From NCBI GenBank assembly GCA_043808785.1, contig JAZDEL010000002.1, positions 60,001 through 92,000 of the forward strand: a DNA stretch of 32,000 bases, given 5' to 3'. Both the position numbers and the translations under genes were made by a program. The notes below the pieces were generated by a model. It searched no databases. It was given only the letters and a program-made list of their open reading frames with translations, and had not been told where the DNA came from. This DNA comes from Candidatus Iainarchaeum sp. Its GTDB lineage: Archaea; Iainarchaeota; Iainarchaeia; Iainarchaeales; JAZDEL01. How positions within the stretch are numbered: the first letter of the stretch is position 1; every line of letters starts with the position of its first letter. This document shows positions 1 to 32,000 of the stretch, piece by piece.

Positions 1-480
1 AATTGCCGCCCATTTTTTCTGTTCGGTGCCCCTCTCATCAAGAACCATCAGTGCAATAACGCAGATTATTATCGCAGGCACAAGCGCGTAAATTATTGAA
101 ATGAATTTCACAACAAACATGGCAAAGAGAGGAAGCATCACAACAGAGGCGATTGCGGCAAAAAGCCCTCCGAGCACGGTAAGCCGTATTGCGTAAAGCC
201 CCATTCCCTTCAAAAGGAACCTGTGCCCCGGCAGAATTGAAATGAAACAATCTTCGCTCGGCGCACCTAGCGCAATGCTCGGCACGAAAGAAACAAAAGA
301 ATTCACAACGCTCATCGAAACAACCATGAGCACCACCGGCAACCCTCCTCCCGCCGCAAAAGAAACCGCAAGCAGGGCGAGCGTGTTTGTGTGAACGCCG
401 GGGATTGCACCCGCAAAAGCCCCGAGCAGGCAGCCGAGGAGTACGCAAAAAATTATTTCGGCAATCAAAAAAACCACCAA
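1..480 (-). CDS. polytopic membrane protein, N-terminal part (gene runs off the left window edge); TctA/DUF112-like transporter family suspected
   Basis: Absent from the ORF track because it is open at the window edge. Hand translation of the minus strand from TTG 480 (or GTG 477) gives (M)VVFLIAEIIFCVLLGCLLGAFAGAIPGVHTNTLALLAVSFAAGGGLPVVLMVVSMSVVNSFVSFVPSIALGAPSEDCFISILPGHRFLLKGMGLYAIRLTVLGGLFAAIASVVMLPLFAMFVVKF... The frame is uninterrupted to position 1 and strongly hydrophobic. The G-x-IPG-x-H-x-N motif recalls archaeal TctA-family proteins (from memory, not searched). The listed ORF 38..487 is on the same strand in the wrong frame. Confidence 0.5.
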   Translation of the reverse strand, partial: MVVFLIAEIIFCVLLGCLLGAFAGAIPGVHTNTLALLAVSFAAGGGLPVVLMVVSMSVVNSFVSFVPSIALGAPSEDCFISILPGHRFLLKGMGLYAIRLTVLGGLFAAIASVVMLPLFAMFVVKFISIIYALVPAIIICVIALMVLDERGTEQKKWAAI

Positions 481-499
481 AAGCCAAACCGCGGTTGGT

Positions 500-868
500 T
501 TAGTTTACAGTTTTAACTTCGCTTACCTCTACCTCAATCGCGCCGTTGTATTTTTTCACAATGCCAGTGATTTCAACATTGCGCCCTTTTGCGAGAATTG
601 CCTGCTCCCTTTCATCCGGGTTCATCACGACAGCGGCAACCCCCTGCCCCGCGCCTATCTGCAGCATCAGCACACCCTTCGACATCCTTGCCCATTTCAC
701 AATGCCTGTTGTTGAAACCTCCTTGCCCAGCATGTTTTCATCTATCTGCCATGCTTCTACCTTTTCCACGCCCGCTGTTTCCCCGAGAATAAGTATTGCC
801 GCAAGCCCCGCAAAGGAGGCAACAAGCGCGATTTTCCTTATCGCAAAATCATCAAGCAACAGTTCCAT
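500..868 (-). CDS. membrane-anchored OB-fold (tRNA_anti-like nucleic-acid-binding type) protein, last gene of the pilus cluster
   Basis: An N-terminal hydrophobic anchor (IALVASFAGLAAILILG) is followed by a pattern typical of PF01336-type OB folds: GKEVSTTGIVKWARMSKGVLMLQIGAGQGVAAVVMN...LAKGRNVEITGIVKKYNGAIEVEVSEV. Confidence 0.6.
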   Translation of the reverse strand: MELLLDDFAIRKIALVASFAGLAAILILGETAGVEKVEAWQIDENMLGKEVSTTGIVKWARMSKGVLMLQIGAGQGVAAVVMNPDEREQAILAKGRNVEITGIVKKYNGAIEVEVSEVKTVN

Positions 869-902
869 GCATAATTATGCGCACGAAACCGTTATTAATT
901 AG

Positions 903-918
903 TTCGTCAATTGACGAA
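903..918. promoter_or_regulatory. perfect 16-bp palindrome TTCGTCAATTGACGAA in the promoter region of the OB-fold gene (candidate operator)
   Basis: Read directly. The arms extend imperfectly to TAATTAGTTCGTCAA/TTGACGAATAATTAG. It lies 35-50 nt upstream of the ATG at 868, next to an AT-rich TATA-like stretch (minus strand CTAATTAATAAC). Confidence 0.35.
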
Positions 919-980
919 TAATTAGGGAAACCGCAAACCCCCTAAAAAACCCGTTATTTCCGCGCGAATTTGGTTTTTGT

Positions 981-1586
981 TCACCCAAGAACCCTGTATT
1001 TCCTTGAAAACGGGATTTTTTTCAGTTTTACTTCCGCGCCCTTTGCGTATTTCCTCTCCGCGTGCACAATGTGCCTGCCGGCATTTGTGAAAGAGAGCAG
1101 GTCATACCGCGTTTCAACAACAGCAAGTTCGCCGTCGCTTAACAGCACCTTTGCAGGCACATATTTCCTGCCGAAAACCATGCGGAAGCATACCACGAAC
1201 ACAAGCAGGAGCGCGAGCAGCAGGGCGAATTGGTAATATCCCGCTTCCCCCTCCCCGAAAATGCCCTGCATTATCCAAGCAGCCTGCACAAACACAAGCA
1301 TGCCGAGGAAGAATATCGCGTACTGCGTGAACTCCTTTGCAAATTCATCCCTGACCTGCGCAAACACAATGTAGAGGTAAAGCGCGCTTAACAGCACTTC
1401 CCCCGCAGGCACCAGCCATCCGAATTCCGAAAAGCGCGCGAAAAGCAGGAGCACCATCAGCACAAGCAGCGCCTGCAGCTGGATTATTATGAACGAGCGC
1501 CAGCTGAAGCCCTCGAAATTTTCCTGAAGAAATTCGCGCAGCAAGGGAATCACGGCCCTGTTATCGGGGCAACTTGGATTGTGCAT
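981..1586 (-). CDS. integral membrane protein with a C-terminal soluble domain, function unknown (pilus-cluster member)
   Basis: 201-aa ORF with about 4-5 hydrophobic helices. An alternative GTG start at 1553 makes a GTGA overlap with the stop (1550-1552) of the upstream pilin-like gene, so the true start may be 1553. Confidence 0.6.
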   Translation of the reverse strand: MHNPSCPDNRAVIPLLREFLQENFEGFSWRSFIIIQLQALLVLMVLLLFARFSEFGWLVPAGEVLLSALYLYIVFAQVRDEFAKEFTQYAIFFLGMLVFVQAAWIMQGIFGEGEAGYYQFALLLALLLVFVVCFRMVFGRKYVPAKVLLSDGELAVVETRYDLLSFTNAGRHIVHAERKYAKGAEVKLKKIPFSRKYRVLG

Positions 1587-1981
1587 AGGTATTTTCCCAG
1601 GACATCCTTCTCGCCGTCAAAATTTATGCTCACCGCATTTTTGAATACAGTGGCATCCATGATGTCTTTGCACACATCGTCAAGCGTTGTGTTGTCTTTC
1701 AAGTATGCCACCTCATCCTTGCCGAACTTCGGGTCGCCGTAAATCTGCATGCTGAGCGATTTGCCAGCCTCCCCGACCTGGTAATCAATCCTCTTTATCG
1801 CGTGCTGCTTATCCAACGTTCCGAGTTCGGCAATGGTTGCCGCCTTCAGTTTTGCAACCGCGTAAGTAGTGTCGTGCACCTGAAAGTACTGCCCCGCAGC
1901 CAGGAACGTTAGCAGAAATATAAGCACAACAAGGATTGCAACCTCGAAACTCAGCTGGCCCCTTTGGTTCATAAGGACCAC
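1550..1981 (-). CDS. pilin-like protein with class III signal peptide (DUF361/EppA-substrate type), minor pilin candidate
   Basis: The N-terminus MVLMNQRG|QLSFEVAILVVLIFLLTFLAAG fits QxSxExxxL after a basic-Gly cleavage site. Confidence 0.75.
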   Translation of the reverse strand: MVLMNQRGQLSFEVAILVVLIFLLTFLAAGQYFQVHDTTYAVAKLKAATIAELGTLDKQHAIKRIDYQVGEAGKSLSMQIYGDPKFGKDEVAYLKDNTTLDDVCKDIMDATVFKNAVSINFDGEKDVLGKYLCTIQVAPITGP

Positions 1982-1984
1982 ATA

Positions 1985-2539
1985 TTACCCTACTGTTATC
2001 TTCCCCGCTTCTTTTTGGACTGGGATGTCATACATCAGCCCCGATATGCTGCCGCTAATTGGGCAAATATTGTTATTGTACGTATTAACGGTTATTCCGC
2101 TCATGAAATTAATTTTGACAGTGCATTTTGTGTAGCATTTTCCGTCAGTTCCGGCGGTGGCTGTGGTGCAAACCAAGTTCCCCGCACTATCTTTGATTTT
2201 TCCGCATATGGTGCCGTTGTTCTCCTTTTGAACGTTTACCTGGTACTCGAACACCGTTATTCCCTCGGAATCGCACCTCAGTTCCGCGCCCTTAGGCACG
2301 AAAACCGAAATGGTTTCCTTCGCCTCGCCGCTGCTCGAGCCGACGTAATTCACTGCATTCACAATTTTCTCCGCGGCAAACCTCGCCTCCCCCAGCCCAA
2401 TTACCCCCCGTGCAGCGCCCCTGCCGATGTCTATCTCGGGCAAAATCAGCGTCTGTATGTAAAGCAGCATGAGTATTATGAGCAGTATGAACTCTATGGA
2501 TGCCTGCCCATTCACGCCCCGAAAAAAAGAACGTTCCAT
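1985..2539 (-). CDS. pilin-like protein with class III signal peptide (DUF361 type), minor pilin candidate
   Basis: The N-terminus MERSFFRGVNG|QASIEFILLIILMLLYIQ fits QxSxExxxL. The gene overlaps the peptidase gene end by 28 nt. Confidence 0.75.
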   Translation of the reverse strand: MERSFFRGVNGQASIEFILLIILMLLYIQTLILPEIDIGRGAARGVIGLGEARFAAEKIVNAVNYVGSSSGEAKETISVFVPKGAELRCDSEGITVFEYQVNVQKENNGTICGKIKDSAGNLVCTTATAGTDGKCYTKCTVKINFMSGITVNTYNNNICPISGSISGLMYDIPVQKEAGKITVG

Positions 2540-3648
2540 AGCAAATCCCCGGCAACCTGCAGCACCAGATATGCGATGAGCACTGCGGGCACGAAAGGCG
2601 CGCTCCTGCTCACAACAATGCGGTCCTCAAGCCTTTTTTCCTTCACAAGCCCCCGAAGCTCTTCCAGCTGCTCCGTGCTCACACCCGCGGCCCTGTGCGG
2701 GCCTGCAATGACCCTGCCCTGCGGCGCAAGCATGTGCAGCAAATCTTCTAACCTATTACCCATTATGTACTTAATAACTTTTTGCATTTGGATGCCCTCG
2801 AGCCTTTCCGCCTTTCCGCCATTTTCAACTATGGTTTCGGCGACAATATCCCCTTCCTGCAGTGCGGTTATTTTCACCTCCTGCCTAAGCACCTTTGTCC
2901 TGCTCATTGTGACGAGTTTTATGGTTGCATAGAGCACAAACAGTCCGAGCGCAATTCCCCCTGCGCCGTAAGCCGCGTTCACAGGGTTCTGCAGCAGAGC
3001 GAACAAAAACGCGGCGGCAACAATCACATACTGCGCGGTTCCCTTAACCAGCCCGAGCGCAATCAAAACAGGCAGCAGCAGTATTGCGGGCAGGCTCAGG
3101 TATGTGAGCACCGCGGAAACGCCCGCAACCGCAAGCCCCGCAATCAGCGCCTGCCTGCCCCTAACCCTGAACTCACGCATCATCTCCGCGCGCAGTTCCT
3201 TCCTTTTTGCAAGTGCATTGATGCTTATTAGCGCTGCGTATGGCGCCATTGAAAAAATGCTGAAAAGGAAAAGGGTAAGCGGAAAAATCGGCTGGGTTAT
3301 TGTGCCAGCGAGCGGCAGCTGCAACCCTAAAATGCCCTGAACCATTGCATAGTTCACGGGGTTAAGTGCGGCAAGCCCCGTCATTAATTTGACATCTCCC
3401 CCAGCCCAGACGCCCAGCCTCCACAACAAATATGACGCCCCGAATGTTACCGCGGTTACAGCCGCAACAACCGCAAAGTGCTCCATTCCCGCCCCGAGCG
3501 CGGAATAAAGCAGCTGCAGCGCCAGCCCGCCGAAAATCAGGGAGTAGGTCAATCGGTTCGGTATTATCCTTGAGCGCAAATCGCTCCATGTGGCGTATGC
3601 GAGCGCGGCGAGCGAAATGCAGAAGAAAATCAGCGGGAACATAAGCAA
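2512..3648 (-). CDS. archaeal prepilin peptidase, A24 family (EppA/PibD-like)
   Basis: Both catalytic Asp motifs are present: ATWSD(23)LRSRIIPN and WAGGD(85)VKLMTG (GxGD type). The protein is polytopic. A soluble segment of about 100 aa (roughly residues 250-350) precedes the last helix. Confidence 0.85.
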   Translation of the reverse strand: MLMFPLIFFCISLAALAYATWSDLRSRIIPNRLTYSLIFGGLALQLLYSALGAGMEHFAVVAAVTAVTFGASYLLWRLGVWAGGDVKLMTGLAALNPVNYAMVQGILGLQLPLAGTITQPIFPLTLFLFSIFSMAPYAALISINALAKRKELRAEMMREFRVRGRQALIAGLAVAGVSAVLTYLSLPAILLLPVLIALGLVKGTAQYVIVAAAFLFALLQNPVNAAYGAGGIALGLFVLYATIKLVTMSRTKVLRQEVKITALQEGDIVAETIVENGGKAERLEGIQMQKVIKYIMGNRLEDLLHMLAPQGRVIAGPHRAAGVSTEQLEELRGLVKEKRLEDRIVVSRSAPFVPAVLIAYLVLQVAGDLLWNVLFFGA

Positions 3649-3661
3649 CCCCCCGCCGCCT

Positions 3662-3741
3662 GCCCGCGCAAAAAGAAAATCAGGGGGGGCAAAAATAACC
3701 CCTCCCCTATAAGCCCGCTGAAAAAGAAAATTGGCGGGGGC
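3662..3741 (-). terminator. two copies of a 29-nt GC-clamped oligo-T element between pilin gene and peptidase gene (candidate attenuating terminators)
   Basis: Plus strand 3662-3690 is GCCCGCGCAAAAAGAAAATCAGGGGGGGC and 3713-3741 is GCCCGCTGAAAAAGAAAATTGGCGGGGGC. On the coding (minus) strand each reads ...ATTTTCTTTTT... flanked by complementary G/C runs. Confidence 0.35.
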
Positions 3742-3753
3742 AAGTAAGCACCC

Positions 3754-3930
3754 TCAGGAGGATTGCATAAGGCTTGAAATCGTGCCGTCCCGCTCCGTAA
3801 TCATCATTTCCTTTGCCTTTCCCGAGACAATCTGCAGGTTAAATGCTATAACTGTTGCCGCCATAACCATTATGACGGCAAACAGCACCATCAGCAAATA
3901 CTCGAACGATACCTGCCCCTTGCTGTCCAT
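3754..3930 (-). CDS. short (58 aa) Flp-sized type IV pilin, class III signal peptide
   Basis: MDSKG|QVSFEYLLMVLFAVIMVMAATVIAF... The ATG at 3930 is preferred over the track's GTG at 3939. Confidence 0.8.
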   Translation of the reverse strand: MDSKGQVSFEYLLMVLFAVIMVMAATVIAFNLQIVSGKAKEMMITERDGTISSLMQSS

Positions 3931-3963
3931 GGGAATCACTGTTACATGCTCGGGCTTTTCGAC

Positions 3964-4140
3964 TTATGTGGTTCCGGCGTGCGTCTTCATATTGCCTATG
4001 CCGTGGGTCACAAGTTCGTTTACCTCGTTGCCCGTCGAGTGCCCAAGCCCCAGTATCAGCACTATCACAACCACCGCAACAAGCACCGCCCCCCCTATGA
4101 GCAGCAGGTATTCAAGTGCGCCTTGTCCTTTCTCATCCAT
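3964..4140 (-). CDS. short (58 aa) Flp-sized type IV pilin, class III signal peptide; major pilin candidate
   Basis: MDEKG|QGALEYLLLIGGAVLVAVVVIVLILG... The ATG at 4140 is preceded by a strong Shine-Dalgarno sequence AAGGAGGT (4148-4155, minus strand) and its own TATA box. The track start at 4182 would overlap that TATA box. Confidence 0.85.
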   Translation of the reverse strand: MDEKGQGALEYLLLIGGAVLVAVVVIVLILGLGHSTGNEVNELVTHGIGNMKTHAGTT

Positions 4141-4180
4141 TTTTGCAACCTCCTTAGGTTTATTACCATTACATGTTTTC

Positions 4181-4190
4181 AATATTTAAA
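4181..4190 (-). promoter_or_regulatory. TATA box (TTTAAATATT on minus strand) of the internal pilin promoter
   Basis: Read directly. It lies about 45 nt upstream of ATG 4140, leaving room for a leader of about 20 nt that contains the Shine-Dalgarno sequence. Confidence 0.45.
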
Positions 4191-4215
4191 CCTTTTTACG
4201 CGCTTTTTAACCCCG

Positions 4216-4389
4216 CTAGCCGAACTTACCCGCGGTGTTTTGCGCAAGTTCGTTAGCCTCGGGCGCAATCTGCTCCCTGACCATTGTTTTCAGCAGCCAC
4301 ATGATAACGAAAGCGAAAAGTATTATCCCCGCAAGCAGCAGAAGCAGTTCCATGCTTGTCTGCCCCCTCTCATCAAGACCGCGCATCAT
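4216..4389 (-). CDS. short (57 aa) Flp-sized type IV pilin, class III signal peptide (not in ORF track, below size cutoff)
   Basis: Hand translation gives MMRGLDERG|QTSMELLLLLAGIILFAFVIMWLLKTMVREQIAPEANELAQNTAGKFG*, with stop TAG at 4216-4218. The ATG at 4389-4387 overlaps the TGA (4388-4386) of the upstream platform gene as ATGA. Confidence 0.75.
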   Translation of the reverse strand: MMRGLDERGQTSMELLLLLAGIILFAFVIMWLLKTMVREQIAPEANELAQNTAGKFG

Positions 4390-5333
4390 GCACCCACGCC
4401 CCCCACCATAAGCCCCGAAACAACCTGCGACAGCATGTAAACCACATATGCTATTAGCAATAGTATTGGGAAGTATATAATGCTTTTGTTCATATTGCCC
4501 TCGCGCATGAGCGACATCATAATGCTCGTGGCAACTATCTCTATGAATATGTAAATCTGTATTGCCGAGGCAATTGTGCCCGCCGCCTTCTTCGCGGCAT
4601 CCGCCCTCGCAACCTCAACAGCCCCTGCGGACGCATTTATTAGCACGTTCAATATAGTCCCCACAAACCCGAAAATCATCGGTGCGACAATCGCCCCCGC
4701 CGCAACCATAAACAGCACCTGCATCATTGTCCTGCTTTTCCTCTCCCTGCCTATCCTGTGCATTGCCCTCACATCCTCTGAAATCTGGTCGAGGATATCC
4801 GCAAGCCCCGCTCCCGAGTGCACGGCATCCGTAATTATTGTCACAGTCCTCCTCACAAGCTGCGAGTTCACGTTATCGCTCAAAGTCCTCAGGGAGTTCT
4901 CGAAATTCTCCCCCTCCTCAAGCTTCCTCAAAACAGTGTCCATCTCTTTCTTCAGCGCCCCGTATTCCGACATCGCAACCTCGCGCAGCGCATACTCGTA
5001 GGTGCCGCCCGCCTTCAGGGTGTCGGCCATCTGCTTCAGCGCATCCGGCAGCGTTTCCTCTATTGCCGAAACCCTCTGCATCGCCATCAGGTAAGGGTAG
5101 CCGAGCATTACATCAAGCACGACAATGGAAAACACCGCGGCAATATGCGGCAGTTCCGGGAAGAACACAAAACACCCGAACCCCGCAACAGCGGAAACAA
5201 CAAGCGAAATCAATATCCAGAGCGTTGCGTCAACAGCGAACCCCGACTGCTCAAGGTTATCGGAGTACGACCTCACGGCCTTTATCCCGTTCAGCACGGG
5301 AATTTTCCTTGCAAGTCTCCACTGCATTTTCAC
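4386..5333 (-). CDS. type II secretion system F-domain platform protein, TadC/EpdK-like
   Basis: 315 aa with an N-terminal TM segment, a cytoplasmic helical domain (LPDALKQMADTLKAGGTYEYALREVA...) and C-terminal TM helices, which is the single T2SSF-domain architecture. The GTG start at 5333 overlaps the upstream stop as GTGA. Confidence 0.8.
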   Translation of the reverse strand: MKMQWRLARKIPVLNGIKAVRSYSDNLEQSGFAVDATLWILISLVVSAVAGFGCFVFFPELPHIAAVFSIVVLDVMLGYPYLMAMQRVSAIEETLPDALKQMADTLKAGGTYEYALREVAMSEYGALKKEMDTVLRKLEEGENFENSLRTLSDNVNSQLVRRTVTIITDAVHSGAGLADILDQISEDVRAMHRIGRERKSRTMMQVLFMVAAGAIVAPMIFGFVGTILNVLINASAGAVEVARADAAKKAAGTIASAIQIYIFIEIVATSIMMSLMREGNMNKSIIYFPILLLIAYVVYMLSQVVSGLMVGGVGA

Positions 5334-6478
5334 ACCTTCGGCTGCGAAACCATGAGGTAAAGGATGAGATATCCCAGCACCATAGGCATCACAAGTACAT
5401 AAATAATCATTATAAGCAGCGGGTCAAGCTTCATTCCCCCGAACCCGACAGGCGCGTTCGTAATCCCGCCGATTATCGCGATGAACACCGGCGCAACAAT
5501 CGCGCCGACAATGAAAATCACCCCGAAGAAGTTTATCTTCTCCCCGAAATCACGGACCTTCATCCTGAGTTCGAAAGAAACATCCTCCGCAATCGTGCCC
5601 ATTATTGTCGAGAGGTTCCCGCCAGTTGTCATCGCCCTTATGGTGTGCATCAGTGCGCTCCTCAGCGCCTTGGACTGCGTGCGGTTCGCAAAGTTCCTCA
5701 ATGCGTCCTTTGTGTCAACGCCCTCCTCTATTTCATTTATGGTGCGCGCAAACTCCTCGCTCAAAATCCCGTAATCCGAAGTCGCAACAGCCTGCAGCGT
5801 CTTGTAAAGCCCTATTCCCGCGCGCAACTCGCTCGCCATATGCCTCAGCGCAAAGGGCAGTTCCGCGCTTACCGCATCTCCCCTCCTGTTTGCAGCGCTC
5901 TTCGGCAGGAGCAGCATGCCTATTTCCGCGAATATGAAAACCGCAATTCCCCCCGGCAGCGCTATGATTATAGGCACATTCGCAAAAAGCGCTATTGCCG
6001 CGAAAAACACCGCGCCAAGGACAAAAGCAATAAGCCCCACAACCGCGGTTATGGCAAGATACTGCCCTGTGCTGAACTTCATGTTCGCGCTGTAAAGGTA
6101 ATACCCCAGCTGCTGCGTAACCGGAAACTTCTTCAGCAGCACGGTTATCGGTTTCGTTATTCCCTGCAGCGCAAGGTAAATTTTCCCCAGCCGCTGCACC
6201 AGGGGGTTCTTGAACTCCGCAAGCTCCTCGACGCCCTGCACACTCACCTTTGCGGTTTCCCCCTCCGCAATCATCCCCCTTAAATCCCTTAACTTTCCGC
6301 CGACCTGCTCAAACTCCACGCCCTGCTCCACGTACTTCTTCTTCATCTTGCTTACTATGCGCTCCACTTCCTCGACATCAACAGCCTCATCCTGCTTTGC
6401 CTCCGGTTTCTGGAAAGCCTTTGCCCCGGCCTTCTTCTTTTCCTCAACCCTTTTCCTTATCTGGTCAAGACCTGGCAT
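5330..6478 (-). CDS. type II secretion system F-domain platform protein, TadB/EpdJ-like, with N-terminal cytoplasmic extension
   Basis: T2SSF-like core: ELPFALRHMASELRAGIGLYKTLQAVATSDYGILSEEFARTINEIEEGVDTKDAL, plus flanking TM helices. The ATG at 6478 (MPGLDQIRK...) has an upstream GGAAGGGGGA and is preferred to the track start at 6544. Confidence 0.8.
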   Translation of the reverse strand: MPGLDQIRKRVEEKKKAGAKAFQKPEAKQDEAVDVEEVERIVSKMKKKYVEQGVEFEQVGGKLRDLRGMIAEGETAKVSVQGVEELAEFKNPLVQRLGKIYLALQGITKPITVLLKKFPVTQQLGYYLYSANMKFSTGQYLAITAVVGLIAFVLGAVFFAAIALFANVPIIIALPGGIAVFIFAEIGMLLLPKSAANRRGDAVSAELPFALRHMASELRAGIGLYKTLQAVATSDYGILSEEFARTINEIEEGVDTKDALRNFANRTQSKALRSALMHTIRAMTTGGNLSTIMGTIAEDVSFELRMKVRDFGEKINFFGVIFIVGAIVAPVFIAIIGGITNAPVGFGGMKLDPLLIMIIYVLVMPMVLGYLILYLMVSQPKV

Positions 6479-9400
6479 TTTGCTTCCCCCTTCCGTCCAG
6501 GAACGCCTGGCACGCGAGCGAAACTTCGCCCATTGAATGCACATTATTATTGACGAGGTTCTTCAAAAACTTTTCCCTTGCGGCAATTTCCGCCTCAATC
6601 TGCTTTTTCCCCGTTCCTGTGCGTTTCATAATCTCGTTAAGGTATGAAACAGGCGCGGCGCCCCTCTTCATCGTGTCTGTTGCGGGTTCCCATTCATAAA
6701 CCGTCTGCGTTGAAACCTTGCCCTCAAGCGCCCCCCCCACTTCGGCAATTTCCGTAATCCTCCTTATTGTGCCCTTCCTCTTGTCGTGCAGCCTGTGTTC
6801 TATGATTATGAAATCAAGCCCGCTGAGCATCACTTCGGGCACGTTCATCGGAGGAGATGTAACCCTCACAACGGTTTCCTGCGGCGAGTTCGCGTGCACC
6901 GTGCCAAGAGAGTTGCCCACAATGGCGGATTCCGCGACAAAATTGTGCGGTTTCATGCCGCTCCTTTCCTTTTCGCTTACAGTCAAATCGTAAACAAATC
7001 CACTGTAATCGAATTCATGTATGTGCGTAATTCGGTCCCAGAATATTTCGCTTTCCGCAAGCCGTCCGAGCGCATCGGCATTGATGCCCACGGCCTTAAA
7101 TGCATTGGCAAGCTTTTTCACGCTCTCCCTTGACGGCATCCTTTCGCCGAGCCTGAAAAAACGCAGAAGCCCCTGGCTTATTCCCGCCTTTCTCGCAATT
7201 GCCCTCTCGCTTGTGCCCACTTCCCTGGCCTCCGCAATCTTTTCACGGATAAGCGTATTGCACGGGATAACGTCAACATTCGTGTTTGCCTTTACTTTCC
7301 CCGAAATCAGTGCCTCAAGCTTTTTTATTTTTTCGGGATATTTCAGCGGAAACGCAGAGTAAAACTTGCGCACATTTTCAATGCCGTAAACATAAAGCCT
7401 GAACCACTTGCTGTTCGCAGCCCTTGACTCGTATTTCCGTGAAACTATCCCCTCAGTAAGCAGGGCATAGCGCATAAAGTCTATGTAATGCTCGTTGCCG
7501 CAGGTGAAAACGAGCGCATTATTCTCAAGGTCGACATAGCCCTCAGCATCAAAGAAGCCCGCAACAAACTCGTTAAGCGAGGAGCAGAAATGGGCGTTTG
7601 ACATTTTTACATTGCTTCTCGAGCCAGCGGGAATGGCAAACATTTGCTGAGCCCGCCTCGCCCTGCCTATGCCGCTTACCCTCGCCTCAAAGCAATTCTT
7701 TTCAGGTGACGCAGCCCTTACCCCGACATGGGCGTTGCCAAACTCTTTTTTCATGAATTCCGAGAACTGCGGAACTATGCGTTCGTCTTCCGTGAAAAGG
7801 CTGATTCTTCCTTCATTGCATTCGTAGCATTTGCCGTTCTTTTCGCGCAGCCGCTTTGTATCCAATATGTGCCCATCACCGTGCAGCAGGCCGCTCCAAT
7901 ATTCCACTTCAGCCCTGCCCGCGCCCGCATCGCAGTGCAGCCTTGCCGGGGTTGCAACAAACGTCGCTTCCTCAAGATTTTCTGCAGGAACCTGCCCCAC
8001 GTTTCCGCATAGGGTGTAAAAAGGGTGATTGGGCGTAACAATTATTTCAGAGCCGCTTGCAAGCCTTATGTGCCTGACCTTTCCCGAATAAGGCTTTCTC
8101 CTTGCCTCGACAACCTTTTCGCGCTGCATCTTTCCGCTGTCGTTGAGCGAATTTATTTCCCTGCCTTCTGCATCGGCAACTTCCCATTCGCCTTCGTGCC
8201 TGACGCCGCCTTTTTCAATCAGGCTGTCAACAAAGGAACCTATCTCTTCAATGCCGTCAACAAAAGGAATCTTTGTGCCAAAAGTAAGGCAGCCGTCGTG
8301 CCCGGTATTCATCGCCGTGAAAAGCGTGAACGCCTCCGCGTGCCTTACCTCCCCGACAATAACCCTGTCAGGCCTCATCCTGAGCGAGTTCTTCGTGAGT
8401 ATGTCGAGCGTTAACTCCCCCGTGCCTTCAATGCCCGGCGGCCTTGCCTCAAGCCTTATCCAGTGCTTCAATGGGAGATTAAGTTCCGCGGTGTCCTCTA
8501 TGGAAACAATCCTCTCATTTGCGGGAATGAACGCTGCAAGCACGTTCAGGGTTGTGGTTTTTCCGCTTCCCGTTCCGCCTGAAATAAGTATGTTTGCAGG
8601 CTTCACTCCCAAGCCTTCAACAGCAAGCCAGAGGAACGCCGCAACCTCCGTGCTCAAAGTGCCCATGTTTATCAAATCAACTATCGAGTAAGGGTCCTCC
8701 CTGAACTTCCTTATTGTAAGCGAGGAGCCGCTCACGGATGCGGGCGGCATTGTTGCGTTAACCCTGCTGCCGTCCGGCAGCCTTGCATCAAGCAGCGGGG
8801 AGCTCATGTCCATGCGCCTCCCGACCTGCCTTGCGATCCTGTTTATCAGGTCCTGCACCTCTTTCTCGGAATAGAATTCTATATTGCTCTTCATCATCTC
8901 ATATTCCCTGTGGAAAACATAAACAGGTTTGTTCGGCCCTATCACCATTATTTCCTCCAGCTTGTCGTCCTTTATCAGCGGGTCTATTAGCCCGTAACCG
9001 ACCATCTCCCTCACAACAGACTGCGCGTAAAATTCCATCTTGCCTTTCGGAATCTGCATCTCCGTGCTCTCGCGCATTATCTCCATGACTTTTTGGTAGT
9101 AAACATTCTCCCTCTCCTCGAGGTCGCGGATTTTGTACGGGGTTATGCTTATGAGCCTTGTTGCCGCCTCCTTAAGTGTGTTGATTATGCTCTTCTCCGC
9201 GCCGCGCGCCCTCGGCACGGGCGTCCAGTAATAAAGCAGCGGCTCCCCCGCAACCCTGTAAATTTTCGTGTTTCCGTAAGAGGCAATCTCGGTTTTCTTT
9301 GCGCCCTCGAGTTCCTGCTCTATTGTTGACGCGCCCCCCTCTTCAGGCGAGTAAGCCTCGGCCTCCGCAGCGGGTTCCGCGGTTTCTTCCCCTGCGCCTC

Positions 9401-9794
9401 CCCGCATTGTGCCCGCCTCTTCCACCTCATCCTCTTCGGGCACGGTTCTGCTTTCGACAGGCCGCGGTTCGGGCGCCCTCATCTTCGGCGCGCCGACAGC
9501 TGACTTCATCTGCTTAAGTATCTCGCTTTTCATTCCAGTGGTGTCTGCCACCCTGGGTGCGGAAACAGGCACATGCCTCGGCGCAGGATAAGCAGCAGCC
9601 CTTTGCGCAGGTGCAGCAGTAACCCTTGGTGCGGCCGCAACCGCAGCCCTGGCGGGCTGAACAACCGCCTTCCTCTGCAGCATCTCCCTTGGCCTCGGTG
9701 CCGCGCTTTCCGCAATTTCCGCCCCCCCGCTCACTGAGGAACCCTCCTTTTTCTTCTTCACGCGGCTGATAAGGTCCTTGAGGTAGTCCGCCAT
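6465..9794 (-). CDS. type II/IV secretion system ATPase (FlaI/VirB11/KlbA/TadA family, EpdL-like pilus assembly ATPase), intein-containing precursor
   Basis: Walker A is ISGGTGSGKTTTLN. The Asp/Walker B region is RPDRVIVGEVR. The His-box TGHDG|...|SLGTVHANS is split by the intein. The extein is 649 aa, and its first approximately 170 aa are A/P/E-rich low complexity. Confidence 0.9.
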   Translation of the reverse strand: MADYLKDLISRVKKKKEGSSVSGGAEIAESAAPRPREMLQRKAVVQPARAAVAAAPRVTAAPAQRAAAYPAPRHVPVSAPRVADTTGMKSEILKQMKSAVGAPKMRAPEPRPVESRTVPEEDEVEEAGTMRGGAGEETAEPAAEAEAYSPEEGGASTIEQELEGAKKTEIASYGNTKIYRVAGEPLLYYWTPVPRARGAEKSIINTLKEAATRLISITPYKIRDLEERENVYYQKVMEIMRESTEMQIPKGKMEFYAQSVVREMVGYGLIDPLIKDDKLEEIMVIGPNKPVYVFHREYEMMKSNIEFYSEKEVQDLINRIARQVGRRMDMSSPLLDARLPDGSRVNATMPPASVSGSSLTIRKFREDPYSIVDLINMGTLSTEVAAFLWLAVEGLGVKPANILISGGTGSGKTTTLNVLAAFIPANERIVSIEDTAELNLPLKHWIRLEARPPGIEGTGELTLDILTKNSLRMRPDRVIVGEVRHAEAFTLFTAMNTGHDGCLTFGTKIPFVDGIEEIGSFVDSLIEKGGVRHEGEWEVADAEGREINSLNDSGKMQREKVVEARRKPYSGKVRHIRLASGSEIIVTPNHPFYTLCGNVGQVPAENLEEATFVATPARLHCDAGAGRAEVEYWSGLLHGDGHILDTKRLREKNGKCYECNEGRISLFTEDERIVPQFSEFMKKEFGNAHVGVRAASPEKNCFEARVSGIGRARRAQQMFAIPAGSRSNVKMSNAHFCSSLNEFVAGFFDAEGYVDLENNALVFTCGNEHYIDFMRYALLTEGIVSRKYESRAANSKWFRLYVYGIENVRKFYSAFPLKYPEKIKKLEALISGKVKANTNVDVIPCNTLIREKIAEAREVGTSERAIARKAGISQGLLRFFRLGERMPSRESVKKLANAFKAVGINADALGRLAESEIFWDRITHIHEFDYSGFVYDLTVSEKERSGMKPHNFVAESAIVGNSLGTVHANSPQETVVRVTSPPMNVPEVMLSGLDFIIIEHRLHDKRKGTIRRITEIAEVGGALEGKVSTQTVYEWEPATDTMKRGAAPVSYLNEIMKRTGTGKKQIEAEIAAREKFLKNLVNNNVHSMGEVSLACQAFLDGRGKQNARS
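6912..8291 (-). mobile_element. intein (460 aa) with LAGLIDADG homing endonuclease, inserted in the His-box of the pilus ATPase
   Basis: Residues 502-961 of the precursor. Block A is CLTFGT (Cys1). Block B is VTPNHPF (TxxH). The LAGLIDADG motifs are GLLHGDGHI and VAGFFDAEGYV. Block F is FVYDLTV. Block G is HNFVAESAIVGN followed by the +1 Ser. Removing these residues restores the contiguous motif NTGHDG-SLGTVHANS. Confidence 0.85.
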
Positions 9795-9823
9795 CTAACC
9801 ACGCTATACAGAACGCACTTCCC

Positions 9824-9833
9824 TTATTTAAAA
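9824..9833 (-). promoter_or_regulatory. TATA box (TTTTAAATAA on minus strand) of the pilus operon promoter
   Basis: It is centred about 35 nt upstream of ATG 9794, implying a leader of about 10 nt. The sequence is nearly palindromic and could also fire on the plus strand. Confidence 0.45.
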
Positions 9834-9857
9834 GTTTCTTTTGGGTTTTGCGGAAAC

Positions 9858-9905
9858 TGCAAAAACCAAAAAACAAACGGCCCGGTTTGAAGCTTCGCTT
9901 CAAAC
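9858..9905 (-). terminator. hairpin plus oligo-T terminator ending the thrS/repeat-array transcript
   Basis: The stem is GTTTGAAGC (9885-9893) / GCTTCAAAC (9897-9905). On the minus strand it is followed by CCGGGCCGTTTGTTTTTTGGTTTTTG. Confidence 0.45.
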
Positions 9906-10062
9906 GGGCGCATTCGGCTCCCTATTTGGCTTTTGCCAAATGGGCGCATTCGGGCTCACGCCCGAATAGCGCAAGCCGAATAGCGTTGCCAAATGGGCGC
10001 AATTTGGCTTCGCCAAATTCGCGAGCCAAAACGGGCGCAATTGGCTGCCGCCAATTAGCGCG
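9906..10062. repeat. array of four related bulged-hairpin repeat units (one nested inside another) plus a GCCAAAT/ATTTGGC palindrome
   Basis: The 5' halves are GGGCGCATTCGGC (9906-9918), GGGCGCATTCGGGC (9942-9955), GGGCGCAATTTGGC (9995-10008) and GGGCGCAATTGGC (10033-10045). Their 3' partners are GCCGAATAGCG (9975-9985), GCCCGAATAGCGC (9960-9972), GCCAAATTCGCG (10012-10023) and GCCAATTAGCGCG (10050-10062). Each partner carries one extra nucleotide after the AAT(T) run. The hairpin ATTTGGC-TTTT-GCCAAAT lies at 9924-9941. Confidence 0.7.
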
Positions 10063-10152
10063 GTTTGCGTTTGCAACCAGTTTCAGCAGCGCCTTCCTCG
10101 GAACCGCGCAGAACCCGTACTGGCGTTTTTTATTTTTGTTTTTCGCCCGCGC

Positions 10153-12075
10153 TCACTTCTTTTCCGCGATTTCCTTCCTAAGCCCCGAGATAAAATCCGC
10201 AACCTTTACATTGTCCGCAAGCTTCCCTTTCCTGTCCCTCACTGCAAGCGTTTTCTTTTTCTGTTCCTCTTCCCCGACAACAACAATGTAATTGATTTTC
10301 TTCACCTGTGCGTCCCTGACCTTATACCCCACGCTCTCCTGCCTTACATCAAACTCCGCCCTTATTCCGTTCCCGAGCAGTTCGGAAGTGACATCCAGCG
10401 CGTAATCATTGAACCTGTCCGCCACAGCAATAACCTTTGCCTGCACAGGGCTCAGCCATAGCGGGAACGCGCCGGCATAATGCTCGGTCAATATCCCCAC
10501 GAACCTTTCAAGCGACCCAAGAATTGCGCGGTGTATCATAACTGGCACGTGCTCCTTGTCGTCCTTTCCCCAGTAAATTAGCCCGAACTTCTCGGGCATG
10601 GAGAAATCAAGCTGTATTGTGCTAAGCTGCCACTTCCTTCCCAAAGAATCCTTGATATGGAAATCTATCTTCGGCCCGTAGAACGCCCCTCCCCCCTCAT
10701 TCACGCTGAACTTCATCCTCTTCTTTTCCATTGCGGCAATAAGCGCCCTCTCCGCCTTTCCCCAAACCTCGTCACTGCCCATGGAATTCTCGGGCTTTGT
10801 GCTAAGCTCTATTTCATAATTCTTAAACCCGAAAGCCGAGAAAACATCCCCCGCAAGGTCTATGAGCGCCATGACCTCCTGCTCAATCTGCTCCTCGAGC
10901 AGGAAGATGTGCGCATCGTCCTGCGTGAACTTCCTCACGCGGAACATCCCGTTCAGCACCCCGCTCAGTTCGTTCCTGTGTACGACCCCGAACTCGGCAA
11001 GCCTTATGGGAAAATCCCTGTATGAATGCCTCCTGTTTTTGAAAATCAATATCGCACCCGGGCAGTTCATGGGCTTAAGGGCAAATTCGCCCTCATCATT
11101 GTGCACGAAATACATATTGTCCTTGTAGTGCTCCCAGTGCCCGCTCCGCACCCACAGCTCCTTCCTCAGCAGCTGCGGCGTGCTCACCTCCCCGTAGCCG
11201 CGCCTCATTAATTCCGAGCGCATGAACGAGGATATTTCATTCATAAGCACCATTCCGTTCGCGTGCCAGAATATTGCGCCCGGAGATTCGCGCTGCATTG
11301 AAAACAAATCAAGTTCCTTCCCCAATTTTATGTGGTTCCTCTGCTCCGCTTCCTCGCGCATTTTCAAAAATTCCGCAAGCATCTTCTCCTGCGGGAAAGC
11401 GATTCCGTAAATGCGCTGCAGCATCCTGTTCTTCTCGCTGCCGCGCCAGTATGCCCCCGCTGTCTTTAGCAGCTTCACGGCCTTTATCGGTTCCGCGCTC
11501 CGGAGGTGCGGCCCCCTGCACAAATCCTCGAACCCGCCGTGCTTGTACAGGGTTATTTTCCCCGGCCCTAGCTCGTGTATGAGTTCCTGCTTGTATTTAT
11601 TGTTCCTGAAAACCGCAATCGCCTCGTTTTTGCTCACTTCGCGCCTTGTAAAAACCTGCGCCTTCTTCAAAAGTTCCTTCATCTTGCCCTCGATTTTTTC
11701 CATGTCCGCGGGGGTGAATGGCTTATCCACCTCAAAATCGTAATAGAACCCCTCCTCGATTGCGGGCCCTATGGTCGCCTGCGCCTTCGGAAAGAGCGCA
11801 AGCACTGCCTCAGCCATAACATGTGAGGCGCTGTGCCACAGGGTTTCCTTCCCCGCGTTGCTCTCCCAGGTGAGCACCTCGAACTTCGCGTCCTCATTTA
11901 TCGGCGTGTTCAGGTCCGCGGCGGTTCCGTTAACCTTAACAGCAAGCGCGTCCTTCGCCAGCCTCGCGCCTATGCCCTTCGCGATTTCCGCACCCGTAAC
12001 CCCGCGCGCGAACCCCTTCGCGGAACCGTCCGGGAATGTTATTTTTACCTTTTCCTTTCCGCCCACATCAATCAC
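10153..12075 (-). CDS. thrS: threonine--tRNA ligase, full-length bacterial/eukaryotic-type architecture (TGS + N2 editing + class II core + anticodon-binding)
   Basis: TGS domain: ITFPDGSAKGFARGVTGAEIAKGI. Editing motifs: HSASHVMAEAV and LCRGPH. The class II core includes FRVRKFTQDDAHIF and GGGAFYGPKIDF. The start codon is GTG. Confidence 0.95.
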   Translation of the reverse strand: MIDVGGKEKVKITFPDGSAKGFARGVTGAEIAKGIGARLAKDALAVKVNGTAADLNTPINEDAKFEVLTWESNAGKETLWHSASHVMAEAVLALFPKAQATIGPAIEEGFYYDFEVDKPFTPADMEKIEGKMKELLKKAQVFTRREVSKNEAIAVFRNNKYKQELIHELGPGKITLYKHGGFEDLCRGPHLRSAEPIKAVKLLKTAGAYWRGSEKNRMLQRIYGIAFPQEKMLAEFLKMREEAEQRNHIKLGKELDLFSMQRESPGAIFWHANGMVLMNEISSFMRSELMRRGYGEVSTPQLLRKELWVRSGHWEHYKDNMYFVHNDEGEFALKPMNCPGAILIFKNRRHSYRDFPIRLAEFGVVHRNELSGVLNGMFRVRKFTQDDAHIFLLEEQIEQEVMALIDLAGDVFSAFGFKNYEIELSTKPENSMGSDEVWGKAERALIAAMEKKRMKFSVNEGGGAFYGPKIDFHIKDSLGRKWQLSTIQLDFSMPEKFGLIYWGKDDKEHVPVMIHRAILGSLERFVGILTEHYAGAFPLWLSPVQAKVIAVADRFNDYALDVTSELLGNGIRAEFDVRQESVGYKVRDAQVKKINYIVVVGEEEQKKKTLAVRDRKGKLADNVKVADFISGLRKEIAEKK

Positions 12076-12362
12076 CGCAATTCGGCAAACCCGCGCCGTG
12101 AAGGGAACAATAATGCCCCCATCTCATATTTTAATGTTTCAGCCCCCCATTTCCCCCGCAATCAACGGGCAGGCAGAAGCAGAATCGGCAGAAGCCATGG
12201 TGCTGGTGCACGTTCGCGAGCCTAAACGACTGTTTGAAACCGCCTTCTTTTCATGTGAACCAACTACATATATATGTTGGAGGTTTATTTAAACCTTATT
12301 AAGGGGGGCGTTAACCACGCCGCGCACCGGAAACCCGCCCTCATAACCTTTTTAACCCCGCT

Positions 12363-13625
12363 TTGCGCATGTTTATTATGGGCATGCACATCTCCCCCTG
12401 GCTCTGCCTCAGGTGCAAAGGGCGCCTGTTCTGCGGCGAGCGTTCCTGCCGTGTGCTTGACAAATACGCGCGCATGCGCGAAACAACCTCGAAGATGCAC
12501 GGCACCTCCTTCTCCGGCTCCTCGCCTCCGAGCATTTTCGTTTCCTGGCATTCCTACCCCAAAATAACCCTCTCCCCCCTTTCCCCTCCCGAGATTATGG
12601 ATTTCTCACGCGCCGAGTTTTTGGACAATCCGGAGAAATGGTTCGGCCTTCCCTCGCAGCAGATTGTTTCATACCGCGAGCAATTGATACGCGGGAGTAA
12701 GCCATTCGATGCCTCCGATGCTTCCAACCCTAACCGCGCGCTTGCCGAGGTGCAAGAATTGGCAATGAGCGCCTCGCCTGTTGATATTGATGTCGAGCTT
12801 TCCCGCCGCCCGGAGGCAAAGCTTTCGTTCAGCGATTCCTCCCCGCCCATGGGCCCGAGCGCGCCTCTGAAAAGCCTCGTGCTTTCAGGCACCCCCGATG
12901 TTCCCACAAAAGTGGATTACCTTGTGGGGGACACCGATGCAAAATCCGCAACAGCAATGCTCGAACTCTACGGGCATAACCTGCCAGTGCACTACCTTTA
13001 CAAAATTTTAAGCGCCGGCCTCCTTGGGGTTAAAAAAAACCGAAAATTGGTCCCGACAAGGTGGGCGATAACAGCGGCAGACTCGAACATCTCTAACGTG
13101 CTTGTGGAGCGCATCCGCTCCTGCCAGCAGCTGCAGGAAATACGGCTGTTCCGCTCCTCCTACCTGGATAACCACTTCTTCGTGCTTTTGGTTCCAGGCG
13201 CCTGGGCATTCGAGCAATTGGAAGCATGGTCTCCCGGGAGCAGCTGGGCAGGGGAGGCGAAAGACGTGATGATTTCAGCGGACCACGAATTTTACAGGGG
13301 CCGAACAACATACGCGGACAATGTAACGGGCGCCTATTATTCCGCACGCCTTGCAGTTGCCGAGTATCTGGAAAAAAGCCGCAGGCAGGCTTCATGCATA
13401 GTTTTCCGCGAGATAGGGGGGAAGTATGACGTTCCTTTGGGTGTGTGGGTCATAAGGCAGACAATGCGCGACGCAATGGGAAAAAAGCCGCTTGCTTTCT
13501 CAGACATCAACCTCGCGCTCGCTTACATTTCAACAAAACTCTCGGTGCCGATGGGCGCATACAAAAAGAAAAGCGCCCTGCTGGACTCGATAAAGAACCA
13601 GAAAAGAATTGTTGAATGGTTTTAA
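12363..13625 (+). CDS. nre: Nre-family (DUF650/DUF651) archaeal DNA-repair-associated protein with C-terminal PIP box
   Basis: An N-terminal Cys cluster CLRCKGRLFCGERSCRV is present, and the C-terminus is ...KNQKRIVEWF*. The gene is convergent with rfcS. The true start may be one of the ATGs at 12369, 12378 or 12384. Confidence 0.7.
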   Translation: MRMFIMGMHISPWLCLRCKGRLFCGERSCRVLDKYARMRETTSKMHGTSFSGSSPPSIFVSWHSYPKITLSPLSPPEIMDFSRAEFLDNPEKWFGLPSQQIVSYREQLIRGSKPFDASDASNPNRALAEVQELAMSASPVDIDVELSRRPEAKLSFSDSSPPMGPSAPLKSLVLSGTPDVPTKVDYLVGDTDAKSATAMLELYGHNLPVHYLYKILSAGLLGVKKNRKLVPTRWAITAADSNISNVLVERIRSCQQLQEIRLFRSSYLDNHFFVLLVPGAWAFEQLEAWSPGSSWAGEAKDVMISADHEFYRGRTTYADNVTGAYYSARLAVAEYLEKSRRQASCIVFREIGGKYDVPLGVWVIRQTMRDAMGKKPLAFSDINLALAYISTKLSVPMGAYKKKSALLDSIKNQKRIVEWF

Positions 13626-13640
13626 CCATGCGGGATTTTT

Positions 13641-14621
13641 TTATTTCTTTTTCTCCCCGTACTTCATAAACTGCGCAACCAGCGCCTCGAGCTGAATCCT
13701 GTCGTTCGCACCCTCCGTTATGCGGAAATTATACTCCCCTATTTTATCAATCAAATCAACCTTAACCCTGCTGGGCATCTGCTTCTCCTCCGCATTCACA
13801 ACCTCGCGGTAAAGCTGCAGCACAATGTCCTCGCCGCTCATCCCGTAATCGTGGAGTAGGACATCAAGCTTTTCCCTCGCCCCCTTGAAGTTCCCCTCCA
13901 GCGCAAGGGTGATGAGTTCCTTAATCTCCTTCGGCTCCGCCCTGCTGCTCACCCCATAAACGGTTTTCTCCTCCACCTTTCCGCCGAGCGATGCGGAAGC
14001 CTCAAGGATATTAATCGCCTTCCTGCAGTCCCCCTCCGAAACATAAACCAGCGCATCCATCGCGCCCGCTGAAACATTTGCCTTCTCTATTTTCGCAATC
14101 TCGCCGAGCCTGTTCTTTATCTCCTCCGCAGCAAGCGGCCTGAACCTGAAAACCACGCAGCGCGATTGTATGGGCTCGATTATTTTGCTCGAATAATTGC
14201 AGCTCATAATGAACCTGCATGTTTTGGTGTACCTTTCCATAGTCCTCCTCAGCGCCTGCTGCGCGTCGGAAGTGAGTGAATCGGATTCGTCCAAAAAAAT
14301 TATTTTAAAATTCGCGTCAAAGGCAAGCGTGCGCGCGAAATCCTTTATGGTTTTCCTCACTACATCAATGCCCCTTTCATCCGAGGCGTTCAGTTCAAGG
14401 AAATTCTGCCCGAAACTCTTCCCGTAAAGTTCCTTAGCAAGCGCCACAGCACAGCTTGTTTTCCCCACGCCCGCGGAACCCGAAAACATCATATTGGGAA
14501 CGTTCCTGTTCCTCACGTACCCCTGCAGCCTCTCGGTTACGTGCCTCTGCCCTGCGACATCCGCAAGCTTAACAGGCCTGTATTTCTCGACCCAAGGGAG
14601 AGCAATGTCCATATAAACCAT
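13641..14621 (-). CDS. rfcS: replication factor C small subunit
   Basis: PWVEKYRP (RFC box II), GSAGVGKTS (Walker A), FLDESD (Walker B) and the SRC motif (QSRCVVFRF). Confidence 0.95.
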   Translation of the reverse strand: MVYMDIALPWVEKYRPVKLADVAGQRHVTERLQGYVRNRNVPNMMFSGSAGVGKTSCAVALAKELYGKSFGQNFLELNASDERGIDVVRKTIKDFARTLAFDANFKIIFLDESDSLTSDAQQALRRTMERYTKTCRFIMSCNYSSKIIEPIQSRCVVFRFRPLAAEEIKNRLGEIAKIEKANVSAGAMDALVYVSEGDCRKAINILEASASLGGKVEEKTVYGVSSRAEPKEIKELITLALEGNFKGAREKLDVLLHDYGMSGEDIVLQLYREVVNAEEKQMPSRVKVDLIDKIGEYNFRITEGANDRIQLEALVAQFMKYGEKKK

Positions 14622-14675
14622 ATAAAATAATAGTGGTTATAAATGCATATTTGTAGTTGTTTGTAGTTGTGGTGC

Positions 14676-15143
14676 ATGCGCATGGACAGAAACCGTTACG
14701 CAAAGGTGCTTTTCCTCTTCGCCCTTACATACGTGATTATCTACGTGCTTTCCGTCCTCACGCCCATGCGCGACTGGGGGCCTGTTAAAAGCATCTTCCA
14801 GTTCGATTACATGTTCTACCTTCTGCCAGTTGTGGGGTTTGGGTTCCTCTATATGCTCCCCCCCTGGTTCAACGGCTATTTCGGGACAAAGTTTGCAAGT
14901 TCCCCGTTTTTCCCGCTCGCGTATGCGGCAATCGCGGTTGCGGCATATTACGTTTCCATGTCATGGTACATGGGCAACATTGCCCAGCTTTCGGGCGTTG
15001 CCAGCATACCTTTCGACATAGTTAAGGAACTGCTCAATTCCGCGTACCTTGTGTTCGTGCTTGCAGGCCTCGGCGGCTGGGTTAGCAGGGTTGTTATCGA
15101 GCGCATGGAGCCCGCTGGCAAAAGCGAAACAACCGCTGCCTAA
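14676..15143 (+). CDS. small integral membrane protein, unknown function
   Basis: About 4 hydrophobic helices. The track start (TTG 14667) lies inside a tandem 10-mer, so the in-frame ATGs at 14676 or 14682 are more plausible. Confidence 0.55.
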   Translation: MRMDRNRYAKVLFLFALTYVIIYVLSVLTPMRDWGPVKSIFQFDYMFYLLPVVGFGFLYMLPPWFNGYFGTKFASSPFFPLAYAAIAVAAYYVSMSWYMGNIAQLSGVASIPFDIVKELLNSAYLVFVLAGLGGWVSRVVIERMEPAGKSETTAA

Positions 15144-15215
15144 GCCTGCGTGCAGGGCTGCGGCGCGCGCAGTTTAACCGCGCCTGTTTAATTCGTTTTC
15201 CCCCAAACCTTTTCT

Positions 15216-16529
15216 ATGCCGAAATTTTACCTGGAGGGCTACGGCTGCTCCCTTAACCGCGCGGACACGGAGGCAATAAGCGGCTTCCTGCGCGCGCACG
15301 GTTTCAGCCGCTGCAAAAAACCCGCTTCCGCGGATTTCATAATAATGAACACCTGCGCGGTTAAGGAGCCCACTGAATACAGGATGCTGAACAGGATAGG
15401 CAAGCTATGGGCCCTTCGCCCATCGGGCGCCAGCCTCATCGTCTTCGGCTGCCTCCCTAAAATAAGCCCGAAGAAGGTTTCTGAAATTTCCAGTGAAATA
15501 GTGCTGCTCGGCACCGACCTTGGGAAATTGGCGGAATTCATGTGCCTCCCTCCCGAGCATTTCTCCCCCGCTGTCCCGCAGGAGCGCGATAACAAATTTA
15601 TTTCAATTCTCCCCATCTCCCGCGGCTGCCTCGGCTCCTGTACTTATTGCGCCACAAAAAACGCCCGCGGAAAACTGCGCAGTTATTCCCCCGAGGAATT
15701 GAACGCCGCGTTCCGTGCCGCCCTCTCATCGGGCGCGAAAGAAATCTGGCTGACTGCGCAGGACACGGGCTGTTACGGCGCCGACCTGCGGTGCGCCGGG
15801 GGCAAACCGCGCAGGCACGGCGCAGCCGACCGAAGCGCAAGCCTGCCCGAACTCCTCGAACTGCTCCTCTCGAATGAGGGCGATTACAGGGTGAGGATAG
15901 GCATGATGAACCCCAATCACCTGAAGGCTTTTTTCGGGCGCTATGTGAAGCTCCTGAAAAACAAAAAAATGTACCGCTTCATCCACATCCCGCTCCAGTC
16001 GGGTTCGGAGCGCATCCTCAGGCTGATGAAGCGCCCCTACACCGCACGCGCATTCCTCGCGCTTGCAAAGCGCCTGCGCCGCGAACTGCCCGATGTTACA
16101 ATTTCAACGGACATAATTGTGGGCTTCCCCACGGAAACCGATTCGGATTTCCGCAAAACTGTTTCCCTTCTGAAAAAATTCACGCCAGACATAGTGAACA
16201 TTTCCCGCTTCGGCGCAAGGCCGGACACCGAGGCAGCGGAAATGAAAGGGCAGTTGCGGGGGAGCGCGAAAAAGGCGCGCAGCCGCGAATTGAGCGCCCT
16301 GTGCAGGGAATTTTCCCTCGCGCGCAACCGCAGGATGCTCGGCAAAACCTGCGCAGTTTTGGTTTGCGAAAAAGGCAGCAAGGGCGGGCTGATAGGGCGA
16401 ACTGAGAACTACAAGCCAGCCCTGCTTAATGGCAATTTCCTCGGCAAATACGTAAAAATGCGCATAACCGCCGCTTACGGCACCTATCTTGAGGCTGTTC
16501 CAATCGCGCCAAAAGCCCGCAAAAAATGA
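15216..16529 (+). CDS. MiaB-like radical-SAM tRNA methylthiotransferase (archaeal CDKAL1/MtaB type)
   Basis: The UPF0004 N-domain is YLEGYGCSLNRADTE...IIMNTCAVK. The radical-SAM motif is CLGSCTYC. A C-terminal TRAM-like domain is GKTCAVLVCEKGSKGGLIGRTENYKP. Confidence 0.9.
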   Translation: MPKFYLEGYGCSLNRADTEAISGFLRAHGFSRCKKPASADFIIMNTCAVKEPTEYRMLNRIGKLWALRPSGASLIVFGCLPKISPKKVSEISSEIVLLGTDLGKLAEFMCLPPEHFSPAVPQERDNKFISILPISRGCLGSCTYCATKNARGKLRSYSPEELNAAFRAALSSGAKEIWLTAQDTGCYGADLRCAGGKPRRHGAADRSASLPELLELLLSNEGDYRVRIGMMNPNHLKAFFGRYVKLLKNKKMYRFIHIPLQSGSERILRLMKRPYTARAFLALAKRLRRELPDVTISTDIIVGFPTETDSDFRKTVSLLKKFTPDIVNISRFGARPDTEAAEMKGQLRGSAKKARSRELSALCREFSLARNRRMLGKTCAVLVCEKGSKGGLIGRTENYKPALLNGNFLGKYVKMRITAAYGTYLEAVPIAPKARKK

Positions 16530-16565
16530 ACCTTTTTAATAACTTTTGTAGGCTAATCCTTAAGG

Positions 16566-17351
16566 GTGGTTGGGGTGTACCTTACAGACTCGCTTAAGCT
16601 CTACCTTGAGAACTTTCCAACGGCACTTGCCTTCGCGCTCCTGCTCGTTTTCGTCGCAATCTTCGGCCAGGTGCACGGCTTTTTCATAACCTCGGGCAGC
16701 ATCTTCCTCGGCTACGGGCTTGTGAAACTGAACACAATCGACGCGGCAATTTTGCTCGGCTCAATGCTCCTTTTCATGTTCTTCCTCTCTGTTTTCATTT
16801 CCCTGATGATTTTCGCCGTGAGGCGCGAACTCAGCAAGGTCCGCCTGCAGTACTACCTTTCGGAGCGCATAAACAAGTTCGCGTTCAAGCTGTTCTTTTT
16901 CCTCTCGGCCTTTACCCTTGTGCTTGCGTTCATAAACGCGCTGCTGATACAGTTCGGCATTTCCGCGCTCCCCGTAAATATAGTGATGCTCGTGCTTGCC
17001 GTAGCGTTCCTCTTCGTGCCGCAGGCCATTGTTATAGATGAGGAAAGCCTGGGCAGTTCAGTTACCTGGAACTTCGAGTACATGCTCTCGCACCTTGGCG
17101 CGGTTTTCCACGTGCTTGCAACGGGCTTCATACTCCTGCTTGCAATGCCGCTTATCGAGTACGCAATAGACATGCTCACGCTTTCCCTGAATATCGTGCC
17201 CCTGACGGGAAATTTCGTTTCCCTTTTCCTCACGCTTGTTTTCGTCGTGCCTTACCTCGAAGTGCTGAAAACCGAGTTCTACATGCACAAGTTCGAGCTT
17301 GTGAAGCACGCACACAAAACAATAGACAGGCGCAGGACCGAAAGATGGTAA
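16566..17351 (+). CDS. polytopic membrane protein, unknown function
   Basis: 261-aa ORF with about 6 hydrophobic helices and no recognisable motif. Confidence 0.55.
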   Translation: MVGVYLTDSLKLYLENFPTALAFALLLVFVAIFGQVHGFFITSGSIFLGYGLVKLNTIDAAILLGSMLLFMFFLSVFISLMIFAVRRELSKVRLQYYLSERINKFAFKLFFFLSAFTLVLAFINALLIQFGISALPVNIVMLVLAVAFLFVPQAIVIDEESLGSSVTWNFEYMLSHLGAVFHVLATGFILLLAMPLIEYAIDMLTLSLNIVPLTGNFVSLFLTLVFVVPYLEVLKTEFYMHKFELVKHAHKTIDRRRTERW

Positions 17352-17429
17352 ATTCGGCAGCGGATTTTCCCGGCCAAGCGCCATTCGGGATGCGCACAAA
17401 CCCGCAGTGAGCAACGCCTTATTGGCTCC

Positions 17430-18452
17430 TCACGGGCGTTTGGTCTTCCCCGTGTTCACAATAAGCATTTTCTTCCCTTTTGGAAGTACGTGCTTCATCT
17501 GCAGCATGAGCGCAAGCCCCGCAATCCCCGAGGGCTCGCAGCCGATGCCCTGCCTCTCCGCGATTTTCACCGCGCTTTCAAGGAAGTGCTCCTTTATCGG
17601 GTGCACGTTGGATTCAGGGCCGCAGAAGCCCGCATGCCTGTACAGCCGTATCCACTGCTCGCCGTAATGCACGAAAGGCAGGTGCGGGGAATAAAGCTTG
17701 TCCGCCTTTGATGCGGGATTGTTCGTAGTAGCGCCGAGGAAGTTGCATTTCCTCAGCAATTCAACCCTGCCCCTGAACCTTGGGTCGTGGTGCTGCGTGG
17801 AAACCTCCCGCTTATTTATGTTCAGGATGTTTTCGTAAAGGTTGCCCGTGCCGAACGGAATGAAGCAGTAATCGGGCGAACTGTTCAGTATCTCGTAACT
17901 CATCCAGTCGTAGAACCGCGTTGTCGGGTCCAGTGCATCGCTTGAGGTTATGTCGAATCCCTGCGGGTTGTGTGTGAGCGCGAGTATCTGCTCCCACCTG
18001 AACGGCTTTTTCCCGAGGTCGGTTTCATAAACCTCGCAGCCGATTTTTTTCAGCGCCCTGCACGTTCTTCTGTCTGTCCTGAAATCCGCAAGAACCTTAA
18101 GGTTGGGCAGCCCATATTTCCTGAGCTGCGCCTGTATTGCAATCGCAGCGGAACCGGATGAGATTATGGACATCCGCGGCACCACGCCCTTTACCTGCCC
18201 CCTTTTTTTCGCAAGCAGGAAATCCCTGTATGTGACAACAATCTCCCACGCCATCCTGTCCTTGTGCGTGCCTGTCGGGTTCTTGCTCTCGTCCTTGAGC
18301 CACACGTCAGTGAACCCCGAAACCTCTATCTTATATGTCGGGGTTGCGGGAAATTTCGGGCTGTCGGGAGGAAATTCCGGCCTGTGCGGGTCGTTCTCGG
18401 AAGCAACGACAATGCTCTTCAGGATTTTCTCCTCTTTCTTGGACAGCGGCAT
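17430..18452 (-). CDS. PLP-dependent enzyme of the tryptophan-synthase-beta/threonine-synthase-like (fold type II) superfamily
   Basis: KDESKNPTGTHKDRMAWE matches the NPTGSFKDR lysine motif region. A Gly-rich phosphate loop follows (SSGSAAIA). The ATG at 18452 (MPLSKKEEK) is preferred over the track start at 18539. Confidence 0.7.
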   Translation of the reverse strand: MPLSKKEEKILKSIVVASENDPHRPEFPPDSPKFPATPTYKIEVSGFTDVWLKDESKNPTGTHKDRMAWEIVVTYRDFLLAKKRGQVKGVVPRMSIISSGSAAIAIQAQLRKYGLPNLKVLADFRTDRRTCRALKKIGCEVYETDLGKKPFRWEQILALTHNPQGFDITSSDALDPTTRFYDWMSYEILNSSPDYCFIPFGTGNLYENILNINKREVSTQHHDPRFRGRVELLRKCNFLGATTNNPASKADKLYSPHLPFVHYGEQWIRLYRHAGFCGPESNVHPIKEHFLESAVKIAERQGIGCEPSGIAGLALMLQMKHVLPKGKKMLIVNTGKTKRP

Positions 18453-18601
18453 GATTATCCCTTTTGTGTTGTTGTAAATATAATGGTTATGTTGCGCGCT
18501 GGCTGCGAACCAATTGAGCCATAAAGGACTAAATATCAATAAAATATGTATATTTTGTCCTTTATAGGTAGGTTTTTAACCATTTGGGCGCCAATCGTAT
18601 T

Positions 18602-19828
18602 ATGGCCTCCAAACTCGATGTTTTTCTGGCAGTGTGCCTTTACCCCGGGCTTTCCGCCGCGGGGATAGTAAAAAAAATAGGCAAGCCCCATGCCTCCTAC
18701 AATTCGGCATATCGCCTTCTCCGCGAACTGAAAGCCGAAGGGCTGGCTTCCGAGGAAAATGGCCTCTTCAGCGCTTCAAAAACAAAAAATGCCCGCACCC
18801 TCGCAAGCCTCGTCTACTTCTGCTTCAAGAACGGAATAGATTACAACAAGGCTGTTTCGAAAAAAACAGCAGAGTTCGTGAAGGTTGGGCTGGAGAAAGG
18901 CAAAATAAGCGGCATGCCTTTCGATGCGAAAACCGTCAGGAGGATTATGGGCCAGCTTTCAAGGGGCGGCTTCGCAATAGTGGAATCAAGGAAGCCGTTT
19001 TCATGCAGGATAGTGCCCTCGCACTTCACGCGCCTGCTTGCCGAATATTTTTTCGGCAAAATAAAAGTAAGGTGCCCCTCGCTGCCGGACTGCCTTGATG
19101 AGGCGCTTGTGGATTCGGCGCTCGAAAAGCAGTTTTCCGCATACAAGCGCCTCGAGAAGGAAAAATTCGCGTTCGACGAAACAGGGTTCATTTACGTAAG
19201 CCTCTCCCTCGAGGGAAACACCCTGACCCTTTCCGAAACCGAGAAAATAATAAGGCAGAACATCGCCCCCGCATCAAAGCCTTTCAGGGATGCGCAGCAG
19301 GTGCTCGATTACAAGAAAGCGCTCGACGGGTTTGTTTTTTCCGCGGATGCAATCACGCGCGAATCCGTACTTGAATTCCACAAGGTTGCGATGGGCTCCC
19401 TTGCCGCGGGTGCGGGCAAATTCAGGGCCGGGAATGTCAGGATAAAAGGCAACCCGGAATTCAAAACCCCCGATTGGAGGGAACTCCCCGCGCGGCTCGG
19501 CGATTTTTTCAGCGGCGCAAATGCCCCGCAGGGGAAAAAGGCTTCGGCTGCGGCAATCGTGGCGCGCGCGGCATTTTTGCACAACGAATTCCAGCGCATA
19601 CACCCTTTCATAGACGGGAACAGCAGGACTGCAAGGGCAATCTTCCTCAAGGCGCTGGCAATGAACGGCTTCCCGCCAATAAAACTGCAGGTCGGCTTTT
19701 CAGACCAATATATGGCTCTCACAAAACTCAGCAAGGAGAGGGACGACAAAAAATTCGCCCTCCTGATGAAGCAGATTGCTCTGGAAAACCTGAAGCATCT
19801 CGCGAGGAAGATGGAATACGGGTTCTAA
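18602..19828 (+). CDS. Fic-domain protein with N-terminal winged-HTH and an internal inhibitory motif (class II Fic)
   Basis: The Fic motif is HPFIDGNSRTAR (canonical HxFx[DE]GNGRxxR with G to S). The upstream SLSLEG matches the [ST]xxxE[GN] inhibitory helix motif. The N-terminal wHTH-like segment is GIVKKIGKPHASYNSAYRLLRELKAEGL. The ATG at 18602 is preferred to the TTG at 18584. Confidence 0.8.
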   Translation: MASKLDVFLAVCLYPGLSAAGIVKKIGKPHASYNSAYRLLRELKAEGLASEENGLFSASKTKNARTLASLVYFCFKNGIDYNKAVSKKTAEFVKVGLEKGKISGMPFDAKTVRRIMGQLSRGGFAIVESRKPFSCRIVPSHFTRLLAEYFFGKIKVRCPSLPDCLDEALVDSALEKQFSAYKRLEKEKFAFDETGFIYVSLSLEGNTLTLSETEKIIRQNIAPASKPFRDAQQVLDYKKALDGFVFSADAITRESVLEFHKVAMGSLAAGAGKFRAGNVRIKGNPEFKTPDWRELPARLGDFFSGANAPQGKKASAAAIVARAAFLHNEFQRIHPFIDGNSRTARAIFLKALAMNGFPPIKLQVGFSDQYMALTKLSKERDDKKFALLMKQIALENLKHLARKMEYGF

Positions 19829-19862
19829 GCGGCAGTTTTTTTGGCGGGGCACTTATCCAATC

Positions 19863-21599
19863 TCACGCCCCGCTCACAACCATCCCCACTCCCTTTTCAA
19901 GCAGTTCCCCTGCGGTGCGCATGTTTTGCGCGCCAAGGGTGAAATTGTAGCGCTCCCTGATAATTTTGCTCCCGAGGAACTTTTCCCTTTCTTCCGCGCC
20001 CAAAGCATGGAACTCGTATCCGTGCTTCCTCTTATTCTGCGCATTGAACCTTATTATCCCGCGGTCGTTGCAGAATTCGCATATTTCCCATTCGGGAAGC
20101 GCATCCGCGATTTCCTGCAGGGCTTTTTCGGCAAGCCTCGCGCTTTTGCCCTTTGCAAGCATCTCGCACGACTCAAAAAACCCAAACAAACCGAGTACGG
20201 GTTTAAGTTCTTCATGGTTAATTCCCGCCTTTTTCAGTGCCGAGTTTCCCTGCAGGATTTTCCCCTTCAGTTCCCCCAGCTCGTGCAGAACCTTGAGCCT
20301 TTCCCCGAGCGAGGAGAGGAAGCGCTGCCCGTCCTTTGCCTCGAGCGCAAGTTTCGGCATGTTAATGCCTGCAAGCATGCTTATCCCGCGCCCGGAGCGC
20401 AAAAACAAACCCCCATTAAGCGCGGCTGGTTTTGTTTCCCCGTAGTTAAGGAAGGAAATGTTCCGCTCCCCAAGCACCTTGCGCTCAAGCAGGCCGAGCT
20501 TGTATTTTGTGTCAAGCAGAATGCAGAAGCGCAGGGCAGCGGCGGATTCGCGCACAAGCGAATTCGCGAATTCAATCGCGCTTTCGGAATGCGCCCCGTA
20601 CTTCTCAAGTTCGCCCTCCAAATAAAGGGTTGCGCTGTGCGCAGGCAGTTCGCACGCGGGCAGTTCCTTGCACTGCACACATTTCATCTGCAGGAAGAAC
20701 AGCCGAGCGATTTCCGCAAATCTCTTTCTCTGCATTTTTTCAAGGAGAGGGGAAAGGGAGGCGTTCACCGAATCCGCGCAGACAGGGAGGGTAATAAGGC
20801 GGTTCAGCCATGCAATTTCCGCAGCAAGCAGGGCGAGTGCCTCCTCAGCGCTCCCGCACTCTGCGGGCGGGGCAAAGAACTTCGCATATGCGTAAGGCTT
20901 CGAGGCAAAATCGTGCACGGCGCAAATGTGCATGTCTCCTGAAAAATGCAGTTCCCTCGCGGGGGAGGGGATTACTTTCGCCCATGCGTATTCCCGCATT
21001 GCTTCGCGCCCGAATTTTTCCGCGGCATCATGTGCACTGCCTGCCGCGGAATTTTCCGCGCCCTGCGAAACCGCAGCCGCAATATCGTGCACCGGCACAC
21101 CTAACCTCGCATAATTGCAGTACGCATCTTCATAACCGAGCGCGAGCAGTTTTGCATTAACCAGATTGCGTATGAGCGCGGTATTCAGGTATTTTATCTT
21201 CATCTCCTTGAGCTCGTCCTCCACCTCGTTGCTTATCCTCTCCGCCAAGCTCCTGCTCAGCGCGGTTTCCTTGAGCAGCGATTTCGTTATGTTTCCGCGG
21301 TCGAAACCCTCCAAGGTTTCCGCGCTGGTGTGCACGCGCATCTCCCCGAACCTTGCGAACTCCCTTGCAGCTTCAGGGTTTGACTTGCGCAGCTCCTCGA
21401 GTGCAAGGGAGCGCATTTCCGCGATTGAAAGCGCCCCCGTCCCCGCAGCCTCGCGCCCGCCGGAAACTTGAGTGCCCTCTGCAGATGACAGCACCTTGAC
21501 AACGCGCATCACTTCCCATTTTGTTGCGCCCGCCTTTGTGCACTCCGCGGCAACCTTTTCAACGGACGATTTCAGGGGCTTCTGGCTTTCGGAAGGCAT
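19863..21599 (-). CDS. ATP-cone domain protein with class III ribonucleotide reductase (NrdD)-like body, apparently lacking the C-terminal Zn-ribbon/glycyl-radical domain
   Basis: A full ATP-cone is present: MRVHTSAETLEGFDRGNITKSLLKETALSRSLAERISNEVEDELKEMKIKYLNTALIRNLVNAKLLALGYEDAYCNYARL. A partial second cone precedes it. GINMPKLALEA resembles the NrdD INLPRIA segment. No RVxGY-type terminus is present. The assignment rests on remembered motifs only. Confidence 0.55.
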   Translation of the reverse strand: MPSESQKPLKSSVEKVAAECTKAGATKWEVMRVVKVLSSAEGTQVSGGREAAGTGALSIAEMRSLALEELRKSNPEAAREFARFGEMRVHTSAETLEGFDRGNITKSLLKETALSRSLAERISNEVEDELKEMKIKYLNTALIRNLVNAKLLALGYEDAYCNYARLGVPVHDIAAAVSQGAENSAAGSAHDAAEKFGREAMREYAWAKVIPSPARELHFSGDMHICAVHDFASKPYAYAKFFAPPAECGSAEEALALLAAEIAWLNRLITLPVCADSVNASLSPLLEKMQRKRFAEIARLFFLQMKCVQCKELPACELPAHSATLYLEGELEKYGAHSESAIEFANSLVRESAAALRFCILLDTKYKLGLLERKVLGERNISFLNYGETKPAALNGGLFLRSGRGISMLAGINMPKLALEAKDGQRFLSSLGERLKVLHELGELKGKILQGNSALKKAGINHEELKPVLGLFGFFESCEMLAKGKSARLAEKALQEIADALPEWEICEFCNDRGIIRFNAQNKRKHGYEFHALGAEEREKFLGSKIIRERYNFTLGAQNMRTAGELLEKGVGMVVSGA

Positions 21600-21640
21600 A
21601 ATTAAACTTCCCCCCGAAAAACGTTAATAAGGTTCGTGGA

Positions 21641-21727
21641 CGGTTTAAAAACCGAAAAACCCCATTTGGCTGCCCGATTTTGCCTTGCGGCAAAATGGGC
21701 GCAATTGGGCTCAAGCCGAATAGCGCC
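21641..21727. repeat. second copy of the hairpin-repeat element (related to 9858-9972) in the divergent nrdD-like/lrp promoter region
   Basis: AAAAACCGAAAAAC-CCCATTTGGC...GATTTTGCC-TTGC-GGCAAAAT-GGGCGCAATTGGGC-TCA-AGCCGAATAGCGCC. Compare locus 1: AAAAACCAAAAAAC...CCCTATTTGGC-TTTT-GCCAAAT-GGGCGCATTCGGGC-TCAC-GCCCGAATAGCGC. Confidence 0.6.
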
Positions 21728-21744
21728 GCTTTAGAAAAGCGAAC

Positions 21745-21755
21745 TTTTTATATAT
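21745..21755 (+). promoter_or_regulatory. TATA box (TTTTTATATAT) of the lrp promoter, leaderless-type spacing
   Basis: It is centred about 28 nt upstream of ATG 21778. Confidence 0.4.
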
Positions 21756-21777
21756 GGTTTGTTAAATATATGAAGAT

Positions 21778-22254
21778 ATGGCGGATGTAACCCTTGATAA
21801 AATCGACCATAAGATAATCCGCGTTTTGCTTGAAGATGGCAGGGCGCCTTTCAGCCAGATTGCGAAGGAAGTAGCGCTAACGGACGTGGCGATAAAAAAG
21901 CGCCTCGACAGGCTGAAGCGCAAGGGCGTCGTGAATTCAATCACCGCGGACCTGAACCTCAAGGTGCTCGGGTATGAAAACCCGATATATGTGCAGATAC
22001 GCTCCGAAATCGGGAAGAACAAGGACCTTGTAAAGCGCCTGCACGAGATGGATTTTGTTGTTGAATTGAACCAGGTGCTCGGGGAGTACAACCTTTTCGC
22101 GAAACTGGTTGTGCCCGATTTGGAAAGCGCGGAAAAGTTCATTGAAAAGCTCGGCGTCCTTGATGGCGTGCTGGACATAAAAACCTCCATGGTTTTGCGC
22201 GAACTGAAGAAGTCTAACGCGCTTCCCACGCACTCGCTGCAGAAGACGCTCTGA
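21778..22254 (+). CDS. lrp: Lrp/AsnC family transcriptional regulator
   Basis: The HTH_AsnC segment is LDKIDHKIIRVLLEDGRAPFSQIAKEVALTDVAIKKRLDRLKRKGVV. A RAM/AsnC_trans_reg-like C-terminal half follows. Confidence 0.9.
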   Translation: MADVTLDKIDHKIIRVLLEDGRAPFSQIAKEVALTDVAIKKRLDRLKRKGVVNSITADLNLKVLGYENPIYVQIRSEIGKNKDLVKRLHEMDFVVELNQVLGEYNLFAKLVVPDLESAEKFIEKLGVLDGVLDIKTSMVLRELKKSNALPTHSLQKTL

Positions 22255-22302
22255 ATACGCTTGGGCTTGGTGCGGAGGCAAAGCCTGATTTTGCGTGTAG
22301 GT

Positions 22303-22860
22303 TTAACGTTTTCTGATAATTTTAGGGGCTATTTTTCTGATTAGATTTCGGCGATTTTGCTCATATTGCTTGAGTTTGTTTGCGTAACCCTCCCAAGGGT
22401 TTGCAGTTGGGTGGAAGCCACTCCACATAAGCGGCAAATATGAACCGCGCACGAAAACGTTTCCCTCCCCGAGTATTTCCTTAATTTTCATGTATGCGGG
22501 CTCGTTTATTCTCTTGTAGCACCCCTCTGCCGCACCGCCAAAAGACATAACCTTCACTTTTTCGCCTTTGCCCAGTTTTTTCTTTAGCAGGGAAATTTTC
22601 TCGGAAAACGCCTTGTCGTAACCGCCAAAGTCAGTAAATTCATTGTCAACTGGCCCCAGCGCAATTAGCCTCTTGAACCCGGCCAATTCTTTCGCAAGGG
22701 GCCCGAATAAACGCTTCATCAGGGAACCTTTTTTTGACGGGGCGTATACAGAAAAATAAATTACATACAGTTTCTCCTTCCCCCTACACTGCAATTTTAA
22801 AAATTTCTGCATCTCGCCAGCACTGGCATAATCCGGGTGTATTGCCAATATTAGCTTCAT
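22303..22860 (-). CDS. hypothetical protein, compositionally atypical (low GC)
   Basis: 185-aa ORF with no motif recognised. Hand-counted 60-nt lines give about 35-48% GC, against about 53-68% in neighbouring genes. Confidence 0.5.
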   Translation of the reverse strand: MKLILAIHPDYASAGEMQKFLKLQCRGKEKLYVIYFSVYAPSKKGSLMKRLFGPLAKELAGFKRLIALGPVDNEFTDFGGYDKAFSEKISLLKKKLGKGEKVKVMSFGGAAEGCYKRINEPAYMKIKEILGEGNVFVRGSYLPLMWSGFHPTANPWEGYANKLKQYEQNRRNLIRKIAPKIIRKR

Positions 22861-22965
22861 AAAGCAATCAGTAATGCGAACTTTATTTTAATGTAATTTG
22901 TTTATTGCGCCAAATTGAGGCAAACCATAGGTTATTTATTTGTTCAACGCCCTGATGTTGTTCTT

Positions 22966-25209
22966 ATGAAGTTGATAGTTGCCGAGAAGGCAATTGCAGG
23001 CAGGCGCATTTCGGCAATCCTCGCTGAACGGGAAGTGCCGCAGTCCTCTATTGAAGGGAGCCCCGCATTCGAATTCGAGCGCGCGGGAGAGGGCAATGTA
23101 ATGGTTCCTTTGCGCGGGCATATAATGGATGTCGAATTTCCAAGCATTTACCGCTACTGGCAGGGCACTGACCTTAAAAAACTCACAAAGGCCGAAGTGC
23201 TTTACATAGACACCGAGAAGCGCATAATTGCCGCGCTCAAAAAGGCGGCAAAGGGCGCGACAGAACTCATCGTGGCAACAGATGCCGACAGGGAGGGGGA
23301 AAGCATAGGCGCGGAGGCGATAAGGTTCGTAAAGGGCGTGAACCCGAAAATAAAAATAAGGCGCGCGTATTTTTCGGCAATAACCCCGAAGGACATCGAA
23401 GCCTCGTTCTCCGCCCTTGAGGAGGTTGATTACAACCTTGCCGATTCAGCAGACTGCAGGCGGGAAATAGACCTTATATGGGGCGCCGTGCTCACGCGCT
23501 TCCTCTCGCTTGTTAGCGGCCAGATGGGGAAAGAATTCCTGAGCGCGGGAAGGGTGCAGACGCCCGTGCTTGCGATAATTGTAGATAGGGAAAAGGAGCG
23601 CATGAAATTCATCTCAAAAAAATACTGGGTCCTCAATGCGATTTTTGAAAAGGACGGCCAGAGGTTCCTTGCGGAGCACAAGGAAGGCAGGTTCTGGGAG
23701 AAGGGGGAGGCGGACAAGGCTCTTGCAAGGCGCTCCGATAAGGGCAAAGTAGTTTCGGTAGAGCGCAAAAGGCGCATACTCAGCAGGCCGCTGCCTTTTA
23801 ACACCACAAGCTTCCTGCGCGCTGCAACACACCTTGGCTTCAGCGCAGGGCAGGCGATGAACGTCGCGGAATCCCTTTACCAGGCAGGCTACACCTCATA
23901 CCCGCGCACCGATAACACAGTTTACCCTAAGAACACGGACATGCAAGGCATACTGCAGGAGATTGCAAAAAATGCCGAGTTCGAGCCGCTTGTTAAAAAA
24001 ATACTCGCAAAGGGCGCCCTTGACCCTTCGCGCGGCAAGGCTACAAAGGACCACCCCCCCATACACCCAGTCAGTGCCGCACCCAAGCACAAGCTGGATG
24101 CGCGCTCGTGGAAAATTTACGAACTCATTGTAAGGCGCTTCCTCGCAACCCTCGCCGATGACGCGGAAACAGAGAACCTTGCGGTAACGATAGACCTGAA
24201 CAAGGAACCCTACATAGCGCGCGGCCAGCTGATAGTGAGGAAGGGCTGGAAGGAATTCTACCATTACTCGGAACTAAAGGAAGTGATACTGCCGAACCTC
24301 GAGCGCGGGGATACAGTGCTCCTTATCGACCTCGAAATGCTCGAGAAGGAAACTTTGCCCCCCGCGTCCTACTCCCAGGCAGCGCTCATAAAACTCATGG
24401 ATGAAAAGGGCATCGGCACAAAAAGCACGCGCCACGAAATAATCCAGAAACTTTACGCGCGCCATTATATTTCGGGCACAAAGGCGATTGTGCCGAACAA
24501 AATCGCGTTTTCGGTAATAGATGCGCTTGAAAAGTATGCCGCAAAGGTAACCGAACCCAAAATGACGGCAGAACTTGAGCAGGAAATGGACTCGATTGCC
24601 GCGGGGAAGAAAACAAAGGAACTTGTTGTCGAGGAATCGCGGGAAATGCTTTCATTAATCCTCGCGGAACTGCTCGAGCAGAAGGACAAAATAGGCGCGG
24701 AGTTGCGCTCCGCGGTAAGGGACGACGCAATCCTCGGCAAGTGCGACAAGTGTAACGAGGGGATGCTCAGGAAACTGAAAAGCAGGAACAACAAGTTTTT
24801 CCTCGCGTGCAACAAATACCCGAAATGCATGAACACCTATCCTTTGCCGCAGAAAGGCAGGATTATTCCCCTTGAGAAGCCCTGCCCCTCGTGCGGCAAG
24901 CCGATGATAAAGGTCGCGGGAGGGCGTTTCACCTATTCAATGTGCATAGACCCCGCATGCCCGTCAAAGGCGGACTGGGGAAAGAAGAAGGAAGAGCGCG
25001 AAGCGGAGAAGGCGAAAGCCGCCGCAGCAGCGTCCGGGCAGGCGGAGGCGGGGCACGCTGCTCCGGGAGCCGCGCAGGCGAAAGCCGGGCCAGCGCCCGC
25101 TGCAAAATCGGCGGCAAAAACCTTGCCGAAAGCCGCGCAGGCGGAACCTGCACCTTCCAAACCCGCAGTGCCGAAGAAAAGGGGCCGCCAGAAAGCCAAA
25201 CCTGCATAA
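22966..25209 (+). CDS. topA: DNA topoisomerase, type IA (archaeal TopA/Topo III-like) with two C-terminal zinc ribbons and a K/A/P-rich tail
   Basis: Toprim: MKLIVAEKAIAGRRIS and ATDADREGESIG. The catalytic Tyr motif is GYTSYPRTDN. The zinc ribbons are CDKCNEG...CNKYPKC and CPSCGKP...CIDPACPS. The ATG at 22966 is preferred to the track start at 22915. Confidence 0.92.
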   Translation: MKLIVAEKAIAGRRISAILAEREVPQSSIEGSPAFEFERAGEGNVMVPLRGHIMDVEFPSIYRYWQGTDLKKLTKAEVLYIDTEKRIIAALKKAAKGATELIVATDADREGESIGAEAIRFVKGVNPKIKIRRAYFSAITPKDIEASFSALEEVDYNLADSADCRREIDLIWGAVLTRFLSLVSGQMGKEFLSAGRVQTPVLAIIVDREKERMKFISKKYWVLNAIFEKDGQRFLAEHKEGRFWEKGEADKALARRSDKGKVVSVERKRRILSRPLPFNTTSFLRAATHLGFSAGQAMNVAESLYQAGYTSYPRTDNTVYPKNTDMQGILQEIAKNAEFEPLVKKILAKGALDPSRGKATKDHPPIHPVSAAPKHKLDARSWKIYELIVRRFLATLADDAETENLAVTIDLNKEPYIARGQLIVRKGWKEFYHYSELKEVILPNLERGDTVLLIDLEMLEKETLPPASYSQAALIKLMDEKGIGTKSTRHEIIQKLYARHYISGTKAIVPNKIAFSVIDALEKYAAKVTEPKMTAELEQEMDSIAAGKKTKELVVEESREMLSLILAELLEQKDKIGAELRSAVRDDAILGKCDKCNEGMLRKLKSRNNKFFLACNKYPKCMNTYPLPQKGRIIPLEKPCPSCGKPMIKVAGGRFTYSMCIDPACPSKADWGKKKEEREAEKAKAAAAASGQAEAGHAAPGAAQAKAGPAPAAKSAAKTLPKAAQAEPAPSKPAVPKKRGRQKAKPA

Positions 25210-25449
25210 GCGGCCGCAAAGGCGAAACTCAGGGCGCGTTTTTCAGGGAGTGGGGCCGAATATTTTCTTATGACAAATAGTCTGGTGAGCCCGGCCCCTT
25301 CCCCAAGTCTTCACTTCTTAGGATTGGATCCCCCATTATTTGCATATATATTACAGCCTAGCCTTTATTTAATAATTCAGATATTTTTGGTGTGCCAAAA
25401 GGGCACAATGTTTTTATTATGATGGCATGGCATAATATTTGGGATTGGG

Positions 25450-25989
25450 TTGGCATCCGCAATAAAGCTTGACGACGAGATACGCCTCAACATACTTGAC
25501 GCGCTCCTGAAGAAGAACTCTGTCGTGCCCAGCATAAAGCAGATAAAGAAGCGCACAGGCTACCACAAGGCCACGATAAAGTCGTCCCTTGATTTCCTCG
25601 GGGAGCAGGGCGTTCTCGAGGGTTTCGGCCCGAAATTCAACTTCCGCGGCCTCGGGCAGGGGCTCGAGGTTTTCACGCTTTTCGAGGCAGACCTCTCTGA
25701 CAAGGCTGCCGTTAAAAAGGTCCTCGCCGCAATAGAAAAGGACCCCAACCTCTACAGGCTTTCAGCAATAATCGGCGCGGGCAACTGGAACATGGTTGCG
25801 CACCACATATACGGGGATGTGGAGAGCTACCACGCAGGCATAAGCAGGAAATACTACGAAGCCGTGCCCGAAATATACAAGGTCATACGCAACAGGCAGA
25901 TATTTTACCTTGCGGAGCCGATGTACAAAAACGTTTCGCGCACAAAATCCGTTATTGAGATAATAAGGCGGCAGAAGGGCATGGTTTAA
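25450..25989 (+). CDS. winged-HTH transcriptional regulator with Lrp/RAM-like C-terminal half (family uncertain)
   Basis: The N-terminal segment is IRLNILDALLKKNSVVPSIKQIKKRTGYHKATIKSSLDFLGEQGVL. The start is TTG, with no nearby in-frame ATG. Confidence 0.55.
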   Translation: MASAIKLDDEIRLNILDALLKKNSVVPSIKQIKKRTGYHKATIKSSLDFLGEQGVLEGFGPKFNFRGLGQGLEVFTLFEADLSDKAAVKKVLAAIEKDPNLYRLSAIIGAGNWNMVAHHIYGDVESYHAGISRKYYEAVPEIYKVIRNRQIFYLAEPMYKNVSRTKSVIEIIRRQKGMV

Positions 25990-26001
25990 GGGTCGGTTTG
26001 C

Positions 26002-26808
26002 ATGAAAGTCAAGATTTCCCTCGCGAAAACCCTGCAGGAAAATGCCGCCGCATACTTCGACGCAGCTAAAAAGGCGCGCAGGAAACTCACAGGGCTCGAG
26101 GCAGCGATTTCGGAAGCCGAAAAGAAGGTTGCGGAGGGCACCGAGAATGCGCGGTCGCGGCAGGAAAAGGTGCACGCAAAAAAAAGGAAGCGCGAATGGT
26201 ACGAGAAATTCCGCTGGTTTTTCACAAGCACCGGAATGCTTGTTATCGCGGGCAGGGACGCGAAAAGCAACGAGGAGGCAGTGAAAAAGCAAATGTCGCA
26301 GGAGGACCTTTACTTCCACGCTGATGTGCACGGCGCGCCTCACACGATTTTGAAAACGGACGGAAAGGAAATAACCCCCGAAACAAAGCGCGAGGCGGCG
26401 CAGTTCGCAGCCTCGTTCTCAAGCGCGTGGAAAAGCGGAGTCCCTTTTGCGGACGTTTACTGCGTGAAGCCCGAGCAGGTTTCCAAAAGCGCGCCGAGCG
26501 GGGAGAGCATGGGCACAGGCGCAATGATGATTTACGGGGAAAGGGAGTGGTTCAGGAAAACGAAGCTCGAGCTTGCAATAGGGCTCCCGGACAAGGGCAG
26601 CTCCGCTGTTGTGATTTCAGGCCCTCCCCCGGCGATAAAAAAGCAAACAAAAATTTTCGTTCTGGTTAGGCAGGGTTCCGAGTCAAAGGGAGTTATTGCC
26701 AAGAAGATAAAGAAAATACTGGAGCACGCCTCAGGGGAGGGCGCTCTTGCGGACATCGACGAAATAATCTCCATGCTCCCCGCGGGAGAATTCGGAATTG
26801 CGAAATAA
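26002..26808 (+). CDS. NFACT-R (DUF814) domain protein, short Rqc2/NEMF/FbpA-related form lacking the NFACT-N domain
   Basis: A coiled-coil N-terminus is followed by WYEKFRWFFTSTGMLVIAGRDAKSNEEAVKKQMSQEDLYFHADVHGAPHTILK, the characteristic DUF814 core. Confidence 0.8.
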   Translation: MKVKISLAKTLQENAAAYFDAAKKARRKLTGLEAAISEAEKKVAEGTENARSRQEKVHAKKRKREWYEKFRWFFTSTGMLVIAGRDAKSNEEAVKKQMSQEDLYFHADVHGAPHTILKTDGKEITPETKREAAQFAASFSSAWKSGVPFADVYCVKPEQVSKSAPSGESMGTGAMMIYGEREWFRKTKLELAIGLPDKGSSAVVISGPPPAIKKQTKIFVLVRQGSESKGVIAKKIKKILEHASGEGALADIDEIISMLPAGEFGIAK

Positions 26809-26883
26809 CGGCATTCCGCAGGCAGGTTCGGAATTGCGAAATAAGAAACCTTATTATTCCCTACCAGCCAATTAGTTTACGGT

Positions 26884-29076
26884 GTGAATTTGGCCGGCGA
26901 AAGGAGGAAGGAAGCGATACTCCGCGTGCAGGACCCTGATCCAAGCCACGTGGGCAGGAACATAATAACCCTCGACAGGCAGACAAAGGAAGCGCTTGAT
27001 GTAACCTCGGGGGACATTGTCGAAATAGAGGGCGCAAAGAAAACCGCAGCGGTTATCTGGCCCGCGCGCACCGAGGACGAGGGCAAGGGCATTGTGCGCA
27101 TGGACAACCTCATAAGGCACAACTGCGGCGTCGGGCTCGGCGAAAAGGTAACCGTGCGCAGGGCTGAATACACCGACGCAAAGAAGATTGTCCTTGCCCC
27201 TACGCAGGAAGTGCGCATAATCGCAAGCGGCTACGACCGCATACTGAAAAAGAACTTCATCGGCAGGCCTATGGCAAAGGGCGACAGCGTCTGGATTTCG
27301 GTTTTCGGCTCGGGCTTTGTTTATTCGGTTGTAGAAACCCAGCCGCGCGGCGTTGTGAAGGTAACCGATTTAACGCAATTAATCCTTCGCGAGGAGCCCG
27401 TGAAAGAGGAACTTGCGGGAATACAAAAAGTTTCGTATGATAACATAGGCGGTCTTGAGGAAGCAATACCAAAAGTCAAAGAACTTATTGAATTGCCTAT
27501 GCGTCATCCTGAGCTTTTCCGCAAACTCGGCATTAATCCGCCAAAGGGCGTGCTCCTGCACGGCCCGCCTGGAACAGGAAAAACCCTGCTCGCAAAAGCC
27601 GTGGCAAACGAAACACAGGCGCACTTCATAAACGTGAACAGTCCGGGCATAATGTCAAGGTATGTTGGGGCAGCGGAAGAGAACATACTGAATTATTTCA
27701 AAGAAGCCAAAAAGAACGCGCCGAGCATAATTTTCTTCGACGAAATCGACAGCATCGCCCCGAAGCGCGACGAATTTGTGGGGGAGGTTGAGAGGCGTGT
27801 TGTTGCTCAGCTTCTCTCGGCAATGGATGGCATGGAAGCGAGGGGTGACATCGTTGTTATTGCGGCAACTAACCGAATTAATTCCCTGGATGAGGCCTTG
27901 CGCAGGCCTGGTAGGTTTGACCGCGAAATTGAAATTGGCGTGCCCGACAGGAACGGCAGGATGAAAATACTGCAGATACATACGCGCGACATGCCACTTG
28001 CCAAAGACGTTAATCTCGAGCATTATGCCAACATCACGCACGGCTTTGTAGGTGCTGACCTGGAGGTGCTTGCAAAGGAATCGGCAATGAAGGCACTGCG
28101 CAGGTATCTTCCAAAAATAAGCCTCGAGGATGAAAACATTCCCGCCGAGATTCTTGAAAAAATGGAGGTTAATAAAGATGATTTCGATAATGCCCTGAAG
28201 GACATACAGCCTTCCGCCCTCCGCGAGGTTGCGGTTGAAATCCCGAATGTCAAATGGGATGATGTTGGCGGGCTTGAGGAGGTAAAGCGCGAGCTTAAGG
28301 AGGTTGTAGAATGGCCACTTAAGCACCCAGATTCCTTTAAAAAAATGGGCATCAGGCCCCCACGGGGCATACTTCTTTATGGGCCGCCGGGGGTGGGAAA
28401 AACACTTCTTGGAAAAGCGATCGGCACCGAGAGCGGGGAGAACTTCATTTCCGTAAAATGTCCGCAATTAGTTTCAATGTGGCTTGGTGAGAGCGAGAAG
28501 GGCATAAGAAACATTTTCAAGCGCGCACGCCAGGTAAGTCCCGTAATTGTTTTCTTCGACGAAATTGACAGCATTGCTTCAATGCGGGGCGGAAGTTTTG
28601 ACTCGGGTGGCACAAGAGATAAAATAGTGAACCAATTGTTGACGGAACTCGATGGCATTGAATCGCTTAAGGACGTCATTTTCATTGCGGCAACCAACCG
28701 CCCCGACCTTATAGACCCAGGCCTCCTGCGCTCGGGCAGAATTGACAAAATCATAAAGGTTCCCGCACCTGATGAAAAGTCACGCCTCTCAATTCTCAAG
28801 ATCCACACAAAGGGCGTGCCCCTTGCAAAGGAAATTTCCCTCGACGCCCTTGCAAAGAAAACCGATGGCTACAGTGGTGCGGATTTGGAGGGGGTTGTGA
28901 GGGAGGCGGCGCTCATTAGCCTTGAGGAAAATAAAATGAAAGCATTACCCCTCAACAAAAAACACTTTGACGAGGCAATGCAGAAAATACTGCCCACCCT
29001 TTCAAAAGGGGCAAACGACGCCTACGAGGAATTCAGGAAGCAGCACGGGACTGTGAAACTGAGTTACGTCGGCTGA
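26884..29076 (+). CDS. cdc48: Cdc48/VCP-like AAA+ ATPase (N domain + D1 + D2)
   Basis: The N domain is [27 protein letters not shown]...[22 protein letters not shown]. Two Walker A motifs are [15 protein letters not shown] and [15 protein letters not shown]. Two Walker B motifs are IIFFDEIDS and [10 protein letters not shown]. The start codon is GTG. Confidence 0.95.
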
Positions 29077-29103
29077 CTGCGGAAGCGCTGCAGGCGCCAC
29101 GCC

Positions 29104-29424
29104 TTACTCGAACACTTCCCTCTTCAGTATTATCTTGTTCGTCAGCCCGTAGCCGTGCTTCTCAAGCACGCCCTTTGCCTCAAGCCTTTTCACTGCCCTG
29201 TGCACCTGCACCTTGCCTAAGCCGGTTTCCTTTGCAAGTTTGGCCTGCGTCATTTCATAGTTTGCGCCCTTAAGCGCATCTATCACCTTCCTTTCATCGG
29301 GCAGCAGCAGGTTGTTTGCCGTTTCAAGCTTTATCTGCTTTATTTCCTTCTCCCTTATAAGGCTCCATATAGCAAACCCCGCAAATATCGAAACAAGCCC
29401 GCCGATAAGCCAGTAAAGCGACAC
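29104..29424 (-). CDS. membrane-anchored winged-HTH (MarR/TrmB-like) putative transcriptional regulator
   Basis: From GTG 29424 the protein reads MSLYWLIGGLVSIFAGFAIWSLIREKE..., a single TM helix. This is followed by LPDERKVIDALKGANYEMTQAKLAKETGLGKVQVHRAVKRLEAKGVLEK. The 206-aa track ORF (to 29724) extends antisense into the FtsX gene and is not credible upstream of the TM helix. Confidence 0.6.
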   Translation of the reverse strand: MSLYWLIGGLVSIFAGFAIWSLIREKEIKQIKLETANNLLLPDERKVIDALKGANYEMTQAKLAKETGLGKVQVHRAVKRLEAKGVLEKHGYGLTNKIILKREVFE

Positions 29425-29497
29425 TGGGGAGAGCAGAAGTGCGAGAGGCTCGGGGCGCGGGAAACTTGTTTTCCTTGCTGAGACAAGTTCGGTTTCC

Positions 29498-30391
29498 GTG
29501 CAGGGCGTCGACCCCAATGCATGGAAGGAAACATCCAACCTTACCCTTGCCTCGGGAAGGTTCCTGACGCCCAGCGATGCGGGCGGAATTGTCATAGGCG
29601 ACAGGATTGCGAACAGCATGTTCAAGCAGCCGATTACCCTCGGCAGGCGCATAACGATACAGAGCAGCGACGGCACCGAAGCAAGGCCGTTTGTTGTTGT
29701 GGGAATACTTGCGGCATCCGGCACAGGCGGCTTAGGCGGCGGGGGAGGGGATTCGACGGTTTACCTGACACAGGACAGCGCGTGGCAGATAACCGACGTT
29801 AATGCAGGGGAGTTTTCATCCATACAGGCAAAGGCAATCGGTGCAGAAGCAGTCGAGGAAACGACAACACAGCTGACCGAGGCGCTCCTAATTTCCAGGA
29901 GGGTTACCGCGCAGAACCAGGACTTCACAATAACCTCCGCCCAGGCAATGCAGGCGCAGGTAAGCAGCGTAACCGATACCCTGACGCTGTTCCTCGGCGC
30001 AATCGCCGCCGTCTCCCTTGTTGTCGGCGCAATAGGCGTTGCGAACAGCATGTTCACATCCGTGCTTGAGAAAACCCGGGAAATAGGGATACTGAAAGCG
30101 CTGGGCTCCACAAACCGCGAAATCCTCGCGCTGTTCATAATCGAGTCGGGCATGTTCGGCCTTATCGGCGGCATTATCGGAGTTGCACTTGGCGCGCTTG
30201 TTTCATTCGGCCTCGGTTCTCTGGGGATAATTTCCCTGCCGATGGTGCGCGGCGGCTCCTCAACGCTTGTTACGCCGCAGCTCGTCATAGTTGCAGTCCT
30301 GCTGTCCACTGTGATAGGCATAGTTGCGGGCGTGCTTCCCGCAAGGGTTGCAGCAAAGCTTAACCCTGTGGATGCGCTGCGTTACGAGTAG
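29498..30391 (+). pseudogene. FtsX/MacB-type ABC transporter permease lacking its N-terminal TM helix and the first part of the extracytoplasmic domain (possible gene remnant)
   Basis: The FtsX core is REIGILKALGSTNREILALFIIESGMFGLIGGIIGVALG, with 3 C-terminal TM helices. The ORF can open only after the in-frame TAA at 29414-29416. No upstream plus-strand ORF and no ABC ATPase gene are nearby. Confidence 0.55.
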
Positions 30392-30416
30392 GGCGCTTGA
30401 GGCATGCAGGCTTGCG

Positions 30417-31076
30417 CTAAGCCGCTACGCCAAAAAACGCAAGAATTGCCCTGAAAAAGAAAACCCCTATTCCTGCCGTTGCAAACATCACGCCCCATAT
30501 CCAGGGCTCCCAGAGCATCACCTTCTTGCCGTCAAGCGGGCCGACAGGCAGGAGATTAAATAGCGCGAGGAAGAAATTTATCTGCGCAATGAACATGAAA
30601 ATTGTGCCAAGCGTCTGGTTCCATGAAAACAGCACCGTGAGCAGCATGAAAACGAAGGCCACAACGATGTTTGTCGCCGGCCCCGCTGCTGAAATAATCC
30701 CGTTCTGCCTCCTCGTTATGTGCGGCCCGTATATGTAAACCGCCCCGGGCGCGGCAAAAAGGAAGCCGAAAAATGCGGAAACAAGCGCGAACATCAGCCC
30801 GAGGCTCCACGCCCTGTATTCGGCGTGCGCCTTGAACATCCTCGCAACCTGCCTGTGCGCAAGCTCGTGGAAAACGAAGCCCGTGCCGACGGCAATAAGC
30901 GATACCGGGAGCAGCACGATAGTTGACGCGATGTTGAACAGCCCGTCCCCGAACAGGAACGAGAATGCGATGCTTATCGTGAGCCAACTAACTATCAAAT
31001 CTACTTTTTCATTTTTTCCGAGCAGTGGCATTCCATCACGCACAAATCCTGATGCAAAAACCATAAAAACAAGCAA
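30417..31076 (-). CDS. M50-family (site-2 protease-like) intramembrane zinc metalloprotease
   Basis: HExxH is present in FVFHELAHRQVAR, and the second motif is NLLPVGPLDG. The protein is polytopic. Confidence 0.85.
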   Translation of the reverse strand: MLVFMVFASGFVRDGMPLLGKNEKVDLIVSWLTISIAFSFLFGDGLFNIASTIVLLPVSLIAVGTGFVFHELAHRQVARMFKAHAEYRAWSLGLMFALVSAFFGFLFAAPGAVYIYGPHITRRQNGIISAAGPATNIVVAFVFMLLTVLFSWNQTLGTIFMFIAQINFFLALFNLLPVGPLDGKKVMLWEPWIWGVMFATAGIGVFFFRAILAFFGVAA

Positions 31077-31202
31077 CCCTTGTCGCGGGTTTGCAAAAAT
31101 GCCGCAAAAATGCCCGCGAAGCGCAAAAAAACGCCCTGCGCATTACTTCGTCAATCAACGAAATATTTAACTAACCCTGCGAACAGGTTATTTTTGGTTT
31201 TT

Positions 31203-31781
31203 ATGCACAGGCGCGGGATTTTCACATTCGTCCTTGTCCTTCTCTTTATCCAGTCCGCCGCGGTAATGTCCGGCATTGCCGCGGAACAGCAGCGCTCCAT
31301 TTCCGATGCGCGCAGCCTTGCCCTGCAGATGGAGCGCGCAAGGCTTGTTAGGGAGGAGGTAGAGGTTGCGGTTGACCGCACGATTGGGCAAACAATGCTC
31401 GCTGAAATTTCCTCAGGCAACAAAAACCCCGCGGCAATCCGCGCAAAAATCGCGGAAAACCTTGTTTCGGTTTTCGGGCAGTTCGAGGATGCATACCCCG
31501 AAAACCCGAAGGTTGATTTTTTTGCCGGAAATTATTACGGGGGAGGGTACCTGCGCCTCCTGGGCACGGAAGGGGGCAAGCCGAAGGCGCGTGAACTGGA
31601 AAATTATTTCAGGGTTCTTGTATTGCATGCCGGCAGTAAGGCATATGCAGCGGAATTCACATACACGGGCGGGGAAATGAAAAGCAGGGTTCTTTATGCA
31701 AAGATAAGCACGGAGAGCTTCTCGCAGGTTTTCGTTATCCCCATCGGGTACAAGATTGCAATTAACGGAGTTGTGCCCTGA
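31203..31781 (+). CDS. secreted or membrane-anchored hypothetical protein
   Basis: From ATG 31203 the protein reads MHRRGIFTFVLVLLFIQSAAVMSGIAAEQQ... (basic N-terminus plus hydrophobic helix). The track start at 31080 (TTG) is less plausible. Confidence 0.5.
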   Translation: MHRRGIFTFVLVLLFIQSAAVMSGIAAEQQRSISDARSLALQMERARLVREEVEVAVDRTIGQTMLAEISSGNKNPAAIRAKIAENLVSVFGQFEDAYPENPKVDFFAGNYYGGGYLRLLGTEGGKPKARELENYFRVLVLHAGSKAYAAEFTYTGGEMKSRVLYAKISTESFSQVFVIPIGYKIAINGVVP

Positions 31782-32000
31782 TGACGCTCGAGGCAATGCT
31801 TTCCTTCGCGCTCTTCCTCGCGCTCCTCGGAGCTTTTGCGGGAATAGAGGCGATGCAGTCCGCGAAGGCTTCCGAAGCCGCGTACAAATTCTCCGCGGAA
31901 CTCGAGAGCTGCAGGTGCGCGCTTGTTATAGATTCCTTCTATGCGAATTCCGGCGGCGCGCTGCAGGGCTTCGGTTCCTCGTGCTATATGAAAGGCACAA
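31781..32000 (+). CDS. hypothetical protein with pilin-like hydrophobic N-terminus (partial, runs off the right edge)
   Basis: The ATG at 31781 overlaps the upstream TGA (TGATG). Translation gives MTLEAMLSFALFLALLGAFAGIEAMQSAKASEAAYKFSAELESCRCALVIDSFYANSGG..., open to the window end. The ORF is not in the track. Confidence 0.4.
   Translation, partial: MTLEAMLSFALFLALLGAFAGIEAMQSAKASEAAYKFSAELESCRCALVIDSFYANSGGALQGFGSSCYMKGT

Follow-up and report, generated by a model that had tools for sequence, protein, structure and literature searches.

The pilus ATPase gene of an Iainarchaeum-like DPANN archaeon carries, at the insertion site known from the KlbA inteins, what is in all likelihood a splicing-competent class-1-type intein with a homing endonuclease that is active or was so until recently. 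We analysed a 32,000-nucleotide stretch of Candidatus Iainarchaeum sp. DNA (the window; contig JAZDEL010000002.1, positions 60,001 to 92,000), in which a sequence-only reading had proposed a large intein carrying both a LAGLIDADG homing endonuclease and a helix-turn-helix (HTH) segment, a proposal that Pfam and NCBIfam matches bear out. As far as its sequence can tell, the intein is an intact, predicted self-splicing element, and it is a fairly ordinary addition to the inteins already known from the KlbA site. With it, a site and a host family already known to take inteins gain one more that bears an endonuclease; a 2015 survey had listed 21 archaeal VirB11-type and 5 CpaF-type examples (PMC4760082).

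The host gene and its pilus operon

The interrupted gene, its two exteins and the genes downstream are arranged as follows, with positions counted in the window.

6465-9794, reverse strand: precursor ORF of 1109 aa, a CpaF/TadA-type secretion/pilus ATPase plus intein (Pfam T2SSE; CpaF match)
8292-9794, reverse strand: N-extein, residues 1-501
8556-8579, reverse strand: Walker A motif GGTGSGKT, in the N-extein
8292-8315, reverse strand: His-box half AMNTGHDG, the end of the N-extein
6912-8291, reverse strand: intein of 460 aa, precursor residues 502-961, from Cys1 to Asn460, with penultimate Gly459
6465-6911, reverse strand: C-extein, residues 962-1109, and stop codon
6885-6911, reverse strand: His-box half SLGTVHANS, the start of the C-extein
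2512-6544, reverse strand: remaining pilus operon, downstream of the ATPase
5330-6544, reverse strand: first T2SSF (TadB/C-like) membrane protein
4386-5333, reverse strand: second T2SSF (TadB/C-like) membrane protein
4216-4389, reverse strand: small pilin-like ORF with class-III signal
3964-4182, reverse strand: small pilin-like ORF with class-III signal
3754-3939, reverse strand: small pilin-like ORF with class-III signal
2512-3648, reverse strand: prepilin peptidase with A24 and Arc_PepC domains

The host gene encodes a pilus-motor ATPase within an archaeal type IV pilus operon. Behind an N-terminal stretch of about 170 aa that is of low complexity and rich in Ala, Pro and Glu, the protein has a Walker A motif, a His box and a T2SSE domain (precursor residues 268-504, E=1e-40), and its gene is accompanied by those for TadB/C-like proteins, pilins and a prepilin peptidase in an order that is common to a relative (L001). 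The NCBIfam equivalog models for FlaI, TadA and VirB11 all scored below their cutoffs against the ATPase, and we therefore name it CpaF/TadA-type only, with no firm subfamily. The earlier identification of a pilus ATPase with a split His box (NTGHDG/SLGTVHANS, the slash marking the junction) is upheld, and the coordinates that had been given for the insert proved exact. Searches of the window for tRNA and Rfam features returned none.

Taking out the intein rejoins the extein site TTCACGGCGATGAATACCGGGCACGACGGC/TCTCTTGGCACGGTGCACGCGAACTCGCCG, which gives the ATPase the junction peptide ...NTGHDGSLGTVHANSPQ..., and the spliced exteins align with the solved CpaF structure 8rkd, gap-free over the junction, at E=7e-81 (AMNTGHDGSMGTLHANSP). 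The alignment with intein-free homologues that had been suggested as a check gave the same answer: the insert is absent from about 70 homologues of the ATPase, and a syntenic allele (P0107/L005) is empty, its site reading NTGHDG/CMGT. For DPANN biology, the intein says merely that maturation of a pilus motor would need protein splicing. The proposed dependence of pilus assembly on splicing holds as an expectation for any intein in a catalytic motif; as a special feature of this one it does not stand.

Anatomy of the intein

The 460 residues fall into a HINT splicing domain, a LAGLIDADG endonuclease and an HTH accessory domain that follows the endonuclease and precedes the C-terminal HINT part.

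7932-8291, reverse strand: HINT N-terminal part, intein residues 1-120 (alignment A1; intein_Nterm match over precursor residues 502-594)
8253-8291, reverse strand: block A CLTFGTKIPFVDG
8016-8054, reverse strand: block B GSEIIVTPNHPFY (TPNH; TxxH), with Thr86 and His89
7287-7931, reverse strand: LAGLIDADG homing-endonuclease domain, intein residues about 121-335
7866-7901, reverse strand: LAGLIDADG motif 1 YWSGLLHGDGHI, Asp139 invariant
7533-7568, reverse strand: LAGLIDADG motif 2 FVAGFFDAEGYV, Asp248 and Glu250 conserved in at least 90%
7053-7286, reverse strand: five-helix HTH accessory domain, intein residues about 336-413 (Pfam HTH_3 at nt 7095-7238)
6912-7052, reverse strand: HINT C-terminal part, intein residues 414-460
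6933-7001, reverse strand: block F GFVYDLTVSEKERSGMKPHNFVA, with Asp435 (F:4) and His449 (F:13)
6909-6932, reverse strand: block G ESAIVGN, then Ser+1

A profile search for Hint, intein_splicing and LAGLIDADG_3 domains, proposed as a check, gave matches above curated cutoffs. Pfam Intein_splicing covers precursor residues 538-961 (E=8e-18; 65 bits, cutoff 35.8), LAGLIDADG_3 residues 741-813 (E=4e-12) and HTH_3 residues 853-900 (25.2 bits, cutoff 23), and the NCBIfam intein_Nterm match begins exactly at Cys502, that is, at Cys1 (47.9 bits, cutoff 24.5); the best 25 of 26 matches did not include the NCBIfam model for the intein C-terminus. All the motifs quoted in the sequence-only reading are present (TPNHPF, GLLHGDGHI, FFDAEGYV, FVYDLTV, IVGN/S and the HTH stretch). 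It was also right on the catalytic residues: Cys1, the TxxH of block B, the terminal Asn460 and Ser+1 are in place, as are the Asp and His of block F, and of the class-1 set only the penultimate His is absent, replaced by Gly. Across the 26 sequences of alignment A1, Thr86 and His89 are invariant, as are Asp435 and His449, and Cys1, Asn460 and Ser+1 are conserved. The two LAGLIDADG helices, GLLHGDG (Asp139) and GFFDAEG (Glu250), each end in an acidic residue. The CxxC in NGKCYECNEG was considered as a zinc-binding site and rejected, because just one of its two Cys is conserved in alignment A1.

An AF2 model of the intein is confident and shows three domains (pLDDT 92.6, pTM 0.90). The best structures retrieved by Foldseek were PI-PfuI (1DQ3), TliVMA (7QSS) and PI-TkoII (2CW7), at TM 0.67-0.72; the endonuclease part matches I-DmoI (target TM 0.7-0.77), and its LAGLIDADG fold also matches the endonuclease domains of PI-PfuI and TliVMA. 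These three inteins have the same modules, HINT, LAGLIDADG and an accessory domain before the C-terminal HINT part, but they occupy other hosts and sites (RNR, VMA and Pol), share 16-18% sequence identity with the Iainarchaeum intein and probably have the canonical penultimate His. The accessory domains of TliVMA and PI-TkoII are HTH-like and lie in the same position (PMC8966425).

Two intein lineages at the KlbA site

The comparison with the KlbA site that had been recommended shows that the insertion point coincides exactly with that of the Mja KlbA intein (MJ0781; 2JMZ/2JNQ), the archetype of class 2, which interrupts a homologous secretion-type ATPase and whose 2JMZ precursor reads MNTGHDG/ALAYDE; the Iainarchaeum intein therefore adds an occupant to a known site and does not define a new one. 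Both inteins have the TxxH of block B and the YDLTV...H of block F. They differ in size, Mja KlbA being a mini-intein of 168 aa and the Iainarchaeum intein having 460 aa with endonuclease and HTH domains, and a search with a partial Mja KlbA sequence as query returned no matches. Among KlbA inteins, those of Pfu and Pho have about 520 aa with endonucleases, and that of Pab has about 196 aa. The splicing residues also differ: KlbA inteins, in which the first splicing step is skipped, carry Ala1, a G:6 Ser and Cys+1 (PMC4031507, PMC2807308), against Cys1, a G:6 Gly and Ser+1 in the Iainarchaeum intein. The latter shares one mark of class 2, the site, but neither Ala1 nor the Ser and Cys at G:6 and +1, nor does it group with Mja KlbA. 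The literature consulted on class 2 (PMC4031507) deals with Ala1 KlbA orthologues only and names no intein with Cys1 at the site.

A full-length intein had been contrasted with the KlbA mini-inteins, but full length is not unusual here: some 25 class-2-type (Ala1) inteins of 434-438 aa occupy the same site, each with LAGLIDADG and HTH domains. Between the two groups, position 1, G:6 and +1 covary cleanly, as Cys1...Gly-Asn/Ser or as Ala1...Ser-Asn/Cys. In neighbour-joining trees of hosts and inteins, the Cys1 clade separates from the Ala1 clade with 98% bootstrap support (P0127 included), Mja KlbA falls within the Ala1 clade, and yet the hosts of the two clades are intermixed in the extein tree. 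One pair (P0012 and P0092) has exteins that are 86% identical and inteins that are 30% identical. This disagreement between host and intein trees implies transfers. Whether two lineages, a class-1 one (Cys1/Gly/Ser+1) and a class-2 one (Ala1/Ser/Cys+1), hold the KlbA site in Iainarchaeal pilus ATPases, swap between close hosts and each bring the matching +1 extein residue is to our minds an evenly poised question. If so, the site would be a naturally occurring model for the relation between class-2 and class-1 splicing and for competition between inteins over one homing site. The presence of class-1-type and class-2 KlbA clades at a single site is possibly useful to intein biochemists in any case, as a source of natural variants for asking which residues enable a direct attack of Cys+1 on an amide and whether the G:6 Gly is matched to Ser+1.

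The Cys1/Gly/Ser+1 clade might have arisen in place when a class-2 KlbA intein changed its splicing chemistry, or the class-2 clade in the opposite direction, an origin that we entertain tentatively beside independent invasion of the site by another lineage. The two lineages share the site and the three-domain layout, an alignment of about 425 positions shows 25% identity, and the best class-2 scores (144-149 bits) slightly exceed those of the best inteins from other hosts (MCM, 132 bits). However, the inteins at the P-loop site of archaeal MCM proteins (GDPGxxK/C...VHN/S), the nearest relatives outside secretion ATPases, have the same domains (HINT, LAGLIDADG and HTH_3) and are class 1 with Cys1 and Ser+1, although they occupy another host and site and keep the canonical penultimate His. 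They score nearly as high (100-130 bits), and the bootstrap tree is an unrooted three-way split of class-1, class-2 and MCM inteins from which no sister pair can be told. For these two reasons we dropped the proposition that the class-1 and class-2 clades are sisters, for which scores of 80-150 bits to the Ala1 clade, against 58 to PDB inteins, had spoken.

Homing and the state of the endonuclease

We consider next the proposal that the element is a mobile intein whose endonuclease is active or recently active. Once excised, or still within the precursor, the intein would cut the rejoined site in intein-free alleles and so be copied into them. Close relatives of the intein occur in dozens of Iainarchaeum/DPANN genomes (a search with the intein alone in a word-indexed protein database gave 6 matches), and one of them (P0075) is a mini-intein of 182 aa whose host is 92% identical to the hosts of full inteins. 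Purifying selection is seen throughout: against two relatives with 87% and 83% intein identity, dN/dS is 0.10-0.12 in the endonuclease domain and 0.12-0.13 in the HTH domain, values (about 0.11) that do not exceed that of the splicing domain. At synonymous sites, the intein is less diverged from P0002 than the extein is (dS 0.84 and 1.35, both partly saturated). Its composition stands apart as well. The earlier reading had put the GC content of the intein below that of the host gene, which holds in direction (50.3% against 55.3% in the exteins) though not in the figure given, about 48%, and GC3 is about 3 SD lower than in the 13 other genes of the window (56.1% against 65.8 +/- 3.0%). The empty allele, the mini-intein, the low dN/dS and the low GC3 are consistent with an active mobile intein. 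Indirect signs that the endonuclease may cleave intein-free alleles are the patchy distribution of the intein, the empty allele, the conflicting host and intein trees and the dN/dS of about 0.11.

It is unlikely, though it merits weighing, that the intein still splices but has an endonuclease that has lost, or is losing, its activity. The element would then be late in the homing cycle and retained only because precise loss is hard. Inactive endonucleases are found in many archaeal inteins, such as PhoVMA (PMC8966425), the mini-intein P0075 is a derivative within the clade, and selection on folding or splicing, not cleavage, could also give a low dN/dS in the endonuclease. Against decay stand the conserved catalytic acidic residues (Asp139 invariant, Glu250 in at least 90%), the dN/dS itself, which shows no relaxation relative to the splicing domain, and the transfers implied by the conflicting trees.

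The penultimate glycine and splicing

In the splicing pathway that we propose, the ATPase precursor would first be translated whole. An N-S acyl shift at Cys1, aided by Thr86 and His89 of block B and Asp435 of block F, would then allow the N-extein to pass to Ser+1 by transesterification; cyclisation of Asn460, with His449 of block F as the likely helper instead of a penultimate His, would release the intein, and the reunited His box NTGHDG-SLGTVHANS would yield an active ATPase. Where class-1 inteins have another residue in place of the penultimate His, the block F His has been proposed as its stand-in (PMC5050341).

The penultimate Gly had been taken as a sign of slowed or conditional splicing. 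It occurs, however, at G:6 in 22 of the 25 scored members of the Cys1 clade, and at two further junctions by eye, and 9 of 10 genomes that represent species have it; judged from these sequences, it is a conserved trait of the clade and no lesion. The mycobacteriophage Bethlehem gp51 RDF intein, which also has a penultimate Gly, splices completely and becomes slower when the Gly is changed to His (PMC5050341). Since the Gly is conserved in the clade, the block F His is invariant and the RDF intein splices to completion, we find no support here for slowed or conditional splicing.

That splicing depends on the environment, through the Gly and perhaps redox chemistry at Cys1, so that the pilus is regulated post-translationally, therefore seems to us rather improbable. 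Such a scheme has some logic: Asn cyclisation is normally helped by the penultimate His, and an unspliced precursor interrupted in a catalytic motif should be inactive. In the account given in PMC5050341, absence of this His impairs splicing in some inteins, for which it cites two class-1 cases with a non-His residue at G:6, one archaeal (its reference 51, Chen, Benner and Perler 2000) and one in the chloroplast ClpP of C. eugametos (its reference 52), and restoring His improves some of the inteins that lack it. These inteins and that of Bethlehem are likewise class 1 with a non-His G:6, but belong to unrelated hosts and lineages, and because restoration of His is, in that account, better, worse or without effect depending on the case, they predict nothing for the Iainarchaeum intein. 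Its Gly is no one-off change but the clade consensus, the compensating His449 and Asp435 of block F are invariant, and no redox trap or other sensor is seen in the intein sequence.

We thus retain the reading of a splicing-competent intein. The missing penultimate His is the sole point in favour of an insertion that has lost excision and left the ATPase gene dead or repurposed, which is scarcely credible given an intact frame of 1109 codons, the conservation of all other catalytic residues, an intact and conserved operon, and a dN/dS of 0.02-0.05 in the extein core.

The insert in the ATPase gene

The ATPase gene belongs to a minus-strand archaeal type IV pilus operon (threonyl-tRNA synthetase, the ATPase, two TadB/C-like T2SSF proteins, three small class-III-signal pilin-like ORFs and a prepilin peptidase). 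This gene order is kept in relatives, the named ones being Candidatus Iainarchaeum/Diapherotrites (DPANN) metagenome-assembled genomes; in the nearest, JBDRDO010000088, the intein is 83% identical. The sequence-only reading had placed an intein at 6912-8291, splitting the His box of the ATPase, and translation gives exactly those coordinates. Four Pfam domains match the precursor, every one over its curated cutoff.

Features of the ATPase precursor
6465-9794, minus strand: ATPase precursor ORF, 1109 aa (ORF translation)
6912-8291, minus strand: intein CLTFGT...AIVGN, 460 aa, precursor residues 502-961 (translation)
Residues 268-504: T2SSE (Pfam, E=1e-40)
Residues 538-961: Intein_splicing (Pfam, E=8e-18)
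Residues 741-813: LAGLIDADG_3 (Pfam, E=4e-12)
Residues 853-900: HTH_3 (Pfam, 25.2 bits)

The match to the NCBIfam N-terminal intein model begins exactly at Cys502, and the insert-free protein aligns to a solved CpaF with no gap over the junction (AMNTGHDGSLGTVHANSP in the query, AMNTGHDGSMGTLHANSP in CpaF; E=7e-81). Together, the domain matches and the gap-free alignment demonstrate that the insert is real, far beyond chance, and that it splits the His box. We thus read it, as first proposed, as a genuine intein with predicted splicing and endonuclease activities. Its GC content is 50.3% versus 55.3% for the exteins, in the direction noted earlier, although the hand count of about 48% was inexact; GC3 is 56.1% versus 65.8 +/- 3.0% for 13 other genes of the window.

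The host protein begins with a long Ala/Pro/Glu-rich low-complexity extension (residues 1-170; 9285-9794, minus strand; 62% GC), for which identity between close relatives is only 37-77%, against 87-98% for their ATPase cores. The last 80 nt of the ATPase gene (6465-6544) are shared with the ORF listed for the first T2SSF gene; the true start of the latter is uncertain, since an internal Met (MPGLDQ...) would shorten the overlap to about 14 nt. Among homologues, P0003 (1680 aa) carries four tandem CpaF-type ATPase modules and P0059, P0072 and P0079 carry two, each module with its own His box.

Intein anatomy and the penultimate Gly

When 26 relatives are aligned, the invariant positions are Thr86 and His89 in block B, Asp139 in LAGLIDADG motif 1, Tyr434-Asp435-Thr437 and His449 in block F (F:4 and F:13 among them) and Asn460; Asp248 and Glu250 of LAGLIDADG motif 2 are conserved at >=90%. 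An AlphaFold2 model made from this alignment is confident (pLDDT 92.6, pTM 0.90) and comprises a beta-rich HINT domain, an alpha/beta endonuclease domain and a five-helix bundle (residues 345-413). Foldseek matches it to PI-PfuI, TliVMA and PI-TkoII (TM 0.67-0.72), and its endonuclease part to I-DmoI. All three inteins have an accessory domain in the same place as the bundle, described as helix-turn-helix-like in TliVMA and PI-TkoII (PMC8966425). The HTH-like stretch noticed earlier is therefore a module of a known kind.

The penultimate residue (position G:6) is Gly, as had been noted, but the slowed or conditional splicing proposed from it finds no basis in the sequence: Gly is the consensus of the clade rather than a private mutation, the residues thought to replace the missing His are invariant among the 26 relatives, and one class-1 phage intein whose penultimate residue is Gly reaches complete splicing, which slows down when that Gly is changed to His (PMC5050341). 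Other inteins lacking the G:6 His react oppositely to that substitution (PMC5050341).

Two intein types at the KlbA site

The solved precursor of the Methanocaldococcus jannaschii KlbA intein, the class 2 archetype, starts MNTGHDG|ALAYDEPIYLSDG (2JMZ), and the insertion sites of the two inteins are therefore identical. This site is occupied in 51 of the best 120 database homologues; 49 of these inteins were extracted and tabulated, and the other two (P0015 and P0026) were inspected visually. Two sets emerge, a split that recurs in 20 species-representative genomes. The Cys1 set, which includes the window intein, has about 26 members of about 460 aa with the pattern Cys1...Gly-Asn|Ser; Cys, Gly and Ser are all present in 22 of 25 tabulated members, the single exceptions being Ala or Cys at G:6 and one Cys at +1, the first C-extein residue. 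The Ala1 set has about 25 members of about 437 aa with Ala1 (sometimes Met, Ile or Ser)...Ser-Asn|Cys. Since the M. jannaschii intein groups with the Ala1 set in trees, this set is the class-2 KlbA family, here carrying endonuclease and HTH domains. The window intein lacks three defining features of class 2, and its residues mark it as a class-1-type occupant of the KlbA site.

Several variants were observed. In Iainarchaeum/Micrarchaeia genomes it is common to find class-2 KlbA-type inteins of 434-438 aa that contain LAGLIDADG and HTH_3 (P0036-P0120, L017-L026); in some of them position 1 is Met, Ile, Val or Ser in place of Ala, and in a few G:6 is Gly, Ala or His. The N-side His box of the intein-bearing P0015 and P0026 reads NTGQDG, with the conserved His changed to Gln. 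Two contigs with bacterial labels carry inteins at NTGHDG|, of Cys1 type in P0122 (Desulfitobacteriaceae MAG) and of Ala1-clade type with Ser at position 1 in L024 (Candidatus Falkowbacteria), reflecting either gene transfer into bacteria or binning errors. An 18-residue insertion in the endonuclease domain (RLREKNGKCYECNEGR; intein residues 146-163, about 7803-7856, minus strand), modelled as an extended beta-hairpin, is present in the Cys1 clade and absent from the Ala1 clade, and the block F loop holds another clade-specific insertion, 7 residues long (SEKERSGMKP).

Selection, mobility and origin

Comparison with two relatives, at 87% and 83% intein identity, gives dN/dS values of 0.10-0.12 for the endonuclease, 0.12-0.13 for the HTH domain, 0.05-0.22 for the HINT parts and 0.02-0.05 for the ATPase core. 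P0107, in the same gene neighbourhood, is an intein-free allele reading NTGHDG|CMGT, and P0075 bears a Cys1-clade mini-intein of 182 aa in a host 92% identical to hosts of full-length inteins.

The extein tree does not separate hosts of Cys1 inteins from hosts of Ala1 inteins but mixes them, and extein cores average 65.5% identity between types, close to the 68-69% within each. The intein types share only 25%. The exteins of P0012 (Cys1) and P0092 (Ala1) are 86% identical and their inteins 30%. Taken together, these observations are what would be expected if inteins had repeatedly homed into a single site and replaced one another there, with the +1 residue tracking intein type.

An exhaustive search without profiles returned 591 relatives (E <= 1e-3). 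Outside the secretion ATPases, the nearest are inteins at the MCM P-loop site, which share all three domains; they score 100-130 bits, close to the 80-150 bits of the Ala1 clade. Bootstrapping of a neighbour-joining tree gives the Cys1 clade 98% support with P0127 included, and in this tree the Cys1 clade, Ala1 clade and MCM inteins form an unrooted three-way split. Either a chemistry switch at the KlbA site or an independent invasion may have given rise to the Cys1 clade. P0127, a relative of this clade, has junctions NTGHEG|RLCADARV...LLTSN|S, with an apparent Arg at position 1 and Cys two residues further in; a shifted boundary or a degenerate intein may account for this.

Site and architecture of the window intein are both already known. 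A 2015 survey counted 21 inteins in archaeal VirB11-type and 5 in CpaF-type ATPases (PMC4760082), and one homologue bears the JGI label 'CpaF family ATPase/intein/homing endonuclease'. A literature search of incomplete coverage found no paper on a Cys1 intein at the KlbA site or on inteins in DPANN pilus ATPases. That lineages of class-1 type and of class 2 coexist at the KlbA site is a modestly interesting by-product.

Other features of the window

GC falls to 42% at 22501-23000, between a Pfam-less ORF (22303-22860, minus strand) and the topoisomerase I gene (22915-25209). A 414-aa Fic/DOC-domain protein (18584-19828, plus strand) adjoins a gene for a 578-aa protein (19863-21599, minus strand) whose only Pfam match is an ATP-cone domain.

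Follow-up and report, generated by a model that had tools for sequence, protein, structure and literature searches.

The nested hairpin array between thrS and a pilus ATPase gene is most plausibly, with a probability of about two in three, a set of clustered copies of a short, non-coding, non-autonomous mobile repeat that resembles REP/REPIN or PATE elements and is mobilised in trans. The array (184 bp, 9879-10062, plus strand) lies in the window, which here means the whole 32-kb stretch of DNA that was analysed. A REP/MITE-like element had been among the readings offered in the preliminary description, and this reading was strengthened by further copies in the window and in a second genome, together with gain or loss at four syntenic sites. 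Other copies and covariation, whose lack had been named there as fatal to the finding, are both present.

Locus of the array

The gap between thrS and the ATPase gene covers 358 bp (9795-10152). The thrS gene (10153-12075, minus strand) encodes threonyl-tRNA synthetase with the Pfam domains tRNA-synt_2b, HGTP_anticodon, tRNA_SAD and TGS, and its product matched an NCBI protein from a 'Candidatus Diapherotrites archaeon' MAG at 100%. The other gene (6465-9794, minus strand) was identified by Pfam as that of an intein-containing T2SSE/PilB-like ATPase of 1109 aa. It heads an archaeal type IV pilus operon, in which two T2SSF genes and a gene for a prepilin peptidase come next; relatives showed the same order. 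The BRE/TATA of this operon, AAAGAAAC-TTTTAAATAA (9824-9841, minus strand), lies 29 nt before the ATG at 9794 and is identical in the closest relative (L058); we take it to be the promoter on the basis of the archaeal consensus. The TATA at 9824-9833 had previously been regarded as one bracket of a possible divergent plus-strand RNA. However, it is this conserved ATPase promoter, and such an RNA is not favoured, since the BRE/TATA points toward the ATPase gene.

On the minus strand, T5 and T6 tracts (GTTTGTTTTTTGGTTTTTG, 9861-9873) form the probable stop of thrS transcription, presumably as an archaeal oligo-T terminator. The array lies at least 91 nt beyond the thrS stop codon. A scan for tRNA and tmRNA gave none. 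A 147-aa ORF spans the array; it had no Pfam match and the region is missing in relatives, and a coding role was therefore rejected.

Repeat unit and nested architecture

The basic unit of the array is a double hairpin of about 52 nt, H1-H2, in which one type of bulged hairpin occurs twice, as mirror images. This type consists of a G/C clamp, A(A/T)T(T)(Y)GGC, a loop of 3-5 nt, GCC(R)(A)A(A/T)T, a single unpaired nucleotide, and the clamp once more. H1 reads CCC-T-ATTT(T)GGC..GCCAAA(A)T-GGG and H2 reads GCGC-AATTGGC..GCCAATT-A-GCGC, with the unpaired base on the 5' arm in H1 and on the 3' arm in H2; accordingly, the covariance model R1, built from hairpins of this type, matches the two on opposite strands. 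The H1/H2 junction is GGGCGC in all five units.

The gap had been called almost entirely self-complementary. Indeed, it folded at -154 and -146 kcal/mol on the two strands, against -125 and -113 kcal/mol for shuffled sequences (z -4.96 and -5.40; equalled by none of 100 shuffles), and positions 9855-10075 folded as RNA with z -6.3. Bulged stems of 11-13 bp were found where they had been placed before, and the motif GGGCGCAWT occurred 9 times in the window, where 1.8 were expected.

The outermost layer is a small native hairpin, CAAAC-loop-GTTTG, which is intact with the same flanks in the closest relative (CAAAC AGCAT GTTTG). Comparison of the junctions placed its left half at 9874-9878 and its right half at 10063-10067; the array occupies the loop, AGCAT is replaced, and there is no target duplication. 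Inside it, unit 1 begins with the H1-type hairpin GCCC-G-GTTTGAAGC ttc GCTTCAAAC-GGGC (9880-9909, plus strand), whose bulge is on the 5' arm. It scored 33.9 bits with R1 (E 3e-5, mirror orientation), a score that is not independent because this hairpin is one of the 12 sequences from which R1 was built. The H2-type hairpin of unit 1 is split: in the minimum-energy fold, its 5' arm GCGCATTCGGC (9908-9918, plus strand) pairs with the 3' arm GCCGAAT-A-GCG (9975-9985, plus strand) around positions 9920-9972. These positions hold a complete H1-H2 unit of about 52-53 nt (plus strand) within the TC^AA loop. As single-stranded DNA the nested unit folded at -20.8 kcal/mol (z -6.5); it gave R1 matches of 36.7 and 42.2 bits and aligns with the units of the other genome. 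Its H1 (9920-9944) is the palindrome ATTTGGC-TTTT-GCCAAAT with a bulged T on the 5' arm, and its H2 (9944-9972) is GCGCATTCGGGC tcac GCCCGAAT-A-GCGC. The palindrome had been reported as a feature beside the repeated unit; it is present, and the unit was revised to include it as H1, the mirror-image copy of the H2 hairpin type.

The two remaining units each consist of an orphan H1 3' arm and an H2 hairpin. Unit 3 (9988-10023, plus strand; R1 35.4 bits; direct-repeat family D2) carries the arm GCCAAATGGG and the hairpin GCGCAATTTGGC ttc GCCAAATT-C-GCG (9997-10023). Unit 4 (10025-10061, plus strand; R1 42 bits) carries the arm GCCAAAACGGG and the hairpin GCGCAATTGGC tgcc GCCAATT-A-GCGC (10035-10061), and is identical at 35 of 38 positions to 6850-6886 of L009, a contig of the other genome. 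Every H2-type copy of the array has a single unpaired base on the 3' arm, at the constant place noted earlier.

Insertion of one copy into the loop of another had been suggested from the layout, and it is now strongly supported by an intact counterpart. The hairpin GCGCATTCGGC-TCAA-GCCGAATAGCG is uninterrupted in L009, whereas here it is split at TC^AA by the 52-nt unit; including the TC..AA loop remnants, the split hairpin is identical to L009 6896-6921 at 26 of 26 positions. L009 itself contains two further nested levels, and its outer stem GGGCTGCC/GGCAGCCC occurs as an intact simple hairpin in L019, another contig.

A clean hairpin followed by T6/T5 had been described on the minus strand. 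This intrinsic-terminator-like layout does exist (hairpin 9909-9880, then T6/T5), but the hairpin is itself an H1-type member of the repeat. Because the relative without the array retains the T-tract with a different, smaller hairpin, the terminator-like hairpin is not the conserved part.

Conservation of structure

The alignment of 12 hairpins gave compensatory, two-sided changes in 8 of 12 stem pairs, and the observed score was reached by none of 500 shuffles. Stem pairing amounted to 96.4% of cells, against 23-42% with slid partners, although the set was picked as hairpins, which inflates the percentage paired and not the number of compensatory pair types. The unpaired base stood at a fixed position across all 12, and the units folded as single-stranded DNA at z -3.6 to -6.5. 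These results show that structure is kept rather than sequence. The five loci known so far are all extragenic, with no overlapping coding signal.

Imperfect hairpins with a conserved extrahelical base, and structure kept over sequence, also bring to mind integron attC-like sites or other targets of site-specific recombinases, which are folded single-strand hairpins with extrahelical bases. We consider such an origin highly improbable: RYYYAAC/GTTRRRY core sites were not seen when the element sequences were inspected by eye, the hairpins are contiguous with no cassettes between them, and neither the window nor the DNA beside the other copies encodes a tyrosine recombinase. The hairpins, at about 30 nt, are also shorter than attC sites, which usually have at least 57 nt. 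CRISPR, H/ACA or C/D sRNA, K-turn and ORB/parS-like sites were set aside on account of the irregular spacing, the lack of box motifs, and the co-varying stems.

Copies at other loci

A pattern search, which the preliminary description had named as a check, found further copies at a second locus in the window and in a second genome. The second locus is a 66-bp insert (21660-21725, plus strand; R1 43 and 34.3 bits) between divergent ATP-cone (minus strand) and Lrp/AsnC (plus strand) genes, 11.6 kb away from the thrS array. It comprises the orphan arm CCCCATTTGGC and two hairpins, of the H1 type at 21672-21700 and of the H2 type at 21699-21726.

In the MAG JBDRDO01 (SRR27458548), whose ThrRS is 72% identical, the unit of about 52 nt was found at three non-syntenic loci: L009 6831-6924, L019 4216-4271 and L079/L080 5858-5913. 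The last was detected by R1 and not by the search pattern. In the alignment, the units of the two genomes showed a mean column identity of 78%. Here, 2 loci were observed in 32 kb, and about 30 kb of unselected DNA from the other genome contained 1; with five loci known, the copy number is possibly low.

Wider scans added no other host. When a genome collection was scanned with the H2 pattern, 28 of the 30 matches were chance matches in GC-rich bacteria, and the only real matches of the strict pattern were two contigs of the whole JBDRDO01 MAG. All 26 matches in metagenomes were due to chance or to unrelated coding sequence. One metagenome match (L048) was a perfect palindrome without a bulge; its match is explained by the palindromic nature of the search pattern alone, and it was rejected. 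Scans of viral contigs gave chance matches only, some of them intragenic, and blastn with the array as query found no match among plasmids and phages. No copy was present in the 42 kb of the closest relative that were examined.

Units 3 and 4, with spacings of 53 and 38 bp, resemble partial tandem duplications, as would be expected if the array had arisen by a purely local event, namely duplication of the terminator region in place or chance build-up of palindromes. As a complete explanation this is refuted by the copies elsewhere, for the same unit occurs 11.6 kb off and at three unrelated loci of the other genome; the folding, moreover, is far beyond that of shuffled sequence. We give such an event almost no weight.

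Presence and absence at syntenic sites

The thrS-ATPase gap of 358 bp corresponds to gaps of 171, 60 and 86 bp in three relatives, all without the array. Pairwise alignment with the closest relative showed near-identical flanks and the same T-tract and BRE/TATA, with the 184-bp array missing; it is likewise missing from this gap in two more distant relatives. At the second locus, the closest relative (L078) has a clean and exact empty site, AAAAA|GCGCTTTAG, with no target duplication, and the insert is also missing in L079. The 3' ends of topA and secY carry a copy in the other genome alone.

Four of the five loci begin 10-90 nt past a stop codon, and this position is consistent with a functional 3'-UTR RNA. 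Under this explanation, the hairpins would act as terminators or stabilisers of transcripts from thrS, secY and topA, or as an insulator between thrS and the pilus operon, and the repeats would make up a dispersed RNA regulatory module. The strong RNA folding, the position of the array directly before the T-tract, and the small hairpin at the same site in the array-free relative also agree with it. However, the copies at thrS and topA are antisense to the gene upstream of them and those at secY and the L009 gene are sense, so that the RNA would bear different bulges, and one copy lies between two divergent promoters. The same genes of relatives do without the element, and in archaea oligo-T alone suffices for termination. 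Furthermore, the whole window gave no Rfam match at the gathering thresholds, and in E-value mode the gap gave a best E of 1.7 and a best score of 20 bits, far below the family thresholds; a match to naRNA4 (16 bits, E = 2.3) was rejected as noise. A functional 3'-UTR RNA is consequently unlikely, and the discrete, conserved structured ncRNA proposed earlier is not supported, in view of the Rfam result, the absence from the gap in three relatives, the mixed orientations, and the copy between divergent promoters.

Both loci of the window lie upstream of promoters, one of them directly upstream of the Lrp/AsnC gene (21778-22254, plus strand), and the half-sites form dyads. The GCCAAAT/ATTTGGC palindromes might accordingly be an array of sites through which a regulator such as this Lrp/AsnC protein controls the pilus operon and its own gene. 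We regard this as very unlikely. The Lrp and ATPase promoters of the relatives are conserved without the element, and the other copies lie past the secY and topA stop codons or between convergent genes. In addition, the arms changed in a compensatory manner (AATTGGC, ATTCGGC, ATTTTGCC, GTTTGAAGC) with no single half-site retained, and a fixed asymmetric bulge would be meaningless for a duplex operator. The half-sites had been said to recur about 8 times; the exact motif occurs 5 times in the array, the higher count being reached only when variants are included, and its 8 exact occurrences across the window are not above chance. A regulator-binding array as a conserved feature was thus not borne out, although lineage-specific co-option of the array by a regulator may have occurred.

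Proposed mechanism

For the mobile repeat, we propose that units entered intergenic DNA without duplication of the target, and did so repeatedly at the loops of pre-existing hairpins. The native hairpin past the thrS gene would have been invaded, and so would copies of the element already in place, which would have produced the nested architecture, and units 3 and 4 would then have been added by partial tandem duplication. Most likely, a structure-specific enzyme whose gene lies elsewhere in the genome would mobilise the element in trans, acting on single-stranded DNA in folded form; an HUH/Y1 transposase of the IS200/IS605 or RAYT type would be the leading candidate.

The window, like the DNA beside the copies at the other loci, encodes no transposase, integrase or HUH protein. 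A RAYT (Y1 HUH) gene was found neither in the 32 kb of the window nor in roughly 150 kb of related loci, no IS605-type transposon was present in the window and the related loci, and no conserved target oligonucleotide was apparent at the junctions. In a more specific form of the proposal, the element would be the first archaeal REPIN/RAYT-like system, in which a dedicated, possibly domesticated ssDNA transposase of Diapherotrites recognises the bulged hairpin and pastes units of about 52 nt specifically into hairpin loops, the units staying near-unchanged across genera through co-evolution with the enzyme. This version is tentative and, in our estimation, rather improbable.

Both the conserved oligo-T stop and the intact ATPase promoter lie downstream of the array, which is therefore probably a passenger in the thrS 3' UTR, where it would be transcribed with the gene. 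Its stable hairpins may incidentally protect the thrS 3' end.

Implications

The genomes of DPANN archaea are very small and gene-dense, and to our knowledge there are hardly any descriptions of short dispersed repeats from them; for Diapherotrites, our literature search found none. A near-identical repeat in genomes whose housekeeping proteins are 72-78% identical points either to a structure-specific protein, as yet unrecognised, that mobilises or binds the repeat, or to recent exchange of DNA between lineages. Repeated loop insertion without target duplication is a concrete and testable signature of a single-stranded-DNA mechanism. For annotation, these findings suggest that, in such MAGs, a long intergenic region that looks 'structured' can consist of stacked elements rather than a riboswitch-like RNA or an operator array.

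Comparison with known systems

Archaeal MITEs, such as those of Sulfolobus and Haloquadratum, are short and non-coding, like the present element, and are mobilised in trans, as it presumably is. However, MITEs have transposon-related terminal inverted repeats and usually target duplications (PMC3119063), whereas no duplication was seen here, neither at the clean second site nor at the thrS site, where the AGCAT loop was replaced. In the compact mitochondrial genomes of fungi and sponges, short repeats of single, double or triple hairpins invade intergenic regions, with conserved stems and variable loops (PMC2800124). The likeness of these double-hairpin elements is analogous only, as they are organellar, have unrelated sequences and have no known enzyme.

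With bacterial REPs, the element shares imperfect palindromes of about 30 nt, G/C-rich feet, a conserved unpaired base and extragenic siting (PMC2817692, PMC3116915, PMC3733652). A REP is an extragenic palindrome of 20-40 bp, and the hairpins, at about 30 nt and intergenic at all five loci, agree with this. REPs form inverted pairs and clusters, and their sub-families differ by complementary stem changes (PMC2817692, PMC3733652). The H1/H2 mirror pair resembles a REPIN, an inverted pair at a fixed short distance; the clusters resemble BIMEs, and presence or absence among relatives is likewise seen with REPs. On the other hand, the GTAG/CGTC tag of REPs has no consistent counterpart: GTAG/CTAC and CGTC/GACG are absent in and beside both elements of the window, and scattered and inconsistent at the other loci. 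REPs typically exceed 100 copies per genome, whereas the copy number here appears low, and a single-copy RAYT gene, usually flanked by REPs, was not seen near the element. RAYT classes have not been reported in Archaea (PMC6006769). REP and REPIN hosts are bacteria, whereas this host is a DPANN archaeon in which units are nested in each other's loops.

The PATEs of haloarchaea, which are of the IS605 type (IS200/IS1341), differ in lineage, the present host belonging to Diapherotrites/Iainarchaeota. Their palindromes, like those at IS200/IS605 ends, are direct repeats, whereas H1 and H2 are mirror images with bulges on opposite arms. PATE palindromes also match those of a resident IS605-type transposon (tnpA/tnpB). 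The 52-bp 'terminal-only' PATEs of Haloquadratum are derived from IS605, have two near-terminal palindromes, cause no target duplication and appear mobile (PMC3119063). The unit described here likewise starts and finishes with hairpins and causes no target duplication; as in PATEs, it is archaeal, about 52 bp long and built of two palindromes without MITE-type terminal inverted repeats (PMC3119063). Finally, PATE insertions are strain-specific and frequently lie inside other mobile elements (PMC3119063), features that the present element shares.

Genomic setting of the array

The hairpin array (9879-10062) lies in the 358-bp gap (9795-10152) between thrS (10153-12075, minus strand), whose stop codon is upstream of the gap in the direction of transcription, and the gene of an intein-containing T2SSE/PilB-like ATPase of 1109 aa (6465-9794, minus strand), whose start is downstream of it. 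The ATPase gene is the first of a type IV pilus operon that also contains two T2SSF genes and a prepilin peptidase gene. Since thrS and the ATPase gene both lie on the minus strand, the array occupies the 3' region of thrS and precedes the ATPase promoter. The window is archaeal and encodes Nre, the small subunit of RFC, and a prepilin peptidase of archaeal type with an Arc_PepC domain; ThrRS and an ATP-cone protein were 100% identical to proteins of the NCBI MAG 'Candidatus Diapherotrites archaeon'.

Several neighboring products were also noted. ThrRS has a bacterial-type architecture with TGS and tRNA_SAD N-terminal domains in a DPANN archaeon, and its homologues include bacterial enzymes at ~55% identity, e.g. 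that of Tepidanaerobacter. The ATPase intein carries LAGLIDADG and HTH_3 domains; it also occurs in the two relatives whose ThrRS is 89% and 72% identical (ATPases of 1077-1106 aa), and the 614-aa ATPase of the 67% relative (locus L062, 2226-4070) has no intein. A Fic/DOC-domain protein of 414 aa (18584-19828) is encoded amid housekeeping genes. The ATP-cone protein (578 aa, 19863-21599) gave only a faint, sub-threshold match to NrdD and has very few homologues, with six at E<1e-30 among 5.8 billion proteins, one of which is labelled 'transposase' by JGI.

Hairpin type and stem covariation

Folding of the whole gap gave z-scores of -4.96 (minus strand) and -5.40 (plus strand), and folding of its core (9855-10075) gave z = -6.3. 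GGGCGCAWT was five-fold over-represented across the window. The hairpins of the preliminary description were recovered in place, and every one has a single unpaired base in its 3' arm. A single hairpin type, X, accounts for all of them: a G/C clamp, A(A/T)T(T)(Y)GGC, a 3-5-nt loop, GCC(R)(A)A(A/T)T, a single unpaired base, and then the clamp repeated. Both the palindrome ATTTGGC-TTTT-GCCAAAT and the 'terminator' hairpin (9880-9909) are present as described but proved to be the same type read on the other strand, and the GCCAAAT/ATTTGGC half-sites, counted as about eight, have only five exact copies in the array. Two abutting hairpins in mirror arrangement form the repeated unit, ~52 nt in total: H1, which is X read from the opposite strand (CCC-T-ATTT(T)GGC..GCCAAA(A)T-GGG), and H2 (GCGC-AATTGGC..GCCAATT-A-GCGC). 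In units 3 and 4 of the array, the 5' arm of H1 is missing; partial tandem duplication is their probable origin.

Twelve hairpins from three genomic sources were aligned in one orientation (alignment A2). Paired stem cells amounted to 96.4%, compared with 23-42% when the partners were slid by 1-3 columns; this percentage is inflated because the hairpins were selected for being hairpins, a bias that does not extend to the variety of compensated arms. Changes on both sides were observed in 8 of the 12 pairs, and none of 500 shuffles reached the observed covariation score. The arms were AATTGGC, ATTCGG(G)C, A(A)TTTGGC, ATTTTGCC, and GTTTGAAGC, with the unpaired base at a constant position. Compensatory changes maintain the structure, and its asymmetric bulge stays in place.

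Dispersed copies

A second copy was found at 21660-21725, between the divergent ATP-cone and Lrp/AsnC genes. When a strict H2 pattern was scanned against 185,579 species genomes, 30 matches were obtained, 28 of which were chance matches in GC-rich bacteria. The other two came from a single MAG, 'Candidatus Iainarchaeum archaeon' JBDRDO01, and both contained the full H1-H2 unit. A third unit in this genome (L079/L080 5858-5913), which the strict pattern would miss, was detected by R1, the covariance model built from A2. With filters off, R1 gave no further matches above noise in the window, and none in the closest relative (42 kb), the scores falling from 33.9 to 17.7 bits. Units aligned between the two genomes had a mean column identity of 78%, and single hairpins were identical at 35/38 and 26/26 positions; the ThrRS and SecY-type proteins of these lineages are only 72-78% identical. 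The array hairpins thus belong to a dispersed repeat family. A purely local duplication fits the data less well than a mobile repeat and is very improbable.

Presence and absence at syntenic sites

The thrS-then-ATPase order is common to three relatives, all with short gaps devoid of the array: 171 bp in SRR22387960 (ThrRS 89% identical), 60 bp in JBDRDO01 / JAHJAD01 / SRR27458548 (72%), and 86 bp in SRR22388062 (67%). Compared with the 89% relative, the array flanks are nearly identical on both sides, including the T-tracts and BRE/TATA, and 184 bp (9879-10062) stand in place of AGCAT, the loop of a small CAAAC-AGCAT-GTTTG hairpin. At the second locus, an exact empty site, ...CCGAAAAA|GCGCTTTAG..., occurs in this relative, against which the window contains a 66-bp insert with no target duplication; the locus is also empty in a more distant genome. 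Units 3' of topA and secY in JBDRDO01 are absent from the window and the 89% relative. Judged from these comparisons, the array is an insertion, not a conserved feature of the locus. The REP/MITE-like reading of the preliminary description is supported by the copies at further loci and by gain and loss at syntenic sites.

Two observations were made at the 3' ends of topA and secY. The secY end (last 12 codons and stop) is duplicated around the inserted unit (L019 4119-4157 and 4287-4325); the two copies, both encoding MEMHPVLGRLLG*, differ at 7 positions, all synonymous, suggesting that the incoming segment carried the secY 3' end of another lineage. In the interval that separates the topA stop from the following gene, a ~60-nt block (AATGGGGGATCCAATCCTAAGAAGTGAAGACTTGGGGAAGGGGCCGGGCTCACCAGA) hardly varies among three genomes (window 25285-25350, minus strand; L078 6545-6605; L079 5730-5790) whose proteins are only 50-78% identical. 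It is preceded by the TATA-like TTATTAAATAAAGG and is non-coding, as a 1-nt indel disrupts the small ORF. Changes in its predicted minus-strand hairpin are only of the G-U type, and an Rfam search of the block gave no match. The block may represent a small RNA or a regulatory leader.

Insertion into hairpin loops

The split hairpin in the array, GCGCATTCGGC-TC[52 nt]AA-GCCGAATAGCG, has the same sequence, also in its loop, as the intact GCGCATTCGGC-TCAA-GCCGAATAGCG of L009, a JBDRDO01 locus, and a complete H1-H2 unit makes up the interrupting 52 nt. Accordingly, one copy lies in the loop of another, as had been suspected. In L009, an H1-type hairpin (GCGC-T-ATTTTGCC / GGCAAAAT-GCGC) is split by another complete unit and enclosed by the stem GGGCTGCC/GGCAGCCC, which forms a simple hairpin in L019. 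Together with the CAAAC loop, these cases indicate that hairpin loops were hit in at least three independent cases, probably four.

Effect at the thrS locus

On the minus strand, no T-run occurs from the thrS stop to the array, and a conserved T6/T5 tract follows the array; hence, the array is probably transcribed within the thrS 3' UTR. A stabilising or insulating side-effect is possible. It cannot account for the family's existence, since copies occur in both orientations to upstream genes and one lies between divergent promoters. The same orientations, and the absence of the array from the relatives' gaps, argue against the ncRNA reading; a functional 3'-UTR RNA module fits the data less well than a mobile repeat, and we consider it unlikely. 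The TATA at 9824-9833, previously taken to bracket a plus-strand RNA, has an A-rich BRE and is oriented toward the ATPase gene. The ATPase promoter lies intact downstream of the array, and the relative keeps its BRE/TATA without the array, which speaks against operators; Lrp-type regulator sites fit less well than a mobile repeat and are quite improbable. The palindrome GCTTTAGAAAAGC (21728-21745), just upstream of the Lrp/AsnC gene TATA and kept in 3/3 genomes (the syntenic sites of the window, L078, and L079), is a more plausible candidate for an autoregulatory operator than the inserted repeat.

Comparison with known elements

A repeat family, syntenic gain and loss, loop targeting, no target duplication, and a compensated structure were established here. 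Together, these features would be hallmarks of elements that a structure-specific enzyme processes while they are folded as single-stranded DNA, such as IS200/IS605 ends, PATEs derived from these, and REP/REPIN with RAYT; the present element may be of this kind. That the hairpins are attC-like recombination sites fits less well than a mobile repeat, and we give it hardly any weight. Four points count against strict membership: no transposase gene was found in the window or beside the copies in related loci; none of the RAYT classes has been seen in Archaea (PMC6006769); the GTAG/CGTC tag of REP is missing; and the two hairpins mirror each other, in contrast to the direct repeats of PATEs. IS605-type transposons of haloarchaea collapse to 52-bp 'terminal-only' PATEs consisting of two near-terminal palindromes, which show no target duplication yet have strain-specific insertions (PMC3119063); these PATEs are a close precedent. 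The element is best read as a short palindromic extragenic mobile repeat, a known kind, now in a DPANN archaeon, and is unusual in that its unit is a mirror double hairpin, its insertions tend to fall in hairpin loops, and it is conserved in different genera.
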